Shown: one piece after another, positions 1 to 11,637 of the stretch
How positions within the stretch are numbered: position 1 is the first letter of the stretch
How the letters are laid out: every line of letters begins with the position of its first letter
Virus record (IMG/VR): IMGVR_UViG_2534681675_000022
Origin: a virus
Lineage: Duplodnaviria; Heunggongvirae; Uroviricota; Caudoviricetes
Reading direction: 5' to 3' (one strand)
Length of the DNA: 11,637 bases
The notes under the pieces: generated by a model
Database searches by the model: none
The model's input: the letters and a program-made list of their open reading frames with translations, nothing else
Told to the model about the DNA's origin: nothing
Translations under genes and position numbers: made by a program

Positions 1-1218
1 ATGAACAAACTGAGCGATACCTTGCTAAGGAAACTTCATGGTAAGCCAGCGGAGAAAAACACGTTTTATAGCGATGGCGGAAATCTGAGCGTGAAATATT
101 TAACATCAGGGAAATTAACCTGGTATTTCACTTACAGGGCAGGAACGGGAAGAGAGACACGACCGGAACGTATTAAGCTGGGAAATTATCCTGATCTGAG
201 CCTGAAAGCAGCCAGGGAAAAAGCCGCCCAGTGTCGCGCATGGCTGGCGGAGGGGAAAAATCCACGCCATGAGATGAATTACGCCGTACAGGAAGCGTTA
301 AAGCCGGTAACGGTTGGCGATGCGCTCACCTACTGGCTTGAGTCGTATGTAAAGGAAAACCGCGTGGATTATATCGCCCTGAAAAGGCGACTTAATAATC
401 ACGTAATACAGTACATTGGCGCTATGCCGCTGGATAAATGCGAGCTACGGCACTGGCTGGCCTGTTTTGACCAGGTGGCAAAGCGAACACCTGTTACTGC
501 CGGATTCGTGCTACAGACATGCAAGCAGGCGCTTAAGTTCTGCCGGAGGCGGCGCTTTGCAATCAGCAACGTTCTCGATGATCTGAACGTGGCGGACGTT
601 GGGAAAAAACCGGATATAAGCGAACGTGTCTTAAGCACCAAAGAACTGGGCGAGTTATTGCAGGCGCTGGATAAAAAAATATTTTCTCCTTACTACGTCG
701 CGTTAATCCGCCTCCTGATTGTCTTCGGAGCCAGGACGGTAGAACTGAGGTTATCGGAGATCAGCGAGTGGGATTTTACCGAAATGCTATGGACCGTTCC
801 GAAGGAGCACAGCAAAACGAAGGTTGCAATATTCCGGCCCATACCGGAAGCGATCCTGCCGTTCGTCACGCGGCTGGTGGACCAGAACAGGCACACGGGC
901 TTATTACTGGGGGAAGTGAAACAGGAGGCTAGCGTATCGCAGTACGGCAGATTAGCGCACAGGAGGCTAAAACACCCTCAATGGTCATTGCATGACATCC
1001 GGCGCACCTTTACAACCATGCTGAACGATTTAGGCGTTGATCCTCACGTCGTGGAGCAGCTTACAGGCCACCAGATGCCAGGAATGCAACGCGTGTACAA
1101 CCATTCCCGCTATATTGATGCGAAACGCAATGCGCTTGATATGTGGGTGGAGCGGTTGGAGATACTGGCGGGAACACATGAAAACGTAACCACGCTACCA
1201 GTAACCAGAATAAAATAA
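1..1218 (+). CDS. int: Tyrosine integrase, P4-like (N-terminal arm-type DNA-binding domain plus C-terminal catalytic domain)
   Basis: 405-aa ORF. N-terminus (KLSDTLLRKL...FYSDGGNLSVKY...WYFTYR...IKLGNYPDLSLKAAREKA) fits the arm-binding domain pattern of P4-family integrases; C-terminus has H-x-x-R (LHDIRRTF) and a catalytic Tyr context (VYNHSRY). Judged by motif, not by search. Confidence 0.9.
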   Translation: MNKLSDTLLRKLHGKPAEKNTFYSDGGNLSVKYLTSGKLTWYFTYRAGTGRETRPERIKLGNYPDLSLKAAREKAAQCRAWLAEGKNPRHEMNYAVQEALKPVTVGDALTYWLESYVKENRVDYIALKRRLNNHVIQYIGAMPLDKCELRHWLACFDQVAKRTPVTAGFVLQTCKQALKFCRRRRFAISNVLDDLNVADVGKKPDISERVLSTKELGELLQALDKKIFSPYYVALIRLLIVFGARTVELRLSEISEWDFTEMLWTVPKEHSKTKVAIFRPIPEAILPFVTRLVDQNRHTGLLLGEVKQEASVSQYGRLAHRRLKHPQWSLHDIRRTFTTMLNDLGVDPHVVEQLTGHQMPGMQRVYNHSRYIDAKRNALDMWVERLEILAGTHENVTTLPVTRIK

Positions 1219-1401
1219 TTTTTTTCGTGTTTTTTCAGTATGCGCATACTGGATAAGTGCACAGATACAACGTGAAACAATGTGCAACAACGTGACACAA
1301 TCACGAACAAGAGGCCAAAAAGAATACAGATTTGTAAGTTACTGATTTTTAATGCTCAGCTGGTTTTTTATACATTAGTGAATTACGCGTTAAAGCGTGC
1401 G

Positions 1402-1438
1402 AAAAAAGGCATAAAACAAGATTTTATGCCTTTGTATT
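1402..1438. terminator. Hairpin with flanking A-run and T-run; candidate bidirectional intrinsic terminator between int and alpA
   Basis: GGCATAAAA (1408-1416) / TTTTATGCC (1422-1430) 9-bp stem with 5-nt loop, preceded by AAAAAA and followed by TTTGTATT; reads as hairpin plus U-run on both strands. Confidence 0.35.
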
Positions 1439-1592
1439 AACATGAATTTAAATGATTTTATCCTGATTATTCCTCTTTCTGTAAACCATGCGACACCAAC
1501 ATTTGCCAACTCTGAATCATCCTGACACAATCAGACACATCCCAACGCAATAGAACACGAAATAACTCTTTAAGAAACGAAAGGGGGCAATA

Positions 1593-1781
1593 GTGTTAAG
1601 CACTGATCGGTTTATACGTGAAAAAGAATGCGAAAAGCTAACAGGCCTTAGCCGCTCATGCCGCTACCGCCTGGAAAAGGCCGGACAATTCCCATCACGT
1701 CGTAAACTTGGCGGGCGTTCTGTTGGCTGGTCTTTATCTGAGGTTTTGGCCTGGAAGGATAGCTGCAAGGCAGTTCACTAA
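1593..1781 (+). CDS. alpA: AlpA-family phage transcriptional regulator (small HTH protein)
   Basis: 62-aa ORF with GTG start at 1593 and a GGGGG Shine-Dalgarno upstream. Sequence LTGLSRSCRYRLEKAGQFPSRRKLGGRSVGWSLSEVLAW matches the AlpA/prophage CP4-57 regulator signature. Position directly after int is typical of PICI and P4-like islands. Confidence 0.8.
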   Translation: MLSTDRFIREKECEKLTGLSRSCRYRLEKAGQFPSRRKLGGRSVGWSLSEVLAWKDSCKAVH

Positions 1782-1922
1782 AAAGACTGGCGGCACACAG
1801 TCGCCACACATCCACTAATACAGAGATATAACTATGAAGATTGAATATGCGCCCGAACGTGGGCGGGGATTCGTTCGCCCTGGTGAAACTGAAAAACAAC
1901 AAAATTGGGGTTTTTCAGGCAT

Positions 1923-1951
1923 AAAAAAAGCGGCCCCGATATGGAGCCGCC
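1923..1951 (-). terminator. Intrinsic terminator on minus strand, downstream of the 2025-2228 minus-strand ORF
   Basis: On the minus strand: GCGGC stem, 12-nt loop, GCCGC, then seven T residues. Confidence 0.4.
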
Positions 1952-2024
1952 TTTCTGAACAATTAACCTGCTGCGCCTTATGTGTATGTGATCCCAAACA
2001 TAAGCACGGGAATGATAGCCGCTA

Positions 2025-2228
2025 TCAGGCTGGTGGGCAATTACCTTGCTTGTTGGGGCCGTATTGTGCTGCCATTTTCATCCGTTCAGAACGTGAATAT
2101 TTTTTTAGAAACTCATCAAGGACAAAAGCGCATGGAGCGAATCTTTCTGATTCATGCTCGAGCGCCATATTTTCGTGCTCTCTGTTCGTTTTTTGCGATG
2201 GTGTATTGGTTGATTCTTTATTGGTCAT
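2025..2228 (-). CDS. Hypothetical small protein (67 aa), paralog 1 of a duplicated pair
   Basis: ORF begins MTNK, shares the motif F-x-L-[DE]-[DE]-F-[LV]-x-K-Y with the 2686-2913 ORF, is preceded by the same conserved leader and followed by a minus-strand terminator. The overlapping plus-strand ORFs are Cys/Ser/Arg-rich and look non-coding. Confidence 0.45.
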   Translation of the reverse strand: MTNKESTNTPSQKTNREHENMALEHESERFAPCAFVLDEFLKKYSRSERMKMAAQYGPNKQGNCPPA

Positions 2229-2233
2229 TGTGT

Positions 2234-2279
2234 GTACCTGTAAAGCAATGCGCCGGAGTTCCTCACGCCACGGCGCTGA
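2234..2279. repeat. Conserved ~45-bp leader element, copy 1 (5' of the minus-strand ORF 2025-2228)
   Basis: About 44 of 47 positions identical to 2923-2966. On the minus strand it reads ATCAGCGCCGTGGCGTGAGGAACTCCGGCGCATTGCTTTACAGG, containing a GCGCCG/CGGCGC 6-bp stem. Confidence 0.6.
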
Positions 2280-2521
2280 TGTTTTTTATTCTTTGGGTTC
2301 AATACCGCGTTGCTGTAATTCTTTTCGGATTATTCGTTTTATCCAAGCTGCTAAAGAGTCATCACCGTCTTGTTGTTGTGCTTTTTCCATCTTTTCCCGT
2401 AAGTCAGGATCTAAACGGAACTGGAAAGGAGGATTACCACGCCTTTCATTTTTGTGTGTTGACACGTCAATTACACCCCATATAATGTGTTTATGTGTAT
2501 ATACACATTACACACAACTAG

Positions 2522-2566
2522 CACAAAAAACAACGCCCCGCAGTGATGGGAACACATACGGGGCGT
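2522..2566 (-). terminator. Intrinsic terminator on minus strand, downstream of the 2686-2913 ORF
   Basis: ACGCCCCG / CGGGGCGT 8-bp stem with 18-nt loop; on the minus strand it is followed by TGTTTTTTGTGC. Confidence 0.4.
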
Positions 2567-2685
2567 CTAACCAAACCATTAATTGAGGTAACGATTATGG
2601 CTATAAAAGAGCATAGCTTACTCTTTATACACACACAAACGCCCCGGAAACGGAATAATCCGTTTCATAGTTCGGTTTTGTGCAC

Positions 2686-2913
2686 TCATCCTGGCGGTCG
2701 GTTTTTGCCGGATTTAAGCCGCCGTGGGTATTTATCGACAAAATCTTCAAGGGCAAATTTTTCTGGTGGCACTAAGCGCGGCGCTGGTGGTGGTATTTTT
2801 GTTCTGGTTAGTTCTTCCTCAAGTCTGGCGCAGGCTTCTGACTGCCTTTGCCGGATGATTTCATCATCTTGCGTTTGCGTGTCTTGTATTGGTGATAGTG
2901 TGTTGTTGGTCAT
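2686..2913 (-). CDS. Hypothetical small protein (75 aa), paralog 2 of a duplicated pair
   Basis: ORF begins MTNN, contains FALEDFVDKYPRR (compare FVLDEFLKKYSRS in the 2025-2228 ORF), and has the same leader immediately 5'. Confidence 0.45.
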   Translation of the reverse strand: MTNNTLSPIQDTQTQDDEIIRQRQSEACARLEEELTRTKIPPPAPRLVPPEKFALEDFVDKYPRRLKSGKNRPPG

Positions 2914-2922
2914 GTTACTGCC

Positions 2923-2966
2923 CTGTAAAGCAATGCGCCGTAGTACCTCACACCACGGCGCTGATA
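2923..2966. repeat. Conserved ~45-bp leader element, copy 2 (between RHH gene stop and ORF 2686-2913)
   Basis: Near-identical to 2234-2279. The three differences all fall in the loop of the GCGCCG/CGGCGC hairpin, so the stem is preserved. Confidence 0.6.
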
Positions 2967-2970
2967 GTGA

Positions 2971-3150
2971 TTATTCTGATTCTTTGGCCTTGCGGCGCTG
3001 GCGGCGTTTGATCTCGCCTTCAAGTGCCGAAACGATAAATTGCCCTGTACTTTCGCCATCTTCCTTTAAATTTTCTACAGCATCAGCTATTGCGTGTGGT
3101 ACTCGAGCCTCAAGCTTTTTGGATTTTGCATTAACTGCTTTTGTTGCCAT
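2971..3150 (-). CDS. Ribbon-helix-helix (Arc/MetJ/CopG-like) DNA-binding protein, 59 aa; candidate island repressor
   Basis: Internal ATG at 3148-3150 with a GAGGAAA Shine-Dalgarno; the ORF track's longer 106-aa version has a poor N-terminus. MATKAVNAKSKKLEARVPHAIADAVENLKEDGESTGQFIVSALEGEI fits the RHH strand/helix/G-x-S/helix pattern (compare Arc ...NLRWPREVLDLVRKVAEENGRSVNSEIYQRV). Divergent from the rightward operon. Confidence 0.5.
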   Translation of the reverse strand: MATKAVNAKSKKLEARVPHAIADAVENLKEDGESTGQFIVSALEGEIKRRQRRKAKESE

Positions 3151-3171
3151 ATCTGATTTCCTCGTTATTAG

Positions 3172-3251
3172 GTGGCTGACAGTATACACACAAGAAAACG
3201 GAAAAACACTATTGACGTGGCTGACACCCGTTACTAATATAGTGGCTGACA
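3172..3251. promoter_or_regulatory. Divergent control region: three direct repeats GTGGCTGACA overlapping a sigma70-like promoter
   Basis: Perfect 10-bp GTGGCTGACA at 3172-3181, 3217-3226 and 3242-3251. TTGACG (3212-3217), 17-bp spacer, TAATAT (3235-3240) faces the plus-strand operon; repeats overlap the -35 and abut the -10. Confidence 0.5.
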
Positions 3252-3344
3252 CCTTTATCAAGGTAATCGATGAAAAGACAAAGCCCCGCAAGTGTCGTTA
3301 CCACTCGCAGGGCTTCTAACCAACAACGTAAACTAGGAGCCGTT

Positions 3345-3542
3345 ATGGTTGCCGTAAATCATATACCACACCTTGTACACACACAAACTGCCTTTGTGTG
3401 GCGTTTTCTGGCCCTGAGTGCCGGAGAATCTCAAATCATCCACGTCACCGCCTGGACGGAACGCGAAGCGCGTAACCGTTGCCCGTCCGGTTGTGTTGCT
3501 GTATTTGCCGCCCGTATTCGTCAGGAGGTGCGCCATGATTAA
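3345..3542 (+). CDS. Hypothetical protein (65 aa), first gene of rightward operon
   Basis: ATG at 3345 preceded by AGGAG; the longer ORF-track version starts upstream of the RBS. Stop overlaps the start of the next ORF. Confidence 0.5.
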   Translation: MVAVNHIPHLVHTQTAFVWRFLALSAGESQIIHVTAWTEREARNRCPSGCVAVFAARIRQEVRHD

Positions 3543-3747
3543 TCTGTCACTTACTGACCTTAACCGCATTCAGTTTCGTGAGAAATTCACAGGGCAGCTA
3601 CTGGTCAATGTGGATAAAGGTCGCGTGGTGTGTAATTACCACTTACCAGATGAAGCAATTGTCGCCACAAGGGAATCATTACAGGAAATCACAAAACGTG
3701 CCGGAATGATTAACACGAATATTCAGGGGATGCTTTATGCACAATAA
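3535..3747 (+). CDS. Hypothetical protein (70 aa)
   Basis: ATG at 3535 preceded by CAGGAGGTG; translationally coupled to the flanking ORFs. Confidence 0.5.
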   Translation: MINLSLTDLNRIQFREKFTGQLLVNVDKGRVVCNYHLPDEAIVATRESLQEITKRAGMINTNIQGMLYAQ

Positions 3748-3967
3748 AACCACACCGGACGCAGCAGAAGAAGCAATGCAAATACTGATACGTGCGCTCG
3801 TTGATGTTACCCACATGGTGGAGATTATGGAGAGAAAATCACAGTCGGAGCACGACAAAAGAAAACTTAAAACAATAAAAATAATTGCCAAAAACTCGCT
3901 GATAAAAGTTACAGACATCCTTAATGAGGACATTAAAAGAATAAGGGAGAAAATTTGTGATGCATAA
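3737..3967 (+). CDS. Hypothetical protein (76 aa), AT-rich
   Basis: ATG at 3737 with upstream CAGGGGA; Lys/Ile/Glu-rich helical-looking protein; local GC is visibly lower than in neighbours. Confidence 0.5.
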   Translation: MHNKTTPDAAEEAMQILIRALVDVTHMVEIMERKSQSEHDKRKLKTIKIIAKNSLIKVTDILNEDIKRIREKICDA

Positions 3968-4187
3968 AATCCCTTTTGAAGTATTAATCCACTCTGAAAA
4001 CGCATTAATTAAAGCACGCGAAATGAATGCGTTGTTAATTAAATTAATTGAAGTGCCGGAAGGTGGTGAGGAATCAGGTGTATTAATGTTTGCAGCCATT
4101 CAGACATTACTATCGCCTGTTATTGATGAACTGGATAAGGCAATGGCAATTCACGAAAATAATAACGCGCCCCACACCGGAGAATAA
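3957..4187 (+). CDS. Hypothetical protein (76 aa), AT-rich
   Basis: GTG 3957 or ATG 3960 with AAGGGAGA upstream; overlaps the previous stop. Confidence 0.5.
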   Translation: MMHKIPFEVLIHSENALIKAREMNALLIKLIEVPEGGEESGVLMFAAIQTLLSPVIDELDKAMAIHENNNAPHTGE

Positions 4188-4192
4188 AAATA

Positions 4193-4492
4193 ATGAAACT
4201 TAAATATTCTGGCTTAACTGCCAGTGGCAACACTCACCCTAAATTTACGCGCGGTGATATTTACCGCGACCAGTACGGCGGCACGGTAATGATTAAGGGC
4301 GTGGCGGGACGGTGCGTAACTTACCGCCATGAAGGTTACGAATATGATTGCGTGATGCCTGTTTATCAGTTCCGGCGTGATTTTTCTCTGGTACAGACCG
4401 CGCCGCATAACGTGCCCACCAGCAACGCCAGGGCACGGGCAAACATCCAGAAGCTGAAAACCATGATTAACGGATTCAGGGGTAAAAAATGA
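4193..4492 (+). CDS. Hypothetical protein (99 aa), overlaps start of replication gene
   Basis: ATG 4193 with GGAGA upstream; its stop overlaps the ATG of the primase ORF (ATGA coupling). Confidence 0.55.
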   Translation: MKLKYSGLTASGNTHPKFTRGDIYRDQYGGTVMIKGVAGRCVTYRHEGYEYDCVMPVYQFRRDFSLVQTAPHNVPTSNARARANIQKLKTMINGFRGKK

Positions 4493-6237
4493 AACTGGCA
4501 CCGAACGTAAAAAAACAGCCACGCGGAATAAAACACAAAGACACAGAGGTAATTATCTTTGCGGGTAGTGATGCCTGGTCGCACGCGAAACAATGGCAGG
4601 AGCAGGATGGCCCCGCATCCGGCGATAATGTGCCGCCTGTGTGGCTTGGGCCAAAGCAGCTTGCCGAACTTGATGCGCTGAAAATTGTTCCGGATGGGAA
4701 AAAGCGCGTAAGGCTGTACCAGGCCGGAGAACTGGATTTAGTGGAGACCAAAAAGATTGGTCAGAAGCTGGCGGCGGCAGATATTCAGGACGCAAATTTT
4801 TACCACGAAGGAATGCACGTCCAGAAGTGTGAAAACTGGCGGCGCTATCTGAATGCTGAGCGTGAAAATATTGCCGCAGGGCTTACCATGCCGGAGCAGA
4901 AAAATACGCAACTGGCACAAATGGCAGACAGTGAGCGCGCACAGATGCTTGCTGGTCGATTTGATGGCGTTTGTGTGCATCCGGAAAGTGAAATCGTTCA
5001 CGTATGGCGCGGCGGGGTATGGTGTCCGGTCAGCACAATGGAACTTAGCCGCGAAATGGTGGCGATCTATTCAGAGCACAGGGCCACTTTCAGCAAACGC
5101 GTGATCAATAACGCCGTTGAAGCGTTAAAAGTTATTGCCGAACCAATGGGGGAGCCGTCCGGCGATTTGTTGCCGTTCGCCAATGGTGCGCTTGACCTGA
5201 AAACGGGGGAATTTTCCCCGTACACGCCGGAGAACTGGATCACCACGCACAACGGCATTGAGTACACGCCACCAGCACCTGGGGAGAACATCCGCGATAA
5301 CGCGCCAAACTTTCATAAATGGCTTGAGCACGCAGCCGGAAAAGACCCGCGCAAGATGATGCGTATATGTGCCGCGCTGTACATGATTATGGCGAACCGG
5401 TACGACTGGCAGATGTTTATTGAGGCCACCGGAGACGGCGGGAGCGGTAAAAGTACATTCACACACATAGCCAGCCTTCTGGCAGGGAAACAGAACACGG
5501 TAAGCGCTGAAATGACATCGCTTGATGATGCTGGTGGACGTGCGCAGGTTGTCGGGAGTCGTCTTATCGTCCTGGCAGACCAGCCGAAATATACAGGCGA
5601 AGGAACGGGCATCAAGAAAATCACGGGCGGCGACCCCGTGGAAATAAACCCGAAATATGAAAAGCGTTTCACGGCGGTAATCAGGGCGGTGGTGCTGGCG
5701 ACCAATAATAACCCGATGATATTCACCGAACGGGCCGGAGGTGTGGCACGTCGTCGCGTGATTTTCCGTTTCGACAATATTGTTAGTGAGGCCGAAAAAG
5801 ACAGGGAACTACCGGAAAAAATTGCGGCTGAAATCCCCGTTATTATCCGCCGCTTGCTGGCGAACTTTACCGACCCTGAAAAGGCGAGGGCTTTACTACT
5901 GGAACAGCGTGACGGTGATGAAGCACTGGCAATAAAGCAACAGACGGATCCGGTTATTGAGTTTTGCCAGTTCCTGAATTTTCTGGAGGAAGCGCGCGGC
6001 CTGATGATGGGTGGCGGTGGTGATTCAGTGAAGTACACGACCAGGAACAGCCTTTACCGCGTCTATCTGGCGTTTATGGCATACGCAGGCAGGAGCAAAC
6101 CGCTAAACGTGGCTGAGTTCAGCAAGGCCATGAAGCCAGCGGCGAAAGTTTACGGGCATGAATATATTACGCGAAAAGTTAAGGGAGTAACGCAGACCAA
6201 CGCAATTACAACAGACGATTGCGACGCGTTTTTATAA
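4489..6237 (+). CDS. Replication initiator: phage/plasmid primase-associated D5_N-type domain plus P-loop (SF3-helicase-like) NTPase
   Basis: 582-aa ORF. Walker A GDGGSGKST and a Walker B-like hydrophobic stretch RLIVLADQ; central region typical of the P4-family primase C-terminal/D5_N architecture; located directly upstream of an iteron array. Confidence 0.85.
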   Translation: MKLAPNVKKQPRGIKHKDTEVIIFAGSDAWSHAKQWQEQDGPASGDNVPPVWLGPKQLAELDALKIVPDGKKRVRLYQAGELDLVETKKIGQKLAAADIQDANFYHEGMHVQKCENWRRYLNAERENIAAGLTMPEQKNTQLAQMADSERAQMLAGRFDGVCVHPESEIVHVWRGGVWCPVSTMELSREMVAIYSEHRATFSKRVINNAVEALKVIAEPMGEPSGDLLPFANGALDLKTGEFSPYTPENWITTHNGIEYTPPAPGENIRDNAPNFHKWLEHAAGKDPRKMMRICAALYMIMANRYDWQMFIEATGDGGSGKSTFTHIASLLAGKQNTVSAEMTSLDDAGGRAQVVGSRLIVLADQPKYTGEGTGIKKITGGDPVEINPKYEKRFTAVIRAVVLATNNNPMIFTERAGGVARRRVIFRFDNIVSEAEKDRELPEKIAAEIPVIIRRLLANFTDPEKARALLLEQRDGDEALAIKQQTDPVIEFCQFLNFLEEARGLMMGGGGDSVKYTTRNSLYRVYLAFMAYAGRSKPLNVAEFSKAMKPAAKVYGHEYITRKVKGVTQTNAITTDDCDAFL

Positions 6238-6250
6238 TTTTTTGTAAAAG

Positions 6251-6477
6251 CCCTCTACCCCATCTACCTGAATGAAATAAACGCATATTATTCAACATGA
6301 TAAGTGGGTAGAGGGCCAGGTAGAAGGCTAATAAAAGCTCTCTACCTCTTCTACCTGATTTTATCAGTTTCAGATGGCAGGGTAGACGGCAGGTAGAGGA
6401 GCACCAAAAGCTATCTACCCGCTGAAAGCCGCGCCATTACTGACATGATGAGCATTCGGGTAGATGGGTAGAGGGGG
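6251..6477. repeat. Iteron array (candidate replication origin)
   Basis: About 11 copies of GGTAGA[GATC]GG in both orientations, arranged in pairs (CCCTCTACCCCATCTACC; GGGTAGAGGGCCAGGTAGAAGG; CTCTCTACCTCTTCTACC; GGGTAGACGGCAGGTAGAGG; CTATCTACCC; GGGTAGATGGGTAGAGGG) with AT-rich spacers, immediately 3' of the replication gene. Confidence 0.7.
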
Positions 6478-6520
6478 GGAGGCACAACTAAAAACTTTTT
6501 AAACGAGGGGGTGAAAATAA

Positions 6521-6835
6521 ATGCGCATACATCAAAATCACTTAACAAACATGCCAGCCGAAAACATGAATCAGGGGCGACAAATGACCAAAATTCGCAG
6601 AGACAGAACAGAGCCAAAATATAAAGCGTTAGACATGACTGAGCACACCTTAAAGGTGGCAATCAGAACGATAGACCGCCACACGCGGGAAGGATACGCG
6701 AAGGAACATCCCGAACTGATAAGCGCATTCATGACCACAGCGGCGGCAAACTTTGCCACGCTGACAGAACGGGAGATTGCCGAAGCGGAACAGGTAACAA
6801 CCATCAACGTTAAAACCGGAGAGGTGGAATCATGA
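6521..6835 (+). CDS. Hypothetical protein (104 aa)
   Basis: ATG 6521 preceded by GAGGGGGTG; its stop overlaps the SSB start. Confidence 0.5.
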   Translation: MRIHQNHLTNMPAENMNQGRQMTKIRRDRTEPKYKALDMTEHTLKVAIRTIDRHTREGYAKEHPELISAFMTTAAANFATLTEREIAEAEQVTTINVKTGEVES

Positions 6836-7242
6836 CAGCACAGATAGCCGCTTACGGGCGGCTGGTGGACGACCCGCAGGTAAAACAGACCAGCAAGGGC
6901 ACACCGATGACGCTGGCGCGTATGGCGGTCCCCCTTCCGTGCAGCCAGGCAGATGACGGAACGGCTACGTTATGGCTATCGGTGATGGCATTTGGTAAGC
7001 AGGCCGACTTCCTGGCTAAACATCAAAAAGGCGACGTTGCCAGCATATCTGGCGTGATGCAGATAAGCCAGTGGACCGGACTGAACGGGGAAACGCGGCA
7101 GGGTTATCAGGTTATTGCAGACAGCGTAATCAGTGCCCGTGCGGCACGTCCTGGCGGGAACAGACGCAAAACCACAGGCGCACAGGGTAATCAGCCACCA
7201 GCGGGAGACGATGACCCCTACGGTGATGATATTCCGTTCTGA
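6832..7242 (+). CDS. ssb: Single-stranded DNA-binding protein (OB fold) with acidic C-terminal tail
   Basis: 136-aa ORF. N-terminal GRLVDDPQVKQTSKG and the W...FGK...KG...G spacing fit the SSB OB fold; Gly/Gln/Pro-rich linker; C-terminal DDDPYGDDIPF is the canonical SSB tail motif. Confidence 0.75.
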   Translation: MTAQIAAYGRLVDDPQVKQTSKGTPMTLARMAVPLPCSQADDGTATLWLSVMAFGKQADFLAKHQKGDVASISGVMQISQWTGLNGETRQGYQVIADSVISARAARPGGNRRKTTGAQGNQPPAGDDDPYGDDIPF

Positions 7243-7250
7243 ACGCACAG

Positions 7251-7273
7251 GCCGGAGAAAATCCGGCTTTTTG
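7251..7273 (+). terminator. Intrinsic terminator after ssb
   Basis: GCCGGA gaaaa TCCGGC followed by TTTTT. Nearly identical to the terminator at 9517-9542. Confidence 0.7.
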
Positions 7274-7276
7274 TAC

Positions 7277-7325
7277 CCAAAAAAAGCCCGATAAGTACAG
7301 GAGGAAGCTTATCGGGCTTTTGCTT
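7277..7325. terminator. Second hairpin with flanking A/T runs; candidate bidirectional terminator
   Basis: AAGCCCGATAAG (7284-7295) / CTTATCGGGCTT (7308-7319) 12-bp stem, 12-nt loop, preceded by AAAAAAA and followed by TTTGCTT. Confidence 0.5.
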
Positions 7326-7394
7326 ACGAGGTTAACAGCATGGTGACTACTGTTGCTGTAAATCATTTCATAATTTGCAACGCAACTCAATTTT

Positions 7395-7444
7395 ATTGCG
7401 CAAAATGCAATCATGATTATAATCATAACTGGATGAACATCCAG
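7395..7444 (+). promoter_or_regulatory. Candidate late-operon promoter with embedded palindromic operators
   Basis: Perfect TATAAT (7418-7423) with a weak -35 (TTGCGC, 17-bp spacer). The -10 sits inside a perfect 14-bp palindrome ATGATTATAATCAT (7413-7426), followed by a perfect 16-bp palindrome CTGGATGAACATCCAG (7429-7444). Confidence 0.4.
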
Positions 7445-7479
7445 TTGTGATTTTTTAAGTCAAAGAGGAATTTCTGACT

Positions 7480-7686
7480 ATGGCAGAAGAGAAAAAAGGC
7501 GGTGTTTCGGTGTACATAAGCCCCGAAATCGTGGAGGTGCTCAAGCAGCGCCACAAAAAAAACTATGAGGCTGGCGTAGCGGCTGGACTGGATCCGCTGA
7601 TGACGCCGGAGCCGTCGATAGGTTCACTTGTGCGCTCTTATTTACTTGCGGCGCTTGGGATGCATAAAAATTATGGGGGTGAATAA
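7480..7686 (+). CDS. Hypothetical protein (68 aa), first gene of capsid operon
   Basis: ATG 7480 with AGAGGA upstream; its stop overlaps the ATG of the major capsid gene. Confidence 0.55.
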   Translation: MAEEKKGGVSVYISPEIVEVLKQRHKKNYEAGVAAGLDPLMTPEPSIGSLVRSYLLAALGMHKNYGGE

Positions 7687-8741
7687 TGGCAGGCAAAGCA
7701 ACGGCACTTAACACTAACCAGCTTTTTGCGTACCTGAATCGCGGGGATATTGCGGAATTTAAATTCAGTCCGCTGTTTACCACGCTGTTTTTCCCGAACG
7801 TGGCGACATTCAGCACCCAAAACATCATGCTGGATACCCTGGACATTGAAGAAGTCACCATGTCGGCGTTTTGTTCGCCTATGGTTGGCAGCCAGGTACA
7901 GCGCGATAAAGGATACGAAACCAGCACGATTAAACCTGGCTACATGAAGCCAAAGCACGAAATCGATCCAACAAAAACCATCATGCGCATGGCTGGAGAA
8001 GATCCGGCACAGCTTAACGACCCTACCTACCGACGTATGCGCCTGATTACTGGCAACATGCGCCGCCAGGTAAACGCCATTAAAGCGCGCGTGGAATGGC
8101 TGGCGGTGAATGCGATAACGACCGGAAAAAACATTATTGAGGGCGAAGGCATAGAACGCTATGAAATAGACTGGAAAATACCGGAAAACTGCATCATAGA
8201 GCAGGCCAAGGGTAAAAAATGGTCCGAGCAGGATAAAGAGATGCACGACCCAATCTATGACATCGAGCTTTATGCAGATCAGGCTGGTTGCCCCGCAAAC
8301 GTCATGATTATGGGCGCTGAGGTATGGCGCACGTTACGCAGCTTTAAAAAATTCCGTGAGCTGTACGATCTTTCCCGTGGTTCAGAATCCGCCGCAGAAC
8401 TGGCCTGTAAAAACCTGGGCGAAGTGGTGAGCTTTAAAGGCTATCTGGGCGATATTGCCCTTATCGTCTATTCCGGCAAATACGCTGACAGCGACGGCAC
8501 CGAAAAATATTTCCTTGAGCCTGATTTACTGGTCCTGGGTAACACCAACAATAAAGGCCTGGTGGCCTATGGTGCGATTATGGATCAGGAAGCGGTCAGA
8601 ACGGGCGCAACGCAAAACATGTACTACCCGAAAAACTGGATTGAGGACGGCGATCCGGCGATTGAGTACGTGCAGACACACAGCGCACCGCAGCCGGTAC
8701 CGGCAGATATTCGCAAATTTGTTACCGTCAAAATTGGTTAA
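7686..8741 (+). CDS. Major capsid protein, phage lambda gpE family
   Basis: 351-aa ORF colinear over its whole length with lambda gpE (341 aa) as I recall it: EFKFSPLF vs KFKFDPLF; PGYMKPKHEI vs PGYVKPKHEV; EDPAQLNDPTYRRMR vs EDPQNLADPAYRRRR; SRGSESAAELACKNLGEVVSFKGYLGDIALIVYSGKY vs RRGSNSELETAVKDLGKAVSYKGMYGDVAIVVYSGQY; YPKNWIEDGDPAIEY vs YPKNWVTTGDPAREF. Confidence 0.9.
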   Translation: MAGKATALNTNQLFAYLNRGDIAEFKFSPLFTTLFFPNVATFSTQNIMLDTLDIEEVTMSAFCSPMVGSQVQRDKGYETSTIKPGYMKPKHEIDPTKTIMRMAGEDPAQLNDPTYRRMRLITGNMRRQVNAIKARVEWLAVNAITTGKNIIEGEGIERYEIDWKIPENCIIEQAKGKKWSEQDKEMHDPIYDIELYADQAGCPANVMIMGAEVWRTLRSFKKFRELYDLSRGSESAAELACKNLGEVVSFKGYLGDIALIVYSGKYADSDGTEKYFLEPDLLVLGNTNNKGLVAYGAIMDQEAVRTGATQNMYYPKNWIEDGDPAIEYVQTHSAPQPVPADIRKFVTVKIG

Positions 8742-8752
8742 CGGGGGATTCT

Positions 8753-9088
8753 ATGGACACTCCATACATTGAGTTATTCGCAGGCAGTCAGCAGGTCGCC
8801 ACGACGCTGGTACATTTTGCCGCTGATGCTGGCGTTATTCAGGAATTTACCCCGCTGATGCTGGCGGACAATGGCGAGTTTAAGCCGTGGGATGGTCAGG
8901 AATCTGGCAAGGCTGTTTATCTGACTTCGTACCCCGTGGACACGTCGACGCAGAAATCAGCACAGTGTTACAAGACGGGGATATTTAATATCGCTGCCGT
9001 AAACTGGCCTGAGAGCGCCGACACTGACGCGAAAAAATGCGCTGCCTTTGCGGGGGCTGGCGTATCCGTTCAGCCGCTGGCCCGATAA
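8753..9088 (+). CDS. Head decoration protein, phage lambda gpD family
   Basis: 111-aa ORF. TPLMLADNGEFKPWDG, YKTGIF and WPESADTDAKKCAAFAGAGVSV match lambda gpD ([46 protein letters not shown]). GGGGGA Shine-Dalgarno upstream. Confidence 0.85.
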   Translation: MDTPYIELFAGSQQVATTLVHFAADAGVIQEFTPLMLADNGEFKPWDGQESGKAVYLTSYPVDTSTQKSAQCYKTGIFNIAAVNWPESADTDAKKCAAFAGAGVSVQPLAR

Positions 9089-9097
9089 GCAGGGGGA

Positions 9098-9514
9098 ATG
9101 ATGGCAACGAATGAAAGCATCATGACGCTACCGCTGGCGAGTAAATTTAAAGCCGAAGCGCGGGCAATGGCTGACAGAGGGTTATCAACCTACGAGGGCA
9201 TATATCAACTTAACAAACTGGAAGAGCAGGACAAGCCGCGCGCTGATTCGATTATGGCGCTTGATGAATCTGGCGACTATCAGCCGCTGTTACGTGCAAT
9301 GGCAAACGTGCCTTGTATCGATGTTGGTACGGCTAAAAGCATCCTTAGCATGACCATAGAGCAGGAACGTCCGAAGGTTGCGCCGGAGCTTACCGCAGCC
9401 TTTGAAAACTTTATGGACACGCACAGCCCGCAAGCCGTATCAGCTGGCATGGCATACGATGGCAGAAACCCGGGCGATGACGGCGACATCGATCGCATAC
9501 TGAAAACCATCTGA
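9098..9514 (+). CDS. Hypothetical protein (138 aa) downstream of the capsid genes
   Basis: ATG 9098 or 9101 after AGGGGG; last gene before the terminator and cos. Sits where lambda has FI, but I could not support sequence similarity to FI. Confidence 0.55.
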   Translation: MMATNESIMTLPLASKFKAEARAMADRGLSTYEGIYQLNKLEEQDKPRADSIMALDESGDYQPLLRAMANVPCIDVGTAKSILSMTIEQERPKVAPELTAAFENFMDTHSPQAVSAGMAYDGRNPGDDGDIDRILKTI

Positions 9515-9516
9515 GA

Positions 9517-9542
9517 CAGGCCGGAGAAATCCGGCTTTTTTT
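9517..9542 (+). terminator. Intrinsic terminator after the capsid operon, abutting cos
   Basis: GCCGGA gaaa TCCGGC followed by eight T residues; near-duplicate of the 7251-7273 terminator. Confidence 0.75.
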
Positions 9543-9610
9543 ACGGGTCCTTTCCGGCATATGGACCCGTTACGGGGCGGCGACCTCGCGCGTTTTCGCT
9601 ATTTATGAGC
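9543..9610 (+). other. Lambda-type cos site A: cosQ-side flank, cosN (12-nt cohesive end GGGCGGCGACCT at 9575-9586) and first ~24 bp of the cosB side
   Basis: ACGGGTCCTTTCCGG...GTTACG GGGCGGCGACCT CGCGCGTTTTCGCTATTTATGA is almost base-for-base the lambda right-end/left-end junction as I recall it; similarity ends after TTTATGA. Confidence 0.75.
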
Positions 9611-9719
9611 CTTTTCAGGGGGGTGGTGGTGGTTTTGTTGTTTGCTCTATCTTTATGAATGAAAAGGGAAAGATGCAAACAATACACCAACCTGAAGCAG
9701 TAATTAAGTTGGTGTATTA

Positions 9720-10262
9720 ATGAAATCGCACCTGATGAACAAAAAAAACATGGCGAAAAGCTGCCGTGTAAGTGCGACAGCGTTCGACAAGTGGGGAGTG
9801 ACTCCCGTTGAACGTAAAGGCCGTGAGGCGTTTTATGATGTTGCCAGCGTGATAGACAATAGGGTTAACAATGCAATTAGCCAGCTTACAAACGACAAAG
9901 GCGATATTGATGATGATGAACTCTTACGAGTCAGGATCAGATTACTGACAGCACAGGCGGAGGCGCAGGAACTTAAAAACGAGCGCGATCGCGGTGACGT
10001 GATTGATACTGAGTTTTGCCTGTACGCGCTTTCAAAGCTGGCGAGTCAGATTTCATCAATCATGGACAGCCTCCCGCTTACTATGCAAAGGAGCTTCCCA
10101 CAGATTACCCCCGCCATGCTGGACAGGCTTAAAAGGGAAGTGGTTAAAGCCTGTAATGCCAGTGCCAGAGTTGCCGACAACCTCCCACAGATACTGGCTG
10201 ATTACTTGAAAGAAACAACCGGAAACGTACCGGAAAAGTTGCTACAGAAGAAAGGCAAGTAA
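9720..10262 (+). CDS. Terminase small subunit, lambda Nu1 family
   Basis: 180-aa ORF. C-terminal two-thirds align with lambda Nu1: LLTAQAEAQELKNERD vs LTRAQADAQELKNARD; FCLYALSKLASQISSIMDSLPLTMQRSFPQ vs FCTFVLSRIAGEIASILDGLPLSVQRRFPE; LKREVVKACN vs LKRDIIKAMN. N-terminal wHTH region is recognisable (NKK..., YDVASVI vs YDSAAVI) but divergent in the recognition-helix region. Start could be 9720, 9735 or 9750. Confidence 0.85.
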   Translation: MKSHLMNKKNMAKSCRVSATAFDKWGVTPVERKGREAFYDVASVIDNRVNNAISQLTNDKGDIDDDELLRVRIRLLTAQAEAQELKNERDRGDVIDTEFCLYALSKLASQISSIMDSLPLTMQRSFPQITPAMLDRLKREVVKACNASARVADNLPQILADYLKETTGNVPEKLLQKKGK

Positions 10263-10288
10263 CAGAAGCGCAATTATTGAACAAAAAT

Positions 10289-10490
10289 GAGAAAGGATCT
10301 GATAATGGCATTTTCTGGCTAAAATGCCTCGTGTCAGATCCTTTCTTTTTTTAATATTTTCATTGTTAAACAGTCTGTTACAGAGAAGAAGAACGGATCT
10401 GACTTTTGCCGGAAAATTTTCATAAACAGATAAAAACCGCGAGGTCGCCGCCCCGTAACGGGCCATAATTCCAGGAAGGACCCGACGACA
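10289..10490 (-). other. Lambda-type cos site B in inverted orientation: cosQ-side flank, cosN (10442-10453) and a full cosB-like region with three R-like repeats
   Basis: Minus strand reads CGGGTCCTTCCTGGAATTATGGCCCGTTACG GGGCGGCGACCT CGCGGTTTTTATCTGTTTATGAAAATTTTCCGG ...CCGTTCTTCTTC..., tracking lambda cos for more than 100 bp. Core GGATCTGA/TCAGATCC at 10294-10301, 10333-10340 and 10395-10402 sits where lambda has CGTTTCC/GGAAACG, in the same orientation pattern. The inner 13-bp inverted repeat (10289-10301 / 10333-10345) plus T-run also looks like a terminator for terS. Confidence 0.75.
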
Positions 10491-10517
10491 CCAGGCTATC
10501 AGAACGATGGGGGCACA

Positions 10518-10799
10518 ATGACAGAAGCCGAACTACTGCGATTAATCCGCCGCGTTACCGGAATCAGCCAGCAGCATGACGAACAGGGCACGCAACCGGA
10601 CAGCGTGACCGCTGAAAATTATGCGCGTGTTGTTGCTGAGGTGATGCGCCGTGATGGTATTGAGCTTAACGGCGTGGATATGCGCAACATACGAACCAGA
10701 GTCCTTGAGTTGCTGGCATACCGTCGCCGCGTGGAGATGTATCGGGAGAAGGAGAAAATCACGTACCACTGGAAGAAGCCGGAACGGTTGCGGCGGTAA
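10518..10799 (+). CDS. Hypothetical protein (93 aa) just outside cos B
   Basis: ATG 10518 after GATGGGGG; Arg-rich helical-looking protein; no recognisable family. Confidence 0.4.
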   Translation: MTEAELLRLIRRVTGISQQHDEQGTQPDSVTAENYARVVAEVMRRDGIELNGVDMRNIRTRVLELLAYRRRVEMYREKEKITYHWKKPERLRR

Positions 10800-10882
10800 C
10801 TCACTGAGATTAAAGCAAAGCTCAAAATTGCGCTGGCTGAATGATCATTATGATTACTTATGTTTACGCAGATGATTAAGGC
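10789..10882. repeat. Direct repeat, copy 1 (~90 bp), overlapping the 3' end of the 93-aa ORF
   Basis: GGCGGTAACT...TTAAAGCAAAGC[TG]CAAAATTGCGCTGGCTGAAT[GA]ATCATTATGATTAC...GCAGATGATTAAGG; copy 1 has an extra TTATGTT relative to copy 2. Confidence 0.6.
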
Positions 10883-10922
10883 CTAAACCGTTGATTATTC
10901 CACAATCCCCCATTGGGGGAAG

Positions 10923-11005
10923 CTGGCGGTAACTGGTTGAACTTAAAGCAAAGCGCAAAATTGCGCTGGCTGAATAATCATTATGATTACGCAGATGATT
11001 AAGGA
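10923..11005. repeat. Direct repeat, copy 2 (~83 bp)
   Basis: Same unit as 10789-10882. Contains the AGCGCAA aa TTGCGCT hairpin and the ATCATTATGAT palindrome. Confidence 0.6.
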
Positions 11006-11022
11006 ATGACCGAAGGCGGAAA

Positions 11023-11322
11023 TTCGCCTGTGGTTGATGGGGGAGTTGCAGATCTGCAACTCGACCATGAAATTACGGAAACTACCCGTAGTTTGGGTAG
11101 TAAGAGCAACACCCAGATTTTGGGGCTTACTCGTGATACCCAAATTTGGGGTATCGGCGGCAACCATAACGACTTTCGTTACGGTTGATGCTTTTACCCC
11201 ATTGAGGGAAAGGTATTACGATAATCATAACACCTACCGAACAGGTAAAGCCCACCAGCCTGATTAACTGTTAACCGGAAAAAAATTCCGGTAGGGTTCC
11301 CGATATGGGAATCCCCATATCG
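11023..11322. other. Palindrome-dense non-coding region near the right end of the island (candidate att arm / regulatory or structured RNA region)
   Basis: Consecutive perfect or near-perfect palindromes: AGGCGGAAATTCGCCT; GTTGCAGATCTGCAAC (16 bp); AAACTACCCGTAGTTT; GATACCCAAATTTGGGGTATC; TTAACTGTTAA; CCGGAAAAAAATTCCGG; CGATATGGGAATCCCCATATCG. No convincing ORF. Confidence 0.4.
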
Positions 11323-11484
11323 ACAGCAACGCCCCCTTAAAATTACCCGCCTTTATATTTCTTGTGCCTATTTGTTCCACGTTGTTTCATACAGTGCGCC
11401 GAACGGTGTAGTCACTGGTGTAGTTATTTTGAGTTTTTTTGCACTTCGGGCTTAATTGAAAATATAATTAAATCAGTATGTTAT

Positions 11485-11637
11485 TCAAAATAAGTTATAT
11501 ATAACAGCAATAAATAATGCGAGAATAAACGGCACGAGGATCTCGGCGGCAAAACGGATACCGCAGAGAATAATGACCAGCATTCCCAACATAATGACGA
11601 TTTTTAGACCATTGAGCGTGATGATCGGCTTTGCCAT
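11485..11637 (-). CDS. Short ORF (50 aa): N-terminal fragment resembling the AI-2 exporter TqsA/YdgG (AI-2E family) membrane protein, apparently truncated at the island junction
   Basis: Minus-strand translation from the ATG at 11637: [46 protein letters not shown], then YNLF and stop. This matches the TqsA N-terminus as I recall it for ~46 residues; the downstream sequence becomes AT-rich and unrelated. Confidence 0.5.

Follow-up and report, generated by a model that had tools for sequence, protein, structure and literature searches.

The element is very probably a complete classical PICI of E. coli from the EcCICFT073/EcCI042 lineage, inserted in tqsA, with a TerS allele in place of the Rpp allele. 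As such it is already known, a representative of the described E. coli PICI family of the EcCICFT073 type, and its main departure from the textbook EcCICFT073 is that it encodes its own small terminase and no Rpp protein. The preliminary description of the 11,637-nucleotide stretch analysed here (the window) saw in it a satellite island that joins a PICI/P4-like backbone to lambda-type head and packaging genes, and at the level of the lambda family this is borne out: the integrase, AlpA, replication protein with iterons, SSB, major capsid protein (MCP), decoration protein, TerS and cos that it listed are all present, with profile matches. Its proposal that this gene set matches no known satellite class proved wrong. 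Island and EcCICFT073 are collinear, with proteins 84-96% identical, TerS-encoding PICIs, tqsA PICIs and the c1499/c1500 genes were all reported in 2018, and the Type A PICI definition fits. Of the two contrary outcomes that the description itself had named, the first, membership of an already described satellite family, is what was found (an EcCICFT073-type PICI); the second, a decayed lambdoid prophage, does not hold, as the flanks consist of tqsA halves and chromosomal genes.

Junction analysis of the split tqsA gives an element of 11,696 bp core to core. Its 9-bp att core, ATAACAGCA, lies ~190 nt 5' of window base 1 at attL and at 11501-11509 at attR, and the right end (11404-11509, no strand) combines this attR core with a nearby 21-nt arm-type repeat, CGGTGTAGTCACTGGTGTAGT (11404-11424). 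PICIs in tqsA with the same core have been listed before, namely EcCI042 and EcCIK1516 (Table S1, Fillol-Salom 2018). The flanking genes, pntAB, both tqsA halves, ydgV and mdtJI, are ordinary chromosomal or housekeeping genes, and neither the flanks nor the ORF inventory contain tail, lysis or immunity remnants inside or adjoining the element. According to the prophage reading, the element would be a remnant in which only cos, Nu1, E and D were retained, and the head and terminase genes do belong to lambda families. However, the flanks are tqsA halves with a 9-bp core, free of tail and lysis remnants; the gene order E-D-Nu3-cos-Nu1 differs from that of lambda; the same compact layout recurs at at least three att sites in hundreds of genomes; and the element carries a primase, iterons and an SSB of its own, with genes under purifying selection. 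The tqsA flanks and the conserved architecture refute a decayed prophage, to which we attach practically no credence.

The left end of the island is occupied by a P4-type tyrosine integrase (1-1218, plus strand; Pfam Arm-DNA-bind_3 and Phage_integrase) that is 91% identical to EcCICFT073 Int and whose RefSeq start is a GTG 12 nt 5' of the window. Co-oriented with it is AlpA (1593-1781, plus; PF05930, 5e-18), an excisionase-type activator 95% identical to EcCICFT073 AlpA, the switch that is turned on by the helper phage in EcCICFT073-type PICIs (PMC6092414). The leftward regulatory block (2025-3150, minus) is built of two paralogous pairs of a small RHH protein and a small ORF, all carried as CDS in RefSeq. 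One RHH protein is Arc-like (2286-2465, minus; PHROG 228, Arc-like repressor), the other belongs to the YlcI/YnfO type (2971-3150, minus; NCBIfam NF041551), and the small ORFs paired with them lie at 2025-2228 and 2686-2913 (both minus). Plus-strand ORFs resume with an Icd-like protein (3345-3542, plus; NCBIfam NF033153, 5.2e-18), three small ORFs of PHROG families without assigned function (after 3542, in a plus-strand block to 4187) and a 99-aa DUF4222 protein with RGD at residues 20-22 (4193-4492, plus; 90% identical to the CFT073 copy). RgdR is likewise a 99-aa protein with RGD at 20-22, of which C1493 is the CFT073 variant (PMC3378721), and its homologue here is accessory cargo, predicted to regulate motility and LEE type III secretion.

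The replication initiator (4489-6237, plus; D5_N, DUF5906, Pox_D5) joins a P4-family primase C-terminal region to an SF3 helicase, matches TIGR01613 at 106 bits and is 90% identical to EcCICFT073 Pri. It is followed by the predicted origin (6245-6475, no strand) with GGTAGA/TCTACC iterons in both orientations: of the 12 GGTAGA copies that the window contains, 11 cluster at 6254-6472, where chance would give 2.6 in the whole window. Next come an 83-aa ORF without assigned function (6584-6835, plus) and an SSB (6832-7242, plus; PF00436, 6.1e-14) that is 93% identical to its EcCICFT073 counterpart.

SatelliteFinder defines a Type A PICI by an integrase, AlpA, a primase-replicase, a capsid morphogenesis gene and TerS, and all five components of this Proteobacteria gene set are encoded here: the integrase at the left end, the co-oriented AlpA, the primase-replicase with the iteron origin behind it, a gpE-family MCP as capsid morphogenesis gene, and a small terminase (PF07471; phrog_57). 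The components forbidden in Type A (tail, holin, portal and head-tail connector) did not appear in the ORF inventory or the profile scans. Three neighbouring classes do not fit. In an Rpp-type PICI the slot would encode Rpp, a winged-HTH protein of ~139-154 aa without a TerL-binding tail, and in this island it encodes a 180-aa TerS. For a capsid-forming PICI, the portal, protease, connector, TerL and HNH families are unmatched, and among the ORFs >180 aa only the integrase, primase and MCP match any family. The third class is the P4-like satellite, here one whose P2-directed module would have been swapped for a lambda-directed one. The P4-type integrase, AlpA, the near-P4 size and a P4-family primase C-terminal domain match just below cut-off speak for such an origin; yet integrase, AlpA and primase are common to PICIs, which is why P4 itself scores as a Type C PICI in SatelliteFinder. 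Furthermore, the 20 ORFs scanned gave no match to Sid, Psu, Delta or Epsilon, the 12-nt end of cos, GGGCGGCGACCT, is that of lambda rather than the P2-type end expected of a P4-like satellite, and the closest relatives are named PICIs, so that a P4-like element merits very little weight.

The sole module that differs from EcCICFT073 is a cassette (9616-10409) with two inverted cosQ-cosN copies at its borders; homology to both Rpp-type islands breaks off at 9616 and is regained at 10409, with the breaks located in the inverted cosQ-cosN repeat. Where CFT073 has rppA, the cassette holds a full-length Nu1-type TerS of 180 aa (9720-10262, plus; PF07471, 2.3e-23; phrog_57, 3.2e-53), an allele present in 722 of 5,426 complete E. 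coli genomes, with the rppA allele present in 53 of them. Across the alignment TerS and RppA share 18% identity, and for the last 50 residues the value is 6%; blastp gave no match of TerS to RppA, and none of the Rpp chains in the PDB was hit. Overall identity is 33% to phage 21 gp1 and 46% to N15 gp1, the DNA-binding domain is 58% identical to N15 gp1, and the C-terminal 50 residues reach 48% with PhiR5_1 Nu1, the highest value among the phage TerS examined. The C-terminal segment of TerS has been assigned to TerL binding (Murialdo and Feiss), and the tail that aligns with this region is present in the island protein and absent from RppA. The dN/dS of TerS is 0.19. At such identities to the phage proteins (44% for the MCP), the module is accurately described as lambda-family; the preliminary label 'lambda-specific' overstated the relationship.

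The lambda cos reported earlier exists in two copies instead of one: the lambda-type end GGGCGGCGACCT, preceded by cosQ, begins at 9575 (plus) and at 10453 (minus). The first, cos1 (9545-9719, plus), sits in the phage-like position 5' of terS and is composed of cosQ, cosN and a satellite-specific cosB. Its cohesive end runs from 9575, and at the R3 position it has (GGT)4 and then TTGTTGTTT, which resembles N15 GTTGTTGTTT at the same position; this likeness parallels the N15-like DNA-binding domain of TerS, and the two are counted together in favour of a TerS route. The downstream sequence of cos1 is conserved along with the TerS allele in four out of four TerS-type islands. The second, cos2 (10284-10483, minus), is also complete, inverted, and contains three phage-type R boxes CAGATCCKTTCT (10390-10401, 10335-10346 and 10290-10301; 0.07 expected), which recur with the same spacing 5' of terS in the lambdoid prophage SerU-LTIIb. 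Over the cos2 region the identity to phage 21 cosN/I2 is 89.5%, and the cosB type of cos2 differs among islands, being made of CAGATCC boxes, of the phage-21 type, or absent. Resident prophages of cos2-matching specificity are found in 38 of the 5,426 genomes, the island cassette in hundreds. Going by these alignments, cos1 co-varies with TerS, and cos2 is a variable cos of putative helper type. In EcCICFT073 deletion of cos2 slightly raised transfer, and thus the second cos need not benefit the island. Behind the slot, in all related islands examined, sits a conserved 93-aa ORF without assigned function (10518-10799, plus; phrog_1561, 1.9e-56; 84% identical to the EcCICFT073 version).

Upstream of the cassette, terminator-like hairpins at 7421-7452 and 9518-9537 enclose three shell genes. 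A 68-aa ORF without assigned function (7480-7686, plus; phrog_3255), kept in the same position in CFT073, 042, EC4115 and Nissle, is coupled to the start of the MCP gene of the lambda gpE family (7686-8741, plus; PF03864, 4.6e-51; E 1.5e-231 to PDB 3BQW), whose product is 96% identical to EcCICFT073 c1499 and 44% to phage-21-type gpE. The decoration protein of the lambda gpD family follows (8753-9088, plus; PF02924, 3.4e-17; 96% to EcCICFT073 c1500). The preliminary description overlooked one further head gene, a 137-aa Nu3/gpC-like ORF (9101-9514, plus), which is 96% identical to its EcCICFT073 counterpart, matches phrog_53 at positions 496-567 of 583 (E 1.8e-8) and is 37% identical to residues 415-493 of a 501-aa S49 protease of a CFT073 prophage. 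Similar as it is to the gpC-type head proteases in their C-terminal tail, it is a likely Nu3-like scaffold; the label 'head-tail connector' given to it in some RefSeq records is unsupported, the match being to the scaffold tail. At dN/dS values of 0.08-0.10 for the MCP and 0.07-0.09 for the decoration protein, both genes are under purifying selection and, like TerS, functional, and together with the Nu3-like scaffold they are kept by selection for a role that is putative.

Such conservation has a bearing on whether the island is a partial capsid-former, whose MCP, decoration protein and scaffold would assemble on the portal and protease of the helper into small or chimeric shells, making it an intermediate between classical and capsid-forming PICIs. 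The joint placement of the three shell components between the hairpins and their strong purifying selection are consistent with it, as are the 21 out of 29 Gram-negative reference PICIs that have a capsid gene; in SaPIbov5, the MCP homologue Ccm is cited as making small capsids. Against this, the 2018 description of EcCICFT073 already includes these capsid and decoration genes (c1499 and c1500), and deletion of either, 96% identical as they are to those of the island, left transfer and interference unchanged. An EcCICFT073 with cat inserted in c1499 still transfers at ~1e5, from which its authors conclude that full-size heads are used. The island moreover lacks portal, protease and connector genes, and on a rough scaling estimate from known T=7/T=4 pairs, a T=4 head derived from lambda would be left partly empty by a single copy of 11.7 kb. 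A partial capsid-former seems distinctly unlikely. The size argument of the preliminary description has little force. Its suggestion of four copies per lambda head does fit: four copies amount to 46.8 kb, 96.5% of lambda length, and packaging of multimers in full-size heads is published for this family. The match to P4 genome size is uninformative, because the 38-51 kb limits it quotes accommodate a multiple of any unit >~7.6 kb.

For a classical EcCICFT073-type PICI with its own TerS, a life cycle can be proposed, with excision and replication taken from homology to EcCICFT073 and the packaging steps from the anatomy of the island. A lambdoid helper would activate alpA, and Int and AlpA would excise the 11.7-kb element; the primase-helicase would then fire the GGTAGA origin, helped by the island SSB, and yield concatemers. 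Judging from the alignments, TerS probably binds the satellite-specific cosB of cos1 and, with its C-terminal tail, would recruit the helper TerL to the island cosN, which matches those of lambda and phage 21 exactly, such that island DNA, rather than phage DNA, is cut and packaged. This would be the SaPI TerS strategy in a cos system and, unlike with Rpp, the helper TerS should be unnecessary; no Ppi-like protein that would inhibit the helper TerS can be recognised in the island. Four units (46.8 kb) would fill one full-size lambdoid head, and the inverted cos2 with its phage-type R boxes may offer a second entry point to a matching helper, whose TerS would read it. Published work on EcCICFT073 documents its AlpA dependence, the function of pri and ori and the packaging of multimers into full heads, and helper-dependent induction, replication and high-frequency transfer have been demonstrated for EcCICFT073 only. 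TerS-encoding E. coli PICIs were already named in 2018, when two of them, IHE3034 and 18098, were not mobilised by their resident prophages. We found no experiments on TerS-type E. coli PICIs in the literature beyond that trial, and given its outcome even the mobility of this subtype is putative.

A bolder proposal, which we advance tentatively and consider rather improbable, is that TerS-type EcCI form a distinct and numerically dominant PICI sub-class with 'two-door' packaging, a swappable cassette and shell-building head genes. If so, the first door would be the satellite TerS with its private cos1, bypassing the helper TerS entirely, and the second an exchangeable cos2 that mimics the helper cos. 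Recombination within the inverted cosQ-cosN repeats could swap the whole specificity cassette, and the three head proteins (MCP, decoration protein, Nu3-like scaffold) would work with a cognate helper to assemble shells or alter them.

The closest comparison is with EcCICFT073, the prototype Gram-negative PICI of the Rpp type (Fillol-Salom 2018, 2019), which has the same order from int to the last ORF and, like the island, two inverted lambda-type cos that flank the specificity gene. The two differ in the content of the slot (a 180-aa Nu1-type TerS versus the 144-aa RppA), in the cosB regions of both cos (identity ~0.2 beyond position +45), in the att site (tqsA versus roxA/phoQ), and in that PerC is missing from the island and its leftward regulatory pair is duplicated. 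EcCI042 and EcCIK1516 share the attachment gene tqsA and the ATAACAGCA core. EcCI042 also has the same layout, several proteins with identical RefSeq accessions and a head block that is 94% identical; unlike the island it carries a 144-aa Rpp-sized slot gene, a RepA-type helicase for the primase, and PerC. The PICIs of O157:H7 EC4115 (11.2 kb) and Nissle 1917 share, at 92-94%, the block from the 68-aa ORF through the MCP, Dec, Nu3-like ORF, cos1, TerS and cos2 to the 93-aa ORF; they differ in the replication module (a RepA helicase in EC4115), the att site and cos2, which is phage-21-type in Nissle. Capsid-forming PICIs such as EcCIEDL933 have the int-alpA-rep backbone and an MCP of their own in common with the island, and add portal, protease, head-tail connectors, HNH, TerL and their own small capsids, genes that are absent here. 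In the pac-type SaPIs the satellite small terminase TerS(S) redirects the helper TerL to satellite DNA; the island would be analogous, as a cos-type element with a Nu1-family TerS.

The element in the window is a satellite of an already known kind, a mosaic member of the classical Escherichia coli PICI family with a common TerS allele. It is collinear with the prototype of the Gram-negative PICIs, EcCICFT073 of strain CFT073 (Fillol-Salom 2018, 2019), at protein identities of 91% for Int, 95% for AlpA, 90% for both the DUF4222/RgdR protein and Pri, 93% for SSB, 84% for a 93-aa ORF, and 96% each for the major capsid protein (MCP), the decoration protein and a 137-aa ORF. The preliminary description was right to read the island as a satellite, and profile matches recover every component that it listed. 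According to the ORF inventory and profile scans these genes all face one direction: a P4-type integrase (1-1218), AlpA (1593-1781), a D5_N/DUF5906 primase-helicase (4489-6237), an SSB (6832-7242), an MCP of the lambda-gpE family (7686-8741), a decoration protein of the gpD family (8753-9088) and a small terminase, TerS, of the Nu1 family (9720-10262). The iteron origin is likewise genuine: the window has 12 GGTAGA copies where chance would give 2.6, and 11 of them fall within 6254-6472, immediately 3' of the primase gene. NCBIfam offers no name for the 68-, 83-, 93- and 137-aa ORFs or for TerS, and a promoter and terminator scan returned site counts at chance level, its predicted sites serving as weak annotation only.

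The further claim that this combination matches no described satellite gene set is refuted, because a family with the same gene set has already been described in the literature. The capsid (c1499) and decoration (c1500) genes are part of the 2018 description of EcCICFT073, and Table S1 of the same paper places EcCI042, whose layout is that of the island, and EcCIK1516 in tqsA with the identical ATAACAGCA core. The paper also says of the islands in strains IHE3034 and 18098 that they 'encode TerS', and its supplement includes an 11.2-kb PICI in O157:H7 EC4115 whose counterpart of the whole window block 7251-10838, with TerS and the two cos sites, is 94% identical. SatelliteFinder defines a PICI by an integrase, a regulator, a primase-replicase, a capsid morphogenesis gene and TerS, a definition that the island fits; 375 such five-part elements were found, 97% of them in E. 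coli. Of 29 reference Gram-negative PICIs, 21 are reported to have a capsid gene. Publications from 2018 to 2023 cover the element type, the genes for its capsid and decoration proteins, the att site and the gene-set definition. Otherwise near-identical islands differ in their replication initiators: the window encodes a P4-type primase, EC4115 and 042 have a RepA-family helicase, and others have a DUF927 protein (compared loci L009 5151-6551 and L013 5925-7325 in the comparison records). The replication module is exchanged as readily as the packaging cassette. The island of NCTC10444 (L010 5093-7978) is a more divergent relative, at about 65% DNA identity to the window in the MCP region, which has a 127-aa helix-turn-helix protein in place of the 137-aa ORF and lacks the second cos site while keeping the same TerS allele (86% DNA identity) and the same first cos site.

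Comparison with the near-identical chromosome of E. coli OkiPb01694 shows that the element interrupts tqsA at the 9-bp core ATAACAGCA. The attR core lies at 11501-11509 and the attL core about 190 nt ahead of base 1, so that the element measures 11,696 bp and its left end falls just beyond the window. A tRNA or tmRNA as integration target is rejected, neither having been found in the window. The 21-nt direct repeat CGGTGTAGTCACTGGTGTAGT, a tandem of GGTGTAGT, is present inside both element ends (window 11404-11424; L001 5941-5961 in the comparison record), and the integrase probably binds these repeats as arm-type sites. In the sister bovine strain OkiPb01681, a copy of the island that is 99.9% identical has a frameshifted integrase (L008 189-1417) and is therefore probably locked in the chromosome. 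A decayed lambdoid prophage, with phage remnants beyond the window, was a reading that the preliminary description had itself entertained, but it is excluded: the flanks in OkiPb01694 are ordinary chromosomal genes (pntAB, mdtJI) devoid of phage remnants, the gene order is not that of lambda, the same element recurs at several att sites, and its genes show selection, with dN/dS values of 0.08-0.10 (MCP), 0.07-0.09 (decoration protein) and 0.19 (TerS), a range (0.07-0.19) that indicates maintenance. A P4-like satellite, suggested by the backbone, is excluded as well, since Sid, Psu and Delta matches are absent among the 20 ORFs scanned and the cos is of lambda type.

The head set of the island comprises the MCP, the decoration protein and a third, scaffold-like protein; the preliminary description identified the first two and overlooked the last. 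The MCP matches PDB 3BQW ('putative capsid protein of prophage') with an E value of 1.5e-231. The third gene is the 137-aa ORF (9101-9514), which matches the C-terminal end of the head-maturation protease family phrog_53 (E 1.8e-8) and aligns at 37% identity with residues 415-493 of a gpC-type protease, 501 aa long, from a phage-21-like CFT073 prophage. In lambda this part of gpC is the Nu3 scaffold, and the similarity points to a Nu3/gpC-type scaffold-like protein. In RefSeq, near-identical copies of this ORF (in the window and at L008 9300-9713 in OkiPb01681) are called 'hypothetical protein' in some records and 'phage head-tail connector protein' in others, the latter label not being supported by the alignment to the gpC scaffold tail. 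Terminator-like hairpins with T runs at 7421-7452 and 9518-9537, the second directly before the cosQ of the first cos site, bracket the block formed by the 68-aa ORF and the three head genes; they give only a hint of operon boundaries, because the terminator scan overall is at chance level. Portal, protease, TerL and connector genes are all missing from the island, and the absence of the first three excludes a capsid-forming PICI. A lesser version of that idea, in which the head trio plays a partial capsid-forming role, is argued against by EcCICFT073, where deletion of c1499 or c1500 altered neither transfer nor interference; EcCICFT073 is reported to travel in full-size heads.

What sets the island apart from the Rpp-type islands of CFT073 and 042 is a single module, the TerS/Rpp packaging cassette. 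Nucleotide homology to these islands ends at 9616 and returns at 10409, both breakpoints lying about 45 nt inside inverted copies of cos, and the intervening cassette consists of cosB1, a specificity gene and cosB2. The specificity gene encodes the 180-aa TerS in the island, whereas CFT073 (RppA) and 042 have a 144-aa gene in its place. Neither TerS nor the 137-aa ORF is an Rpp, as a sequence search of all PDB chains gave no Rpp match. TerS is a mosaic protein by sequence comparison: in the DNA-binding domain it has 58% identity to N15 gp1 and 21-23% to the lambda, 21 and PhiR5_1 proteins, and over the last 50 aligned residues its closest match is PhiR5_1 Nu1 (48%). In the alignment RppA stops about 40 residues before the end of TerS. 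Murialdo and Feiss assign the TerL-binding domain to the C-terminal 40 residues of TerS and argue that Rpp, being 30-40 residues shorter C-terminally, lacks this domain and therefore depends on the helper's TerS.

Where the preliminary description saw one lambda cos, there are two. The lambda cohesive end GGGCGGCGACCT, with the cosQ GGGTCCTT ahead of it, starts at 9575 on the + strand (cos1) and at 10453 on the - strand (cos2), and the two copies form a 76-nt inverted repeat that flanks terS. Cos1 lies upstream of terS in a phage-like placement. Past its cosN it continues with (GGT)4 and TTGTTGTTT at +48 to +69, N15 having the counterpart GTTGTTGTTT at +51 to +60, and this downstream sequence is kept in 4/4 TerS-type islands examined. 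At the R3 position, cos1 of the TerS type reads GGTGGTGGTGGT at +48 to +59 (9622-9633) and that of the Rpp type ACCACCACC at +55 to +63 (CFT073, L004 15613-15621), the segment that Murialdo and Feiss propose as R3-PICI; the two are reverse complements at nearly equal positions, reflecting either related recognition in opposite orientation or chance. The inverted cos2 carries a lambda-style cosB with three boxes CAGATCCKTTCT (10390-10401, 10335-10346 and 10290-10301), compared with 0.07 copies expected, and the lambdoid prophage SerU-LTIIb shares these three boxes and their spacing, upstream of its own terS. All three boxes in both elements contain GATC, the Dam methylation site, which is absent from the aligned R boxes of lambda and phage 21. 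Among islands with the same TerS, the window and EC4115 have a cos2 of the CAGATCC type, Nissle has one of the phage-21 type and NCTC10444 has none. From this co-variation we infer that cos1 would serve the island TerS alone and that cos2 would be an interchangeable helper-type site.

An INPHARED search found no phage with the full cos2 cosB, and only the partial SerU-LTIIb record has all three boxes. That prophage has a degenerate cosN (GGGGGTCTGGGGACGCG) and a terS truncated at 139 aa, which suggests that it is defective; the CDS that its record labels 'nu1' (L012 795-1013) spans cos and seems spurious. Of 5,426 complete E. coli genomes, only 38 have a cosB/terS of the SerU type, so a co-resident helper of this type is unsupported and most island carriers probably lack a matching resident helper. 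This rarity agrees with the 2018 paper, in which islands of the TerS type were not mobilised by resident prophages.

The island also carries virulence-regulatory cargo, since the 99-aa DUF4222 ORF (4193-4492), which overlaps the primase start, is a homologue of RgdR, described in the literature as regulating motility and LEE type III secretion. Its RGD occupies residues 20-22, and its A at position 10 is shared with C1493, the CFT073 variant; the 93-aa ORF was considered for this role and rejected. Defence cargo was also rejected, PADLOC on the small ORFs giving one weak and implausible match (Cas8g, E 6e-4, 67-aa ORF). The leftward region (2025-3150, - strand) holds two paralogous pairs of an RHH protein and a small ORF (2286-2465 with 2025-2228, and 2971-3150 with 2686-2913), compared with a single pair in CFT073 and 042, which suggests a regulatory or immunity module that was duplicated and then diverged.

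As a discovery the island matters little, the element type having been published. Its TerS allele far outnumbers the well-studied CFT073 rppA among complete E. coli genomes: the TerS cassette, at a coverage of at least 80%, is present in 722 of the 5,426, including O157:H7, O145:H28 and Nissle 1917, and the rppA cassette is present in 53. In every context sampled, this terS belongs to a PICI with this layout, located at tqsA, roxA/phoQ or yejO/narP. The EcCICFT073-type family also serves engineered DNA delivery, which lends practical value to knowing which phages move this TerS type.

Size is a weak argument here. Lambda packages about 38-51 kb, and a unit of any length beyond about 7.6 kb reaches this range in some multiple, so that the resemblance to P4 size, to which the preliminary description drew attention, is uninformative. 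Its suggestion that one copy would fit a T=4 head fares no better: known T=7/T=4 pairs have a capacity ratio near 0.35, and by this estimate a T=4 head derived from lambda would have room for about 17 kb and be underfilled by a single 11.7-kb copy. Its figure of about four copies per lambda head stands, four units making 46.8 kb or 96.5% of lambda length and three only 72%. By homology with EcCICFT073, a helper phage would activate alpA, the island would excise, and its primase would fire the iteron origin; TerS is proposed to bind cos1 and bring the helper's large terminase to the lambda-type cosN, with four units packaged per head. Packaging of this kind would be closer to the TerS strategy of the SaPIs than to the Rpp strategy.

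Follow-up and report, generated by a model that had tools for sequence, protein, structure and literature searches.

Differential expression within an operon can be set by intercistronic stem-loops, as in the case of the REP hairpins in malEFG and the hairpins of the papBA and puf operons. In the immI region of phage P22 a short structured spacer separates a small repressor gene of the RHH (Arc) type from a second gene, ant, whose product is to be limited, and the sar RNA ends in this arc-ant spacer. Mosaic lambdoid phages carry conserved "linker" sequences at module boundaries, as described by the modular theory, and in the lysogenic cI-rexAB operon of lambda the repressor is co-transcribed with accessory genes. 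RNA immunity of the P4/P1 type, based on a CI/C4 RNA and its seqA/seqC targets, has been reported in some Gram-negative PICIs (PMC10111431).

The locus analyzed here lies in an IMG/VR virus record of 11,637 nucleotides (IMGVR_UViG_2534681675_000022; "the window") and contains two copies of a 44-nt hairpin element, each located between an RHH gene and a small ORF. As in malEFG, papBA and puf, a stable hairpin is found between the cistrons of one transcript, of which the upstream one encodes a regulator that would be needed at a different level, and the U-tract of the element is poor; unlike REP, the element is a family-specific unit with a fixed tail and an integrated Shine-Dalgarno, which is not scattered genome-wide. 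Of four weak matches obtained for the whole window by cmscan against Rfam 15 (E<=1), none lay within 2025-3150 and none was to sar, C4 or isrK. The order of a small Arc-type repressor gene, a short structured spacer and a second gene to be limited, within the immunity region of a mobile element, resembles P22 immI; however, the downstream protein is unrelated to Ant, neither a conserved antisense promoter nor an Rfam sar match was found, and the constraint is on the sense tail. The lambda cI-rexAB operon offers a parallel in the co-transcription of a repressor with accessory gene(s) in the quiescent state and in the variable slot after the repressor, but the protein folds differ and nothing equivalent to the conserved hairpin junction has been described in lambda. 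P4/P1 immunity and this locus have in common that a short RNA motif is repeated in a satellite's control zone, beside an icd-like gene, whereas the copies of the locus are direct repeats on one transcript strand for which no complementary partner was found, and its control zone encodes RHH protein regulators. Finally, the element is comparable to the lambdoid linkers in being a constant block with interchangeable modules on either side, all combinations of which are observed, although the internal, structured and oriented constraint within it is not explained by passive linkage.

Two heterologous cassettes between alpA and the replication operon

According to its ORFs and annotation, and to an identical RefSeq record, the window is an EcCICFT073-type Gram-negative PICI. 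It shows the layout of this type over ~10-11 kb, from int-alpA through the primase/replication operon to lambda-E-like capsid and decoration genes (gene names taken from PMC6092414). CFT073 has the same layout, including the RHH-hairpin-small ORF module, and EcCICFT073, an E. coli phage satellite and model island, carries the element at NC_004431.1 1380424-1380467. Both cassettes of the window are located in the accessory slot with alpA on one side and the replication operon on the other, as the initial annotation had rightly placed them, and each is a two-gene operon on the minus strand in which an RHH gene is followed by the hairpin, within a 57-nt spacer, and then by a small ORF.

In cassette 1, RHH gene 1 (2971-3150; 59 aa, YlcI/YnfO family) is followed by element copy 1 (2922-2965; covariance-model match 75.4 bits, exact pattern match), the small ORF alpha (2686-2913; 75 aa, annotated as hypothetical protein) and an intrinsic terminator predicted from sequence (2525-2590; GACGCCCCG...CGGGGCGUUGUUUUUU), all on the minus strand. 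Cassette 2, likewise on the minus strand, comprises RHH gene 2 (2286-2465; 59 aa, Arc-like), element copy 2 (2237-2280; covariance-model match 72.1 bits), the small ORF beta (2025-2228; 67 aa) and a predicted intrinsic terminator (1923-1951; GGCGGC...GCCGC followed by U7), which is convergent with alpA and conserved in the O157:H7 and Nissle loci. The two minus-strand ORFs had already been noted, and their MTN start and common motif are borne out; what had been described as their 5' leader is an intercistronic spacer after two RHH genes that had been missed. The proposal of a duplicated module was mistaken: RHH1 and RHH2 give no alignment in BLASTP, and the cassettes are parted by a truncated icd' gene that has its own promoter. 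The tandem is a pair of heterologous regulatory cassettes separated by this icd' gene, and not a local duplication.

The icd' remnant (MAIKEHSLLFIHTQT, 15 codons) occupies 2597-2641 on the plus strand. A locus with a single cassette (L040) has a matching promoter-RHH2 unit facing an intact Icd-like ORF (MVAVNHIPHLVHTQT...), and in other strains the equivalent stretch is called a partial Icd-like pseudogene by PGAP. Read on the plus strand, the terminator hairpin of cassette 1 (2525-2590) forms the leader of the truncated icd' unit, and it shares a repeat family (D3) with the leader hairpin at 3273-3316, which belongs to the intact icd-like gene. Judged by its sequence and context, the sigma-70 promoter at 2459-2486 on the plus strand (TTGACA-16-TATAAT, 12/12 consensus match) is the early rightward promoter of cassette 2, which is now directed antisense into cassette 1. 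Two long plus-strand ORFs (1834-2586 and 2543-3319) were rejected as genes; their translations are Cys/Ser-rich and of antisense type, and the resemblance to Icd is limited to the first 15 codons from 2597.

RHH1 is annotated as YlcI/YnfO in the identical RefSeq record and matches NF041551 (E=1.1e-16) and phrog_949 (E=3e-23), while RHH2 matches the Arc-like repressor phrog_228 (E=1.5e-6) and weakly YlcI_YnfO_N (E=5e-4). The AF2 monomer of RHH1 (pLDDT 82) has an extended N-terminus followed by a helix-helix core; its best fold matches in the PDB are RHH proteins (ParD1 with TM 0.67, TacA2, pCXC100 ParB), none of them significant (E>1), and a PDB sequence search with the RHH profile returned nothing relevant. 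RHH1 is presumed to be a repressor of the divergent icd-like/primase operon. In the divergent promoter/operator region of cassette 1 (3172-3251, plus strand), three direct copies of GTGGCTGACA are present (3172-3181, 3217-3226 and 3242-3251), which overlap the -35/-10 of the icd-operon promoter (3212-3240).

The small proteins alpha (MTN..., FALEDFVDKYPRRLK...NRPPG) and beta (MTN..., HESERFAPCAFVLDEFLKKY) both start with MTN and have the motif F-x-L-[DE]-[DE]-F-x-x-K-Y in common; across the cassette family the downstream proteins measure 58-76 aa. Alpha recurs in ~10 IMG/VR loci, after different RHH types. Beta matches phrog_21027 (E=2e-12), has homologues in 15 clusters, only in E. coli, and is modeled by AF2 as three helices (pLDDT 67), and a third type, gamma, contains the sequence RKRRRRK. 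PADLOC and Pfam searches on the small ORFs gave nothing credible. In E. coli, the model island included, the zone from alpA to replication, which a survey terms only "dynamic" (PMC10111431), has a defined architecture made up of an RHH regulator with co-varying operators, a conserved structured RNA junction and an Escherichia-confined small-protein family.

An intercistronic element under selection

The two copies of the element are identical at 41 of 44 positions (43/46 with the borders of the initial annotation, which had recognized a near-identical repeat before each ORF), and the 40-column windows beside them, with 10-21 of 40 positions identical, are unalignable. The pattern GCGCCG-N15-CGGCGCATTGCTTTAC has exactly two matches in the window (2240-2276 and 2925-2961) and none in 200 shuffles, and both copies of the element start 9 nt past the stop codon of the upstream RHH gene. 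Copy 1 is composed of AUCA, a stem-loop (2935-2961) and the tail AUUGCUUUACAGG, within which lies the Shine-Dalgarno of the 75-aa ORF; its 6-bp GC clamp is extended to 11 bp with G-U pairs (-19.3 kcal/mol, z=-3.3). In copy 2 the stem-loop spans 2250-2276 and the tail is as in copy 1, with a mismatched upper stem (-13.7 kcal/mol). The three differences between the copies fall between the 6-bp GC arms, where they are paired in copy 1 and mismatched in copy 2, so that the earlier statement that all differences lie in the loop is correct if the stem is taken as the GC clamp only, but not for the 11-bp stem of copy 1.

Like intrinsic terminators, the element has a GC-rich stem-loop, and copy 1 was flagged in a consensus scan. 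Its tail contains 5 U among 10 bases in AUUGCUUUAC and 4 in the commonest variant AUUGCUAUGC, a poor U-tract for which read-through is to be expected; the terminators that close the two operons of the window, 3' of the small ORFs, have 6 and 7 U in a row. Judging from the sequence, the hairpin would be a weak intrinsic terminator at best, and efficient termination is unlikely.

The element is real and widespread, being present in 1666 of 5426 complete E. coli genomes with up to 7 copies per genome; the E. coli copies number 2737. In this search, suggested together with the initial annotation, the element stood between many different RHH and ORF types, and the reading as a mere recent segmental duplication fails. 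In the 185 copies collected from IMG/VR and E. coli loci, the element is placed between the RHH stop and the small-ORF start, 9 nt past the stop and within a 57-nt spacer, with exceptions: in an L048-type lineage it belongs to a 5' UTR and lacks an RHH gene upstream, and the element is also found in a 5' UTR directly after a promoter region and a second time between ORF1 and ORF2. Almost all of the copies examined are followed by a small ORF of one family, which is missing in one variant, and all of the beta/gamma small ORFs (127/127) carry the element upstream in a sample drawn independently of the hairpin, by retrieval with a 20-mer inside the ORF. All combinations of RHH types A/B/C with ORF types alpha/beta/gamma occur around the element, and three polymorphic positions within it are found in most of these combinations.

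The element family does not extend beyond Escherichia. The RHH gene keeps its place in Salmonella, Klebsiella, Yersinia and Serratia, but the covariance model detects no hairpin there, which makes a deep covariation analysis impossible; given this narrow range, conservation could partly reflect recent spread and gene conversion. A scan of GTDB genomes with the RHH alignment, using the C-terminal peptide as pattern, returned one locus, in E. ruysiae, with no hairpin. GenBank phages gave neither a DNA nor a protein match, and a literature search on the element sequence retrieved unrelated papers only.

Nucleotide diversity was measured on 80 haplotypes of the ORF-anchored sample. The lowest values are those of the stem arms (0.05 and 0.04) and the 3' tail (0.079). 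The 5' flank reaches 0.25, the upper stem with the loop 0.21, the spacer from Shine-Dalgarno to ATG 0.24, and codon positions 1, 2 and 3 of the small ORF 0.18, 0.16 and 0.24. Compared with the adjoining codons, the GC clamp and the sense tail AUUGCU.U.CAGG, of which the Shine-Dalgarno is a part, show a 3-5 times lower diversity, while for the element as a whole (beta/gamma group) diversity is 0.117, modestly below that of the ORF. The stem arms and the tail are thus under purifying selection relative to the neighboring neutral sites. The conclusion drawn earlier from a non-coding block conserved far beyond its coding flanks, namely that a cis-acting element is present, holds in its core.

The covariance check that had been proposed for the stem gave a divided answer. 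Of the pair cells 87.5% are paired, versus at most 59% with the partners slid, and double changes occur in 5 of 12 pairs, with 0-5 of 500 shuffles reaching the observed values, which however reflect few independent events at shallow taxonomic depth. In one lineage the stem base has changed from GC, CG, GC to UA, UA, GU, and no mismatched combination of arm states occurs among 39 metagenome copies; this compensation was probably a single evolutionary event. RNAalifold, on the other hand, keeps only a 5-bp base in the consensus stem, with a negligible covariation term (-0.13). As to the strand, G-U cells outnumber A-C cells by 68 to 8, and in 24 of 28 variants the antisense hairpin does not exceed the sense one in stability, the latter often being favored by 2-9 kcal/mol, whereas changes derived from the consensus show no strand bias (9 compatible with sense only, 8 with antisense only).

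Candidate roles of the hairpin

For this element we infer a biochemical activity in termination, processing or stability, and an attenuator or processing site appears to be the best class of explanation. The reading we tentatively favor is that of a sense-strand mRNA stem-loop combined with a ribosome-binding module, which would set the level of the small ORF relative to the repressor. In this reading the element is made up of three parts: a stable stem-loop, in which a variable upper stem sits on the 6-bp GC clamp, the constant single-stranded tail AUUGCU.U., and finally CAGG, the Shine-Dalgarno from which the small ORF would be translated. The RHH gene would be transcribed leftward from the divergent control region, its product probably repressing the icd-like/primase operon, and the hairpin, 9 nt past the RHH stop, would be positioned just outside the terminating ribosome. 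Its likeliest role may be to uncouple the RHH and small-ORF cistrons, through a weak (leaky) terminator or pause site and/or a 3'-protective hairpin beside a cleavage-prone AUU tail. As an outcome, the repressor message would be abundant and stable, and the small ORF expressed at a lower level set separately by its own standardized ribosome-binding site. As the L048-type element has no upstream RHH gene, 3' stabilization of the RHH message cannot be the sole function. The element may double as a homology patch for reshuffling RHH and small-ORF types between islands, since the block is constant and the genes on both sides of it are not.

Of the alternatives, a regulated attenuator or binding site for a trans-acting factor, be it AlpA, a helper-phage antiterminator, CsrA/Hfq or the arginine-rich tail of the RHH or gamma proteins, seems rather unlikely. 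Such a factor would suit the placements in the 5' UTR and between ORF1 and ORF2, where a constitutive terminator makes little sense, as well as the nearly invariant AUUGCU, which is conserved more than a Shine-Dalgarno requires; candidate RNA-binding segments would be the RHH tail GEIKRRQR, arginine-rich and invariant across genera, and the RKRRRRK of the gamma ORFs. Yet the loop and upper stem, the usual reading site of specific binders, evolve at the neutral rate (0.21), the hairpin is unchanged with B-type RHH proteins, from which the Arg-rich tail is absent, GGA is not conserved in the loop, and no Rfam match was obtained at E<=1. Two further readings were dropped: a CsrA site formed by the loop and Shine-Dalgarno, as the loop has no conserved GGA, and a boxA/nut-like reading of UGCUUUAC, as the commonest variant deviates from boxA. 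We consider it unlikely that the element is a passive homology "linker" spread by recombination or gene conversion among co-resident PICIs, with an incidental hairpin and no RNA function except the ribosome-binding site. The free combination of RHH and ORF types, with internal polymorphisms found in most combinations, the up to 7 copies per genome, the restriction to Escherichia, and the homologous RHH genes of Salmonella, Klebsiella, Yersinia and Serratia that do without the element all accord with such a linker, but recombination alone gives no 4-5 fold lower diversity in the arms and tail than in the upper stem, the 5' flank and the spacer from Shine-Dalgarno to ATG, and the stem base is compensated in a divergent lineage.

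An action on the plus strand, as a terminator or insulator against transcription from alpA or from 2459-2486, or as the terminator of a sar-like antisense RNA over the start of the small ORF, is very improbable. The sequence UGAUGUUUUUUAUUC follows copy 2 on that strand, the perfect sigma-70 promoter at 2459-2486 is directed through cassette 1, and the sar RNA of P22 ending in the arc-ant spacer would be a possible analogy; against this, the would-be antisense U-tract is as variable as neutral sequence (0.25) and a U-rich antisense tail occurs only behind B-type RHH genes, not A- or C-type, while on this strand the three G-U pairs of the extended stem become A-C mismatches and most variants form a less stable hairpin. 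No antisense promoter is conserved by position within the first 200 nt of the small ORFs (97 distinct segments), and the sar-like antisense RNA was rejected, its promoter and its tail both lacking conservation. Hardly tenable is the suggestion of a DNA operator in which the inverted repeat GCGCCG/CGGCGC is bound by a dimer of the adjacent RHH protein, the form in which the earlier "regulator-binding site" would concern these proteins. The repeat is perfect over 6 bp, has centers 21 bp apart and adjoins the RHH gene. However, the GTG-N5-CA 10-mer repeated upstream, in the divergent promoter, differs from one RHH type to the next, and these putative operators co-vary with the DNA-reading (N-terminal) RHH segments between islands, whereas one and the same hairpin stands behind more than 25 RHH variants, the unrelated B-type included, and also occurs with no RHH gene nearby; the hairpin is not an operator of these proteins, and this reading was rejected.

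Returning to the stem-loop and ribosome-binding module, the hairpin itself is probably an ordinary type of intercistronic signal. As a compact 44-nt testable handle in a genetically tractable model island, it is useful for asking how satellites balance the expression of repressor and cargo and exchange control modules. A more far-reaching scenario, which we regard as quite improbable, would make the whole cassette the immunity switch of Gram-negative PICIs, with a hypervariable RHH master repressor of dozens of operator specificities, a small ORF acting as anti-repressor or anti-helper effector, and the hairpin as a regulated attenuator, on which the helper phage or AlpA would act to release expression of the small ORF and thereby the lytic program. 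If this were the case, tandem cassettes such as those in the window would give double immunity. The slot 3' of the repressor is variable in content, holding TumE/HVO_A0114 in Salmonella and the small ORFs in E. coli.

Two regulator cassettes sharing an intercistronic element

The window is a satellite island of E. coli (11.6 kb) whose gene set and layout, comprising an integrase (1-1218), alpA (1593-1781), an Icd-like gene (3345-3542), DUF4222, primase/helicase, SSB, lambda-E-like capsid, decoration and further late genes, agree with the model PICI EcCICFT073, for which homologues of the capsid (c1499) and decoration (c1500) genes have been described (PMC6092414). E. coli 2011C-3911 has a segment with 100% identity to positions 1800-3420; there, the island lies within tqsA. 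In the int-alpA gap, a weak Rfam match to the Brucella sRNA BSnc120 (1369-1450, plus strand; 27 bits, with a gathering score of 114; E=0.008) amounts to little more than an AT-rich hairpin, AAAAGGCAUAAAA...UUUUAUGCCUUU, probably the int terminator.

Between alpA and the replication genes, the initial annotation had recognized two small ORFs, and these are indeed present, but each is the second gene of a complete two-gene unit led by a ribbon-helix-helix (RHH) gene. On the minus strand, cassette 1 consists of the RHH1 gene (3150..2971), a 57-nt spacer, a 75-aa ORF (2913..2686) and a terminator near 2590..2525; cassette 2 consists of the RHH2 gene (2465..2286), likewise a 57-nt spacer, a 67-aa ORF (2228..2025) and a terminator at 1951..1923. 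RHH1 belongs to the YlcI/YnfO family (NF041551, E=1e-16) and RHH2 is Arc-like (phrog_228, E=1.5e-6), the two proteins giving no alignment with each other. The AF2 model of RHH1 (pLDDT 82) has two helices and an extended N-terminus, and its closest PDB folds are the RHH proteins ParD1, TacA2 and pCXC100 ParB, although the scores do not reach significance for a chain of this length. The small proteins are only 25% identical, having in common MTN and the motif F-x-L-[DE]-[DE]-F-x-x-K-Y. Indel lengths in the small-ORF alignment are multiples of three, and AF2 predicts three helices, with high confidence limited to the conserved ERFAPCAF.LE.FLK.Y helix.

Each spacer contains a 44-nt stem-loop with a 3' tail (copy 1, 2922-2965; copy 2, 2237-2280). 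The pattern GCGCCG-N15-CGGCGCATTGCTTTAC matches the window exactly twice against 0 expected, and the near-identical block reported earlier is borne out, the units agreeing at 41/44 positions with just 10-21/40 in adjoining 40-column windows. The copies differ at three positions, all enclosed by the GC arms. These had been placed in the loop, but in copy 1 they pair, some of them as G-U, and bring the stem to 11 bp (-19.3 kcal/mol, z=-3.3), and in copy 2 they are mismatched (-13.7 kcal/mol).

Constraint on the element and its distribution

Nucleotide diversity was calculated from 80 haplotypes of a sample drawn by a 20-mer inside the small ORF (beta and gamma types), and hence independently of the hairpin. 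Values were 0.053 and 0.042 in the 5' and 3' stem arms and 0.079 in the 13-nt tail (AUUGCU.U.CAGG), as against 0.251 in the 13 nt 5' of the stem, 0.209 in the upper stem and loop, 0.242 in the spacer between Shine-Dalgarno and ATG, and 0.18, 0.16 and 0.24 at codon positions 1, 2 and 3 of the small ORF, a weak positional bias. The low diversity of stem arms and tail therefore marks a constraint that is local, structured and oriented: it falls on the stem clamp and the tail, on the strand encoding the RHH gene and the ORF. By pair counting in 28 variants, 87.5% of cells were paired, compared with 24-59% with slid partners; five stem pairs showed double changes. One lineage (type locus L048) has UA, UA and GU at the stem base in place of GC, CG and GC, and the arm states matched in 39/39 metagenome copies picked by loop and tail only. 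There were 68 G-U cells and 8 A-C cells, and in 24/28 variants the sense hairpin equalled or exceeded the antisense one in stability. These results carry caveats: independent events are few, the clade is shallow, derived changes had no strand bias, and the RNAalifold consensus keeps only the 5-bp base.

A 59-nt query spanning copy 2 gave 2737 matches in 1666/5426 complete E. coli genomes, with up to 7 per genome; in IMG/VR, 44 loci were found by the exact pattern and more than 120 by a relaxed scan. GenBank phage records contained no match to the element or to RHH1. In EcCICFT073 the element (NC_004431.1, 1380424-1380467) is flanked by a YlcI/YnfO gene and a 57-aa ORF. Upstream stands an RHH gene whose N-terminal half varies greatly (at least 29 distinct ORF translations), and downstream one of a few small-ORF types: alpha (75 aa), beta (67 aa) or gamma (58-62 aa, with an RKRRRRK stretch). 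Nearly every combination of RHH and small-ORF type was found, and the element lay 5' of the ORF in 127/127 copies of the ORF-anchored sample.

Exceptions to this order are useful for defining the element. In the variant GCGCCGTGATGTGAGTAACTACGGCGCATTGCTATGTAAA (n=13; L054 and 12 other IMG/VR loci), the hairpin is retained 3' of a long-type RHH gene, AT-rich non-coding DNA replaces the small ORF, and the Shine-Dalgarno CAGG is gone. In the common L048-type lineage it is the RHH gene that is absent, and the element occurs twice, first in the 5' UTR of an alpha-like ORF, then between this ORF and the next. This array (L048 2225-2990 and 21 metagenome contigs) runs element, alpha-like ORF, element, small ORF ending ...DKTRPPH and third ORF; it adjoins transposase fragments, in a degenerate island lineage.

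Finds of the small-ORF family were limited to E. coli. In Salmonella, Klebsiella, Yersinia and Serratia, the slot between alpA and the primase operon is likewise taken by RHH homologues, whose GEIKRRQR tail is invariant, and a covariance model built from the 28 variants found no copy of the element at these loci; the cargo 3' of the RHH gene in these genera is TumE/HVO_A0114, AntA, pRha, Bro-N or none. Among the loci compared (L208-L217), the variable slot holds TumE and HVO_A0114-like genes in Salmonella, is empty in Klebsiella, and in Yersinia and Serratia carries AntA/pRha/Bro-N genes on the opposite strand. The C-terminal GEIKRRQR (window 2971-3015) is invariant in 36 aligned RHH proteins (P0016-P0135), including named Escherichia, Salmonella, Klebsiella, Enterobacter, Yersinia, Serratia, Pectobacterium and Edwardsiella entries, and forms an arginine-rich tail that resembles RNA-binding ARM peptides.

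Possible roles of the element and of the RHH proteins

The hairpin is stable and starts exactly 9 nt 3' of the upstream stop codon; its U-tract is poor (4-5 U/10, whereas the operon-end terminators have 6 and 7 U in a row), and its tail combines an invariant AUU...GCU with an integrated Shine-Dalgarno. Together these features point to a signal, either post-transcriptional or of weak termination, by which the small ORF would be uncoupled from the upstream repressor gene and given a standard translation start; we infer this activity tentatively, giving it somewhat less than an even chance. The main alternative, a regulated attenuator or factor-binding site, is favoured by the occurrence in 5' UTRs but appears unlikely given a loop that evolves freely, and a purely passive recombination linker is rather improbable, since the constraint is patterned on a fine scale. 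Irrespective of what it does as RNA, modules are evidently exchanged at the constant block. An RHH operator was rejected, as the hairpin is constant behind all RHH types while each type has its own GTG-N5-CA 10-mer. A sar-like antisense RNA was not supported either, there being no conserved antisense promoter and a variable antisense tail, and the element matched no Rfam family, including sar, C4 and isrK. Its sequence is absent from the literature searched, and PICI papers go no further than calling the alpA-replication zone unclear or dynamic. The element is undescribed but of a well-known type, that of intercistronic or 5'-UTR stem-loops.

The GTG-N5-CA 10-mers, type-specific and in 2-4 repeats, lie in the divergent promoter region (3165-3255 in the window) upstream of RHH genes at about 50 loci. 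That of RHH1, GTGGCTGACA, is present in three copies (3172-3181, 3217-3226 and 3242-3251) that overlap the icd-operon promoter at its -35/-10. This pattern is the hallmark of a repressor with many "immunity" specificities, and the RHH (YlcI/YnfO) protein is a candidate master repressor of Gram-negative PICIs, a regulator that has been called unclear (PMC6092414). The hairpin may hold less interest for specialists than its surroundings, in which the model Gram-negative PICI has a hypervariable RHH regulator, sometimes in tandem, whose operators co-vary with it.

The junction within icd'

Between the cassettes lies a plus-strand remnant (2459-2641): a perfect sigma-70 promoter (TTGACA-16-TATAAT, 2459-2486), a leader hairpin, and from 2597 a stump of 15 codons (icd') matching the Icd-like N-terminus. 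In L040, a single-cassette island, the RHH2 unit faces an intact Icd-like gene. Rather than a local duplication, the window thus carries two heterologous control cassettes in tandem, fused within icd'; this layout is shared by at least 9 loci, the window counted. The junction and the Icd-like pseudogene stretch also account for two stop-free plus-strand frames antisense to both cassettes (1834-2586 and 2543-3319; 250 and 258 codons), whose translations are Cys/Ser-rich and not protein-like in appearance; in O157:H7 and Nissle 1917, PGAP labels the corresponding DNA a partial Icd-like pseudogene.

The orphan early promoter is now directed antisense into cassette 1 (75-aa ORF, hairpin, RHH1), towards the intact icd operon, and may act as a second, RHH2-controlled lytic-operon input or else by transcriptional interference. 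A long GC-rich hairpin (repeat family D3) occurs in both leaders, that of the Icd-like gene (3273-3316) and that of the stump (2525-2590), neither copy matching Rfam C4 or isrK. An A-run precedes it on the plus strand, so that the minus strand reads as a good intrinsic terminator; the hairpin could end an antisense transcript that covers the start of icd, or form a C4-like leader structure.

Follow-up and report, generated by a model that had tools for sequence, protein, structure and literature searches.

The closest described analogue of the locus reported here is the immI region of phage P22 (Mnt/Arc), in which a small ribbon-helix-helix (RHH) repressor gene lies divergent from the operon that it controls, with the operators in or over the promoters and with two back-to-back promoters, Pant and Pmnt, the repressor's own being weak and autoregulated. 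In P4, the PLL transcripts that start with vis—an AlpA homologue—bypass the PLE immunity. For the PICIs of Gram-negative bacteria, the searchable literature names AlpA as the activator and calls the global repressor unclear; the zone extending from alpA to the replication genes is described as one of Bro-N genes with immunity RNAs, and a variable gene of unknown function is placed downstream of alpA. In EcCIEDL933, the prototype capsid-forming PICI (cf-PICI), the inactivation of alpA abolishes induction and alpA overexpression is used to drive the island's reproduction.

The window—that is, the whole stretch of DNA analysed, of 11,637 bp—corresponds at 100% identity to a chromosomal island in tqsA of E. 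coli 2014C-3097 (RefSeq NZ_CP027449), in which the integrase gene and alpA are followed by two cassettes of two genes each, both facing left, then by a rightward operon, and then by the genes for SSB, major capsid, decoration protein, and small terminase. The island is a cf-PICI by its gene set: the RefSeq annotation contains int, alpA, a primase, and the element's own capsid, decoration, and small-terminase genes, and the element has the size of a satellite and is inserted in a chromosomal gene. The genes that concern us are the following:

1-1218: integrase gene
1593-1781, plus strand: alpA, the known PICI activator (Pfam PF05930, E 5e-18)
2686-2913, minus strand: 75-aa gene that follows the RHH gene on the leftward transcript; optional cargo
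2971-3150, minus strand: 59-aa YlcI/YnfO-family RHH gene, the proposed repressor (RefSeq annotation)
3345-6237, plus strand: the operon proposed to be controlled (icd-like gene, three small overlapping ORFs, DUF4222 gene, DNA primase gene)
3345-3542, plus strand: icd-like gene (NF033153)
4193-4492, plus strand: DUF4222 gene
4489-6237, plus strand: DNA primase gene

Among the neighbouring small proteins the only significant Pfam families were AlpA and DUF4222, and a scan of the whole window against Rfam, at E values up to 1, gave no match near the region and none to the C4, CI, or isrK immunity RNAs.

The 194-bp gap between the 59-aa gene and the icd-like/primase operon holds all three copies of GTGGCTGACA, which 10-mer occurs exactly three times in the window (3172-3181, 3217-3226, and 3242-3251), with start-to-start distances of 45 and 25 bp. 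The three perfect direct repeats, their spacing, and the promoter that they overlap had been pointed out in a sequence-only reading, and each was found where it had been placed. No 10-mer occurred thrice within 100 bp in any of 300 first-order Markov sequences of the window's length; the repeats are real and chance is ruled out. Copies 2 and 3 share a 12-bp identity (GTGGCTGACACC), and one copy with a single mismatch is present at 9167-9176, the number of such copies being within the chance expectation. The elements of the gap are these:

3172-3182, plus strand: O1, candidate operator copy 1 (GTGGCTGACAg), 21 bp upstream of the RHH start codon
3181-3186, minus strand: inferred -10 (TATACT) of the promoter of the RHH gene itself, 30-35 bp ahead of its start codon
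3212-3240, plus strand: putative sigma-70-type promoter of the icd-like/primase operon, TTGACG (3212-3217)-17-TAATAT (3235-3240)
3217-3227, plus strand: O2, candidate operator copy 2 (GTGGCTGACAC), filling the promoter spacer
3242-3252, plus strand: O3, candidate operator copy 3 (GTGGCTGACAC), covering the expected transcription start
3280-3316, plus strand: conserved stem-loop in the leader, past the operon promoter and ahead of the icd-like start codon

The first base of O2 is the last base of the -35 hexamer TTGACG, O3 begins 2 bp past the -10 TAATAT, and the final base of O1 overlaps the -10 ascribed to the RHH gene; the three sites would thus all lie on core promoter elements, two on those of the operon (spacer for O2, +1 for O3) and one, O1, on the -10 of the RHH gene. 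The operon promoter has a consensus score of 9/12 and an A-rich tract upstream, which match taken by itself is at the chance level (5 sites found versus 4.2 expected in shuffles); the promoter is nonetheless supported because the TTGA of its -35 is kept at a fixed offset of 60-62 from the RHH start codon in nearly all the related loci. The sequence cAGTATAc beside O1 is, for its part, invariant across all the specificity classes described below, and no recognisable -35 was found for the RHH gene's own promoter; since a TATACT -10 lies beside O1 with no -35, O1 would occupy the -10/+1 region of a weak RHH promoter.

The 59-aa protein scored 60.6 bits (E 1.1e-16) on the NCBIfam model NF041551 (YlcI/YnfO), for which the cut-off is 30. 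The protein model shows one beta-strand and then two helices, all within a domain of roughly 45 residues; in the predicted layout the strand spans approximately residues 11-17, the first helix (A) 19-28, and the second (B) 35-58; according to this model, the YlcI/YnfO-family protein of the window has a ribbon-helix-helix fold. The ORF, which the sequence-only reading had taken for an RHH gene, is real. In Pfam, at E values up to 10, the protein was assigned to no family, and 32 members of the YlcI/YnfO family likewise gave no significant family; a profile search against the PDB returned Arc at E = 1, and hhalign against Arc gave a probability of 28%, with the beta-strand register of the window protein aligning with that of Arc.

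We compared four E. coli intergenic variants and 38 loci from other species (RHH alignment), and added eight loci with further RHH alleles along with 20 IMG/VR contigs that had been fetched by DNA motif alone. Some 45 related islands, found in Escherichia, Xenorhabdus, Pectobacterium, and Yersinia among others, keep the positions of the three sites, and in all the informative loci the distances from the RHH start codon are 21 bp for site 1, 65-66 bp for site 2, and 87-101 bp for site 3. The generic site is GTG-N5-CA[C], whose N5 core differs between islands; within a single island, the cores are equal at sites 2 and 3, and that of site 1 is within 1-2 bases of them. The core tracks residues 11-14 of the RHH protein, and together they form 12 matched classes:

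KKLE: GTGGCTGACA (class A, that of the window)
Q[AS]LK: GTGGGCCACA
QS[VI]T: GTGTAAGACA
QMTT: GTGTAT[GT]TCA
QTLA: GTGTT[CT]AACA
QKLQ: GTGGAGT[CA]CA
KR[FI]D: GTGTCCGACA
TQIA: GTG[GC]TTAGCA
QKIH: GTGGAACACA
KKMQ: GTGGAGCACA
LQVS: GTGGTGTTCA
Twelfth class: the Klebsiella variant

Positions 11-15 of the protein are an entropy hot spot between invariant flanks (N7-S10 and R16-P18), and residues 10-17 separate the six tabulated operator classes with no exception. R16 and the GTG/CA flanks of the site are constant while residues 11-15 and the N5 core vary, and the co-variation of these last two across the 12 classes is indirect evidence for specificity in the beta-strand. Four classes carry site 3 in the opposite orientation: in QS[VI]T, QMTT, and QKIH it reads as the reverse complement of site 2, exactly or nearly so, and the fourth is the Klebsiella variant; therefore, each 11-bp unit should work alone and in either orientation. 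In classes other than that of the window, copy 3 lies 22-35 bp from O2.

Between the class-A islands of E. coli and Xenorhabdus the repeats are 97-100% identical, versus 44-57% for the other intergenic bases. In the reverse direction, 19 of the 20 IMG/VR contigs carrying the O2-O3 pair encode an RHH protein with KSKKLEARVPH exactly 67 bp away, whereas among these contigs the other products of the islands range from undetected to 100% identity (AlpA), from 41 to 97% (primase), and from 40 to 100% (Icd-like). In a natural recombinant RHH protein (locus L045) the N-terminal half is of class A and the C-terminal half of class B, and the sites beside its gene are of class A, which instance leaves the N-terminal half and the sites unseparated; moreover, part of the co-variation could be linkage because the RHH gene adjoins the sites. 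Comparison of the loci indicates that the sites and the RHH protein are a matched pair, with the specificity residing in the outward-facing beta-strand residues 11-15, so that the pairing of the repeats with the adjacent gene, which had been put forward as plausible, has gained support from both the co-variation over about 45 loci and the reverse search.

Co-resident islands in three Xenorhabdus genomes differ in class (L012/L035, L007/L038, and L014/L036), which distribution, though the sample is small, fits an immunity-group function. Some loci are decayed: in that of Xenorhabdus japonica (L015) sites 1 and 3 are apparently fused and the promoter is deleted, and in two others (L009 and L052) the usual intergenic region is missing beside the RHH gene. 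The one contig of the reverse search that failed to encode the protein (L054) is unrelated and of high GC; it contains GTGGCTGACACCTTTTG at 10190-10290, within a large ORF, as a 22-bp tandem array of four copies, the last imperfect, that resembles origin iterons, and the 15 bases that it has in common with the third site of the window are probably a coincidence.

We propose, with a probability of roughly 0.8, that the copies of GTGGCTGACA are the operators of the divergent 59-aa RHH repressor, through which that protein would repress the replication operon and regulate its own synthesis. By occupying O2, which fills the spacer and touches the -35, together with O3, which runs from just past the -10 across the start, the protein would shut off the operon promoter; when bound at O1, on the -10 and the start of its own weak promoter, it would limit RHH synthesis. 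We infer the repression, the autoregulation, and both promoters from position and conservation, and the locations of O2, O3, and O1 relative to the two promoters fit the repressor geometry initially suggested, to which autoregulation may now be added. In many classes O1 departs by 1-2 bases from O2 and O3, and such a slightly imperfect site is what a lower-affinity autoregulatory operator would look like. The cassette—RHH gene, O1-O3, back-to-back promoters, and leader hairpin—would then constitute a mobile, hypervariable, immunity-like module of Enterobacterales satellites that prevents transcription of the replication genes from their internal promoter while the island is resident. Induction would most probably still proceed via AlpA, perhaps—and here we speculate—by transcription from the alpA promoter that reads through the cassette: the plus strand from alpA to position 3380 showed nothing resembling a terminator, so that transcripts might cross the RHH gene in antisense and continue into the operon.

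A different explanation is that the RHH protein binds the repeats without repressing the operon, as an activator, an architectural protein, or a centromere-type protein in the manner of ParG or omega. We consider this improbable: sites in the spacer and over the +1 of a promoter with a near-consensus -35 have the geometry of occlusion, unlike that of activation; the island has no partition ATPase; and the cassette heads the replication operon in every locus. Still less probable is that the protein is an antitoxin paired with the product of the 2686-2913 gene, with the repeats being merely its autoregulatory operator, since two of the three sites lie on the divergent operon promoter rather than on that of the RHH gene. 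The downstream gene, moreover, is missing behind the RHH gene in two loci (L002 and L004), its product has no toxin-family match, and a conserved toxin gene immediately downstream of the RHH gene, as in type II toxin-antitoxin systems, is not found.

The repeats had alternatively been suggested to be activator boxes for AlpA, whose binding would switch on the replication operon. In favour of that possibility, AlpA is, as mentioned, the known activator of the Gram-negative PICIs, and the AlpA of Pseudomonas binds within a promoter spacer. The site sequence, however, does not follow the AlpA allele: AlpA is 100% identical in the window and in two other loci (L004 and L005), where the repeats belong to classes A, B, and C, respectively; 15 pairs of loci differ in repeat class despite an AlpA identity of 90% or more; 28 pairs with AlpA less than 60% identical have the same class; and the 19 contigs with the class-A pair show the wide spread of AlpA given above. 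With the AlpA allele decoupled from the repeat class, we rejected AlpA as the protein that specifies the repeats, and the activator-box alternative retains hardly any probability. That the repeats are replication iterons for the island's primase or initiator, as the iteron-like array of the same 15-mer in L054 might suggest, is equally remote, given that primases 90% identical (window, L004, and L005) pair with three repeat classes, that class-A repeats occur with primases 41-97% identical, that the sites in the window are non-tandem and frame a promoter, and that PICI origins are located downstream of pri according to the literature. The Icd-like protein of the window is likewise 92% identical to that of L005, though the repeat classes differ, and only 46% identical to that of L002, though both are class A. 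On the comparison of loci, then, AlpA and the other candidate binders (primase and Icd-like) are excluded as specifying the repeats, and the RHH protein is retained as their cognate.

All 24 aligned loci retain the leader stem-loop at 3280-3316, in which four of the nine predicted pairs show compensatory changes and the inner GTG/CAC arms are invariant; it has counterparts at 2535-2568 in the window and at 4007-4043 in the O157:H7 island described below (L044); no Rfam family matched it. In the window the structure is terminator-like on the minus strand, but we rejected a minus-strand terminator as its conserved function, the T-run not being kept in several loci upon inspection by eye; a P1 c4-type model, with the hairpin loop pairing with the icd-like ribosome-binding site, was also discarded, as being inconsistent between loci by the same kind of inspection. 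A plus-strand terminator-like hairpin with a T-run is situated at 3380-3400, 35 bp inside the icd-like gene—a similar sequence, as judged by eye, being present at L044 4107-4127, in the EDL933 island—and is a possible attenuator of the operon. Between int and alpA we noted three copies (1263-1303 and 1513-1533) of a roughly 21-bp motif resembling ACAACGTGACACAATCA, which copies are candidate Int arm-type sites or AlpA sites in the alpA promoter region.

The sequence-only reading had also considered the 59-aa protein to be the only repressor-type protein in the island, keeping the latter quiescent until the arrival of a helper-encoded inducer. Neither part of that view was upheld. Regarding the first, a second 59-aa RHH-like gene is present, in a second cassette of the same design:

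2025-2645: second cassette (whole extent)
2025-2228, minus strand: small gene
2286-2465, minus strand: 59-aa RHH-like gene (candidate fold)
2459-2486, plus strand: TTGACA-16-TATAAT, 12/12 consensus
2483-2510: inverted repeat TAATGTGT/ACACATTA
2535-2568: leader hairpin
ATG at 2597: icd-like stump, first codons only

The second RHH-like protein scored 20 bits on NF041551, below the cut-off of 30. The cassette looks like a tandem truncated copy upstream of the first, and its strong promoter aims antisense into the downstream RHH gene. The 75-nt spacers between the RHH gene and the small gene of each cassette (2903-2977 and 2218-2292) are 80% identical, whereas the flanking proteins are barely alignable; the former spacer contains a GC-rich hairpin at 2935-2961. 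A stretch similar to the spacer was noticed by eye in the EDL933 island.

Regarding the second part, in EcCIEDL933 the known trigger is alpA and no anti-repressor. The O157:H7 island (L044), which is identical in EDL933, carries a homologous leftward RHH-like gene, a candidate RHH (L044 3746-3937), together with two GTGGTCACCT repeats at 3938 and 3973. Since AlpA overexpression alone induces EcCIEDL933 despite this related cassette, the RHH protein is not an absolute lock. In RefSeq, an antisense 247-aa ORF is annotated over the leftward cassette, at 1834-2586 in the window and at L044 3303-4046—about 1682166-1683166 of NZ_CP008957.1 in EDL933—beneath which ORF the two leftward genes of L044, the RHH-like one included, are unannotated. 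The prototype of the cf-PICIs therefore hides a related, candidate RHH-like cassette under a mis-annotated ORF.

The clusters of homologues with a named organism are all from Enterobacterales (Escherichia, Salmonella, Klebsiella, Enterobacter, Pectobacterium, Serratia, Yersinia, Proteus, and Xenorhabdus), and a tblastn search of 50,697 phage genomes with the RHH protein found no match. Of 5,426 complete E. coli genomes, 799 contain parts of the intergenic region, and in most of these a stretch of about 70 bp that includes the leader stem-loop matches. In the searchable literature we found no paper linking an RHH protein to phage satellites and no functional study of YlcI/YnfO. An autoregulated RHH repressor with repeated operators is in itself a well-known and ordinary mechanism; the novelty, as judged from the loci compared, lies in the YlcI/YnfO family, in its position within Gram-negative satellites, and in the many specificities for which protein and sites are matched. 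The co-variation would assign a function to that uncharacterised family, and a candidate repressor-operator cassette would be located on the promoter of the replication operon across many Enterobacterales satellites.

A further-reaching proposal, which we offer tentatively and with the odds somewhat against it, is that the YlcI/YnfO cassette is the missing immunity repressor of the Gram-negative PICIs, with at least a dozen orthogonal specificities and with AlpA-driven read-through as the override. Were this so, the orthogonal specificities would let several islands co-occupy one cell without cross-repression; induction would override rather than inactivate the RHH protein, as a protein-based analogue of the P4 PLE/PLL bypass; and the relation of residues 12 and 14 to the core bases would amount to a simple natural recognition code, from which ready-made orthogonal repressors could be taken.

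As to the known systems, the RHH protein of the window belongs to the same NCBIfam family, NF041551, as YlcI of DLP12 and YnfO of Qin in E. coli K-12. The operators of Arc, MetJ, and omega are contiguous and accommodate several dimers—the heptads of omega (pSM19035/inc18) being cooperatively bound—whereas the 11-bp units of the window are isolated, at 22-45 bp from one another. The SaPI repressors Stl and Rpr resemble the present case in being encoded by a satellite gene divergent from the replication operon and between int and pri; Stl proteins, however, are larger, of the HTH type, and relieved by helper proteins, in contrast to the RHH fold and the AlpA trigger considered here. With P4 the island has in common an activator-dependent promoter, alpA/vis, an immunity module with an internal promoter, and a replication operon, but the immunity factor of P4 is the CI RNA at PLE and that of the window is, as proposed, a protein; a read-through across the cassette would, speculatively, resemble the PLL bypass.

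The P22 immI region shares with the cassette of the window the divergent arrangement of the small RHH gene and the controlled operon, the operators in and over the promoters, the back-to-back promoters with a weak autoregulated one for the repressor, and the register of the beta-strand in Arc. The two nevertheless differ in that the sequence similarity is non-significant; that the cassette has one RHH protein, P22 two; that the cassette has three isolated 11-bp sites in place of the operators of 17-21 bp that are bound by tetramers in P22; and that the genes under control would be the replication genes plus the icd-like gene instead of an antirepressor, in a host element that is a satellite.

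Follow-up and report, generated by a model that had tools for sequence, protein, structure and literature searches.

What are two small, AT-rich genes doing inside the replication operon of a phage satellite, and does their composition betray a recent arrival? The genes, here called orfA and orfB, occupy positions 3737-4187 of a stretch of 11,637 nucleotides (the window, numbered from its first letter). A first-pass annotation, made from the letters and their open reading frames, had read them as recently acquired cargo, adding that cargo in this position is often an anti-phage or anti-helper interference function or a counter-defence function.

The satellite and its early operon

The window is a PICI-type phage satellite from E. 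coli, inserted in tqsA. Indeed, a tyrosine integrase (1-1218) followed by AlpA (1593-1781; PF05930, E = 5e-18) stands at one end, as in the definition of a PICI. In parallel, the order of replicase and then iterons that identifies a Gram-negative PICI is represented by the primase at 4489-6237 and the TCTACC iterons at 6245-6419 (a candidate origin), and the island measures around 11.6 kb between the two halves of tqsA, within the 10-15 kb of a PICI with its own attachment site. The satellite gene set comprises int, AlpA, a D5_N primase, SSB, a lambda E-like capsid protein and a Nu1-like TerS, and no tail or lysis genes are found among the RefSeq-annotated features of the island. A 99.9% identical copy of the window resides within tqsA of E. 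coli OkiPb01694. The gene that the island interrupts encodes an AI-2 transporter, and its two parts are seen at 407-1312 and 12994-13137 of locus L001.

The packaging module (7686-10262) is composed of a lambda E-like major capsid protein, a gpD/HDPD-like decoration protein and the Nu1-like TerS, and no portal, protease or TerL is annotated in the window by RefSeq together with a Pfam scan of part of the ORFs. The set that defines a cf-PICI (TerL, portal, protease, head-tail adaptor and connector, together with the capsid) is incomplete in the window, and the module is that of neither a classical PICI nor a complete cf-PICI. A 138-aa ORF at 9101-9514 is probably the gene named 'head-tail connector' in some RefSeq records. 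Closely related blocks of small ORFs, DUF4222 and primase are seen with other modules, namely with an HK97 capsid, S78 protease and portal in L003 and with a ClpP-capsid fusion in L031-L037.

The early operon runs rightward in the order icd-like gene, s1, orfA, orfB, DUF4222/RgdR and primase. The Shine-Dalgarno sequence of each gene lies within the preceding gene, and most neighbours overlap. The features needed for what follows are:

3208-3253, plus strand: pair of 21-nt direct repeats, ACTATTGACGTGGCTGACACC and ACTAATATAGTGGCTGACACC, candidate promoter/operator for the operon running from icd to primase
3345-3542, plus strand: small Icd-like protein, encoded at the head of the operon (NCBIfam NF033153 phage_ICD_like, E = 5e-18; RefSeq)
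3535-3747, plus strand: s1, 70-aa ORF (phrog_340, E = 1e-23; GC 0.418)
3737-3967, plus strand: orfA, 76 aa, predicted two-helix hairpin, pI 8.8 (phrog_5146, E = 5e-6)
3742-3767, plus strand: left cassette junction, containing CACACCGGA (blastn breakpoints; conserved N-terminal codons of orfA)
3960-4187, plus strand: orfB, 75 aa, predicted two-helix hairpin, acidic (phrog_2196, E = 2e-8)
4173-4187, plus strand: right junction, CACACCGGAGAATAA (last orfB codons, HTGE and stop, with the DUF4222 Shine-Dalgarno)
4193-4492, plus strand: DUF4222/RgdR-family protein, 99 aa (Pfam PF13973, E = 6e-22)
4489-6237, plus strand: D5_N/DUF5906 primase-helicase (40% identity with P4 alpha, C-terminal part)
6245-6419, plus strand: TCTACC iterons, direct-repeat units of 27-30 nt, directly downstream of the primase
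11485-11637, minus strand: TqsA N-terminus, the rest of the gene being on the other side of the island

The repeats at 3208-3253 overlap the sole sigma-70-like promoter ahead of the icd operon (site 3212-3240, in a sequence where the number of such sites does not exceed chance), and are a candidate operator for the regulator of the island. Control of the operon by AlpA is assumed here by analogy with published PICIs (PMC6092414, PMC11773190). Between alpA and the icd operon, the minus strand at 2025-3150 carries a tandem duplication of two leftward-transcribed genes, a hypothetical protein of 67/75 aa and a YlcI/YnfO (Arc-like) protein of 59 aa, whose copies are joined by a 75-nt repeat (2218-2292 and 2903-2977, 80%).

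The DUF4222 protein of the window is basic (pI 10.1, net charge +11), has an RGD at residues 20-22, and its gene overlaps the start of the primase (ATGA). The gene in the same position is annotated rgdR in O157:H7 strain RIMD 0509939. RgdR is a regulator of LEE type III secretion and motility from CP-933C/O-island 51 of O157:H7, and its DNA binding is non-specific (PMC3378721); rgdR was reported in all the E. coli PICIs analysed (PMC6092414).

Composition and exchange of the pocket

The pocket is indeed more AT-rich than its neighbours in the operon, as the first-pass annotation had it, and both AT runs quoted there are present, at 3862 and 4035. At 0.381, the GC content of 3737-4187 is lower than that of the window (0.482) and that of the remaining icd-to-primase operon (0.516; Fisher p = 1.6e-7). 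Segments of 451 nt that are as AT-rich make up only 3.2% of the total and fall in two troughs, the pocket and the int-alpA intergenic region. In particular, orfA (0.377) and orfB (0.382) have the lowest GC among the 20 genes tabulated. The calculation of codon usage, which had been proposed as a check together with that of GC, also returns a significant difference from the flanks, with a GC3 of 0.376 in the pocket versus 0.565 in the flanking operon genes (p = 3e-5); gene by gene, it is 0.40 (orfA) and 0.33 (orfB), with DUF4222 and primase at 0.56-0.57. When the same amino acids are re-coded with the codon usage of the island core, GC is predicted at 0.43 for orfA and 0.48 for orfB, and GC3 at 0.52-0.55. 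Thus, the GC deficit depends in part on amino-acid composition, which explains most of it for orfA and a minor share for orfB, and in part on synonymous choice. The onset of the trough lies already in s1.

The possibility that the pocket is an origin, a promoter, a terminator or a structured RNA was rejected on motif, folding and Rfam results: it contains no iterons and no excess of promoter or terminator motifs, its folding z-scores are -0.2 and -0.5, and no Rfam match falls within it. As the iterons at 6245-6419 are the probable replication origin of the island, the pocket would not be the origin.

Some part of the segment 3345-4700 matches 1,947 of 5,426 complete E. coli genomes, around one third. 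The comparison set consisted of 37 related loci (designated by L numbers), a non-random sample in which 24 are non-identical over the 700 nt before DUF4222; a search of genome contigs with the primase yielded 3 loci only. From one to five small ORFs, most of them overlapping, fill the slot between icd and DUF4222; they are drawn in mosaic combinations from about six unrelated families. Paralogy among the six families was rejected by hhalign, and orfA and orfB do not align together. The s1 gene is an optional member of the slot, missing in L002 and present in L010, L013 and L014. The last small gene belongs to the orfB family in 21 of the 24 loci, ending 5 nt before the DUF4222 ATG in 19 of them and 17 nt before it in 2. 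This position is kept with a D5_N primase, an AAA_25 RepA helicase or a DUF927 replicase, and also with lambda-E, HK97 (capsid, protease and portal) or ClpP-capsid-fusion modules. Some islands (L016, L017 and L018) have DUF4222 without an orfB-family gene.

Between types, the orfB alleles share around 15-35% amino-acid identity, while the GC of every allele is 32-42% and the reading frames are intact in all alleles. With the loci aligned on the DUF4222 ATG, mean GC is 0.38-0.42 in the preceding 300 nt versus 0.50-0.55 downstream. The finding that all alleles are at 32-42% GC despite such low identity indicates that AT-richness is an old trait of the family and not the mark of a fresh import. 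Recent acquisition can thus be kept for orfA at most, which is patchy and recently exchanged, and has to be abandoned for orfB, which is resident in 21 of 24 loci with all of its alleles AT-rich. More generally, a GC trough in a mobile-element operon need not signal recent acquisition.

The compositional island does coincide with a stretch that has been swapped for other sequence in related islands (from ~3767-3808 to 4173). Indeed, when positions 3000-5000 were compared by blastn with 13 loci, homology was lost at ~3767-3808 and came back exactly at 4173, so that the pocket represents an allelic cassette with conserved junctions. On the left, the nucleotides 3742-3767 are 100% identical in islands whose downstream sequence is unrelated. 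The 9-mer CACACCGGA occurs exactly twice in the window, at 3751-3759 and 4173-4181 (around 0.09 exact copies expected), and the copies coincide with the two limits of the gap in homology to other islands. Of 19 related loci, 8 have the same two copies on either side of a variable stretch of small ORFs, 422-1006 nt long. The copies may be exchange junctions or, alternatively, two independently conserved gene ends. In line with replacement of the cassette, the DUF4222 of the window is 95-99% identical to copies adjoining orfB alleles of only 29-31% identity, and dS between two islands is 0.88 for orfB and 0.23 for the primases.

The two small proteins and their families

The first-pass annotation had described two proteins of 76 aa, rich in Lys, Ile and Glu. 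The length is right for orfA, while orfB has 75 aa from the RefSeq ATG at 3960 (an alternative GTG is at 3957). Likewise, the composition suits orfA, with 15 K+R and 13 D+E, and not orfB, which is acidic (pI 4.9, net charge -7). That the ORFs are real genes is supported by dN/dS values of 0.16-0.40 and intact frames in all alleles, as well as by confident hairpin models and by the Shine-Dalgarno sequence within each preceding gene. Both are under purifying selection, with a dN/dS of 0.40 for orfA and 0.16-0.22 for orfB, similar to or below the 0.45-0.49 of the adjoining DUF4222 gene.

The orfB gene is one allele of a satellite-specific family sited directly before DUF4222/rgdR. Its protein matches the PHROG 2196 profile over positions 2-69 of 74 (E = 2.2e-8), and its family comprises 701 clusters at 90% identity; among the 120 matches listed, the names are E. 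coli, uncultured Escherichia or hypotheticals only. Close homologues of both orfA and orfB carry only Escherichia or Shigella names, where named. An intact, diverged orfB allele is found at L006:2068-2277. Partial megablast matches of 110 nt in chicken isolates were also considered and rejected as remnant fragments in IS-riddled DNA: a set of E. coli genomes, mostly poultry isolates among the matches listed, has only a 110-nt fragment of orfB (L038 3001-3110), which in the one locus examined lies beside ssb and perC remnants amid IS3, IS5 and IS66, in a decayed island.

The orfA family is small, rarer than that of orfB and patchily present: 1.84 billion proteins yield just 8 representatives of it at 50% identity, and the pair of orfA and orfB occurs in 36 of the 5,426 E. 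coli genomes. The family alignment shows a conserved N-terminus, MxNKTTPDAA, and the match of orfA to the PHROG 5146 profile (E = 4.8e-6 over 1-70 of 74 positions) is weaker than that of orfB to PHROG 2196. Over 231 nt, orfA and its counterpart in L002 have 100% identity, although the adjoining orfB differs by around 10%; orfA thus appears to have been exchanged recently between islands.

The proteins carry no recognisable domain, as had been noted by eye: orfA, orfB and s1 matched nothing in Pfam, NCBIfam or PADLOC, and the only hits are PHROGs of unknown function. In particular, PADLOC-DB v2 returned 0 families at E <= 1 for s1, orfA, orfB, DUF4222 and icd. Structure and profile prediction, which had been advised as a check, delivered confident two-helix hairpins (pLDDT 87 and 80) but no informative match. 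The AF2 model of orfA (pLDDT 86.7) has helices at 9-34 and 38-75, and that of orfB (pLDDT 79.9) at 6-30 and 36-68. Foldseek searches with these models (orfB against PDB, orfA against BFVD) retrieved generic helical hairpins only, none at E <= 0.001, and the best profile match to PDB sequences, at E 0.2-0.7, was not significant; as modelled, the hairpins appear to carry no functional information. By tblastn, no match was found in 50,697 deposited phage records for orfA and orfB or in 72,556 plasmids for orfB. Literature searches with locus tags, protein accessions and DUF4222 turned up no work on these small ORFs.

Possible roles of the small genes

The preferred reading, to which we give an even chance, starts from the pocket as the swappable, hypervariable stretch in a row of small early genes, whose alleles pass between islands at conserved short junctions, and takes the gene products to be protein-binding modulators with a target in the helper or the host. 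The small proteins would be made upon induction of the island by a helper phage and would bind protein targets as modulators. For orfB, the target may tentatively be placed outside the island, a helper-phage or host protein being most likely. This placement is suggested by the shuffling of orfB alleles apart from the RgdR allele, the replicase and the capsid module, together with their high polymorphism, and amounts to a lack of co-variation in around 24 non-randomly sampled loci. By analogy, orfB might then be comparable in function to the small helper- or host-directed proteins of the P4 left operon. A bolder version, which we regard as rather unlikely, has the rgdR-coupled orfB family as a hypervariable specificity determinant of PICIs that binds a polymorphic helper-phage or host-immunity protein. 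Possible targets would be a helper repressor or activator, as for P4 epsilon, or a defence sensor. If true, the cassette swapped at CACACCGGA-containing junctions would set which helpers and hosts are open to a given island.

The likeness to P4 resides in the layout. Both operons have an AlpA/Vis-like regulator, a run of small genes and an alpha-type primase (40% identity over 432 aa for the primase of the window), and the P4 left operon is annotated as epsilon (helper derepression), orf151, cnr/orf106 (copy-number regulator) and then the alpha primase. However, neither sequence nor profile comparison links orfA, orfB and s1 to epsilon, orf151 or Cnr, and the small genes of P4 are GC-rich (0.52-0.60) whereas those of the window are AT-rich. 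A relationship of orfA or orfB to the three P4 proteins was rejected, as no blastp E value was better than ~1.6 and hhalign probabilities were <= 0.5%. An epsilon homologue is present in some cf-PICIs (PMC10085698).

A target inside the island has to be weighed against an external one. The acidic orfB could be a partner or antagonist of the basic RgdR/DUF4222, or could control the copy number through the replicase in the manner of Cnr, so that the small ORFs would tune the replication of the island or the output of RgdR. The strict adjacency, with a gap of 5 nt and the rgdR Shine-Dalgarno within the last codons of orfB, speaks for such a link, as do the opposite charges (pI 4.9 and -7 versus pI 10.1 and +11), the position of cnr directly upstream of alpha in P4 and the non-specific DNA binding of RgdR (PMC3378721). 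Yet orfB alleles of ~30% identity stand beside DUF4222 proteins that are 95-99% identical and beside three unrelated types of replicase, which argues against a co-evolving specific interface; moreover, L016, L017 and L018 do without an orfB-family gene next to DUF4222, and similarity to Cnr is absent. We therefore find an internal regulator doubtful. A toxin-antitoxin or abortive-infection-like pair, with orfA as the basic and orfB as the acidic partner, has in its favour that the two genes are small, overlapping and of opposite net charge; it is extremely improbable, as L003 has orfB but no orfA, and members of the orfA family are found with other neighbours. The co-occurrence expected of a type II system is thus not obligate, and neither Pfam nor PADLOC gives a match to a toxin-antitoxin family.

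It is also unlikely, in our judgement, that orfA and orfB are recently acquired cargo with an anti-phage, anti-helper interference or counter-defence role. Phage anti-defence factors are typically small, polymorphic early proteins, and the pocket is both deviant in composition and a physically replaceable cassette; orfA, in addition, is rare, as its 8 family representatives and the 36 genomes with the pair show, and is 100% identical between islands whose flanks differ by ~10%. On the other hand, orfB-family genes are syntenic and near-universal in the operon, with every allele AT-rich, which marks them as resident and not imported. The absence of PADLOC, Pfam and NCBIfam matches weighs in the same direction, and a lone helical hairpin of 75 aa is unlikely as a stand-alone defence system. 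The further statement that cargo in this position is often anti-phage is not supported by the defence hotspots of PICIs described in the literature consulted, which are elsewhere, at the 5' and 3' ends and in the region downstream of pri with Tai systems (PMC11364771). The slot resembles those regions in its variable content within a conserved PICI backbone, but it lies upstream of rgdR and pri, in the early operon, and has much smaller genes with no match to a defence model. An interference or counter-defence function of orfA or orfB is possible all the same. Lastly, the AT-rich DNA could itself be functional, with the ORFs incidental: it might, for example, nucleate H-NS and so silence the operon, or serve as an origin or internal promoter. 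The trough directly upstream of rgdR is kept across alleles, and AT-rich DNA is the usual target of H-NS in E. coli. Nevertheless, we hold this very unlikely, given dN/dS values well below 1 with frames intact in all alleles, the lack of iterons, motif excess, RNA structure (z = -0.5) or Rfam match in the pocket, and a likely origin downstream of the primase. A role for H-NS could, however, be compatible with coding.

The reading of the pocket as an exchangeable chain of modulator genes can be related to described islands. CP-933C/O-island 51 (EcCIEDL933) and EcCICFT073 share with the window the operon architecture of alpA, icd-like gene, small ORFs, rgdR and replicase. The z1835-z1843 fragment, the small-ORF region upstream of rgdR, appears in Flockhart et al. 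2011 (PMC3378721) and Fillol-Salom et al. 2018 (PMC6092414), where only rgdR was characterised; no report on the small ORFs came to light. In the O157:H7 locus L012, the gene annotated rgdR has a member of the orfB family 5 nt ahead of it, as in the window; the locus differs in that the last small gene is an allele of only 15% identity and that orfA is missing. The stretch thus holds the rgdR known as a regulator of type III secretion in EHEC, coupled to small genes previously without study, which form position-locked, highly polymorphic families swapped as cassettes. This places orfB alleles first among candidates for determinants of helper or host specificity, of RgdR or of replication control in Gram-negative PICIs.

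All in all, the pocket is an ordinary, hitherto undescribed example of the mosaic small early ORFs of mobile elements. In lambdoid phages, small-ORF regions such as the nin region are mosaic and exchanged at short conserved boundary sequences. The slot shares with nin-type regions the overlapping, translationally coupled small genes, their variable presence and the breakpoints at gene boundaries. Unlike them, it has its last position filled by one family locked to rgdR (21 of 24 loci), and its orfA and orfB are not found in the 50,697 deposited phage records. A polymorphic family that is locked to rgdR and exchanged at conserved junctions is the notable property of the locus, and a moderately interesting one. 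A side observation concerns the genes of the slot themselves: in O157:H7 strain 2159 (L010 1593-2057), a single 154-aa ORF joins an orfA-family gene to a member of the next slot family (MRDDRFNSL...), while the two are separate genes in other islands (compare L011 1975-2410), which indicates gene fusion or fission within the slot.

Follow-up and report, generated by a model that had tools for sequence, protein, structure and literature searches.

The window, by which we mean the whole 11,637-bp stretch of DNA analysed, is an E. coli phage-inducible chromosomal island (PICI) related to EcCICFT073, whose gene order it shares. A chromosomal island of E. coli OkiPb01694 matched it over its entire length at 99.9% identity, and in near-identical relatives the island interrupts tqsA. 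PICIs generally carry an integrase, an AlpA-type regulator, a rep gene and genes for packaging or capsid interference, all transcribed one way within about 10-15 kb. The window agrees with this in the genes listed below, and L094 (RM10466), a near-identical island, has an annotated helix-turn-helix regulator. The genes of the window that bear on the analysis are as follows:

1-1218, tyrosine integrase (int), from a domain search
3270-3542, Icd-like protein
4193-4492, DUF4222 protein
4489-6237, plus strand, Pri-Rep initiator-helicase (Rep) of 582 aa with Pfam D5_N, DUF5906 and Pox_D5
6521 or 6584 to 6835, small ORF following the candidate origin
6832-7242, SSB
7686-8741, lambda-E-like major capsid protein
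8753-9088, gpD-like decoration protein
9720-10262, Nu1-like small terminase homologue

The start of the small ORF is annotated differently among relatives (ATG 6522 in CFT073; ATG 6584 in DEC5A, RM13514 and RM10466). The lambda cohesive-end 12-mer GGGCGGCGACCT was present at 9575-9586 on the plus strand and at 10442-10453 on the minus strand, inverted and flanking the Nu1-like gene; the two copies sit in 77-bp inverted repeats (9544-9619 and 10409-10484), and the paired sites fit the cos.1 and cos.2 deletions listed for EcCICFT073 (PMC6092414). In BLAST comparisons with sister islands, cross-matching repeats were found at 2237-2292/2922-2977 (56 bp, 87.5% identity) and at 10792-10881/10925-11004 (~90 bp, 81%), which suggests that segments were duplicated in the region following int and close to the island's right end.

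Directly 3' of rep lies an array of GGTAGA hexamers, the first core of which (6254) begins 17 nt past the stop codon (6235-6237). An earlier note on this DNA had described about 11 GGTAGA-core repeats in paired, alternating orientation, and the description proved accurate: a pattern search of both strands of the window returned 12 copies, exactly 11 of which fell within 6254-6472 (a span of 219 bp), the twelfth being isolated at 738 inside int. The 11 cores form five same-orientation pairs (8-12 bp spacing), the orientation alternating from pair to pair, together with a singleton at 6414. In 200 shuffles of the whole window that preserved dinucleotide frequencies, the GGTAGA count never reached 12 (mean 2.6, maximum 8), and the number expected in 227 bp from base composition was ~0.11 (Poisson P ~1e-18). 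A scan of 6150-6600 for GGTAGA with one mismatch found zero copies. The parts of the region, with the start and strand of each core, are:

6254-6259 and 6263-6268, minus strand, iteron pair A, two GGTAGA to the left of the AT-rich spacer
6270-6306, no strand, AT-rich spacer of 37 nt between pairs A and B, candidate DNA-unwinding element
6307-6324, plus strand, iteron pair B, GGTAGA at 6307 and 6319
6341-6355, minus strand, iteron pair C, GGTAGA at 6341 and 6350
6381-6397, plus strand, iteron pair D, GGTAGA at 6381 and 6392
6414-6419, minus strand, single iteron E
6421-6443, plus strand, conserved non-iteron block CTGAAAGCCGCGCCATTACTG inside the array
6459-6472, plus strand, iteron pair F, GGTAGA at 6459 and 6467
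6491-6520, plus strand, conserved tract AAAAACTTTTTAAACGAGGGGGTGAAAATAA

The extended iteron consensus in the array was R-GGTAGA-n-G-G-S. Because longer direct repeats are present as well (6245-6271 and 6332-6358 are 89% identical), the array seems to have been built of about three diverged units of 73-87 bp each. The AT-rich spacers that had been proposed along with the repeats were borne out in part: GC content was 27% at 6270-6306, as against 48% for the whole window, and ranged from 36% to 54% in the other spacers (36-38% in the next two and 50-54% in the last two), so that one spacer is markedly AT-rich. The spacer at 6270-6306 was not among the eight least stable stretches of the window and is off-centre, with two iterons to its left and nine to its right; it is flanked by oppositely oriented pairs, minus (6254, 6263) and plus (6307, 6319). 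By analogy with SaPI and Gram-negative PICI origins (PMC9371898, PMC6092414), it may serve as the unwinding element. The tract at 6491-6520, which lies within the rep-ori cassette described below, combines an A5-C-T5 element (6491-6505) with the ribosome-binding region of the next gene; the conserved stretch AAAAACTTTTTAAACGAGGGGGT runs from 6491. The A5-C-T5 element is a possible bend or unwinding site, and the CTGAAAGCCGCGCCATTACTG block is possibly a host-factor site or a priming site. A similar A8-C-T6 tract follows an iteron pair in the crr element of P4. A DnaA-box consensus search of the region gave one chance-level match with one mismatch (6241-6249), an IHF consensus search of the array region gave nothing meaningful, and an Rfam search of the whole window returned zero families.

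The protein encoded next to the array comprises an N-terminal region of ~140 aa, a helicase core (D5_N plus DUF5906) of P4-alpha/D5 type, and, at the C-terminus, an origin-binding domain (aa 486-574). Rep was 40% identical (E 1e-109) to residues 326-756 of P4 alpha, which make up the helicase and origin-binding part of that protein, and left the primase part of alpha unmatched. The C-terminal domain matched the P4 alpha origin-binding domain (PDB 1KA8; E 8.5e-6), and the core matched PriRep5 of SaPI5 (7OLA; E 1.2e-15). Identity to EcCICFT073 Pri-Rep was 90% overall and 97% over the C-terminal 100 aa. The earlier note had placed the array 3' of a primase/NTPase gene, which is correct as to position; the primase domain, however, went undetected. 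The N-terminal 154 aa of Rep had zero matches in Pfam, with neither a Zn-ribbon nor a Toprim domain detected, whereas P4 alpha, whose primase domains these are, scored Zn_Ribbon_Prim and Toprim_3. The label 'primase' on the gene stems from TIGR01613, a model of the helicase part for which Rep scored 106.4 bits, just under the 108.7-bit cutoff; the name is without backing by any detectable primase domain.

The N-terminal ~130 aa are homologous in three otherwise unrelated types of initiator-helicase (P4-alpha-like, DUF927 and RepA/AAA_25), encoded at 4489-4900 in the window (Rep aa 1 to ~140), at 4715-5140 in L094 and at 4689-5108 in a third island, L095 (2011C-3911). The L094 and L095 domains were 63% and 41% identical to that of the window and belong to no Pfam family, and a single-sequence AlphaFold model of the domain gave alternating strands and helices at low confidence (pLDDT 54). 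This shared domain may be an adaptor, specific to satellites, that connects to the replication proteins of host or helper, or else a cryptic primase.

Fillol-Salom et al. (2018, ISME J, PMC6092414) state that Gram-negative PICIs have their origin directly 3' of the gene for replication initiation. That paper was the sole match in a literature search on E. coli PICI iteron biochemistry, which yielded no EMSA for any E. coli PICI Rep. The EcCICFT073 pri-ori fragment maintained a temperature-sensitive plasmid at the restrictive temperature, the rep mutant plasmid gave zero colonies under the same conditions, and deletion of ori reduced colony numbers significantly without abolishing them (PMC6092414). 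When the cloning primers of that study were mapped on CFT073 (L002), the pri-ori insert extended from 6214 to ~8323 and the delta-ori insert ended at 8016. The 'ori' removed in the deletion is accordingly a 307-bp intergenic segment (L002 8017 to ~8323) that corresponds to window ~6242-6543 and has all of the hexamers inside it, so that the test was of the whole 307-bp intergenic fragment rather than of single iterons. One of the deletion primers contains CAGGTAGACAGGGTAGACAGC. EcCICFT073 itself carries 11 GGTAGA at corresponding offsets, with the same gene order, and in EcCIRM13514, also named in PMC6092414, the 11 hexamers lie exactly as far from the stop codon as they do in the window.

The window therefore falls within the EcCICFT073/EcCIRM13514 lineage, as defined by an alignable intergenic region, conserved offsets and Pri-Rep identity of at least 77%. 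The CATTACTG and A5CT5 blocks are shared as well, and an AT-rich spacer likewise follows the first iteron pair. The window differs from EcCICFT073 in the iteron flank (GGTAGA-nG in the window, GGTAGA-YA in EcCICFT073), in three residues of the origin-binding domain (AEFS in the window, NDFG in EcCICFT073), in one pair B copy that is shifted and on the other strand, and in the island backbone and integration site (tqsA in the window, another site in CFT073). More precisely, the EcCICFT073 subclass keeps the 6307 copy one or two bases farther from the stop and has, in place of the second copy of pair B, a minus-strand copy ~12 nt farther on.

The wider conservation of the array was examined in an alignment of nine intergenic regions whose Reps were 77-99% identical to that of the window. 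Invariant columns made up 52 of the 66 iteron-core positions but only 44 of the 177 non-core positions within the array (Fisher P 3e-14; nine relatives), and several of the apparent core changes were one-base alignment shifts. Pair A was invariant in all nine of these diverged relatives, and its offsets of +17 and +26 from the stop recurred in most GGTAGA-type loci; iteron E and the 6381 copy of pair D were likewise invariant, the 6392 copy had one substitution in one of the nine, and at each copy of pair C one or two of the nine differed by one base. The spacer between pairs A and B drifts in sequence among relatives, although its AT-richness and a length of 38-40 nt are kept in most loci. 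Outside the cores, the CTGAAAGCCGCGCCATTACTG block was nearly invariant and the AAAAACTTTTTAAACGAGGGGGTGAAAATAA tract was kept in all nine aligned relatives.

For a broader sample of 92 loci, the commonest 6-mer in the 330 bp past the rep stop was taken; viral contigs searched with the Rep alignment gave 80 loci and genome contigs searched with Rep gave 3. The top 6-mer was GGTAGA or the overlapping TAGACA in 76 of the 92 (Rep 69-99% identical), of the TGTTCA(C/T) type in 12 (Rep 52-55% identical; Serratia, Morganella, E. coli and viral contigs), and GGTATACA in 4. Reps at 52-55% identity were accompanied by arrays in the same place and of mixed orientation, with TGTTCA-type or GGTATACA cores. 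The number of GGTAGA copies per relative was 9-12, apart from one locus with 7. The core of the CTGAAAGCCGCGCCATTACTG block, CATTACTG, occurred 3' of rep in 72 of the 92 loci, a TGTTCAC-type locus among them, and AAAACTTTT occurred in 79 of the 92, across iteron classes. Three loci with Reps at 69-71% identity (L011, L075 and L077, from E. coli JNU and viral contigs) kept the GGTAGA core in 11-12 copies but arranged them quite differently, in a nearly symmetric order (+++-++--+---, where + is GGTAGA on the plus strand), with a hairpin (GCTGAATCCCTTG...CAAGGGATTCAGC) in place of the CATTACTG block. When 6100-6600 of the window (the 3' end of rep plus the candidate origin) was used as the query, 534 of 5,426 complete E. 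coli genomes matched, some of them in up to three places; co-resident islands with the same iteron core therefore exist.

Within the GGTAGA class, the bases flanking the core went together with a short motif in the origin-binding domain: the motif A[ED]FS (33 loci) was found with the flank GGTAGA-nG and the commonest orientation pattern ++--++--+--, and N[DE]FG (40 loci) with GGTAGA-YA and the commonest pattern ++-+++--+--. EcCICFT073 has the orientation ++ - +++ -- + -- in the TCTACC sense, a pattern that was also read by eye from the sequence of the TGTTCAT-type locus L083. Between L083 and L088, Rep identity is 97% in the helicase core but drops to 87% in the origin-binding domain, and the two loci have different iterons (GGTGTTCAT in the former, GGTATACAT in the latter). 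GGTAGA-class flanks were uniform over all copies of a locus, and because the copies within a locus are concertedly identical, the pattern speaks for a cognate Rep that recognises a site of ~8 bp. Subclass specificity is predicted for iterons such as GGTAGAGG and GGTAGACA. The covariation of domain and iteron is confounded by tight physical linkage, from which alone an association of this kind would be expected, and it comprises few independent switches.

Near-identical islands with other initiators carry other repeats in the same place. L094 matches window 1-3529 and 6581-11637 at 99.4% identity, yet its initiator is a DUF927 protein and its intergenic region contains 0 GGTAGA and 11 copies of TAACCCGCA; L095 has the window's backbone together with a RepA-type AAA_25 helicase, and its intergenic region contains 0 GGTAGA and ~7 copies of AAAGTGGGGAG. 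Conversely, the GGTAGA array was retained with rep in front of different downstream genes in L001, L007, L011 and L096. On the strength of these swaps and retentions, the sequence comparison indicates that rep and the array are exchanged as one cassette, extending from window ~4575/4842 to 6580. The right edge of the swap (6581-6598) coincides with the ATG 6584 start, and a recombination boundary lies directly after the shared N-terminal domain. A broader proposal, to which we give somewhat less than even odds, is that the array is an allele among interchangeable rep-ori cassettes in which small changes in the origin-binding domain retuned all 11 iterons in concert and the N-terminal domain acts as an adaptor or a cryptic primase. 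The specificity classes under this tentative proposal would be GGTAGA-nG, GGTAGA-YA, TGTTCAC, TGTTCAT, GGTATACA, TAACCCGCA (DUF927) and AAAGTGGGGAG (RepA), and, if it is true, there would be replication-specificity or incompatibility groups among co-resident satellites.

Classical iteron plasmids (pPS10, R6K, RK2, F and P1 type) have direct iterons of 17-22 bp and DnaA boxes, and their initiator is a Rep_3-type winged-helix protein without helicase activity. The window has in common with them repeats of the initiator-binding type beside the initiator gene and an AT-rich region, but its iterons are 6-8 bp long and arranged in inverted pairs, and its initiator is a P4-alpha/D5-type helicase. The likeness to SaPI origins is closer in layout. 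In SaPI origins, rep is followed directly by 6-12 iterons of five or six nucleotides (Ubeda et al. 2007, 2012, via PMC9371898), with an AT-rich region that has at least two iterons per side in opposite directions, and SaPI Rep, a hexameric helicase that loads itself, carries a winged-helix domain at its C-terminus (PMC9371898). The window likewise has 11 hexamers 3' of rep, an AT-rich region between opposed pairs and, judging from homology (1KA8, 7OLA), a helicase initiator with a C-terminal winged-helix domain. It departs from SaPIs in its Gram-negative host lineage, in the lack of sequence similarity between the origins, and in an AT-rich region that is short (37 nt) and off-centre (2 versus 9 iterons).

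Phage P4 provides the third comparison. Its crr lies directly 3' of alpha and comprises ten annotated repeats of the TGTTCACC type, which occur in both orientations and have an A/T tract behind them; the window similarly has short repeats in both orientations 3' of its gene, followed by an A-tract and a T-tract, and its Rep carries an origin-binding domain of the alpha type. P4-like TGTTCA(C/T) iterons were confined to loci whose Reps are at 52-55% identity to that of the window, among them relatives in Serratia, Morganella and E. coli. The window core, however, is GGTAGA rather than the P4 type 1 iteron TGTTCACC, there is no terminator between gene and repeats, and a single cluster is present where P4 has both an ori and a crr, cis elements separated by 4.5 kb. 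In a local alignment of the window array with P4 crr the score lay within the shuffled null; since this DNA similarity was not significant, the link to P4 rests on protein homology and layout.

The P4 case also bears on how the array should be read, because crr is required in cis while the annotated origin lies ~4.5 kb off, so that a position 3' of rep is alone no proof of a start site. The array might accordingly be a crr-like enhancer or copy-control (handcuffing) site that binds Rep while DNA synthesis starts elsewhere, as in P4. The place of crr relative to alpha, its repeats in both orientations and the A/T tract that follows them would accord with such a role, as would the short, off-centre AT-rich spacer of the window. 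We regard this as improbable, because a second iteron cluster is absent from the window (GGTAGA recurs only at 738 in int) and because the EcCICFT073 fragment that begins shortly before rep and takes in the intergenic region was enough for plasmid maintenance; the insignificant DNA similarity to crr points the same way. Less probable again is that the hexamers are operator sites through which AlpA, a PerC-like protein or some other protein of the island controls the downstream SSB/capsid operon. The array does lie between two co-oriented gene blocks and just upstream of the next ribosome-binding site, and inverted repeat pairs are typical of operators too, but a scan of 6100-6650 for sigma-70 promoters and intrinsic terminators found none, and the array is swapped together with rep while the upstream regulators and downstream genes stay 99% identical; this reading is disfavoured on both counts. 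Moreover, the array persists ahead of unrelated downstream genes, and 11 sites over 220 bp would be atypical of an operator.

The two remaining explanations have hardly any probability. The island encodes a Nu1-like small terminase homologue, in view of which the array could be imagined as a set of small-terminase binding sites or a cos-accessory element; yet the lambda cos 12-mers at 9575 (plus) and 10442 (minus) are ~3 kb from the array, which is kept in islands with other terminase and capsid modules and lost in islands that have the same packaging module and another rep. A packaging site was therefore excluded, given these cos 12-mers and the independence of the array from the packaging module. 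Nor does functionless repetitive DNA, or a coding part such as the minus-strand ORF 6411-6662, account for the array: this ORF of 83 codons with a TTG start does overlap the right end of the array, but the cores are far more conserved than the spacers, the flanks are homogenised across all copies within each class, and the ORF was rejected as coding because one-nucleotide indels separate close relatives within 6411-6480.

We conclude, with a probability of about 0.88, that the array serves an E. coli PICI of the EcCICFT073 family as its vegetative replication origin. The proposal from which the analysis started, that of an initiator-bound iteron origin beside the replication gene of an inducible island, is thus supported, and on four grounds: the array aligns with the EcCICFT073 fragment whose deletion cut Rep-dependent maintenance; the hexamer cores are conserved while the spacers drift; near-identical islands pair different initiators with different repeats in the same place; and the C-terminus of Rep is homologous to the origin-binding domain of P4 alpha.

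How such an origin would work can be outlined from the SaPI and P4 literature (PMC9371898), from which we infer the binding of Rep to the iterons, the melting site, the loading of a double ring and bidirectionality. The adjacent gene would supply a self-loading initiator-helicase with a P4-alpha/D5 core, the C-terminal winged-helix domain of which would read the ~8-bp iterons GGTAGAnG(G). Rep bound to the opposed pairs flanking 6270-6306 would assemble helicase rings that melt this spacer and then unwind outward, the pairs at 6341-6472 would contribute cooperative Rep binding, and the CTGAAAGCCGCGCCATTACTG and A5CT5 blocks would be auxiliary origin elements. Upon induction by a helper phage the island would be excised, the cassette would amplify island DNA, and packaging would take place at the separate cos sites.

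Because the array aligns site for site with the tested EcCICFT073 origin, the finding is real but ordinary: this kind of origin and the lineage to which it belongs were already known, having been published in 2018, and the result serves mainly as a correct annotation. Mildly new points are the modularity of the cassette, the flank-level covariation with the origin-binding domain and the shared N-terminal domain. For the biology of these islands, the array would be the cis element for self-amplification of the satellite after helper induction, a prerequisite of its high-frequency transfer.

Follow-up and report, generated by a model that had tools for sequence, protein, structure and literature searches.

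A predicted LexA operator at the capsid operon promoter of an EcCICFT073-type PICI of E. coli

Introduction

Which signals switch on the capsid genes of a Gram-negative PICI? Islands of this kind are described as AlpA-controlled elements that respond to a helper phage and not to SOS (PMC6092414). In EcCICFT073, c1499 and c1500 are the capsid and decoration genes and deletion of either gave no phenotype (PMC6092414), while its Rpp redirects the packaging of the helper (PMC6092414, PMC6739421). The stretch of DNA analysed here (11,637 nucleotides; hereafter the window) raises this question through the region in front of its capsid operon, which a preliminary description had read as a tightly regulated promoter with two palindromes, repressed by a dimeric protein and/or dependent on an activator. 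Here, we ask what these palindromes are by combining operator scoring against known E. coli sites, comparison of related islands and RNA folding, and we weigh a host LexA operator against a family-specific repressor, a terminator, an antitermination cassette and the absence of any regulation.

Results

The island and its capsid operon

The whole 11.6-kb window is a complete chromosomal island with tqsA as its insertion site. Judged by its gene content, it is an EcCICFT073-type PICI of E. coli: it is chromosomal, about 11 kb long, and carries int, alpA, primase/replication genes and a packaging module with a Nu1-like Rpp and a lambda-type cos. Its main features, with the capsid operon on the plus strand, are as follows.

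1–1218: integrase
1593–1781: AlpA, a 62-aa Phage_AlpA HTH protein
4489–6237: D5-type primase
6832–7242: SSB
7250–7272 and 7282–7321, plus strand: two strong intrinsic terminators (inverted repeats) at the end of the ssb/replication operon
7463–7469, plus strand: Shine–Dalgarno sequence AAGAGGA for orf68, read from the sequence and invariant in relatives
7480–7686, plus strand: orf68, first gene of the operon (phrog_3255; c1498 equivalent)
7686–8741, plus strand: lambda E-like major capsid protein, c1499 equivalent (Pfam Phage_cap_E, 4.6e-51; phrog_29)
8753–9088, plus strand: lambda D-like head decoration protein, c1500 equivalent (Pfam HDPD, 3.4e-17)
9098–9514, plus strand: 138-aa scaffold-like protein (phrog_1999; phrog_53 positions 496–567)
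9518–9545, plus strand: intrinsic terminator closing the capsid operon, a near-copy of the terminator at 7249–7275
9720–10262: Nu1-like small-terminase homologue

The 138-aa protein shows weak similarity to the C-terminal part of a head maturation protease/scaffold. The terminators behind the replication operon fold strongly as RNA (−36.7 kcal/mol, z −5.6, for 7250–7321) and lie in the variable DNA that precedes the conserved cassette. Near-identical terminators, GGCCGGAGAAA(A)TCCGGCTTTTT, bracket the capsid operon (7249–7275 and 9518–9545); CFT073 and the Sakai capsid-forming island have close versions of them, and their placement suggests the edges of a module. The lambda-type cohesive-end sequence GGGCGGCGACCT (9575–9608), with a continuation resembling the left end of lambda, lies after the capsid-operon terminator and before the Nu1-like gene, and a second cosN-like copy is present on the minus strand at 10440–10455; the two probably correspond to cos1 and cos2 as described for EcCICFT073.

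A sigma-70 promoter with a weak −35

Upstream of orf68, in what is probably the promoter/operator cassette of the operon (7361–7479), we distinguish the following elements, with positions relative to a predicted start near 7430.

7361–7394 (about −70 to −36), plus strand: conserved upstream block AATCATTTCATAATTTGCAAC...CAAT, with hardly any change across E. coli, Salmonella and cq9-type islands
7395–7411, no strand assigned: dyad ATTGC-N7-GCAAT over the −35 and spacer, occurring once in the window
7396–7401, plus strand: probable −35 TTGCGC, three of six matches, 16-bp spacer, TTGC invariant in relatives
7413–7426, no strand assigned: perfect 14-bp palindrome ATGATTATAATCAT, which contains TATAAT
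7418–7423, plus strand: probable −10 TATAAT, six of six matches
7421–7435 and 7438–7452, with a T run at 7451–7456, plus strand: long, terminator-like inverted repeat whose left arm overlaps the −10
7427–7446 (about −4 to +17), no strand assigned: predicted LexA (SOS) box AACTGGATGAACATCCAGTT, by heterology index, rarity and conservation

Compared with the sigma-70 arrangement of two hexamers 16–18 bp apart, TTGCGC and TATAAT agree at nine of 12 positions over a 16-bp spacer, and both hexamers are conserved. The preliminary description was right to see the promoter region of the capsid operon here, to call its −35 poor, and to place a perfect −10 inside a 14-bp palindrome. It is the weak −35 that left this promoter unlisted in a consensus scan, which required four of six matches in each hexamer. 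Since the −10 ends at 7423, transcription should, judging by the hexamers, start near 7430, and this puts the downstream dyad at about −1 to +15, not at +5 to +20 as first proposed. With TTG and a perfect TATAAT at 16-bp spacing, an activator need not be required. An alternative promoter farther upstream, such as one using CATAAT at 7369–7374, was rejected: it has no usable −35, and sequence upstream of 7361 is not conserved.

By itself the 14-bp palindrome is unremarkable, because at least one perfect palindrome of 14 bp or more turns up in 57% of Markov-shuffled windows; the window itself holds four, with 0.8 expected. Its inner 12 bp are almost invariant in relatives, half of these being the −10 itself. 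The outer pair alternates between A-T and C-G and is unpaired in five of 18 variants, with a covariation that 29 of 500 shuffles equalled. It is a −10 hexamer with symmetric flanks, and more than this we cannot say of it. Further perfect palindromes are CAGTATGCGCATACTG (16 bp, 1236–1251), just after int, and GAGTTGCAGATCTGCAACTC (20 bp, 11043–11062) at the right end. A third, the 16-bp ATGTGTATATACACAT at 2493–2508, stands 6 bp beyond a perfect sigma-70 consensus promoter, TTGACA and TATAAT with a 16-bp spacer (2459–2486). This promoter probably serves rightward early transcription of the island and has the same promoter-plus-operator layout (2459–2508) as the capsid promoter.

The downstream dyad resembles a LexA box

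The second palindrome, CTGGATGAACATCCAG, is present at 7429–7444 but is not a perfect 16-mer: arms of 7 nt surround a non-symmetric AA (7+2+7), and its reverse complement differs from it at two positions. It is the core of the 20-bp sequence AACTGGATGAACATCCAGTT, which has the invariant CTG-N10-CAG of enterobacterial LexA boxes, whose full consensus is TACTG(TA)5CAGTA. We scored it by the Berg–von Hippel heterology index (HI), using a symmetrised count matrix from 18 K-12 LexA boxes (PMC3009722 Table 4). AACTGGATGAACATCCAGTT reaches an HI of 7.34; the K-12 boxes, each left out in turn, give 2.0–17.0 (recA 7.1, sulA 7.3, ruvA 8.6). Among LexA-type sites in the window it ranks first, 2.9 HI units ahead, the next two scoring 10.2 and 12.5, and a site as good occurred in 0.33% of 300 Markov-shuffled windows (window-wide p of about 0.003). 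The nearest known box is that of ruvAB, CTGGATATCTATCCAG, with 12 of the 16 core bases identical and the central four different. Both half-sites are CTGG/CCAG, off the CTGT/ACAG consensus, and the same is true of the ruvAB box. As AACTGGATGAACATCCAGTT begins only 3 bp past TATAAT, LexA bound there would occlude the start site.

Two further LexA-like sites, both imperfect, lie in the int–alpA spacer: TACTGGATAAGTGCACAGAT (HI 12.5) and AGCTGGTTTTTTATACATTA (HI 10.2, lacking the CAG), at 1247–1266 and 1358–1377. Their equivalents in the Sakai Sp7 island score 12.1 and 8.2 (L419:36150 and 36261; L numbers denote compared loci). In the window, these spacer sites are weaker than the capsid-promoter box.

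The box is held in register among relatives

Relatives were gathered in two ways: a 16-mer of the upstream promoter led to 26 unique promoter variants, and the capsid protein by itself to 80 loci. Conservation is the clearest indication that the region has a function. The islands become homologous abruptly at 7361, and the block 7361–7456 retains at least about 85% identity even in Salmonella islands with an orf68 protein that is only 53–55% identical, so that in E. coli and Salmonella alike it is far better conserved than the adjoining coding sequence. The LexA box is in register in 23 of the 26 promoter variants (HI 6.4–10.2), three Salmonella islands among them, and it occupies the same position in 79 of the 80 capsid-anchored loci, the exception having a 1-nt insertion. 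Upstream of c1498–c1501 in EcCICFT073 the box is identical.

Where the box is present, its CTG and CAG do not vary; changes are confined to the centre or flanks. Several variants carry a recurrent change of CATCCAG to CATACAG, which breaks the palindrome and improves the LexA score (HI 6.4). A protein site predicts such a change and a hairpin does not, which favours the former. Taking together the match itself, how seldom one as good arises in shuffles, where it lies with respect to the predicted −10 and how well it is conserved, we infer that the downstream dyad is probably an operator of host LexA, and that the capsid operon would be repressed by LexA and induced by SOS.

The expectation that the palindromes should be conserved was borne out for the LexA dyad in nearly all capsid-anchored loci but not throughout the family: three related lineages (the cq9 type, L333 and L342) lack it, and all of these have TAAAAT in place of TATAAT. 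They run the same operon without it, so the module can do without the box. The pattern fits a joint evolution of the stronger −10 and the repressor site, as far as can be read from these sequences. Two individual copies depart in other ways: in L337 (926–945) the hexamer reads TGTAAT, with the key A of the −10 lost, and L295 has a 1-nt insertion within the LexA box. Both are apparently decaying copies of the cassette.

Sequence similar to 7330–7700 occurs in 620 of 5,426 complete E. coli genomes (about 11%), and among the carriers of the promoter cassette are CFT073 (C_RS07005–07020), Nissle 1917 (ECOLIN_RS06575–06590), TW14359 and many strains of O157:H7, O145 and O55. In CFT073 the same capsid operon adjoins phoQ. 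At the roxA–phoQ site PV15-279, CFT073 and Nissle have the E/D-type module (compared loci L002 and L251), and Sakai Sp7 (L419:34712–49001) has a capsid-forming PICI module with an HK97-type head, protease, portal and terminase. Both kinds of module stand behind similar int, ssb and pchE-like genes, so packaging modules are exchanged as complete units. No LexA box precedes the capsid gene in the Sakai module. SOS RNA-seq of O157:H7 strain PA20 (PMC5931665, S2) was mapped to Sakai, whose island has this different head module at the site.

A possible terminator hairpin at the same position

Dyad symmetry would suit a hairpin in RNA or DNA too, and this counts against the LexA reading. The inverted repeat at 7421–7452, of which the downstream dyad is a part and which the preliminary description had missed, has 15-nt arms that are 93% complementary; a scan lists it with 14 pairs (7421–7434 and 7439–7452), a 4-nt loop and a T-rich tail, and flags it as terminator-like. 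A repeat with arms of 14 nt, at most one mismatch and a loop of at most 6 nt arises in 2% of shuffles. The repeat and its T run could be an intrinsic terminator that insulates the capsid operon from read-through out of the replication operon, with the LexA-like symmetry incidental or serving both purposes. The hairpin folds at −19.3 kcal/mol (z −4.9) and its Salmonella version at −14.8 (z −4.3). Three stem pairs have changed on both sides (C-G to T-A in L201, and G-C in L186 and L131), to an extent that four of 500 shuffles equal, and in the enlarged set a G in the left arm never faces a G in the right.

We nonetheless consider a terminator rather unlikely to be the main explanation. The stem has only four G-C pairs and only four U follow it; the pair 7426/7447 forms in 65% of variants and is open in about a third; the G-to-A change in L321, L274 and L338 is uncompensated; and, as the sequences are closely related, the apparent covariation may be linkage. 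In lineages that lack the LexA box the hairpin is not significant (−10.3, z −1.7, in the cq9 type) but the T run is still there, so this run seems to belong to the 5′ UTR. At 100–180 bp upstream there are already two terminators that are much stronger. Finally, the left arm is missing from a transcript that starts from TATAAT, and such a transcript is no more stably folded than shuffled sequence (z 0.08). An insulating role beside that of a LexA operator is possible but secondary.

A conserved dyad over the −35 and candidate regulators

The most deeply conserved feature of the region is the upstream dyad together with the block at 7361–7394. Most relatives have the dyad in the form ATTGCA-N5-TGCAAT, and every one of the five lineages, with or without a LexA box, retains TTGC-N7-GCAA. 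In L342 (870–960), whose capsid protein is 76% identical to that of the cq9 type and which has no LexA box, TTGCA-N5-TGCAAT occurs twice, 32 bp apart, each copy followed by GATGA; this pair looks like tandem operators. The upstream dyad is the best candidate for the site of a second, family-specific regulator, which it probably binds, and the block at 7361–7394 is a possible activator or second-operator region.

Could such a regulator, encoded by the island or its helper, account for the palindromes in place of LexA? An orf68 autorepressor, AlpA or a phage repressor would be candidates. This idea, in essence that of the preliminary description, we find doubtful. It draws on the ATTGC-N7-GCAAT dyad and the TGATTAnAATCA core, which are found in every lineage, with or without a LexA box, the dyad being doubled in L342; on the outer pair of the 14-bp palindrome, which switches between A-T and C-G; and on orf68, the one gene that is always adjacent, whose predicted extended segment and two helices are compatible with an RHH monomer (AlphaFold pLDDT 70; helices at 15–34 and 47–58 after the extended segment). 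However, it covers the upstream dyad and the −10 palindrome and not the downstream dyad, which LexA explains specifically. The −10 palindrome is mostly the −10 hexamer, and palindromes of 14 bp are not rare. orf68 has no Pfam match even at E-values up to 1 and no fold match (best Foldseek E-value against the PDB 3.8), and its assignment as an RHH protein was therefore dropped.

The promoter motifs recur neither at alpA nor elsewhere in the island, and we could identify no site for the 62-aa AlpA in the capsid promoter. The proposal of a dimeric-repressor operator is supported for the downstream dyad, whereas nothing was found to implicate AlpA, the supposed RHH gene or a helper late activator. 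Lambdoid helpers express their late genes through Q antitermination in cis, and not through a diffusible activator.

Other known sites were compared by their familiar motifs and set aside. A sigma-54 promoter would have GG at −24, which is missing; for lambda CII (TTGC-N6-TTGC) the second half-site is wrong; a CRP site gives no match; the ATGAT/ATCAT half-sites of a Fur box are there with a spacing of 4 instead of 1; and CytR octamers, GTTGCATT, resemble the upstream dyad, but the flanking CRP sites are absent. In Rfam nothing came near the gathering score for 7200–7700, and a search of the phage database with the intergenic region found no match.

Antitermination and unregulated expression

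The layout superficially resembles antitermination cassettes of the Q type or the P. aeruginosa AlpA type, in which a factor site lies between −35 and −10, a sigma-dependent pause follows, and a terminator is bypassed once the factor has loaded: here too a dyad lies in the −35/spacer region with a hairpin and T run downstream, as in lambda pR′-qut-tR′ and P. aeruginosa PalpB-tB, and 13 nt, GCAAAATGCAATC, are identical to the lambda pR′ leader. Unlike in those two systems, the hairpin lies over the −10; its left arm overlaps the hexamer, so that no hairpin is present in the transcript of the capsid promoter. There is no convincing −10-like pause element near the capsid promoter and no Q-like protein. 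The AlpA of the island, a 62-aa Phage_AlpA HTH protein, is unrelated to the Q-like AlpA of P. aeruginosa, whose residues are numbered past 140 (PMC9371919), and the stretch resembling the lambda spacer stands 6 bp out of register. A cassette of this type, which would have a terminator within the transcript and a Q-like factor, was rejected on geometry and protein family, and we regard it as scarcely credible. The 13-nt identity itself is at 7400–7412 and in lambda just upstream of tR′ (L252:233–245, lambda 44712–44724), with a hairpin and T run following in both; it is probably chance, as its first bases vary among relatives.

It is also very improbable that the promoter is constitutive and its palindromes by-products of A+T-rich sequence. 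The region has a G+C content of 33% and 14-bp palindromes are common by chance, but a 95-bp block whose conservation in E. coli and Salmonella surpasses that of the neighbouring coding sequence, and a LexA match with a window-wide p of about 0.003 that is held in register, are not what such an origin would give.

The ATGATTA motif and the right-end repeats

A related half-site motif had been noted in the repeats at the right end of the island, and a shared binding protein proposed. The motif ATCATTATGATTAC is indeed present at 10844–10857 and 10977–10990, within a 66-nt direct repeat. This repeat (10792–10990; 89% identical, 133 bp apart) holds the dyad GCGCAAAATTGCGC and clustered ATGATTA/AATCAT heptamers, and it was not found in most of the relatives checked. 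The shared protein did not survive the comparison: the motif is absent from the right ends of L002–L005, L199, L201 and L206, all of which keep the promoter palindromes. Throughout the window ATGATTA occurs 14 times against 1.7 expected. This excess is no evidence of a shared site, since six of the 14 copies lie in coding sequence and have no flanks in common, and the one at 3535 forms an annotated start codon after a Shine–Dalgarno sequence.

Discussion

Our comparison of one island promoter with known operators and with its relatives points to an ordinary SOS switch in a setting where it has apparently gone unreported; a literature search for LexA together with EcCICFT073 or PICI gave, among the papers covered, no report of LexA control in a Gram-negative PICI, and the SaPI paper appeared in reference lists only. 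In the mechanism we propose, a LexA dimer on AACTGGATGAACATCCAGTT would block RNA polymerase in the undamaged cell and keep the operon off. DNA damage would activate RecA, LexA would cleave itself, and the capsid operon would be derepressed, the promoter then driving orf68 and the capsid, decoration and scaffold-like genes (7480–9514) up to the terminator at 9518–9545. The signal that frees the capsid operon would thus be the one that induces lambdoid helper prophages.

The predicted operator has close counterparts in the E. coli chromosome. The boxes of ruvAB (CGCTGGATATCTATCCAGCA) and cho (CACTGGATAGATAACCAGCA) are likewise 20-bp LexA operators with CTG-N10-CAG, and the agreement with the ruvAB core, CTGGAT-N4-ATCCAG, at 12 of 16 positions extends to the G/C that departs from the consensus at position 4 in each half-site. 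In contrast, LexA control has been demonstrated for ruvAB and cho, which are repair genes of the chromosome, whereas the capsid box is a predicted site in a mobile satellite, and the flanks and the central four bases differ. SOS promoters of colicins and other mobile elements also combine a strong −10 with a LexA operator that lies within a few bp and covers the start site. Colicin promoters usually have two overlapping boxes; the capsid promoter has one box and a separate dyad over the −35.

A second parallel is with the SaPIs, whose operon I, for packaging and capsid morphogenesis, is LexA-controlled according to Ubeda et al. 2007, as that work is cited in PMC6092414 and PMC6739421. In both satellites the capsid/packaging module would stand directly under the host SOS repressor and the rest of the island under a separate helper-sensing regulator, an arrangement that in our island is predicted from the DNA sequence. 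The genes differ (cpmA/B, terS and others in SaPIs), as does the master regulator, the Stl repressor there and the AlpA activator here. The LexA box of Gram-positive bacteria also has a sequence different from the enterobacterial one. The likeness is one of working alike and not of homology.

How would LexA control relate to AlpA? Induction of alpA was reported to depend on the helper and not on SOS (PMC6092414). Given this, and the lack of a phenotype for the c1499 and c1500 deletions, LexA control would form a separate layer: AlpA governs excision and replication, and a LexA layer on the capsid operon would stand apart from it. One could go further and imagine a gate with two inputs, in which LexA sits on the start site and a satellite-family regulator, the orf68 product or a helper-phage protein, on the −35 dyad, so that capsid would be made only when SOS coincides with a helper- or self-linked signal. 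The LexA box would then be a later addition in E. coli and Salmonella lineages whose −10 was upgraded to TATAAT, and the operator might also serve as a terminator hairpin, shielding the operon from read-through driven by AlpA. We think this fuller scheme unlikely to be right as a whole and offer it as speculation.

If LexA does hold the capsid promoter, one module of the island has a direct SOS input beyond AlpA, mirroring SaPI operon I in what would be a convergence of unrelated satellites. It would also provide a handle on c1499 and c1500, whose expression could be set by lexA alleles or by DNA damage without a helper. SOS-inducing antibiotics would then turn on satellite capsid genes in the pathogens and probiotic strains that carry these islands.

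Follow-up and report, generated by a model that had tools for sequence, protein, structure and literature searches.

Why should a phage satellite encode its own major capsid protein and its own decoration protein, and yet lack the portal, the protease and the large terminase? The locus at positions 7480-9514 of the 11,637-nucleotide stretch of DNA analysed here (the window) raises this question. The first-pass annotation had described an element of satellite size, ~11.5 kb or about a quarter of a lambda genome, with full-length gpE-like and gpD-like proteins in the reverse of the lambda gene order, flanked by associated genes for proteins of 68 and 138 aa, and devoid of portal, protease, scaffold and large terminase. 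It had regarded this arrangement as unprecedented and had proposed that the satellite takes over the capsid of its helper to make a satellite-sized shell.

The island and its packaging functions

The window proved to be an unremarkable phage satellite of E. coli: a Gram-negative PICI of the EcCICFT073/EcCIIHE3034 family, of the cos type and encoding a TerS. At the identical locus NZ_AP042564, the island splits tqsA into two halves and measures ~11.5-11.7 kb, in agreement with the size first given. Its features outside the capsid operon are the following.

1-1218, plus strand: tyrosine integrase (Pfam Arm-DNA-bind_3 and Phage_integrase; RefSeq annotation of the identical NZ_AP042564 locus), with the annotated start 12 nt upstream of the window
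1593-1781, plus strand: AlpA-family regulator, a hallmark of Gram-negative PICIs (Pfam Phage_AlpA, E 5e-18)
4193-4492, plus strand: DUF4222 gene, preceding the primase gene (Pfam and PHROG scans)
4489-6237, plus strand: primase/replicase, pri (D5_N, DUF5906, Pox_D5; Pfam and PHROG scans)
6245-6475, no strand: probable replication origin, with at least 10 GGTAGAnGG iterons in both orientations directly 3' of pri (repeat search)
6832-7242, plus strand: single-strand DNA-binding protein (Pfam SSB, E 6e-14)
9575-9586, plus strand: cos1, the exact lambda cosN 12-mer (sequence match)
9720-10262, plus strand: small terminase of the Nu1 family, 180 aa (Pfam Phage_Nu1, E 2.3e-23)
10442-10453, minus strand: cos2, an inverted second copy of cosN (12-mer exact; ~25 nt of flank identical)
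10518-10799, plus strand: 93-aa protein of phrog_1561, which ends the packaging region in all related islands

The gene order is int-alpA-pri/ori-SSB-capsid operon-cos-terS, with all the main genes on the plus strand. As expected of a PICI, the integrase stands at one end and is followed by AlpA, the main genes are co-oriented, a primase/replicase of its own has an iteron origin immediately downstream, the size falls in the 10-15 kb range, the insertion into the chromosome is site-specific (tqsA), and a capsid-morphogenesis gene, terS and cos occur without tail, lysis, portal or TerL genes. The placement of the origin 3' of pri is that described for the PICI ori (PMC6092414). Among the co-directional ORFs, only those for the integrase, Pri, SSB, the capsid protein, the 138-aa protein and TerS reach 130 aa or more.

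When lambda proteins were compared with the whole window by tblastn, Nu1, D and E were the only head or packaging queries that matched; A, W, B, C, FI and FII gave no match with an E value below 0.09, and the search for portal or protease remnants that had been suggested for the island thus yielded none. Pfam and PHROG scans of the ORFs agreed with tblastn that the island has no portal, protease or TerL, and the initial picture of a satellite that carries gpE-like and gpD-like proteins without these three was upheld. A capsid-forming PICI was rejected on the same grounds, as portal, prohead protease, head-tail connector/adaptor, HNH and TerL were not found by Pfam, PHROG or tblastn. We also rejected a P4-like satellite: the Sid, Psu, Delta and alpha primase families did not appear in the Pfam and PHROG scans, and no unassigned ORF was long enough.

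On the packaging genes, the first-pass annotation was right about the absence of TerL but had passed over the full-length Nu1-type TerS and the two cosN 12-mers. Nu1 and the island TerS are 35% identical over 179 aa; the DNA-binding N-terminal part has diverged and the C-terminal part, which in lambda Nu1 is the gpA-binding part, is conserved. Neither the 93-aa nor the 180-aa protein matched any PDB chain, RppC (6HLK, 6HN7) included. An Rpp-type packaging protein was discarded, because the 180-aa protein is a full Nu1 homologue and the island therefore has a TerS, not an Rpp. The flanks of cos1, which we take to match the left end of lambda for ~35 nt, diverge beyond that point, so cosB differs. 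For packaging, the island would use cos sites and a Nu1-like TerS of its own; the conserved C-terminal half of this TerS should recruit the helper large terminase, and full-size heads would take up the ~11.6-kb genome as roughly a tetramer. At 11.6 kb each, four copies amount to ~46 kb, 96% of 48.5 kb, so the size of a quarter of lambda fits the packaging of concatemers into full-size heads.

Genes of the capsid operon

The four intact genes at positions 7480-9514 form a conserved 'capsid morphogenesis' operon, whose equivalent in EcCICFT073 is c1498-c1501. The operon and its boundaries are as follows.

7355-7479, plus strand: promoter-like leader of the operon (TATAAT box, 14-bp hairpin followed by a T-run at 7421-7452, Shine-Dalgarno AAGAGGA)
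7480-7686, plus strand: 68-aa protein, c1498 homologue (phrog_3255, PHROG E 8.5e-46)
7686-8741, plus strand: major capsid protein of the lambda gpE family, c1499 homologue, 351 aa (Pfam, PHROG, PDB and lambda comparisons)
8753-9088, plus strand: head decoration protein of the gpD/SHP family, c1500 homologue, 111 aa (Pfam, PHROG, PDB and lambda comparisons)
9098-9514 (annotated start 9101), plus strand: 138-aa protein, c1501 homologue (phrog_1999; homologue of a scaffold C-terminal domain)
9518-9545, plus strand: intrinsic terminator closing the four-gene operon (terminator prediction and sequence)

In an alignment of six PICIs, the leader was near-invariant even where the capsid genes were only 81% identical. 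The end of the 68-aa ORF and the start codon of the capsid gene share one base (TAATG at 7684-7688), and the two genes are translationally coupled. The gaps further downstream are 11 nt (capsid to decoration) and 9-12 nt (decoration to 138-aa gene), each with a GGGGGA Shine-Dalgarno sequence.

The capsid protein matched Pfam Phage_cap_E (PF03864) over residues 26-349 of 351 (E 4.6e-51; 174 bits, gathering cut-off 22.9). Lambda gpE is 43% identical to it over 328 aa (E 2e-92), the lambda capsid chain 7VI9 also matched (E 3e-81), and over residues 2-350 it is 97% identical to PDB 3BQW, a 'putative capsid protein of prophage'. This full-length match above the Pfam gathering score places it in the gpE family, as had been proposed. 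Relative to lambda gpE, it has a 4-residue insertion and a longer N-terminus, and it carries satellite-specific conserved blocks, e.g. IKARVEWLAVNAITTGKNIIEGEGIERYEIDW. The decoration protein, likewise full-length and gpD-like as first described, scored 63 bits against Pfam HDPD (PF02924; E 3.4e-17, gathering cut-off 29.1), which assigns it to the lambda gpD/phage 21 SHP family. It shares 38% identity with lambda gpD, and the closest solved structures are the head decoration chains 1TD0 and 1TD3 (E 5e-13 for 1TD0, 4e-10 for 1C5E). The coordinates bear out the E-then-D order.

The claim that the island has no scaffold held only in part: a full scaffold is absent, but the 138-aa protein is a homologue of the Nu3 C-terminus. 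Its family, phrog_1999, was matched by residues 117-200 of lambda Nu3 (E 2.7e-26), the C-terminal end of the protease/scaffold family phrog_53 matched the protein itself (E 1.8e-8), and a full HMMER search with its profile retrieved Nu3-like scaffolds (P0100, E 2.4e-7). In the alignment it consists of two degenerate Nu3-type repeats followed by the Nu3 C-terminal tail; both the Nu3 C-terminal repeat (IMxLxEAxGRE...PGMT..A..IL) and the tail are recognizable, and the invariant IDRILKTI motif at its C-terminus is aligned to VNDLLNT of Nu3. The N-terminal two-thirds of Nu3 and the S49 protease domain of gpC are missing from it. Judged by sequence, the 138-aa protein is a derivative of the lambda scaffold Nu3/gpC, namely of its C-terminal domain. 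Our literature search found no paper linking Nu3 with PICIs. The NCBI name of its homologues, 'phage head-tail connector protein', is not backed by any Pfam or NCBIfam model, and the Nu3 C-terminal homology was preferred. This third gene, after those for the capsid and decoration proteins, is not universal: an AlpA-like protein is encoded instead in islands L010, L011, L013 and L014, and the gene is absent in the Salmonella island L007. The Nu3-like protein is therefore not essential to the capsid/decoration function.

The AF2 model of the 68-aa protein consists of two helices (pLDDT 72). Foldseek returned no fold match for it in the PDB, which left a guessed ribbon-helix-helix fold unsupported; the protein had no match in Pfam or NCBIfam even at E 1-10, nor any similarity to lambda gpW. 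The suggested association of both flanking genes with the shell genes was correct, as the four share an operon and the 138-aa protein is scaffold-related.

Lineage, published tests and possible role

All the 408 phage records with a capsid match fell below 60% identity (best, 46%), and every relative examined at 51-97% identity lay in a PICI with the same gene order (E. coli, Salmonella, Serratia and Edwardsiella). One Edwardsiella island is embedded in its helper prophage, and its capsid and decoration proteins are only 47% and 41% identical to the helper's own copies. The capsid and decoration genes form a lineage confined to satellites, no more than 47% identical to phage or helper copies, which is new here.

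Compared with eight other PICI copies, over divergences up to saturation of dS, the capsid gene gave dN/dS values of 0.07-0.16. The values were 0.07-0.31 for the decoration gene, 0.07-0.31 for the 68-aa gene and 0.28-0.55 for the 138-aa gene. Strong purifying selection acts on the capsid and decoration genes, also a new observation, and they must therefore do something. Against the concern that these genes might be pseudogenised in related islands, the capsid ORF is full-length in nine out of nine further PICIs compared (four genera overall). Among 5426 complete E. coli genomes, 598 (~11%) carry the operon at 81-100% nucleotide identity (at least 90% in all but one record), and 594 of these retain at least 80% of its length.

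That such PICIs have lambda-like capsid and decoration genes of their own was already described in 2018, and in this respect the finding itself adds little. Of 29 reference Gram-negative PICIs, 21 have a capsid gene (PMC10111431), the PICI model of SatelliteFinder counts 'capsid morphogenesis' among its core components (PMC10085698), and satellite capsid homologues are known from SaPIbov5 (Ccm) and PmCI172 (PMC6092414, PMC6893505). Contrary to what had been supposed, the arrangement is thus not without precedent.

Experiments have been published on the near-identical operon of EcCICFT073, an island shown to be induced, replicated and transferred at high frequency by its helper (PMC6092414). 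Deletion of c1499 or c1500 left transfer and lambda interference unchanged, the virion DNA from a lambda lysogen with EcCICFT073 was all phage-sized, and a PICI-monomer band was absent upon induction of CFT073 (PMC6092414). Transducing particles were still made when c1498-c1501 had been swapped for cas9, and the same authors give the rule that cos islands must equal an exact fraction of the helper genome (PMC10530653). When the EcCICFT073 genes downstream of ori were expressed singly, only c1503 (rppA) inhibited lambda or phi80; once rppA was deleted, plaques returned in full and lambda titres came close to those in a host lacking the island. We considered whether these negatives could be due to an operon disrupted by c1501::tetA, and rejected this, because the Table S6 primers place tetA after the c1501 stop codon and leave the operon intact; the c1499::cat island is without the capsid gene (PMC6092414). 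In the literature after 2018, we found no function assigned to c1498-c1501. By these published results for near-identical genes, packaging of the island does not depend on the operon, which can be deleted or replaced with transfer by lambda, phi80 and the native helper kept; nor is the operon the cause of lambda interference, and with lambda the DNA enters heads of phage size. For lambda, the proposed takeover leading to a satellite-sized shell is unsupported.

As a whole, the window is probably best explained as a TerS-encoding PICI with a conserved capsid operon that may serve as an accessory supplier of shell protein. The likeliest role of the operon itself, which we put forward tentatively and at somewhat less than even chances, is an accessory one, namely the provision of satellite shell subunits for capsids of normal size. 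The operon would supply capsid subunits, a matching cement protein and a scaffold-tail mimic, which would enter prohead assembly nucleated by the portal, protease and scaffold of the helper, and the product would be normal-size capsids made wholly or partly of satellite protein. A benefit would be expected only with some helpers or under some conditions, e.g. where the capsid protein of the helper is in short supply, interrupted or incompatible. The lattice of a capsid protein is bound by its cognate decoration protein only in the expanded state. As the two genes are adjacent and constrained across 50-100% divergence, this would argue for real expanded shells rather than a decoy. From the analogy of the P22, phi29 and 80alpha scaffolds, we assume that the Nu3 C-terminal tail binds the capsid protein. 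What counts against this role is that deletion of the operon or of its single genes had no measured laboratory cost (PMC6092414, PMC10530653), so that any structural role must be redundant under those conditions. The lack of the Nu3-like gene in some related islands also counts against it.

The same proteins could instead redirect capsid size, with the capsid protein acting like Ccm and the Nu3-tail protein, as a competing scaffold, like CpmB, so that with the natural helpers small shells (T=3 or T=4) form that have room for a single copy of the island but not for the genome of the helper. SaPIbov5 provides a precedent, in that Ccm forms the pentamers of T=4 shells, and among Gram-negative PICIs, PmCI172 has a capsid homologue and produces small heads (PMC6092414). 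CpmB mimics the C-terminus of the helper scaffold, and a protein that keeps the Nu3 tail without the N-terminal two-thirds suits such a part. Moreover, CpmA/B are dispensable for transfer too (PMC6893505), and the negative transfer phenotype is therefore not decisive. We nevertheless consider size redirection quite improbable: with the operon intact, lambda and EcCICFT073 gave exclusively phage-sized virion DNA and CFT073 no monomer band (PMC6092414), transfer is better at an exact fraction of the helper genome length, as for concatemers (PMC6092414, PMC10530653), and 11.6 kb fits T=4 (~18-21 kb) or T=3 (~10-14 kb; both capacities from our own volume scaling from lambda) less neatly than four copies fit T=7. 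A further reading, likewise unlikely, is a helper-specific remodelling kit in which the capsid protein, the decoration protein and the Nu3 C-terminal mimic, as a CpmB analogue, build satellite-specific and possibly small shells on the portal of lambdoid helpers found in nature, with lambda, phi80 and CFT073 phage 4 excepted. If true, it would explain the strong purifying selection despite the absent laboratory phenotype.

Interference and defence functions are common in PICIs, and the operon proteins might co-assemble with the head proteins of certain lambdoid phages or titrate them, thereby blocking these phages to the benefit of the host or the island. The capsid protein could be bound by a scaffold-tail mimic in competition with Nu3/gpC, and a lineage kept at ~45% identity from the helper proteins could suit dominant-negative mixing. 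Such an assembly poison is improbable, because rppA alone inhibited lambda and phi80 in the single-gene tests, interference survives loss of c1499 or c1500 (PMC6092414), no PADLOC defence family matches any operon protein, and a matching decoration protein under constraint would be needless. The dispensability of the genes in every published assay (PMC6092414, PMC10530653), the E-D-Nu3' order, scrambled relative to Nu3-D-E of lambda, and a frameshift in the 68-aa gene of one related island (L003) would be expected of a functionless, decaying remnant of a fuller head module from a prophage or a capsid-forming PICI ancestor. The low dN/dS of the capsid gene, its intact ORFs across four genera and the near-complete retention of the module in the carrier E. 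coli genomes make this explanation highly implausible.

Size redirection and interference are the obvious hypotheses, and published tests of the near-identical module were negative for them. The question becomes why a transfer-dispensable, satellite-only capsid/decoration lineage is kept, under phage-like purifying selection, in ~11% of the complete genomes of E. coli and in islands of three or more further genera. Two results sharpen it, the homology of the third gene to a scaffold C-terminal domain and the identity of only ~45% even to the enclosing helper. This scaffold-tail homology and the divergence from the helper suggest a genuine part in head assembly that is played only under certain conditions.

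Comparison with known satellites and lambda

The model island among Gram-negative PICIs, EcCICFT073 (Fillol-Salom et al. 2018, 2019), has the same c1498-c1501 operon, with an amino acid identity of 96% for each of the capsid, decoration and 137-aa proteins and of 68% for the 68-aa protein. It shares DUF4222, pri, SSB and the terminal 93-aa gene with the island; its int and alpA are known from the literature and lie outside the stretch compared here (PMC10111431). Two cos sites are published for it, as found in the island (PMC6092414). The two differ at the position of rppA, where EcCICFT073 encodes RppA (144 aa), which hijacks the helper TerS, and the island its Nu1-like TerS (180 aa), and also in the integration site, EcCICFT073 adjoining phoQ (on the roxA side, by analogy with L003/L006) and the island lying in tqsA. 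The TerS-encoding EcCIIHE3034 (Fillol-Salom et al. 2018) has the same right half, i.e. the 68-aa, capsid, decoration and 137-aa proteins, the Nu1-like TerS and the 93-aa protein. Its capsid operon is 95.8% identical in nucleotides to that of the island, and its 68-aa protein has the same RefSeq accession as that of the identical NZ_AP042564 locus. Its integrase, however, is different and it is inserted between cspD and clpS; it is poorly transferred by its resident prophages (PMC6092414).

Among the staphylococcal systems, Ccm of SaPIbov5 is an HK97-fold capsid homologue encoded by a cos-type satellite, as here, and CpmB of SaPI1 is a small helical mimic of a scaffold C-terminus, comparable to the 138-aa protein; neither has any sequence relationship to its counterpart. 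Both Ccm and CpmB are dispensable for transfer (PMC6893505). They have been shown to make small capsids, whereas the EcCICFT073 module with lambda does not, and SaPIbov5 and SaPI1 are without a decoration protein, unlike the island.

The lambda head genes belong to homologous families, gpE (43%), gpD (38%) and the C-terminal 85 aa of Nu3, but the lambda order Nu3-D-E is reversed to E-D-Nu3' in the island, which is without the N-terminal part of Nu3 and the gpC protease domain. The cf-PICIs (EcCIEDL933) combine the int-alpA-rep backbone with a capsid protein of their own, as in the island. They also have the portal, protease, head-tail connectors, HNH and TerL that are absent in the island, and make complete small capsids, and in published trees the capsid genes of PICIs and cf-PICIs split almost perfectly (PMC10085698).

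Extent and gene content of the island

The 11,637 bases correspond almost exactly to one mobile element. E. coli OkiPb01694 carries a 99.9%-identical copy with a piece of the AI-2 transporter gene tqsA on either side, which sets the size of the element at about 11.5-11.7 kb. We observed the following features.

1-1218, +: tyrosine integrase
1593-1781, +: AlpA regulator
between alpA and the primase gene, +: small genes, among them an Icd-like gene and a DUF4222 gene
4489-6237, +: D5_N/DUF5906 primase (pri)
6245-6475, both orientations: at least 10 GGTAGAnGG iterons, directly 3' of pri
6832-7242, +: SSB
7480-9514, +: tight four-gene operon
9518-9545, +: intrinsic terminator at the operon end
9575-9586, +: cosN, the exact lambda 12-mer
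9720-10262, +: Nu1-family small terminase (TerS)
10442-10453, -: second cosN, inverted
10518-10799, +: conserved 93-aa gene

This gene set and its order are those of the Gram-negative PICIs (phage-inducible chromosomal islands), and the assignment of the island to this class is well supported. The iteron cluster is presumably its replication origin. On the minus strand, the interval from alpA to the icd-like gene holds a two-gene cassette in two tandem, diverged copies (2025-2465 and 2686-3150), each encoding a 67- or 75-aa protein and a 59-aa protein; RefSeq annotates the second 59-aa protein as YlcI/YnfO-family. The cassette proteins had no Pfam match, and their PADLOC match was weak and probably spurious. 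The doubled 21-nt motif CGGTGTAGTCACTGGTGTAGT is found shortly before int (L001 5941-5961, in a locus extending beyond the window start, 59 nt upstream of it) and again near the right end (11404-11424). The islands of E. coli RM14516 (L003) and Salmonella (L007) are arranged likewise, each with its own motif. These copies are probably integrase arm-type sites, not the crossover core.

The two cosN sites each have about 25 nt of identical flank and enclose the terS gene. TerS is full-length and 35% identical to Nu1 over 179 residues; its C-terminal half is conserved better and, from the known domain organisation of Nu1, should bind the helper gpA. The first-pass annotation was right that a large terminase is absent, but it had omitted this small subunit. 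For EcCICFT073, a reference E. coli PICI, two cos sites have been published, and rppA stands there where the window has terS; TerS and Rpp appear to be exchangeable cassettes at this position. It is well supported that packaging specificity comes from the island's own cos sites and TerS. The 93-aa protein (phrog_1561; dN/dS 0.12-0.48), for which neither a family nor a structure match was found, is encoded at the end of the packaging region in most related E. coli islands examined, those with TerS and those with Rpp alike.

The capsid operon and its relatives

Pfam Phage_cap_E covers the whole length of the 351-aa protein (E 4.6e-51), which shares 43% identity with lambda gpE and 97% with the crystal-structure sequence 3BQW. 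For the 111-aa protein, matches were to Pfam HDPD (E 3.4e-17) and to solved decoration protein chains of the gpD/SHP family. The gene order is E, then D; the end of the 68-aa ORF and the capsid start codon share a single base, and the two junctions that follow measure 9-12 nt, each with a good ribosome-binding site. Remnants of lambda A, W, B, C, FI and FII were not found in the whole window by tblastn. The identities, gene order, translational coupling and lack of portal and protease proposed from the sequence alone were therefore borne out.

About 110 nt upstream of the operon (within 7355-7479) are nearly invariant among six PICIs, exceeding the conservation of the surrounding coding DNA. 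The region contains TTGCAAC/ATTGC..AAAATGCAAT and a TATAAT box and, in most islands compared, a 14-bp hairpin with a T-run just 5' of the ribosome-binding site. This layout suggests a regulated promoter with a leader resembling a terminator.

With related copies compared against the window as reference (Nei-Gojobori), dN/dS was 0.07-0.16 for the capsid gene, 0.07-0.31 for both the decoration and 68-aa genes, and 0.28-0.55 for the Nu3-like gene encoding the 138-aa protein; the operon genes are under strong purifying selection. The E. coli RM14516 island has its 68-aa gene annotated as frameshifted (L003 9001-9206), the capsid, decoration and 137-aa genes and the rest of the island being intact. 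The module is widespread and intact, being present in 598 of 5426 complete E. coli genomes at 81-100% nucleotide identity (at least 90% in all records except one).

Among 50,697 phage genomes, no copy of the capsid protein exceeded 46% identity. The relatives examined (51-97% identity) all lie in int-alpA-rep-capsid-decoration islands of E. coli, Salmonella, Serratia and Edwardsiella, and satellite capsid proteins have common blocks that the phage copies lack. Several capsid-bearing relatives sit within lambdoid prophage late genes. The Edwardsiella island (L015), located in the portal gene of the prophage presumed to be its helper, provides a direct satellite/helper pair; the two share only 47% identity in capsid and 41% in decoration protein. 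By these comparisons, the capsid module is a satellite-only lineage. Other embedding sites are the E gene (L011) and the tail/baseplate clusters of contractile-tail phages (L005 and L013); L009 is likewise embedded in prophage late genes, and all five match the published 'helper-embedded PICI' type.

Scaffold homology of the 138-aa protein

The first-pass annotation had listed a scaffold among the missing functions. This is only partly true of the 138-aa protein: residues 117-200 of lambda Nu3 match its family, phrog_1999 (E 2.7e-26). A second match of the protein, to the protease/scaffold family phrog_53, lies at that family's C-terminal end (E 1.8e-8). An exhaustive HMMER search of 1.84 billion representative proteins yielded, beyond the family itself, only Nu3-like proteins (P0100 and P0101), which are made of the repeat IMxLxEAxGRE..LA..PGMT..A..LL. 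In the alignment, the 138-aa protein has two degenerate copies of this Nu3-type repeat plus the Nu3 C-terminal tail, and the invariant IDRILKTI of its family lines up with VNDLLNT of Nu3; the protein lacks the gpC protease domain and the N-terminal two-thirds of Nu3. Judged by sequence, the protein is scaffold-related, a homologue of the Nu3/gpC C-terminal domain. Many NCBI homologues of 9098-9514 bear the RefSeq name 'phage head-tail connector protein'; no NCBIfam or Pfam model matches, and the name is probably wrong since the detectable homology is to the lambda scaffold. We found no prior report of this homology among open-access papers and preprints, and it is a small, apparently new observation. 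The third gene of the module, which follows capsid and decoration, is Nu3-like in the window, CFT073, IHE3034, L005 and L008/L009, AlpA-like in the related islands L010, L011, L013 and L014, and missing in Salmonella L007.

Role of the module and known systems

The proposal of a small, satellite-sized shell made by capsid takeover was not supported by published tests. In a lambda lysogen with EcCICFT073, whose module is nearly identical, all virion DNA was phage-sized, and no PICI-monomer band was seen upon induction (PMC6092414). The size of cos islands must, according to the authors, stay an exact fraction of the helper genome (PMC10530653); four copies of the 11.6-kb island add up to about 46 kb, about 96% of the lambda length. 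Packaging of concatemers of roughly four units therefore accounts better for the 'quarter of lambda' size, which had earlier been read as a sign of small heads. Redirection with helpers other than those tried is improbable, even though size redirection has been demonstrated for SaPIbov5 Ccm and SaPI1 CpmB.

It is also well supported that packaging does not need the capsid operon. Deletion of c1499 (capsid) or c1500 (decoration) changed neither lambda interference nor transfer (PMC6092414), and phi80 without its own cos site still packaged and delivered an island carrying cas9 in place of c1498-c1501 (PMC10530653). The c1501::tetA marker does not count as an operon disruption; the homology arms of its primers run up to the c1501 stop codon and pick up again at the terminator hairpin, which leaves the operon intact in that island. 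An assembly poison, or a defence against other phages, is unlikely, if slightly less so than redirection: of the genes downstream of ori expressed singly, only c1503 inhibited lambda and phi80, and without it plaques formed fully again and lambda titres came close to those of the island-free host. A functionless remnant would suit a dispensable operon, but its strong constraint and wide, intact distribution make this very improbable.

We tentatively favour, at somewhat less than even probability, a self-supplied shell of normal size that is conditionally useful. Decoration is useful only on the expanded lattice of a cognate capsid, and the two genes have remained neighbours under constraint through deep divergence, which argues that the satellite capsid protein forms shells. 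These would be nucleated on the helper portal with helper protease and scaffold, and the Nu3-tail protein, where present, would attach to the inside of the shell, like Nu3/gpC. The remaining share of probability falls to a role not yet imagined.

The capsid-forming PICIs differ in carrying portal, protease, connectors, HNH and TerL, none of which this island has. SaPIbov5 Ccm and SaPI1 CpmB are functional analogies only, with no sequence relationship to the module. The island's nearest known counterparts are EcCICFT073 and EcCIIHE3034, which belong to the same family and carry an almost identical module. EcCICFT073 (strain CFT073) has the operon of the window followed by a 144-aa gene (c1503, the published rppA), the 93-aa gene and phoQ; identity to the window is 96% each for the capsid, decoration and 137-aa proteins and 68% for the 68-aa protein. 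Fillol-Salom et al. (2018, PMC6092414) listed c1499 as 'capsid' (351 aa), c1500 as head decoration protein and c1501 as 137 aa (c1499 and c1501 in supplementary tables), and described EcCIIHE3034, whose right half is as in the window, TerS included, as TerS-encoding. SatelliteFinder counts 'capsid morphogenesis' and terS among core PICI components (PMC10085698), and a capsid gene, unneeded for transfer, occurs in 21 of 29 reference Gram-negative PICIs (PMC10111431). The observation is confirmed in part: the identification of the proteins stands, the central mechanism and the claim of novelty are not supported, and the feature was already known from EcCICFT073 and EcCIIHE3034.

Follow-up and report, generated by a model that had tools for sequence, protein, structure and literature searches.

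An inverted pair of lambda-type cos sites around the small-terminase gene of an EcCICFT073-like island

Why would a packaging unit carry two lambda-type cos sites that face each other across its small-terminase gene? We addressed this question in an 11,637-nucleotide stretch of viral DNA (IMG/VR record IMGVR_UViG_2534681675_000022; hereafter the window), for which two lambda-type cosN sites in inverted, convergent orientation around terS had originally been predicted. Exact matches and long inverted arms bear this out. The cosN 12-mer GGGCGGCGACCT, identical to the lambda cohesive-end sequence, lies at 9575–9586 on the plus strand (cosN A) and at 10442–10453 on the minus strand (cosN B), with 855 bp between the two. 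Some 0.04 matches are expected by chance, and at least three matches occurred in 0 of 200 shuffles. The 22-mer GTTACGGGGCGGCGACCTCGCG around cosN is the same at both sites, which are embedded in 76-nt inverted-repeat arms (9544–9619 and 10409–10484) that are 79% complementary and have 789 nt between them. Read in its own sense, each site aligns with the lambda ends, with a cosQ-like flank on its 5′ side (9544–9574, plus strand, for site A, or cos1; 10454–10484, minus strand, for site B, or cos2) and an I2-like block on its 3′ side (9587–9619, plus strand; 10409–10441, minus strand). Each cosQ flank can be aligned not only with the lambda right end but also with cosQ variants of phages. Phage PhiR5_1 has the same cosQ as site A (95.8% identity over the cosQ–cosN–I2 stretch), and the cosQ of site B is identical to that of EcCICFT073 cos2. 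In site A the I2-like block forms the inner part of the arm and follows columns common to lambda, N15 and EcCICFT073 cos1.

The pair had been set against the norm of one cos per packaging unit. It is not unprecedented: an inverted pair of this kind flanks rppA in EcCICFT073, where both sites have been described and tested (PMC6092414, PMC6739421), and the basic finding is not new. The idea that an adjacent, unrelated element contributes the second site, with its boundary between the two, is refuted. The window is 100% identical to sequence of Escherichia coli OkiPb01694, in which the element has one half of tqsA on either side, and this one island of ~11.7 kb, whose right end falls at about window position 11505, contains both cos sites. 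Moreover, other chromosomal sites have the same block: tRNA-Pro/yejM in Nissle, the neighbourhood of phoQ in CFT073, and tRNA-Ile in OkiPb01694 itself, where the island type occurs a second time. A 99.5% match to the site B cosB elsewhere in OkiPb01694 was considered as a resident prophage and rejected, as it is this second copy.

The island reads int, alpA-type HTH, primase-rep, ori, capsid-like genes and packaging module, transcribed rightward, as annotated in RefSeq for the identical record and supported by synteny with CFT073 and Nissle. Its size and gene order fit a Gram-negative PICI of the EcCICFT073 family (for which ~10–20 kb was taken), it has Pfam matches to SSB, Phage_cap_E and HDPD, and its sole recombinase is the integrase at 1–1218. 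The adaptor Rpp, a TerS-binding protein of 139–154 aa, is not encoded in its usual slot, which instead holds a 180-aa Nu1-family TerS; a 138-aa open reading frame upstream of site A has no Pfam or PDB match and is not recognisable as Rpp. Judged by gene content and order, the island is a TerS-carrying sister of EcCICFT073, a TerS-type relative and not an Rpp-type member. The terS gene is present in 759 of 5,426 complete E. coli genomes, and Nissle 1917 and O157:H7 are among the E. coli carrying the block. TerS-encoding E. coli islands tested in 2018 showed no transfer after induction of resident prophages (PMC6092414). Immediately 5′ of site A, a terminator scan matched an intrinsic-terminator-like hairpin and T-run (AGGCCGGAGAAATCCGGCTT followed by TTTTT; 9518–9541, plus strand) that closes the block of capsid, decoration and 138-aa genes; a near-copy of this hairpin lies at 7247–7272. 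Beyond site B, the island's right end carries a conserved gene of 93 aa (10518–10799, plus strand) that belongs to the backbone outside the cassette and is also found downstream of the packaging genes in cf-PICIs and in protease–capsid-fusion islands that have no lambda-type cos.

The only credible open reading frame between the arms is terS (9720–10262, plus strand), whose product matches Pfam PF07471 (Phage_Nu1; E = 2e-23) over residues 33–148. TerS aligns along its full length with the small terminases of N15, lambda, 21-type phages and PhiR5_1, through the N-terminal winged-HTH, central and C-terminal TerL-binding regions; a PDB sequence search with TerS gave no match. Its best phage relative is N15 gp1 (46% identity), with which it has in common the recognition-helix stretch AFDKWGV.PVE and the same deletions relative to lambda. 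The C-terminal half is closest to PhiR5_1 TerS, rather than to N15 or lambda, which suggests a different TerL partner. An inverted repeat (AATACACCAAC / GTTGGTGTATT; 9681–9718, plus strand), read directly from the sequence, ends 2 nt before the terS ATG; it is a candidate operator or 5′ UTR structure and is only partly conserved in two relatives (L012 and L013).

Site A had been said to lack lambda-like R sites, and indeed no R triplet is found there. Its layout resembles instead the single-R3 arrangement of N15. The candidate R3, GGTGGTGGTGGTTTTGTTGTTTG (9622–9645, plus strand; bp 48–70 from cosN), is the proposed TerS binding site. It occupies the same position as the R3 of N15 (bp 48–60, PMC9026076), grades in similarity towards N15 GAGGTTGTTGTTTAA by way of the site GGTGGTTGTTGTTTAAT of another island (L014), and is kept in all TerS-type relatives. 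The island TerS presumably binds this element. In IMG/VR, the cosB of site A adjoins terS in 80 of 80 related loci. The two also change together: in the chimeric relative JNE151685 the N-terminal half of TerS is 21-type and the adjoining cosB is likewise 21-type, and neither the C-terminal half nor the opposite, AGATCC-type cosB has changed. Comparison among relatives shows site A to be linked to terS and to co-vary with the predicted DNA-binding domain of TerS.

Site B is built differently. Its cosB was described as complete and convergent with terS, and all three elements were recovered: R3 (CAGATCCGTTCTTCTT; 10386–10403, minus strand; bp 53–68 from cosN B), R2 (10333–10352, plus strand, inverted relative to R3 and R1) and R1 (10284–10302, minus strand). 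They are three copies of (G)TCAGATCC(T/G)TTCT, in register with lambda R3, R2 and R1, and the R3 differs from that of lambda at three positions only, bp 54–56. Between R3 and R2 there is an A/T-rich spacer of lambda-like length; a scan of 9500–10520 with the strict IHF consensus WATCAANNNNTTR gave no match, and so none in this spacer. R2 and R1 form an inverted repeat just 3′ of the terS stop whose predicted fold (−33.7 kcal/mol, z = −5.65) is followed by U7 (T7 on the plus strand). The terminator scan missed this stem, because its loop exceeds the size limit of the scan, and it was found by RNA folding; by fold energy and U-tract the hairpin is predicted to double as the terS terminator, as had been proposed.

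The R type of site B, AGATCC, is that of phage SerU-LTIIb and of a prophage in strain 08-00022. The phages with this cosB have another cosN; they were detected in only 38 genomes, as against 488 genomes with the complete site B block, and no cognate helper for site B was found among them. That a phage-type rather than island-type cosB sits here could mean that site B is a decoy, which draws the helper TerS–TerL to plentiful island DNA or provokes abortive convergent cutting and thereby lowers helper yield. PICIs of the EcCICFT073 family do interfere with helper packaging (PMC6739421), but in EcCICFT073 the sequestering of TerS by Rpp explains this interference (PMC6739421), and a decoy, once cut, would break the island's own concatemers as well. 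We regard a decoy function as improbable.

How the two sites fare among relatives bears on an outcome named beforehand as refuting the proposal, that only one of them is conserved. Among the relatives compared this is largely the case: site A is universal and site B facultative. In 69 TerS relatives the site B slot holds an AGATCC-type site (13), a CATGTCG-type site (16), a site with another cosN (10), a deletion remnant of cosQ and half a cosN (9; for example, L012) or nothing (21), so that 30 of the 69 have no working cos2. Wherever present, site B is inverted, and two of its versions have the same last ~25 nt by the terS stop. The cos2 of EcCICFT073 matches PhiR12 phages at 93% identity and CFT073's own potB prophage at 87%. 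Genome comparison thus shows site B to be a facultative, modular, phage-type cos that is exchanged and lost among islands, and the suggestion that it records recombination with a helper fits its origin as such a module.

Site B might then be nothing but a non-adaptive scar: lambdoid recombination at the shared cosQ–cosN–I2 stretch would repeatedly deposit phage cosB segments, kept by linkage until deleted. The 21 relatives without it and the 9 with remnants are in line with such decay, as are the rise in EcCICFT073 transfer on cos2 deletion (PMC6092414) and plain phage captures elsewhere, such as one island (L015) with a phage cos and 24 codons of phage terS. Against this, the one slot has been filled by at least four versions that differ in cosB or cosN, all of them inverted, and since two of these versions end in the common ~25 nt, the pattern looks like replacement under retention and not decay. 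In addition, the complete site B block persists in 488 genomes, and cos2 of EcCICFT073 on its own mobilises a plasmid and supports residual island transfer (PMC6092414). We consider a scar unlikely, though deserving of weight.

The reading we favour, and hold to be probable, is that a lambda-dependent PICI of the EcCICFT073 family has its packaging module here, with a private site A and terS, an optional helper-type site B, the two sites inverted, and flipping as a by-product. We infer, rather than show, the pairing of proteins with sites, how each site is used in particles and in which direction, and why the pair is inverted. A full-length small terminase would take the slot held by Rpp in EcCICFT073. 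Site A would be the island's private packaging site, presenting a lambda-type cosQ and cosN to the helper large terminase and an N15-like, single-R3 cosB to the island's own TerS, which would read it through its N15-like DNA-binding domain and recruit helper TerL through its intact C-terminal half. Packaging from site A would run rightward through terS. Site B would be a captured, complete phage cos of different cosB specificity, an optional second entry for a terminase carrying its cognate helper TerS, from which packaging would run leftward. One point against this division is that the terminase of N15 packages lambda DNA (PMC9026076), and the R3 of site B might likewise be read by the island TerS. 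A motor started at one site would ignore the other, because termination needs cosQ upstream of cosN.

Under this reading, site B would carry a cost whenever both sites are cut. Two cuts would leave a backbone with two identical, non-complementary overhangs, which therefore could not close without the terS fragment. With a direct-repeat pair the backbone would close and terS would be deleted, so the inverted arrangement may be the only one that survives terminase. Several observations speak against our preferred reading: the TerS-type islands that showed no transfer in 2018, the lack of a cognate helper among the phages with the site B cosB, the absence of a strict IHF match between R3 and R2 and of a sigma-70 promoter for terS inside the cassette, the reassorted cosQ types described below, and the improved transfer of EcCICFT073 on cos2 deletion. 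Because of this last, and because of the 30 relatives without a working cos2, cos2 may confer no benefit. If the reading is right, an own TerS with a private cosB is a third route for redirecting cos packaging, beside Rpp adaptors and cos mimicry, and the island would by its own make-up be able to draw on helpers that differ in packaging specificity. Of the two sites, A is constant and changes together with the DNA-binding domain, and B is an interchangeable copy of phage cos sites with several specificities. The purpose of two cos sites was left as an open question in the EcCICFT073 papers, and we found no follow-up to it in the literature.

The same geometry would let the freed fragment rejoin in either orientation, which would explain flipped variants. 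These exist in nature, lending comparative support to the idea of an invertible or recombinogenic cassette. The segment between the cosN sites is inverted in 4 TerS-type genomes, through at least two events, with the flipped TerS-type loci L024 and L025 at two different chromosomal sites, and an RppA-type, EcCICFT073-like island (L026) is flipped with 99.4% identity to CFT073 over the inverted stretch. Crossovers of the flipped cassettes fall within the ~25-nt identical core around cosN. A rearranged locus (L014, from SCU-172) was considered as the product of a single inversion but could not be derived in this way; it has a palindromic junction and the remains of an rpp 3′ end, and its cos2 position is occupied by an N15-like cosB.

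Inversion could also be programmed, with each flip toggling terS expression or the cosB that faces the direction of transcription and packaging. Both orientations occur in nature in TerS-type and Rpp-type islands; for the RppA type, ~27 junctions were of the flipped kind and 69 had the normal orientation. Moreover, a promoter scan found no sigma-70 promoter for terS, either inside the cassette or upstream of the gene; terS may thus depend on read-through from the island operon, which would make its orientation matter. However, no dedicated invertase or tyrosine recombinase is encoded in or beside the cassette, whose arms are the cos sites themselves and not those of a Hin/Gin/Cin- or Fim-type system. 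Flips are found in only 4 of ~490 TerS-type genomes and 0 of 80 IMG/VR loci, and the flipped genomes may represent a few clonal events. A programmed switch is accordingly very unlikely.

More tentatively, and as no more than a possible extension of our preferred reading, cos1–terS–cos2 may be a flip cassette operated by terminase itself, in which a double cut frees a fragment with two identical overhangs that can only be religated, one way round or the other. Cutting and rejoining exactly at cosN does not on its own explain why cosQ types are also reassorted in L026 and in a further island (L023). If such a cassette operates, the inverted layout shields the specificity gene from terminase-mediated deletion, two terminase specificities can each package the one island, in opposite directions, and combinations of cosQ and cosB, together with terS orientation, are reshuffled at each encounter with a helper. 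Our literature search returned no work on inversion of a PICI cos cassette, cos1 and cos2 being treated as a pair only in the 2018 and 2019 papers.

EcCICFT073 in CFT073 is the closest known system. It is of the same family and gene order, with capsid, decoration, 137-aa and 93-aa neighbours, and its exact lambda cosN pair is likewise inverted (plus strand at 37559 and minus strand at 38298 of locus L004), flanking rppA (WP_000565609.1), with a non-lambda cosB at the upstream site. It differs in the slot, which holds a 144-aa Rpp without the C-terminal TerL-binding region (PMC9026076) where the present island has a full-length TerS of 180 aa, and in both cosB sequences: that of site A is GGT/GTT-rich and N15-like here and GGTGACACCACCACCAC in EcCICFT073, and that of site B is AGATCC-type here and CCGGACATG-type there. 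In EcCICFT073 either cos site alone mobilises a plasmid, deletion of cos1 lowers transfer, deletion of cos2 raises it and deletion of both abolishes it; the RppA-responsive cosB is that of cos1, and no recognisable phage cosB was reported at either site (PMC6092414, PMC6739421). The earlier suggestion that packaging may start in either direction fits these plasmid assays. For the EcCICFT073 sites, terminase cutting to 12-nt cohesive ends is shown by way of transfer assays (PMC6092414). Its cos1, the only site analysed by Murialdo and Feiss in 2022 (PMC9026076), is presumably the one upstream of rppA, given its RppA dependence and the cos–rpp layout in that work.

N15 (PMC4669245, PMC9026076) resembles site A and its TerS in the type of DNA-binding domain and in a short cosB with one element at the R3 position and no R2 or R1, and is the known single-R3 case (PMC9026076). 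Unlike the island, N15 has a single cos, and its cosN differs by two bases. Lambda cos resembles site B in the whole cosQ–cosN–I2–R3–I1–R2–R1 layout, in register; at I1 the strict IHF consensus was not found in site B. Lambda R elements have GTTTCC where site B has AGATCC, and site B, unlike lambda cos, is followed by no terminase gene and borders instead the 3′ end of terS, which lies on the other strand. As in SaPIs, the satellite's own small terminase would redirect the helper large terminase (cited in PMC6092414), and two putative cos sites have been reported in SaPIbov4, among cos SaPIs that include SaPIbov5 (cited in PMC6092414). The likeness noted is one of strategy. TerS-bearing SaPIs package by pac and headful, whereas here an island TerS accompanies cos packaging. 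Lambda derivatives with a duplicated cos (Emmons, 1974, and the Feiss laboratory) likewise expose two cos sites on one replicon to terminase. There the cos copies run as direct repeats, and terminase action reportedly removes what lies between them, whereas the sites described here are inverted and the intervening segment is retained or flipped.

Exact copies of the lambda cohesive-end 12-mer GGGCGGCGACCT lie at 9575–9586 on the plus strand (site A, equivalent to cos1) and at 10442–10453 on the minus strand (site B, equivalent to cos2). Chance expectation is ~0.04 matches, and as many matches as observed arose in 0 of 200 shuffles. The cores lie within inverted arms of 76 nt (9544–9619 and 10409–10484; 79% complementary), and each site, read in its own sense, runs from a cosQ-like flank through cosN to an I2-like block that aligns with lambda. 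The sole credible gene between them is terS (9720–10262), encoding a 180-aa Nu1-family small terminase (Pfam PF07471, E = 2e-23). The exact 12-mers, the arms and the lambda alignment confirm the original prediction of two inverted lambda-type cos sites around terS. The segment between the cosN sites (the cassette) looks transcriptionally insulated on both sides, since a clear predicted terminator stands just before site A and the R2/R1 stem of site B, which had been proposed to double as the terS terminator, is indeed terminator-like in its predicted fold (−33.7 kcal/mol with the inner hairpin, z = −5.65, then U7). A promoter scan detected no terS promoter inside the cassette. One terminator-like hairpin (ACAGGCCGGAGAAA(A)TCCGGCTTTTT), present at both 7247–7272 and 9516–9541, ends the SSB and capsid blocks.

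One island contains both sites. The window matches E. coli OkiPb01694 at 100% identity; there the element starts with the integrase, is bounded by two tqsA halves and spans ~11.7 kb, its right end lying near window position 11505; in other strains the same block sits at different chromosomal sites. This bounded element and its recurrence elsewhere refute the explanation that the second site belongs to an adjacent element. Gene order is integrase, HTH regulator, Icd-like, DUF4222, primase, SSB, lambda-E-type capsid, lambda-D-type decoration, a 138-aa ORF, site A, terS, site B and a 93-aa ORF. Four unit lengths come to ~46.7 kb, near one lambda genome. terS is present in 759 of 5426 complete genomes, and 488 have the entire block in its window form. 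OkiPb01694 holds a second island of this type at tRNA-Ile (L023; 3,064,801–3,077,022) with identical TerS and 93-aa proteins.

Several further features mark the island. The 93-aa gene (10518–10799), whose product has no Pfam match, is the common right-end gene of three E. coli island classes (loci L016–L021): the lambda-cos type, cf-PICIs with HNH/TerS-P27/TerL, and islands with a protease-capsid fusion. Just 3′ of it, near the island's right end, a ~90-nt block is doubled ~130 bp apart (10792–10881 and 10925–11004; 89–96% identical). Direct repeats of 75 nt (2218–2292 and 2903–2977; 80% identical, 685 bp apart) mark a tandem duplication of a small minus-strand gene pair, a hypothetical and a YlcI/YnfO-family protein. 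Directly after the integrase gene, ACAACGTGA/ACAATGTGC repeats with a 10-nt period (1267–1306) have a 30-nt inverted match near the right end (11360–11389); these could be arm-type sites or sites bound by a regulator. Direct and inverted repeats just downstream of the primase gene (6245–6271, 6332–6358 and 6259–6274/6453–6468) occupy the position of the replication origin in the EcCICFT073-type island family.

The sequence of site B is that of a complete cos of phage type, yet the site is modular and facultative. All three R elements stand in lambda register, R3 differing from lambda R3 at three positions. Phage SerU-LTIIb and the prophage of strain 08-00022 carry a cosB of the same R type but a different cosN. 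The cos2 of EcCICFT073, the sister PICI, likewise has a phage cosB, which matches PhiR12 phages at 93% identity over 179 nt and the potB prophage of CFT073 at 87%. Across 69 IMG/VR TerS-type islands, the interval from terS to the 93-aa gene holds an AGATCC-type cos2 in 13, a CATGTCG-type (21/PhiR5-like) cos2 in 16, a cos2 with another cosN (GGGCGGGAGCAT) in 10, a remnant of cosQ plus half a cosN in 9, and 11 nt without cos2 in 21; L012 and L013 exemplify this variation in complete genomes. Wherever present in these islands, cos2 is inverted relative to cos1. In FDAARGOS_943, a single-cos island (L015, 2940–3300) has a variant cosN (GGGCGGGAGCGG), a potB-type cosB and a phage terS of which the first 24 codons are present, joined to the DNA ahead of the 93-aa gene; this cos and terS start look like direct phage capture.

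Site A, by linkage and co-variation, is probably the partner of the island TerS. Its cosB adjoins terS in 80/80 IMG/VR relatives. In JNE151685 TerS is chimeric, with a phage-21-type N-terminal and an island-type C-terminal half, and the cosB beside the terS start is 21-type (TCATGTCGGTACT), the AGATCC cosB on the other side being unaltered. The nearest phage TerS is N15 gp1 (46% identity); the two proteins have in common the recognition-helix stretch AFDKWGV.PVE and a pair of deletions when aligned against lambda. At the R3 position site A reads GGTGGTGGTGGTTTTGTTGTTTG and N15 GAGGTTGTTGTTTAA, with an intermediate form in L014 (SCU-172). The C-terminal half is full length and nearest to PhiR5_1 TerS; the C-terminal part of lambda TerS binds TerL (PMC9026076).

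Inverted forms in both island types indicate that the cassette flips in nature, in support of the earlier suggestion of an invertible or recombinogenic cassette. An artificial query, in which the site A flank was spliced to the site B cosB read forward, matched end to end in four genomes. In 2014C-4587 (L024), window 9544–10484 is inverted between collinear flanks and terS is annotated on the opposite strand; JNE151685 (L025) shows the flip again, elsewhere in the chromosome. In the EcCICFT073-like island of WP4-S17-ESBL-08 (L026), the inter-cos segment, which contains rppA under an unchanged protein accession, lies the other way round (99.4% identity). Among RppA-type islands the flipped-type left junction occurs in 31 genomes (four with the rearranged L014 form) versus the normal one in 69; these counts are of genomes and may include clonal copies, individual inspection having covered L014 and L026. 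CosQ types also reassort, being swapped in L023 relative to the window copy and cos2-type on both sides in L026. In L014 (2972–3519), a potB-type cosB reads forward at the cos1 position, followed by a palindromic junction at an rpp 3′ remnant, and the cos2 position has an N15-like cosB (GGTGGTTGTTGTTTAAT) without a terminase gene; a single inversion does not explain this arrangement.

Lambda initiation requires cosN and cosB, the terminase is retained on the side of cosB, moving away from cosQ as it translocates, and termination requires cosQ upstream of cosN (PMC9026076). By these rules sites A and B would fire toward each other, and a motor begun at one would not terminate at the other. Double cutting would release an 867-bp fragment carrying the same 5′ overhang at either end, and would leave a backbone whose two overhangs, of complementary type, are likewise identical to each other; the backbone would be unable to self-close, and the fragment could return either way round. 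Were the sites direct repeats, the same cuts would delete terS. Lambda with duplicated cos sites undergoes terminase-mediated loss of the DNA between them. In L024 and L025 the crossovers fall within a ~25-nt identical core around cosN, and homologous recombination across this short core could equally have produced the inversions. Double cutting would explain why the sites are invariably inverted, why flipped variants exist and why removing cos2 raised transfer in the published tests, the last because such cutting would be wasteful.

In CFT073 we located EcCICFT073 with cosN (+) at L004 37559, rppA (144 aa), cosN (−) at 38298 and then the 93-aa gene, the same order as in the window island, with rppA in place of terS. 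Three same-orientation lambda-type cosN lie in that chromosome, at 1,348,533 (potB prophage; L009 1034–1045), 1,387,558 (EcCICFT073 cos1; L004 37559–37570) and 1,424,744 (icd prophage; L003 34745–34756). Their spacings of 39.0 and 37.2 kb are each roughly one lambda headful, and the geometry seems to permit in-situ packaging from cos to cos, taking in prophage late genes, host genes and the island.

Fillol-Salom et al. reported that EcCICFT073 has two cos sites, either of which mobilises a plasmid; cos1 deletion lowers transfer, cos2 deletion raises it and double deletion abolishes it (PMC6092414, PMC6739421). They described cosB of cos1 as read by the Rpp–TerS complex, found phage cosB at neither site, noted TerS genes in certain E. 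coli PICIs, of which the two tested gave no transfer, and asked why some PICIs have two cos sites (PMC6092414, PMC6739421). Murialdo and Feiss (2022) analysed the rpp-proximal site alone, proposing a single N15-like R3 at bp 48–65 (PMC9026076). We did not find the distinction between a private and an exchangeable site, the constant inverted orientation or natural flipping in the searchable literature. The core phenomenon is already published for the sister island, and the comparative results make the question of two cos sites in PICIs testable. The window carries the known cos1/cos2 pair in a relative of TerS type and is the TerS-type variant of that published arrangement.

Follow-up and report, generated by a model that had tools for sequence, protein, structure and literature searches.

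An inverted repeat upstream of the terS gene of an E. coli satellite island, a putative part of a lambda-like cosB packaging signal

The window, meaning the whole stretch of 11,637 nucleotides analysed here (IMG/VR record IMGVR_UViG_2534681675_000022), is 100% identical to an island inserted at tqsA in E. coli 2014C-4587. The genes of the island are, in this order, an integrase, an HTH regulator, a primase, an SSB, a gpE-like major capsid protein, a gpD-like decoration protein, a 138-aa protein, a protein annotated as "terminase small subunit" and a 93-aa ORF. The window is an E. coli PICI of the EcCICFT073 family (Gram-negative PICIs), which carries a full-length Nu1-type terS at the place where the known islands have rpp. 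The islands are found in at least 767 of 5426 complete E. coli genomes, Nissle 1917 and O157:H7 being among them. The comparative set consists of 113 terS loci of the island clade, taken from E. coli genomes, IMG/VR, metagenomes, Enterobacter, Citrobacter, Kosakonia, and Superficieibacter; searching the genome contigs with the TerS alignment returned only 6 loci. The Rfam scan of the whole window yielded no family match.

Two inverted copies of cosN, each preceded by a homologue of the lambda cosQ region, enclose terS and are called sites A and B (Table 1). Positions in site A are counted from the first base of the cohesive end (+1 = 9575). The candidate cosB elements of site A (9624-9718) sit between cosN A (9575-9586) and the terS ATG (9720), all within about 200 bp.

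Table 1. Features around sites A and B of the island, with their positions in the window
Feature	Position	Strand	Basis or remark
Terminator-like hairpin with T-run	9518..9543	+	Terminator scan; after the 138-aa gene, directly upstream of site A cosQ
cosQ-region homologue of site A, GGGTCCTTTCCGG	9545..9557	+	Aligned with the lambda right end
cosN A cohesive-end sequence, GGGCGGCGACCT (+1..+12)	9575..9586	+	Sequence search, lambda alignment
Invariant block, CGCTATTTATGAG (+23..+35)	9597..9609	+	Common to lambda, 21, and N15
R3-like element, TGGTGGTGGTTTTGTTGTT (+50..+68), core GGTGGTGGT at +51..59	9624..9642	+	Gapless alignment; the N15/Monarch-type columns read GGTTGTTGT
Weak IHF-like site, TATC....TGAWT (+74..+86)	9648..9660	-	I1 position of lambda, 21, site B, and L027
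Left arm, R2-like element, AATACACCAACC (+107..+118)	9681..9692	-	Inverted relative to the R3-like block; 1 nt from L027 R2, AATACAACAACC
Right arm, R1-like copy, GTTGGTGTATT (+134..+144)	9708..9718	+	Orientation of the R3-like block
terS, Nu1-family small terminase subunit, 180 aa	9720..10262	+	PF07471, E = 2.3e-23; PHROG 57
cosB of site B: R1 10287-10302, R2 10332-10347, R3 10386-10401	10287..10401	-	CAGATCC[G/T]TTCT type, lambda-like spacing
cosN B (10442-10453) and cosQ-region homologue (10471-10483)	10442..10483	-	Inverted relative to site A

The repeat search shows a perfect inverted repeat of 11 bp directly upstream of terS, with the arms AATACACCAAC (9681-9691) and GTTGGTGTATT (9708-9718) being separated by a spacer of 16 nt and a single nucleotide lying between the end of the right arm and the ATG. 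The sequence-only reading had described a 9-bp inverted pair at 9683-9716, which is indeed present, the two 9-mers being the inner part of the longer arms; the exact 9-mer occurs nowhere in the 11,637-nt window except in the two arms. The corrected length matters for the significance of the repeat. In dinucleotide-shuffled windows, 9-bp inverted repeats are expected 1.8 times per window and are not significant alone, but a perfect 11-bp repeat with a loop of at most 40 nt is expected 0.11 times, with at least one in 8% of the shuffles, so that the repeat is non-trivial because of its true length of 11 bp.

Counted from cosN A, the left arm covers +107..117 and coincides with the position of R2 in lambda (about +104..119), whereas the right arm at +134..144 is about 20 bp nearer to cosN than lambda R1 (about +153..168). 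The resemblance of site A to lambda, thought to end after about 24 bp, extends in the alignment to approximately +34 to +45.

The boxes of site A form a characteristic pattern of orientations. The left arm runs opposite to the R3-like block (78% over 18 nt) as well as to the right arm (100% over 11 nt), and the same double inversion of R2 against R3 and R1 is found in the prophage cos L027 (described below) and in site B, the R2/R1 inverted repeat being present in lambda and 21 as well. The R3-like block (9624-9642), which the sequence-only reading lacked, is the third and most conserved element. The R3-like and R2-like boxes are only about 65-78% alike, and their register is ambiguous owing to the GGT run. 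Their centres are about 56 bp apart, compared to 54-57 bp in lambda, 21, site B, and L027, as counted from the alignments. The IHF-like block between them departs from WATCAANNNNTTR at 3 positions, against 1-2 mismatches at the equivalent place in lambda, 21, site B, L027, and the locus L016; its conserved columns, TATC...TGAWT, agree with the core of the IHF consensus, though the match of site A is poor. The probable Shine-Dalgarno sequence of terS, GGTG (9711-9714), is located inside the right arm, 5 nt before the ATG.

The cosB of site B is of another type. On the minus strand it is composed of the boxes CAGATCCGTTCTTCTT (R3), AAGAAAGGATCTGACA (R2, inverted), and TCAGATCCTTTCTCAT (R1) at lambda-like distances, which are unrelated to the R3/R2-like set of site A. 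The suggestion that one island carries two cosB specificities therefore holds at the level of the predicted boxes. About half of the TerS-type islands have no site B, and site A is indispensable in these as their sole cos.

The protein encoded by terS shares 38% identity with lambda Nu1 in an alignment that spans the full length to the C-terminus. Its start is conserved among the homologues (MKSHL.NKKNMA). In the C-terminal region it keeps P156 and Y162, which do not vary between it and lambda Nu1, a finding compatible with binding to a lambda-like TerL. The N-terminus is predicted to be a winged helix-turn-helix, with helix 2 at about residues 19-24 (ATAFDK). The AF2 model has a low confidence (pLDDT 56.7) and is too poor for a fold search, for which reason only its order of secondary structures was used; in residues 5-54 of the model this order is strand-helix-helix-strand-strand-helix, being that of the winged HTH type. 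The phmmer search of TerS against the PDB sequences found nothing at E <= 0.01, RppC included. We considered whether the gene might be an rpp, whose products have about 135-153 aa, the RppC fold and no TerL-binding C-terminus, but the length of 180 aa, the Nu1 family membership and the alignment to lambda Nu1 up to the C-terminus rule this out.

The closest relatives of site A, by DNA and by protein, are the N15/Monarch-type cosB sites. No gap is needed to align site A over +1 to +120 with N15 and with the cos of two lambdoid prophages, L027 and L028, the former carrying terS-terL in the O55:H7 strain DEC5D. In a BLAST search, window positions 9540-9693, from cosQ to just past the left arm, match the L027 cos with 78% identity (E = 4e-24). 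The best phage TerS is N15 gp1 with 46% identity, and the TBLASTN search of phage records returned none above this value. Each of the two prophages has three boxes with the core GGTTGTTGT, the first at +51, the second at +107 in inverted orientation and the third further downstream, and both encode a TerS with the recognition helix of N15; we call them Monarch-type by cos architecture and TerS helix, which does not imply identity with Monarch itself. In N15, R3 is GGTTGTTGT, mapped by block mutations at bp 48-59, and the "Monarch group" is described to have a cosB layout of three R boxes and IHF (Feiss et al. 2015, PMC4669245).

Although this cos and TerS homology is detectable, the R core and the recognition helix both differ, and an assignment of the island to the N15/Monarch packaging-specificity group was rejected. 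The island boxes, GGTGGTGGT for R3 and GGTTGGTGT for R2 and R1, are distinguished from GGTTGTTGT by T-to-G changes, two in R3 and one in R2. The recognition helix starts with VSAT in the island and SVQA in the N15-type proteins (RVSATAFDKW versus ISVQAFDKW in N15, L027, and L028), its first residue being T in the islands and Q in the other three, for which the R boxes differ by the T-to-G changes. Within the islands, a replacement of VG(V/L)T by VSAT in TerS goes together with a G-to-T change in the R3-like block, at +60. This co-variation of TerS helix and R boxes points to a change of specificity, but each correlation represents essentially one evolutionary split and is suggestive only. Compared with the Monarch-type sites, the R1-like box of the island is also variable and much nearer to R2, and the carrier is a satellite rather than a phage.

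The arrangement is shared with lambda and 21, where cosB likewise follows cosN and precedes a gene for a Nu1-family TerS, with R3 at about +50..65, boxes oriented forward, reverse, and forward, R2 and R1 forming an inverted repeat and the centres of R3 and R2 54-57 bp apart. The R sequences themselves are unrelated, with GGTGGTGGT and GGTTGGTGT in the island, CGTTTCC in lambda and CATGTCGG in 21. In the island, 27 bp separate the R1-like box from R2 and a single nucleotide separates it from the ATG; the corresponding distances of R1 in lambda and 21 are 43-49 bp and 20-24 nt, and with L027 included the distance to R2 ranges over 43-80 bp. Further differences are the weak IHF consensus of the island and the lack of terL after its terS; none of about 115 island-clade loci has a terL-sized ORF there. 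BLASTN searches of 50,697 phage records with site A plus terS and with the L027 cos matched only cosQ-cosN and revealed no phage with the site A cosB, and R sites of the ACACCAAC type turned up in no lambdoid phage among the records.

Among the satellites, the EcCICFT073-type PICIs with cos1/cos2 and Rpp (Fillol-Salom 2018, 2019; Murialdo & Feiss 2022) belong to the same family, with Rpp at the position that TerS takes in our island. Both types have a PICI-specific cos directly 5' of the specificity gene and a second, inverted cos downstream. The sister island L003 has the same flanks, with terS being replaced by an Rpp gene (RppC 6hlk, E = 4e-32) whose ATG is at bp 102 from cosN; the published specificity gene of cos-PICIs likewise starts at bp 102 (PMC9026076). 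The flanks common to the window and L003 reach up to +42 of site A and begin again at +45 of site B, meaning that the block exchanged between TerS-type and Rpp-type islands corresponds to 9617-10408 in the window, everything between both inverted cosN copies. The Rpp proteins have about 135-153 aa, in contrast to the TerS of 180 aa with its conserved C-terminal region. For the Rpp islands a single R3-PICI has been proposed, with the gene starting from bp 102, whereas the cosB of the window would comprise R3-like and R2-like boxes, with or without an R1-like box, over about 145 bp. A heterodimer with the helper TerS need not be invoked for the TerS-type island. The idea that the Rpp-type cosB of L003 is a deletion derivative keeping the TerS-type R2 was discarded, the local alignment scores being no better than those of shuffles.

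The logic of the island is also that of the SaPIs, for which it is established that their own small terminase pairs with the helper large terminase and redirects packaging to a SaPI-specific pac signal (PMC6092414). The SaPIs differ in using headful packaging (pac), an unrelated TerS fold family and Gram-positive hosts, where the island has a cos with defined cohesive ends.

The conservation of site A separates the two arms of the repeat. When site A is aligned across 22 diverse islands, the stretch between cosN and +118 contains no gap apart from a single change of 3 nt in the GGT run, and the conserved blocks are cosN, +23..35, CTGGTGGTGGT(T/G)TTGTTGTT, TATC....TGAWT at +74..86 and AATACACC(A/C)AC at +107..118. 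The right arm is absent from the Enterobacter, Citrobacter, Kosakonia, and Superficieibacter islands of this alignment. For 61 distinct haplotypes, drawn from 96 loci of the E. coli type, a footprint comparison gives minor-haplotype fractions of 0.016 in the R3-like block (8 of 19 positions variable) and 0.016 in the left arm (1 of 11), compared to 0.10-0.11 for the spacers and 0.151 for the right arm (6 of 11), the highest value of any segment. With the same TerS, the R3-like and R2-like boxes are conserved, but the R1-like box is not, which sets it apart from the R1 of genuine phages.

At least seven versions of the right arm exist in the E. coli islands (GTTGGTGTATT, GTGGGGATATT, GTTGTGGTATC, GTTGGGATATT, GTGGGGGTATT, GTGTGGGTATT, and GTGGGTGTATT). 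The perfect version is the commonest, being found in 472 of 5426 complete E. coli genomes, Nissle 1917 and O157:H7 included, and GTGGGGATATT is found in 128. All seven match the reverse complement of the left arm at 8-11 of 11 positions, are G/T-rich and keep a GG-containing Shine-Dalgarno sequence. The right arm looks R-derived because of these 8-11/11 matches to the R2 core and because the version of the island L033, GTGGGTGTATT, is the R2 of the Enterobacter type. By these patterns, the left arm is a conserved, R2-like element with a predicted function, and the right arm appears to be an R1-like, R-derived box under relaxed constraint, for which a role as R1 is plausible but weakly supported. 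Where the sequence-only reading took the repeat to be a TerS recognition set, the left arm fits as the homologue of the N15/Monarch-type R2, and the right arm, being the most variable stretch of the cos region and missing outside the E. coli islands, does not qualify as an equal partner.

We consider it probable that the inverted repeat consists of R2 and an R1-like copy, two of three predicted TerS docking sites in the packaging signal of the island. The repeat is perfect because R2 and R1 share one recognition sequence in opposite orientations, as in lambda, 21, and site B; an inverted repeat per se is an ordinary consequence of the cosB design. It is unlikely, in our view, that only the left arm is functional as R2 and that the right arm is a fast-evolving spacer and ribosome-binding site, whose complementarity arose by drift or by quasi-palindrome template switching, leaving the pair as such inert. 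The right arm does vary more than neutral-looking spacers (0.151 versus 0.10-0.11), its seven variants are all G/T-rich with a GG-containing Shine-Dalgarno sequence and it is missing outside the E. coli islands. However, if TerS binds R2, it could hardly fail to bind an exact 11-bp copy of the recognition core. All variants also retain at least 8/11 identity to the R2 core, where 25% would be expected by chance, a large excess that suggests descent from an R box or maintenance as one, and chance would yield only 0.11 perfect 11-bp inverted repeats per window.

That the pair was selected as an mRNA hairpin, which sequesters the terS ribosome-binding site and throttles or conditions TerS translation in this lineage, seems to us quite unlikely. 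The CACC of the left arm, an anti-Shine-Dalgarno mimic, pairs with GGUG in the right arm, so that the 11-bp stem holds GGUG (9711-9714) and the AUG starts 2 nt after the stem. In a context of 81 nt the predicted energy is -19.5 kcal/mol, compared to -10.1 +/- 2.7 for shuffles (z = -3.45, 0 of 200 shuffles being as good). The right arm of the window differs from the likely older GTGGGTGTATT by one change, which restores the pairing with the E. coli-type left arm, and the hairpin-forming version is the commonest one in the complete E. coli genomes (472/5426). Against selection for pairing, the sister haplotypes L004 (-6.7), L025 (-7.1, neither better than shuffles), and L023 (-11.1) form no such hairpin or only a weak one, the six other right-arm variants are accompanied by no compensating change in the invariant left arm, and the conservation of the left arm in islands without the right arm is not explained by pairing. 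The hairpin has no Rfam family match, and the R2/R1 inverted repeats of lambda and 21 are also upstream of Nu1, which means that hairpin potential comes automatically with cosB. The hairpin occluding the ribosome-binding region, proposed earlier as the alternative to TerS recognition, is hence physically plausible in this lineage, but not as a conserved function, as most sister haplotypes have lost it. It is a property of the predicted transcript of this lineage, where it may lower TerS translation, and is probably secondary, a side effect of the R1 copy. An intrinsic terminator was dismissed, since the terminator scan does not report the repeat and the stem is followed by AAUGAAAUCG with no U-run.

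Very improbable is an operator for a dimeric factor at a terS promoter, be it the AlpA-type or another HTH protein of the island or a regulator of the helper. A perfect palindromic pair directly upstream of terS would suit such a factor, and with a terminator-like hairpin upstream, at 9518-9543, terS might depend on a promoter of its own. But the promoter scan found no sigma-70-like promoter in 9590-9720 on which an operator could act, the two half-sites are not conserved together, and the arm centres are 27 bp or about 2.6 helical turns apart, so that the half-sites face different sides of the helix. Which variant of the right arm is present also does not depend on the type of the upstream gene, which encodes either an AlpA-like HTH or a 137/138-aa protein.

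Returning to the packaging signal, we judge it likely that the repeat belongs to the cosB half of a complete cosQ-cosN-cosB site, in a PICI with its own TerS encoded directly downstream. The putative cosB of site A is a new sequence version of the known lambda and N15/Monarch arrangement and not a new kind of element, the carrier being a TerS-encoding PICI. The proposed cosB-A comprises the R3-like box at +50..68, a weak IHF-type bend at +74..86, the inverted R2-like box at +107..118, and the R1-like box of this lineage at +134..144. From the architecture, spacing, homology, and conservation of these elements and the identity of TerS, we infer how TerS binding, IHF bending, TerL recruitment, and the direction and use of site A might be connected. 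Upon induction of a lambdoid helper, dimers of the island TerS would bind the R3-like and R2-like boxes across the bend, with the R1-like box offering an extra TerS site in this lineage. The C-terminal region of TerS would recruit the helper TerL, which would nick at cosN A, and concatemers of the island instead of helper DNA would be packaged rightwards from site A until the next correctly oriented cosQ-cosN A of the concatemer. By lambda rules, a helper-type TerS would recognise site B, and motors that start at A would pass over it without terminating. The left arm is, on these predictions, the important element and the right arm an accessory, evolutionarily labile site.

On a broader scale, the TerS-type EcCICFT073 islands could conceivably represent a third cos-hijacking strategy beside Rpp and the capsid-forming PICIs, a doubtful proposal that we put forward tentatively. 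It would combine a private TerS with a private three-box cosB, whose R boxes have diverged from the N15/Monarch type by a few T-to-G changes and are read by no known phage TerS, the exchange of cosB-A and terS as a cassette, with or without an inverted helper-type cosB-B, between inverted cosQ-cosN copies, and, in Nissle and O157, an R1 copy doubling as a TerS-limiting hairpin. If the reading of site A as the cosB of the island TerS is right, these very common E. coli islands need no Rpp and would use their own TerS and cosB, borrowing only TerL, proheads, and tails. There would then be a natural trio of closely related packaging specificities, namely GGTTGTTGT in N15/Monarch, GGTGGTGG/GGTTGGTGT in the E. 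coli islands and GTGGGTGT in the Enterobacter type, which would be useful for dissecting how Nu1-type winged helices read R boxes and would explain how satellite and helper DNA are discriminated. The element is modest in itself, and its greater value would be as a handle on the packaging specificity of satellites.

The window segment 9617-10408, which lies between the inverted cosQ-cosN copies and comprises the cosB of site A (the plus-strand cos upstream of terS), the terS gene and the cosB of site B (the second cos), is replaced en bloc in the sister island L003. In L003 the corresponding block (3218-3881) carries an rpp gene together with two cosB regions, the first different from that of site A and the second 21-like with ATGTCCGG boxes. 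The flanks of the exchanged block are 91 to 99% identical between the window and L003. From the sequence comparison, the cosB-terS-cosB segment looks like a swappable packaging-specificity cassette with inverted repeats at its borders.

The first cos of this rpp-carrying (Rpp-type) island (L003 3226-3238, corresponding to +51 to +63 of its site A, counted from the first cohesive-end base) contains ACCACCACC, the proposed R3-PICI core, at +55 to +63. This sequence is the exact reverse complement of GGTGGTGGT, found at +51 to +59 in the terS-carrying (TerS-type) islands. In a local alignment, the Rpp-type and TerS-type cosB regions scored no higher than shuffled sequences, and common descent of the two is therefore not supported.

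Site B is oriented opposite to site A and is positioned immediately 3' of terS. About half of the TerS-type islands carry such an inverted cosN 3' of terS and the remainder do not (e.g., L024 to L026). The search of phage records gave no match to the cosB of site B, with the top partial matches being PhiR5_1, SerU-LTIIb and Gifsy-1.

Site B and further repeats and signals in the window
Feature	Window position	Strand	Description
Perfect inverted repeat, ~12 bp	1405-1416 / 1422-1433		3' of int
Perfect inverted repeat, ~14 bp	7282-7295 / 7308-7321		intergenic, 3' of ssb
Terminator-like hairpin + T-run	9518-9543		3' of the 138-aa gene and 5' of the site A cosQ
Site B, complete cos (cosQ, cosN, R3, R2, R1)	10287-10483	minus	R boxes of the CAGATCC[G/T]TTCT type
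Direct repeat, ~90 nt, 81% identity	10792-10881 and 10925-11004		3' of the conserved 93-aa ORF (PHROG 1561)

No sigma-70-like promoter was found from the terminator-like hairpin to terS. The two perfect inverted repeats 3' of int and ssb are possible origin, operator or terminator elements, and the direct repeat is also found in sister islands.

In relatives from Enterobacter and Citrobacter (L012 to L018 and L034), the gene order is capsid, decoration, AlpA-like HTH, cos and terS, followed 3' of terS by a truncated Phage_cap_E gene and then the FI and FII genes. These neighboring genes place the islands in a lambdoid prophage, inside its major capsid gene, and the loci fit the published category of "helper-embedded satellites" (bioRxiv 10.1101/2022.07.18.500453). 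The probiotic E. coli Nissle 1917 (NZ_CP022686.1, 947341-947400) carries 60 nt identical to window 9672-9731, covering the terS start and the perfect repeat read as the R2-like and R1-like boxes of site A.

The cosQ flank GGGTCCTTCCTGGAATTATGGCCCGTTAC of site A in the O157:H7 island (L022 1505-1545) is the same as that of site B in the window (10454-10490), which suggests gene conversion or exchange between the two inverted cos copies. The 12-nt cohesive end of site A varies among otherwise homologous islands (GGGCGGCGACCT, GGGCGTCGACCT, GGGCGGCAGACT, GGGCGTCAGGCG and AGGCGGCAGCGT; loci L006, L007, L019, L026, L033 and L041 to L044), and the adjacent block at +23 to +35 is invariant. The differing cohesive ends may follow differing helper terminases.

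Follow-up and report, generated by a model that had tools for sequence, protein, structure and literature searches.

Which DNA does the small terminase (TerS) of a phage satellite recognize when it is encoded beside two cos sites? The window (the whole stretch of 11,637 nucleotides analysed here) is a Gram-negative PICI of the EcCIIHE3034 type, residing in E. coli and inserted in tqsA. It encodes an integrase, AlpA, a D5-type primase, an SSB, a gpE-like capsid protein and a gpD-like decoration protein, and hence shows the int - alpA - primase/replication - late-zone order of EcCI-type PICIs, which are further defined by a size of ~10 to 15 kb, an att site of their own and the lack of tail or lysis genes. 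The packaging cassette is common to the window, EcCICFT073 and EcCIIHE3034 and is present at ≥80% coverage in 487 of 5,426 complete E. coli genomes (~9%). An earlier note on this DNA had proposed a specificity swap, in which the satellite TerS has co-evolved with altered cosB repeats downstream of its gene and recruits the helper TerL to the satellite cos only. Our analysis leads to another reading: TerS probably uses a cos upstream of its gene (cos A), and the downstream cos (cos B) would be an exchangeable mimic of a helper-phage cos.

The gene at the center of the question is the following.

9720..10262, plus strand: terS, encoding a Nu1-family small terminase of 180 aa (profile and BLASTP matches)

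Its assignment to the Nu1 family, already made in the earlier note, is borne out by matches to Pfam Phage_Nu1 (PF07471; residues 33-148, E 2.3e-23, 83 bits with a curated cut-off of 30 bits), to PHROG 57 'terminase small subunit' (residues 1-174, E 3e-53) and, by BLASTP, to lambda Nu1 (35% identity, E 1e-34). In a phmmer search of the PDB with TerS alone no match was obtained; a TerS profile matched the lambda TerS structures 1j9i and 6hn7, but lambda Nu1 is inside that profile and, hence, the match is not independent. The N-terminal helix indeed differs from that of lambda, with RVSATAFDKW facing GASIRTIQNW in the BLASTP alignment. The DNA-binding domain (DBD) is 57% identical to that of N15 gp1, to which it aligns free of gaps, compared to 36% for lambda and 30% for the TerS of phages with CAGATCC cores (see below), and is predicted to be an N15-class winged helix. 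The C-terminal portion had been described as strongly lambda-like. The likeness stands, the strength does not: identity to lambda Nu1 is 39% over residues 96-166 and 26% over residues 140-166, compared to 56% (PhiR5_1) and 75% (the other satellite TerS type) over residues 96-166. The C-terminal half is thus nearest to PhiR5_1-type phage TerS; no phage TerS C-terminus in the collections examined exceeded 56% identity, and the satellite protein has an extra tail of 12 to 15 aa that is absent from the phage TerS compared. The whole island lacks terL, and terS is not followed by one, as expected because the island is a satellite. None of the window proteins is an Rpp (~145-153 aa, an RppA/C homologue without the TerL-binding C-terminal region); a 138-aa ORF at 9098-9514 was considered as a candidate and rejected, as it matches phrog_1999 and the scaffold portion at the C-terminal end of a family of head proteases.

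Cos B, a complete cos of the lambda type, is located downstream of terS on the minus strand.

10477..10483, minus strand: cosQ of cos B, GGGTCCT, identical to that of lambda
10442..10453, minus strand: cosN of cos B, GGGCGGCGACCT, exact match
10388..10403, minus strand: R3 of cos B, GTCAGATCCGTTCTTC, agreeing with the phage consensus at 15/16 positions
10331..10346, minus strand: R2 of cos B, AGAAAGGATCTGACAC, opposite in orientation to R1 and R3, agreeing with the phage consensus at 13/16 positions
10289..10304, minus strand: R1 of cos B, TATCAGATCCTTTCTC, agreeing with the phage consensus at 14/16 positions

A cosQ, a 12-nt cosN and R sites in the order R3(+) R2(-) R1(+) and in lambda register define a lambda-type cos, and all are present here. 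The window has exactly three copies of the sequence TCAGATCC, located at 10295-10302 (-), 10334-10341 (+) and 10395-10402 (-), with a chance expectation of 0.19 and three matches in 0 of 200 shuffles. Alignment to real lambda places the three copies in register with R1, R2 and R3, the core of R3 occupying bp 53-59, and the lambda flanks are retained, with CCGTTCTTCTTC after R3 and the AAAGAAAGG...CCTTTCT arms at R2/R1. In all three R sites C-GTT-TCC is replaced by C-AGA-TCC, which in R3 affects bp 54-56; one of these bases, bp 56, is a known determinant of lambda/21 specificity (PMC4669245). In this respect the earlier description, three R repeats with lambda flanks and register and a changed core, was accurate. 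Between the consensus sequences of satellites and phages, 61 of 67 element positions are identical (91%) and 93 of 130 spacer positions (71.5%; Fisher p 0.0017), and from this comparison the satellite copy of the CAGATCC cos looks functionally constrained. The R1/R2 hairpin was also considered as a terS terminator; it was not called by a consensus scan, this reading leaves R3, cosN and cosQ unexplained, and terminator-like and promoter-like sites in 9400-10900 are no commoner than in shuffles. A third cosN-like 12-mer at 5625-5636 (one mismatch) lies within the primase CDS (KKITGGDPVE) with no cosQ nearby and was regarded as coincidental.

CAGATCC cores have owners outside of satellites. The search pattern AAAGGATCTGA-N20-50-TCAGATCCTTT matched 59 viral contigs, about half of which are phages with the order cosN-R3-R2-R1-terS-terL and a TerL ~75% identical to lambda gpA. 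At all 29 loci of such CAGATCC cosB phages the TerS helix is VDVRTITAW; the 29 proteins have the DBD MNVNKKKLADIFGVDVRTITAWQSQG in common and C-terminal halves of two different types. In SerU-LTIIb, CDVRTITGW again goes with [C/G]AGATCC, on a different cosN. Across classes, the type of the upstream cosB follows the helix (lambda 1/1, 21-like 10/10, CAGATCC 29/29). Judged from these loci, CAGATCC cores belong to true lambdoid phages as their native cosB and are not private to satellites, and cos B is most likely a copy of the packaging site of a helper-type phage. Two apparent helper candidates were discarded: a prophage match in EDL933 (H50/L008) belongs to the plain lambda type by its CGTTTCC cores and nearly identical Nu1, and PhiR5_1, which of the phages in the collection matches cos B best at the DNA level, has 21-like R cores (CATGTC). 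Among ~13 genomes with a CAGATCC-type satellite, paired by IMG genome identifiers, none had a CAGATCC phage contig and one mismatched pair was seen, a null from incomplete sampling that counts weakly against cos B matching a resident helper.

The proposed satellite-only pairing of the TerS helix with CAGATCC had implied that helix and cores vary together among related islands and that the R-like repeats are conserved in them. In 71 unique related cassettes the helix VSATAFDKW is invariant, whereas downstream 15 have a CAGATCC site, 14 have 21-like cores, 10 have some other cos, 4 retain a cosQ-cosN stump, 1 has a site disrupted by an IS and 21 have no cos. In ATCC 25922, a TerS that differs from that of the window in the last residue only is followed by 21-like cores. 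Conversely, at 9 loci a convergent CAGATCC cos accompanies another type of satellite TerS, whose helix is 21-like. Together with the 29 phage loci, these findings contradict the pairing.

The earlier note had not weighed a second complete cos, cos A, which immediately precedes terS and gives the order that is canonical in phages (cosQ-cosN-cosB-terS).

9545..9551, plus strand: cosQ of cos A, GGGTCCT, exact lambda cosQ at lambda spacing to cosN
9575..9586, plus strand: cosN of cos A, GGGCGGCGACCT, exact match to the 12-nt cohesive-end sequence
9622..9634, plus strand: R3-position element of cos A, GGTGGTGGTGGTT, spanning bp +48 to +60 as counted from cosN
9681..9692, minus strand: R2-position element of cos A, GGTTGGTGTATT on the minus strand, +107 to +118 from cosN
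9707..9718, plus strand: R1-position element of cos A, AGTTGGTGTATT, separated by 1 bp from the ATG of terS

The R3-position element falls in the interval to which R3 of N15 was mapped, bp 48-60 (PMC9026076), and forms an imperfect inverted repeat with the R2-position element. The latter forms a perfect 11-nt inverted repeat with the R1-position element, which is the sole other match in the window to GGTTGGTGTATT at up to one mismatch; its core GGTTGGTGT begins at +110, close to the +109 of the N15/Monarch-type R2 in the sister island L004. This arrangement is well kept: cosQ is found in 69 of 70 related cassettes, TGGTGGTGGT at the R3 position in 66/70 (and also in Kosakonia and Superficieibacter satellites), ACACCAAC at the R2 position in 70/70 and the cos A signature in 65/70, and the distance from cosN to the terS ATG is 145 bp in essentially all relatives. 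The constant co-occurrence of cos A and terS is partly linkage, since the two are physically adjacent. The GGTGGTGG/GGTTGGTGT elements are the probable targets of TerS.

Consistent with this, helix and R cores vary together within the N15 class (n=36 loci). Of 32 loci with SVQAFDKW, 31 have (G/A)GTTGTTGT, and the two N15-class loci that lack terL, the only ones to do so, are satellites and combine GVTAFDKW with GGTGGTGGT; thus, phages combine SVQAFDKW with GGTTGTTGT, and satellites combine SATAFDKW or GVTAFDKW with GGTGGTGGT/GGTTGGTGT. The window does not fall into the N15/Monarch class as defined by the helix ISVQAFDKW and the R core GGTTGTTGT at bp 48-60, but has VSATAFDKW with the cores GGTGGTGGTGGTT and GGTTGGTGT; by these motifs, its TerS and cos A are a related but distinct variant. 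The covariation may represent a single evolutionary event, because the three satellite lineages may form one clade. The idea of a private specificity remains plausible in itself, but the partner would be the upstream cos and of N15/Monarch rather than lambda descent.

The two cos sites face each other, ~870 bp apart, so that cos B is convergent with terS and outside the canonical upstream position. Their cores form an inverted repeat of 76 nt with 79% complementarity (left arm 9544..9619, right arm 10409-10484). The convergent geometry is fixed in this sub-family of islands; in related islands the whole cassette has been inverted by recombination within the cos arms (L011 vs L019), and in some (L070) the cores of cos A and cos B have been homogenised.

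From anatomy, homologies, covariation and distribution we infer the following for DNA binding, TerL recruitment and the use of either cos. In our model, the island TerS would bind the R-like elements of cos A via its predicted, N15-derived winged-helix domain, with SATAFDKW in place of the SVQAFDKW of N15 matched by GGTGGTGGTGGTT and GGTTGGTGT in place of GGTTGTTGT. Its C-terminal half would recruit the large terminase of the helper, which would nick cosN of cos A and package the island rightwards. Packaging from cos A would then be independent of the specificity of the helper TerS and represent a TerS-based counterpart of Rpp/cos1. Cos B would not be a target of TerS but a copy of the cos of lambdoid phages whose VDVRTITAW TerS reads CAGATCC, and a helper of this class would most likely package the island directly from cos B with its own holo-terminase, in the opposite direction. 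Owing to the inverted orientation, neither cos should serve as the termination site for packaging begun at the other. Cos B would be exchangeable and dispensable, as sister islands have 21-type, Monarch/N15-type or other cosB at this place, or none. Since the N15-specific terminase packages DNA of lambda specificity at about half efficiency (PMC4669245), the N15-class satellite TerS may, by analogy, also act on the lambda-architecture cos B.

The packaging module of which the cassette is a variant is already known from the PICI EcCICFT073 (PMC6092414, PMC6739421), which belongs to the same island family and has the same architecture. Cos1 and cos2 of EcCICFT073 map to the positions of cos A and cos B. 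Cos1 resembles cos A in position, in the cosQ-cosN-I2 sequence and in the specificity gene immediately downstream; cos2 resembles cos B in position and in an identical cosQ flank, TCGTCGGGTCCTTCCTGGAATTATGGCCCGTTACG. Both modules combine a winged-helix specificity protein (for the TerS of the window, a predicted one) with a non-helper cosB. Cos1 is Rpp dependent and required for transfer (PMC6092414, PMC6739421); cos2 is functional without being the essential site (PMC6092414), and its deletion raised transfer by lambda (PMC6092414), and therefore a second cos can carry a cost. There are two differences. Rpp (144-153 aa) must heterodimerize with the helper TerS, whereas the TerS of the window, with 180 aa and a Nu1-like C-terminal half, is full length and not an Rpp and therefore should not need it; and the R elements of cos A are (GGT)n on the top strand, whereas an Rpp-type cos has (ACC)n at that position. 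That a satellite TerS is an alternative to Rpp, as the earlier note held, is supported: in sister islands such as L004, whose cos A is the published cos1, RppA occupies the same slot between the two cos sites (for L004, PDB 6hlk RppC, E 2.4e-31). Counting against the model, no transfer was seen in the only published attempt with IHE3034-type islands (PMC6092414).

With N15/Monarch (PMC4669245) the window shares the DBD (57% identity, motif AFDKWGV.PVE..GRE) and the location of R3 at bp 48-60, and the tripartite cos A (R3, inverted R2 at ~+110, R1) resembles Monarch-type sites (cos B of L004, L153). It differs from N15 in the helix (SAT for SVQ), in the cores (GGTTGGTGT and GGTGGTGGT for GGTTGTTGT), in the missing terL after terS and in a C-terminal half that is not of the lambda/N15 type (41% identity). 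With the Nu1-cosB system of lambda (R3-I1-R2-R1), cos B shares layout, register and flanks, and TerS the Pfam family; the cores are those of the VDVRTITAW phage class, and the satellite DBD is 36% identical to that of Nu1. Element by element, cos B is of helper type, as in satellites that copy the cos of their helper (P4 with P2, SaPIbov5, HE-PICI 11capE); in PICI 11capE, 258 bp at the cos position are 90% identical to the helper (PMC10111431). In contrast to these, the mimic in the window is inverted beside a second cos that would be served by the island's TerS, and within one island family it has been swapped among several phage specificity classes. The concept of a satellite TerS is also that of the SaPIs of Staphylococcus, in which it pairs with the helper TerL in pac-type packaging of satellite DNA (summarised in PMC6092414). 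Packaging of the window would be of the cos type and not headful, its TerS is of the unrelated Nu1 family, and, unlike in SaPIs, no separate Ppi-like inhibitor was identified in the window; a PADLOC search of the small accessory ORFs gave nothing credible.

How else could the downstream site be explained? It may be a non-functional scar of terS/cos exchange with lambdoid phages, its inverted cores just promoting rearrangement. The mosaic downstream module, with its stumps, IS-disrupted copy and complete losses, the cassette inversion via the cos cores and the homogenised cores would all be expected of a scar. We nevertheless regard this as unlikely, for cosQ, cosN and the three R sites are intact and conserved above the spacers, no fewer than four types of complete, phage-like cosB are found at this place, and the homologous cos2 of EcCICFT073 was functional in experiment (PMC6092414). 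Hardly better is the chance that cos B is a decoy that attracts TerS and TerL of the helper to the island and lowers helper yield, the facing sites titrating helper terminase off phage DNA or forcing packaging of the island. PICIs are known to interfere with helper packaging (PMC6739421), and a decoy would account for the apparent constraint on a complete set of helper-type recognition elements and for the fixed convergent geometry; however, about one third of the related islands do without cos B, so that it is not essential to the island, and the gain in lambda-driven transfer on cos2 deletion suggests a cost, not clearly interference. Least probable, and very improbable in our view, is the swapped specificity itself, with TerS and helper TerL packaging from a private cos B only: the identical three-base change in all cores within lambda flanks, a helix unlike lambda's and the somewhat permissive action of the N15-class terminase on lambda-type cosB (PMC4669245) would suit it, but the cores are native to VDVRTITAW phages, neither satellite TerS nor CAGATCC keeps to one partner, and it is the cos with N15-like R elements, not the convergent cos B, that holds the canonical place upstream of terS.

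Returning to TerS at cos A and a borrowed cos B, we tentatively extend this reading, at somewhat less than an even chance, to enterobacterial PICIs at large: these might carry a modular, invertible two-cos cassette in which a private cos is combined with an interchangeable, inverted cos copied from one of several lambdoid phage classes (CAGATCC, 21-type, Monarch-type and others), letting different helpers package the island directly. The private cos might, with similar reserve, be matched either to Rpp or to a full TerS with an N15-derived helix that has changed in concert with the R sites. It is likewise conceivable, if not quite probable, that CAGATCC/VDVRTITAW is a natural lambda-like specificity beyond the documented ones of lambda, 21 and N15.

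PICIs carry virulence and defence genes between enterobacteria, and the range of phages that mobilize a PICI is set by how its DNA is recognized for packaging. If our model is true, islands of the TerS type are independent of the helper TerS, and their helper range would equal TerL compatibility plus the phage-type cos carried as a second site. The model thereby offers a testable answer to the open question on dual cos sites stated in PMC6739421. Furthermore, natural pairs of covarying helix and R site would help in deciphering the recognition code of Nu1-type terminases and could be employed in the design of cosmids or PICIs as delivery vectors whose packaging specificity is selected at will.

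The whole 11.6-kb window is a single satellite-type island, its genes ordered as in Gram-negative PICIs (PMC6092414, PMC10111431). Its segment 9500-10520 has a 100%-identical copy in E. coli RM10466, where the surrounding island interrupts tqsA.

Features of the island (window coordinates)
1-1218, tyrosine integrase
1593-1781, AlpA
4489-6237, D5-type primase
6832-7242, SSB
7686-8741, major capsid protein, lambda gpE-like (Pfam Phage_cap_E, E 5e-51)
8753-9088, decoration protein, gpD-like
9098-9514, 138-aa protein, match to C-terminal scaffold region of head-protease family (phrog_53, positions 496-567 of the 583-position profile)
9545-9551, plus strand, cosQ of cos A (upstream of terS)
9575-9586, plus strand, cosN of cos A, exact, 145 bp upstream of the terS ATG
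9720-10262, small terminase, Nu1-family (terS)
10442-10453, minus strand, cosN of cos B (downstream of terS), exact
10477-10483, minus strand, cosQ of cos B, exact
10518-10799, conserved 93-aa protein

Together, the genes in 7686-9514 provide shell, decoration and scaffold functions of a capsid but no portal, protease or terL, and this set might redirect capsid size; according to the literature, capsid genes are common in PICIs, yet transfer does not require them. Just 3′ of the 93-aa gene, 10792-11004 holds a 66-nt direct repeat (89% identity, spacing 133) and then a 24-nt repeat (96%), followed by a 19-nt palindrome-like inverted repeat (11034-11071) and, close to the right end, ACCCA(G/A)AT(T)TTGGGG motifs (~11100-11160); att sites, arm-type sites or an origin are possible roles for this region. 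The 12-mer GGGCGGCGACCC at 5625-5636, a single mismatch away from cosN, is probably a coincidental match, since it is primase coding sequence (...TGGDP...), kept as such in related islands, and has no cosQ nearby.

The repeats that the earlier note had read as R sites are indeed such. TCAGATCC occurs three times, in orientation -/+/-, and nowhere else in the window (0.19 expected by chance; three reached in 0/200 shuffles), and alignment with the real lambda sequence makes them R1, R2 and R3 of a complete minus-strand cos. The lambda flanks are kept, and all three sites carry the identical C-GTT-TCC to C-AGA-TCC change, which corresponds to bp 54-56 of R3; bp 56 is a known specificity determinant between lambda and 21 (PMC4669245). 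The Nu1-type assignment of TerS also held (Pfam Phage_Nu1, E 2.3e-23; PHROG 57, E 3e-53; 35% identity to lambda Nu1), but its "strongly lambda-like" C terminus was overstated, residues 96-166 being only 39% identical to lambda.

The proposal that TerS and the CAGATCC cores are a co-evolved pair is refuted by the comparative evidence. A TerS-anchored search without selection on CAGATCC gave 80 loci (TerS 82-100% identical), in all of which the helix region SCRVSATAFDKW is invariant, whereas the downstream cos varies or is missing among the 71 unique cassettes of the pooled and deduplicated set.

Downstream state of 71 unique cassettes
No cos, 93-aa gene follows directly: 21/71
cos with CAGATCC cores: 15/71
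cos with 21-like CATGTCG/GTCGTTTC cores: 14/71
Another cos type: 10/71
cosQ-cosN stump without R sites: 4/71
IS-disrupted: 1/71
Too short to call: 6/71

The R-like repeats are thus not conserved in related islands, an outcome that the earlier note itself had named as refuting its reading: ATCC 25922, whose TerS is that of the window save for the last residue, has 21-like downstream cores, and satellites with a different, 21-like helix (VDPRTIERW, upstream CATGTCGG sites) carry a convergent CAGATCC cos in 9 loci. In one island, L085, R1 and R2 of the CAGATCC cos are intact and the R3/cosN side is swapped for unrelated, transposase-gene-end-like sequence, leaving a disrupted cos B.

CAGATCC is a core that belongs to phages. 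An IMG/VR search for inverted R2-R1 pairs built on it yielded 59 loci. About half are genuine lambdoid phages or prophages, in which cosN-R3-R2-R1 precedes a Nu1-like terS and a gpA-like terL (~75% identical to lambda gpA). Their TerS has one DNA-binding domain (…GVDVRTITAWQSQG…) in 29/29 and C-terminal halves of two different types. At canonical upstream cos sites, the R-core type tracks the TerS helix in every class sampled, and the pairing recurs on a different cosN in phage SerU-LTIIb (CDVRTITGW with (C/G)AGATCC).

TerS helix and upstream R core
ASIRTIQNW (lambda type): CGTTTCC, 1/1 loci
VDPRTIE[RG]W, VDIRTIDRW (21-like): CATGTC, 10/10 loci
VDVRTITAW: CAGATCC, 29/29 loci

Documented lambda-like packaging specificities number only three, lambda, 21 and N15 (PMC4669245), and CAGATCC phages seem to represent another that occurs in nature.

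The satellite TerS itself appears to be matched by cos A, which the earlier note overlooked. Here cosQ, cosN, cosB and terS stand in canonical phage order, and on either side of terS the cores of cos A and cos B make up the arms of a 76-nt inverted repeat (79% complementary). Three R-like elements follow the lambda/Monarch orientation pattern: GGTGGTGGTGGTT at +48 to +60 from cosN, the mapped interval of R3-N15 (PMC9026076); an inverted GGTTGGTGTATT in the R2 position, its core from +110 (Monarch-type R2 at +109); and AGTTGGTGTATT in the R1 position, immediately ahead of the ATG. Of 70 cassettes, 65 have this signature. By its sequence, the "divergent" helix is N15-class: residues 1-47 are 57% identical to N15 gp1, 36% to lambda and 30% to CAGATCC-phage TerS. 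Among 36 N15-class loci in species-representative genomes, terL follows in 34 (phages), and SVQAFDKW is paired with (G/A)GTTGTTGT in 31/32. The sole two without terL are satellites of Kosakonia and Superficieibacter, with an MCP-decoration-cos-terS layout like the window's and GVTAFDKW with GGTGGTGGT and AATACACCCAC. Comparison of the phage and satellite pairings indicates that a Gln-to-Thr change in the helix accompanies a T-to-G shift in the R core, with the caveats that this covariation may be a single evolutionary event, as the satellites are perhaps one clade, and that cos A is physically linked to terS.

The C-terminal half of TerS is nearest to phage TerS of the PhiR5_1/L024 type (55-56%), L024 being a CAGATCC-cos phage. 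It is 75% identical between two satellite TerS types with differing DNA-binding domains, and the Superficieibacter satellite has the same type of DNA-binding domain and of cos A but a lambda/N15-like C terminus. This mosaic fits a DNA-binding-domain-plus-cos unit joined to a C terminus suited to the local helper TerL. The terminal tail (residues ~166-180, window 10214-10262; TTGNVPEKLLQKKGK) is common to the other satellite TerS type (TTGNVPEKLRQQKGERQQRNY), is absent in TerS of lambda, N15, PhiR5_1 and CAGATCC phages, and may be a satellite-specific feature at the TerL-facing end.

On this reading, the packaging module is a variant, based on TerS and found in a known PICI family, of the Rpp/cos1/cos2 module already described. 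In the sister island L004, the slot between two cos sites encodes a 146-aa protein matching RppC (PDB 6hlk, E 2.4e-31). The sequence published as "CFT073 cos.1" corresponds to the cos A of L004 together with the start of that gene; cos1 is Rpp-dependent and needed for transfer (PMC6092414, PMC6739421). The published "cos.2" shares the cosQ flank of the window's cos B; it worked in plasmid transfer, was not the site essential to island transfer, and its deletion raised lambda-mediated transfer (PMC6092414). The cos B of L004 has a perfect Monarch/N15-type tripartite cosB (GGTTGTTGT at +50, 109 [minus strand] and +187) and resembles that of an E. albertii prophage. These correspondences suggest a general rule, in which the specificity protein that the island encodes serves the upstream cos, and the inverted cos downstream is a phage-type site drawn from several specificity classes. 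Where R3 is placed, window 9622-9634 and Rpp-type cos A (L004 3130-3141, CFT073 cos1) share a tract of (GGT)n/(ACC)n, but on opposite strands (GGTGGTGGTGG at +48 to +58 for the TerS type, ACCACCACC at +55 to +63 for the Rpp type). Murialdo and Feiss discuss only the Rpp-type cos (PMC9026076), and on TerS-type Gram-negative PICIs the literature searched says no more than that there are some and that they failed to transfer (PMC6092414). The cat-marker primer for EcCIIHE3034, the window's island type (IHE3034-adjustchlor-1m, PMC6092414 supplementary table), matches the R1/R2 region of this island family's 21-type downstream cos (L006 3760-3830), and insertion of the marker therefore probably disrupted or removed the second cos of the island whose transfer failed.

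In CAGATCC cos sites, satellite and phage consensus are identical at 61/67 positions of cosQ, cosN, R3, R2 and R1 and at 93/130 others (Fisher p 0.0017), which fits selection on cos B to stay readable by phage-type TerS. At cos B, the window differs from ATCC 25922 only in a ~130-bp R1-R3 segment within conserved flanks; hence, what is exchanged is a small module, the cosB part of the site. The inverted orientation makes sense: cosQ acts directionally, as established for lambda, and therefore packaging begun at one of two direct cos sites 870 bp apart would be terminated at the other, an effect not expected of inverted sites. Cos B presumably gives the island some benefit. By IMG genome identifiers, no genome was found to contain both a satellite and a matching CAGATCC phage.

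Other satellites show rearranged cassettes. Between L011 (8608-9635) and L019 (8553-9581), IMG/VR satellites with 21-like TerS, the cosQ-to-cosQ cassette (1.03 kb, 91% identity) is inverted, with collinearity elsewhere and breakpoints within the ~83-bp inverted cos cores. L011, L017 and L019 have four cosQ motifs each, and L017 also has a larger nested segment inverted; no cassette inversion was seen in 71 window-type cassettes. Phage-sized IMG/VR contigs (L113-L123, 22-60 kb) carry a sub-family whose TerS is MKLHLMNKK..., whose cosN is a variant (GGGCGGAAGGCG) and which lacks a downstream cos; its members may correspond to the helper-embedded PICIs of PMC10111431.

In sum, a model in which TerS would work with cos A, and cos B would be an exchangeable helper-mimic, is better supported than a TerS-CAGATCC pairing, and it bears on a question stated as open.

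Follow-up and report, generated by a model that had tools for sequence, protein, structure and literature searches.

The right end of the analyzed DNA carries a conserved but mosaic terminal non-coding module shared by the right ends of many satellites of E. coli phages. The whole stretch (11,637 nucleotides, hereafter the window) is a PICI-type phage satellite of E. coli, with tqsA as its insertion site. The module is an array of co-oriented units in which the IHF consensus YAANNNNTTGATW is followed by ~10 T/C-rich nucleotides, a short palindrome and a G-rich Chi-like tail, and within a unit the palindrome is fixed in position but variable in sequence. This bears out the conservation in related islands on which an initial sequence-only reading of the repeats and palindromes had staked its proposals. 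Literature searches returned no description of an IHF-palindrome module.

That reading had placed the region inside an island, next to attP in the excised circle and on the side opposite int, and had allowed that a boundary further left would make it host DNA. The attachment site has the following landmarks.

11501-11509, no strand assigned: att core ATAACAGCA, the identity block common to attR (window), attL (L001 2418-2426) and attB in K-12 tqsA, marking the right island boundary.
11406-11426, + strand: true attP arm-type site, the doubled GGTGTAGTYA motif GTGTAGTCActgGTGTAGTTA, ~89 bp left of the core and outside the repeat/palindrome region.
L001 2555-2577, attL side: second copy of the arm motif (GTGTAGTYA twice), ~144 bp right of the core.
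11471-11483, + strand: core-proximal IHF-like site AATCAGTATGTTA, with one mismatch in the window and perfect in sister islands.

Since E. coli genomes that lack the island begin to match the window at 11501, with nothing to the left, and the att core lies at 11501-11509, the repeat/palindrome region is island DNA rather than host DNA, and it adjoins attP across from int as had been proposed. The IHF-like site at 11471-11483 follows the arm motif at a constant 43-44 bp in 29 of 40 distinct arm contexts, and by its position is the putative intasome-type IHF site.

On its left side the module is bordered by a single gene.

10518-10799, + strand: ORF93, 93 aa, phrog_1561 (PHROG function unknown), the last late-zone gene and constant left neighbor of the module.

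The TAA stop codon of ORF93 occupies 10797-10799, and the invariant C-terminus WKKPERLRR together with the stop codon overlaps the first array unit. ORF93 belongs to a narrow family (37 clusters at 50% identity) and has no Pfam family; its single-sequence AlphaFold model shows three helices at a pLDDT of 67, which is too weak for a fold search. As was first noted, no convincing coding feature covers the repeat/palindrome region. Its most conserved block (module B, below) is open in four frames, with the few substitutions not preferentially synonymous in any of them. We rejected the 52-aa ORF that PGAP annotates at 11030-11188, which has an in-frame TGA and lacks a start codon in sister islands.

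The reported direct repeat pair of ~85-90 bp is real. Its copies lie at 10792-10881 and 10925-11004 with a start-to-start period of 133 bp; identity is 89% over the first 66 nt and, beyond a 10-bp indel (TTATGTTTAC, carried by copy 1 only), 96% over a 24-nt tail. Copy 1 begins within the last ORF93 codons and stop, and its cluster of ATCAT/ATGAT half-sites contains a 10-bp internal duplication. The 133-bp repeat is a tandem duplication of one composite IHF-palindrome cassette, and the best-formed unit of the window lies between its copies.

10792-10881, + strand: direct repeat copy 1, a composite cassette of IHF-like motif, quasi-palindrome and half-site cluster.
10797-10809, in copy 1: degenerate IHF-like motif TAACTCACTGAGA.
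10819-10834, in copy 1: quasi-palindrome AGCTCAAAATTGCGCT.
10884-10920, + strand: best-formed unit, with strict IHF consensus, 9 nt, palindrome, then the Chi-like tail AAGCTGGCGG.
10884-10896, in this unit: sole strict IHF consensus in the region, TAAACCGTTGATT on the + strand, AATCAACGGTTTA on the - strand.
10906-10920, in this unit: palindrome TCCCCCATTGGGGGA.
10925-11004, + strand: direct repeat copy 2, holding the degenerate motif TAACTGGTTGAAC at 10930-10942, two palindromes and an extra half-site.
10952-10967, in copy 2: palindrome AGCGCAAAATTGCGCT.
10975-10989, in copy 2: palindrome TAATCATTATGATTA.
10995-11001, in copy 2: extra half-site ATGATTA.

Perfect inverted repeats with a stem of at least 6 bp and a loop of at most 8 were counted against shuffled sequence. 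The stretch 10800-11340 contains nine, where shuffles give 0.9 ± 0.9 (z = 8.7); the count in the window's coding stretches is 0-2, and in most relatives palindrome density is 4-8 standard deviations above shuffles. Single-strand folding of 11005-11330 gave z = -7.6 for the + strand and -9.0 for the - strand. The dense run of perfect palindromes described earlier therefore stands as a run, and one of its two named examples, GAGTTGCAGATCTGCAACTC, is a perfect 20-bp palindrome; the other, GATACCCAAATTTGGGGTATC, is not a perfect 21-mer and has only 7-bp arms.

11031-11160, no strand assigned: module B, the most conserved non-coding block.
11043-11062, in module B: perfect 20-bp palindrome GAGTTGCAGATCTGCAACTC.
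11079-11094, in module B: palindrome AAACTACCCGTAGTTT.
11135-11155, in module B: GATACCCAAATTTGGGGTATC, that is GATACCC-N7-GGGTATC with 7-bp arms.
11161-11187, no strand assigned: near-invariant extended inverted repeat CAACC-AT-AACGA-CTT-TCGTT-AC-GGTTG.
11196-11208, no strand assigned: quasi-palindrome ACCCCATTGAGGG, after TTGATGCTTTT (a degenerate unit), replaceable.
11252-11259, - strand: Chi site GCTGGTGG, inside the best-conserved block GTAAARCCCACCAGCCTGATTAA.
11274-11322, no strand assigned: inverted repeats ACCGGAAAAAAATTCCGGT (11274-11292) and CGATATGGGAATCCCCATATCG (11301-11322), common but not universal.

Module B, which in other islands directly follows ORF93, is 89-100% identical in 22 loci and still 92-94% identical where ORF93 DNA is only 82-84%, with its unpaired stretches conserved as well. 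In a diverged copy the innermost pair of the 20-bp palindrome is changed on both sides, from GCAGATCTGC to GCAAATTTGC. The central triplet of the 11161-11187 repeat differs among relatives (CTT, ACA, TCA, TTT), and some of them carry the unrelated palindrome TCGTCCGGCATTCGGACGA at the position of ACCCCATTGAGGG. The Chi-bearing block GTAAARCCCACCAGCCTGATTAA is present in 14 of 16 distinct variants; the orientation of Chi within the module differs by island type, being + in L004, L005 and L087 and - in the window. The inverted repeats at 11274-11322 lie 93-118 bp before the arm motif and have lost an arm in several relatives, and several hairpins of the module are broken or lost in some.

IHF sites had also been expected here, and they are predicted by one strict consensus match in the window's region (10884-10896) and by many in sister islands. 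Besides the degenerate motifs of the two repeat copies, others lie at ~11033-11040 and ~11185-11192. Strict matches occur at 2.05 per kb in terminal regions versus 0.01 per kb in 123 kb upstream, and 52 of 69 point one way; those in the other orientation probably represent the core-proximal site near the att core. Over the whole window, the consensus at up to one mismatch is not enriched (10 found, 12.5 expected). A perfect hairpin of at least 5 bp starts 17-26 nt after the YAA of the motif in 45 of 60 distinct contexts, compared with 6% of shuffled tails, and the hairpins at this fixed offset use 10 different stems. Compensatory variants are also seen (AGCGCAA..TTGCGCT, AGCTCAA..TTGAGCT and AACGCAA..TTGCGTT). 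At one locus three 54-bp tandem units carry three different palindromes. In a distant relative with 46% ORF93 identity the non-coding DNA no longer aligns, yet motif, orientation and motif-to-palindrome spacing are kept: five strict IHF motifs share one orientation, at least four of them with a hairpin ~20 nt downstream. Among 88 distinct hairpins, 58% have a residual loop of at most 2 nt (18% under the null) and 64% have AT-rich centers. The palindromes measure 13-25 bp overall, most with arms of 6-7 bp.

The module sits between ORF93 and the true attP arm, and co-occurs with different integrases, att sites (tqsA, phoQ, tRNA-Ile, prophage late genes), replicases and packaging modules. Window positions 6584-11637 are 99.4% identical to the right end of a sister island whose replicase and origin differ. 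Matches to the module were found in 1522 of 5426 genomes, at 1-6 places in each, and all contexts that we inspected were right ends of satellites, each lying downstream of a homologue of ORF93. The number of units ranges from 1 to 5 or more per island; in L093 an inserted Abi gene separates array from att, and ORFs stand in place of the array in L027 and L041. A scan of genome contigs gave a single Shigella locus, and a DNA similarity search found no phage DNA matching the region. Plasmid DNA matches comprise six records, presumably mis-filed chromosomes or excised satellites, and include no oriT-like relatives.

We tentatively favor reading the IHF-palindrome module as a BIME-1/RIB-like DNA-level architectural and recombination joint adjoining attP, with a conserved Chi. 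The palindromes are mostly perfect to the center, their mismatches show no strand bias and Rfam gave no match, which together favor an element acting at the DNA level over one acting as RNA. IHF, whose binding at the units we infer from the consensus match, would bend the DNA at each unit with a footprint overlapping the neighboring palindrome, and the palindromes, with AT-rich centers and mostly perfect to the center, would act at the DNA level like BIME-1/RIB. At the late operon's 3' end, which in the circle is immediately upstream of attP-int, this would create a compact nucleoprotein or topological buffer. The conserved Chi (11252-11259, - strand) would be oriented to stop RecBCD arriving from the cos side, and repeated unit boundaries together with Chi may form a recombination joint at which modules and accessory genes are swapped between satellites. 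Because Chi orientation differs between island types, one RecBCD model does not fit all. Several observations sit uneasily with this reading: the region has a single strict IHF match, arms of 6-7 bp are short for stable cruciforms, and conservation of the unpaired stretches of module B is unexplained by an architectural role alone. It is also possible, if doubtful, that phased IHF sites, interchangeable palindromes and Chi constitute an undescribed dedicated cis-acting DNA module of E. coli PICIs that their life cycle needs. Such a module might organize attP and int specifically in the circle so that re-integration can occur; with no Gam-like inhibitor of RecBCD present, it might protect cos-cut or rolling-circle DNA or allow it to recombine; or it might drive the shuffling of modules behind the dynamic late zone.

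Rather than serving the satellite, the units could be recombination scars in an empty accessory-gene hotspot, remnants of repeated exchanges at the ORF93 3' end, with palindromes perfected by template switching in replication and no sequence-specific function beyond homology for module swapping. The extreme mosaic of 1-5 units per island, the resemblance of unit tails to the ORF93 3' end, and the Abi gene (L093) and replacing ORFs (L027, L041) at this spot are all in keeping with scars, and quasi-palindrome correction would yield center-perfect palindromes. We nonetheless consider this unlikely, since neutral debris is not expected to keep IHF motif, orientation and spacing at 46% ORF93 identity with non-alignable non-coding DNA, to conserve module B above the neighboring gene, or to place ten different stems at one fixed offset. 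A function in RNA, which the sequence-only reading had entertained as a highly structured non-coding RNA, would make the region a structured 3' UTR of the ORF93/late-operon transcript (a REP-like stabilizer or processing array) or part of one or several non-coding RNAs, which might control whether transcription in the circle reads across attP into int. The folding z-scores are very strong on both strands, stems are kept where loops vary in AACGA-NNN-TCGTT and GATACCC-loop-GGGTATC, and the first hairpin lies ~20 nt after the ORF93 stop codon. Since terminator prediction from ORF93 across the joint to int gave none on the + strand, transcription of ORF93 would continue through the region. Against this, at permissive thresholds Rfam gave nothing relevant in four diverse loci (the window, L002, L005 and L087; the best match in the region was manA at 18 bits, E = 0.42), and the region itself has neither a + strand promoter-like match nor a + strand terminator. 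The sole + strand promoter-like match (10277-10306) is upstream of ORF93, with such matches not above shuffle expectation, and a weak terminator-like hairpin is on the - strand only (10967-10952). G.T and A.C mismatches number 8 and 6, with no strand asymmetry; pairing continues through the would-be loops in 58% of hairpins, for which RNA folding cannot select; and the conserved linear motif fits a DNA-binding consensus. These results speak against the structured-RNA proposal, and we consider it quite unlikely. Pair counting on the module C alignment was abandoned, as there is little variation in the conserved stems and the placed gaps throw the second hairpin out of register.

The proposal that the repeats and palindromes are arm sites, part of an intasome that binds the Int arm domain, excisionase (AlpA/Xis) and IHF in an extended attP arm, has in its favor the adjoining attP, the IHF-consensus sites and the palindrome CGATATGGGRATCCCCATATCG, which is always roughly 190-215 bp from the core with several att types. 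It did not hold up, and we regard it as improbable. The doubled arm motif, IHF site and core all lie within 11406-11509 with a second copy on the attL side, in line with published attP sites of related PICI and HE-PICI integrases, which have a doubled arm motif at constant spacing from the crossover (PMC10111431). Measured from the crossover, the direct repeats are instead 500-700 bp and the main palindrome run 180-470 bp away, rather than within the ~250 bp taken as the limit for arm sites, and no copy of the repeats occurs on the attL side. Islands with unrelated arm motifs (GTGTAGTYA, TGTATTGC, ATGTTAAC) and different att sites share the modules, unit number runs from 1 to 5 or more, palindrome-to-arm distance varies over 93-118 bp, and the left arm of the palindrome CGATATGGGRATCCCCATATCG is deleted in several islands. 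Also suggested at first was a cluster of operators, whether true operators or decoys, for sequence-specific dimeric regulators of island, helper-phage or host origin. In favor of this are dyads that form true DNA palindromes, the sequence conservation of module B, and a resemblance of the ATCAT/ATGAT sites to Fur boxes; TAATCATTATGATTA with its third half-site and NATWAT-like hexamers in the repeats point the same way. The palindromes, however, keep their position and not their sequence, and because unrelated sequences replace them at homologous positions no single regulator fits; nor does any regulator gene co-vary with the module, as it is common to islands that differ in their regulatory and replication modules. 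We know of no good match between the palindromes and the operator consensus of PurR, NarL/NarP, Fis, LexA or ArgR, and this explanation seems to us very improbable. In P4, the two 120-bp repeats of crr have the alpha operon's end on one side and attP on the other, and the topology here is like that of crr; two ~120-130 bp direct repeats by attP could accordingly be a cis replication region bound by the satellite replicase. We give this almost no credence, as the GGTAGA/TCTACC iterons of the origin are clustered at 6245-6475 alone and do not occur in 10789-11500, and the right end of the replicase-swapped sister island is 99.4% identical; iteron mapping and this island contradict an origin or crr identity. 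A cos packaging site was likewise rejected, the cos sites lying elsewhere at ~9538-9620 (+) and ~10340-10485 (-). To our knowledge, integron attC, CRISPR repeats, Ter sites, nut sites and P1 pac/parS do not fit the module either.

PICIs are major vehicles of gene transfer and phage defense in E. coli, and accessory and defense genes are found at their right end. If functional, the array would be a family-wide cis element that current models of PICIs (int-alpA / Bro / replication / late zones) do not include, and it could explain attP organization, RecBCD survival or module exchange; if mere recombination debris, it still documents the joint where late-zone and integration modules reassort. In practice, ORF93, array and doubled arm motif together mark the right boundary of such satellites.

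Several known systems bear comparison. As in the lambda sib retroregulator and ICEclc Pcirc, the element lies across attP from int and is linked to int only in the excised circle; the region lacks an RNase III-type long hairpin, a terminator and a + strand promoter-like match, and the resemblance is positional only. Like P4 crr, it has a ~120-130-bp direct repeat pair between an operon's last gene and the satellite attP, but its repeats share no iterons with the origin and are independent of the replicase. The arm, IHF and core sites of lambda attP and the attP of PICI and HE-PICI integrases (PMC10111431) have exactly the layout of window 11406-11509 plus the attL side, with the doubled arm motif ~89 bp upstream and ~144 bp downstream of the core and an IHF-like site between arm and core. 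This attP is to the right of the repeat/palindrome region, with repeats and palindromes further out and independent of integrase type.

Functions in DNA architecture, insulation and mRNA stability have been attributed to BIMEs (PMC3333891). The module differs from BIME/REP in lacking the REP consensus (5' GTAG plus a 30-40-nt GC-rich imperfect palindrome) and a linked RAYT transposase; its palindromes are short, mostly perfect, AT-centered and unlike between units (at least 10 sequences), its units run in direct orientation (52 of 69 strict IHF motifs one way) instead of alternating REP/iREP, and it is found at satellite ends only, compared with hundreds of chromosomal copies of BIME/REP. The IHF consensus between palindromic units, the location at an operon 3' end and the variable copy number are all shared with BIME/REP. 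The likeness extends to BIME-1/RIB/RIP, in which REP palindromic units flank an IHF-binding linker: in both, short palindromes alternate with IHF-consensus sites, and both are extragenic and non-protein-coding, lie at the 3' end of a transcription unit and vary in copy number between strains at one locus.

The direct repeat pair and the run of palindromes that the sequence-only reading had described at the right end of the island (10789-11325) are both real. The repeat copies lie at 10792-10881 and 10925-11004 with a period of 133 bp, are 89% identical over 66 nt and 96% identical over a 24-nt tail, and differ by a 10-bp internal duplication. We counted 9 perfect inverted repeats (stem ≥6 bp) in 10800-11340, compared with 0.9 ± 0.9 in shuffles and 0-2 in equal-length coding stretches of the window. 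Single-strand folding gave z-scores of -7.6 and -9.0, one per strand.

Pfam and PHROG scans, together with the near-identical annotated genome L001, identify the window as an E. coli PICI-type phage satellite. Besides the features listed here, the same sources reveal an SSB gene and lambda E-like capsid, D-like decoration and Nu1-like small terminase genes.

Features of the window
1-1218: P4-type integrase gene (Pfam/PHROG scans, L001)
4489-6237: D5-type primase-helicase gene (Pfam/PHROG scans, L001)
6245-6475: iteron origin, GGTAGA/TCTACC, directly after the primase-helicase gene
~9538-9620, + strand: lambdoid cosQ/cosN, upstream of terS
~10340-10485, - strand: second, inverted cos with phage-like cosB
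10518-10799: ORF93 (phrog_1561, function unknown), the last small gene
11252-11259, - strand: Chi site within GTAAARCCCACCAGCCTGATTAA
11406-11426: doubled arm motif GTGTAGTCActgGTGTAGTTA, ~89 bp left of the core
11471-11483: IHF-like core-proximal site, ~18 bp before the core
11501-11509: att core ATAACAGCA, common to attR (window), attL (L001) and attB (K-12, L086)

The origin holds at least 11 iteron copies in both orientations around an AT-rich stretch, and in the sister island L001 replicase and origin are exchanged as a single block. A weak Rfam match to BSnc120 at 1369-1450 (27 bits, E = 0.008, far under the gathering score) covers a hairpin and U-tract just after int and is most likely only the int terminator.

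At tqsA, island-free E. coli genomes match the window from 11501 onward only. Because the shared core begins at this same position, the repeats and palindromes are island DNA; comparison of attL, attR and attB places the core to their right, which removes the main objection to the earlier reading, that the region might belong to the host. Nor are they a cos site, since the cos sites lie elsewhere. The two lambdoid cos sites are inverted relative to each other and bracket the Nu1-like terS gene. Only cosQ/cosN of the upstream site is common to phages, its cosB being divergent, whereas in the downstream inverted site the phage match extends further into cosB. Two cos sites are known to occur in PICIs (EcCICFT073).

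The proposal that the repeats and palindromes form a cluster of Int arm-type sites did not survive. Arm sites exist, but they lie to the right at 11406-11426, and the terminal module occurs with any integrase type. The doubled arm motif reappears on the attL side, ~144 bp to the right of the core (L001 2555-2577), and an IHF-like site is found at a fixed 43-44 bp past the arm motif in 29 of 40 distinct contexts. The same kind of layout is reported for related PICI integrases, in which the doubled motif lies ~81 bp upstream and ~132 bp downstream of the attP centre (PMC10111431). Where sister islands have a different integrase, a different doubled motif takes that position (TGTATTGC, TGTGGTCAG and ATGTTAAC-type).

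The region is conserved in related islands, recurring at satellite right ends; 1522 of 5426 complete E. coli genomes match it at the DNA level, in a block mosaic. All inspected contexts are a satellite right end immediately after an ORF93 homologue. The carriers include lambda-E/D/Nu1-type islands at tqsA and other sites, a capsid-forming PICI adjoining phoQ, ClpP-capsid-fusion islands at tRNA-Ile and helper-embedded islands within prophage late genes. In one sister island, whose replicase and origin differ, the right end is 99.4% identical across window 6584-11637. The module is thus independent of integrase, replicase and packaging type, which counts against its being a set of arm sites, an origin or crr, or a cos site. 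To its left, a slot for accessory genes is bounded by the array. In one helper-embedded island (L093 1775-2536) an abortive-infection gene lies between array and att arm, and a prophage terminase gene is the insertion site of another island (L004, 7333 onward). The plasmid record NZ_CP148328.1 (10,790 bp; hit H134) also carries module B, the conserved block at 11031-11160, and may represent a satellite that was excised as a circle and then assembled as a plasmid.

The array structure emerged when 54 distinct downstream regions were cut at a GGTAACT box that recurs in them. Each unit consists of YAANNNNTTGATW, which is the IHF consensus WATCAANNNNTTR on the opposite strand, followed by ~10 T/C-rich nt, a short palindrome and a tail RAG-N-Y-GGCG(C)GG. 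A perfect hairpin of at least 5 bp starts 17-26 nt after YAA in 45 of 60 distinct motif contexts, compared with 6% when the tails are shuffled. Ten different stems are represented among these hairpins, with compensatory variants seen for one of them. The density of strict IHF consensus matches is 2.05 per kb in terminal regions, compared with 0.01 per kb over 123 kb of island DNA upstream. Most (52/69) share one orientation, the remainder probably being the core-proximal site, whose orientation is opposite.

The ORF93 stop codon is the TAA of the first unit, and the C-terminus WKKPERLRR plus stop codon (window 10770-10799; P0150 and relatives) is invariant down to 46% overall identity. This invariance suggests that the overlapping first array unit constrains the end of the gene at the DNA level. 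The architecture outlasts sequence alignability: L087, a metagenomic relative with 46% ORF93 identity, has five strict IHF motifs in one orientation, at least four followed by a hairpin, and in locus L092 three 54-bp tandem units each have a different palindrome. Just upstream of its ORF93 homologue (2760-3000), L087 also carries five copies of AAAAAGTGTCAA(G/C), which may bind terminase (as cosB-type sites) or a regulator. Units in the window are partly degenerate, with a single strict IHF match at 10884-10896 followed by TCCCCCATTGGGGGA, two repeat-borne units with 2-3 mismatches to the consensus, and two TTGAT-plus-palindrome units at ~11033 and ~11185. The 133-bp direct repeat is a composite cassette, duplicated in tandem, that comprises one unit and an ATCAT/ATGAT half-site block.

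Module B is 89-100% identical in 22 loci, and 92-94% identical in islands where ORF93 DNA is only 82-84% identical. It is non-coding, in agreement with the earlier view that no coding feature explains the region. A PGAP 52-aa 'hypothetical protein' at 11030-11188 in RefSeq genomes has an in-frame TGA and lacks a start codon in sister islands, and is probably not a gene. The most invariant block in the right part of the module is GTAAARCCCACCAGCCTGATTAA, whose Chi site is kept in 14 of 16 variants. The window has nine Chi sites (GCTGGTGG; + strand at 873, 2029, 2783, 5530 and 6861, - strand at 4416, 5269, 7195 and 11252), compared with ~2.5 expected at the E. coli average (Poisson P ~0.001) and 0.3 from shuffles. 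This excess may be adaptive for a satellite that lacks a Gam-like RecBCD inhibitor. Unit tails are themselves Chi-like (GCTGGCGG in the window, GTAGCTGGTG in L087). As the orientation of the module Chi varies between island types, no single RecBCD model fits all.

Several observations together favour dyad symmetry at the DNA level. When 88 distinct perfect hairpins from the various loci are compared, pairing leaves a loop of ≤2 nt in 58% of them, compared with 18% under the null, and 64% have AT-rich centres. The pair beside the centre of the 20-bp palindrome is altered on both sides in a diverged copy, and single mismatches lack strand bias (G.T n=8, A.C n=6). Rfam gave no relevant match in four loci, and the + strand of the region has no promoter-like match or terminator, the sole + strand promoter-like match being at 10277-10306, upstream of ORF93. 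Such symmetry could reflect symmetric binding, a capacity to form hairpins or cruciforms, or mutation that tends to make the sequence symmetrical.

Collectively, these data define an array, conserved yet mosaic and specific to satellites, in which IHF-consensus sites are paired with palindromes and a Chi site is present. The array occupies the stretch from the last gene to the true attP arm, and is not an arm-site cluster, origin, cos site, gene or known RNA. We tentatively propose that it acts like the BIME-1/RIB element (PMC3333891). With IHF bends in phase with the palindromes, the array would serve as a buffer, architectural or topological, where the late operon ends (3') and, in the circle, attP-int begins shortly downstream. 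Its repeated unit boundaries, together with Chi, would provide a recombination joint, a role that fits the extreme mosaicism and the accessory-gene insertion at the array.

We considered the rival explanations in descending order of confidence. That the units are recombination scars in an empty hotspot is unlikely; the block mosaic speaks for this reading, and the architecture that persists in L087 speaks against it. A structured 3' UTR or non-coding RNA is rather more doubtful: some stems stay paired while loops vary, and co-transcription of the region with ORF93 is probable, as the stretch from ORF93 across the joint to int lacks a + strand terminator, to be set against the evidence for DNA-level symmetry. 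Extended attP accessory sites, which the position beside the arm would suit, seem improbable for a module indifferent to integrase type. Operator or decoy sites are slightly less probable again; the dyads would suit symmetric binding, but stems of so many kinds fit no single regulator. A crr-like replication element is scarcely credible given the independence from the replicase.

In the PICI literature available we found accounts of the doubled arm motif, of the two-cos arrangement and of the zone model, and none of the terminal array. Extragenic arrays of IHF sites plus palindromes are known as a kind; here the array is satellite-borne and built from different sequences.
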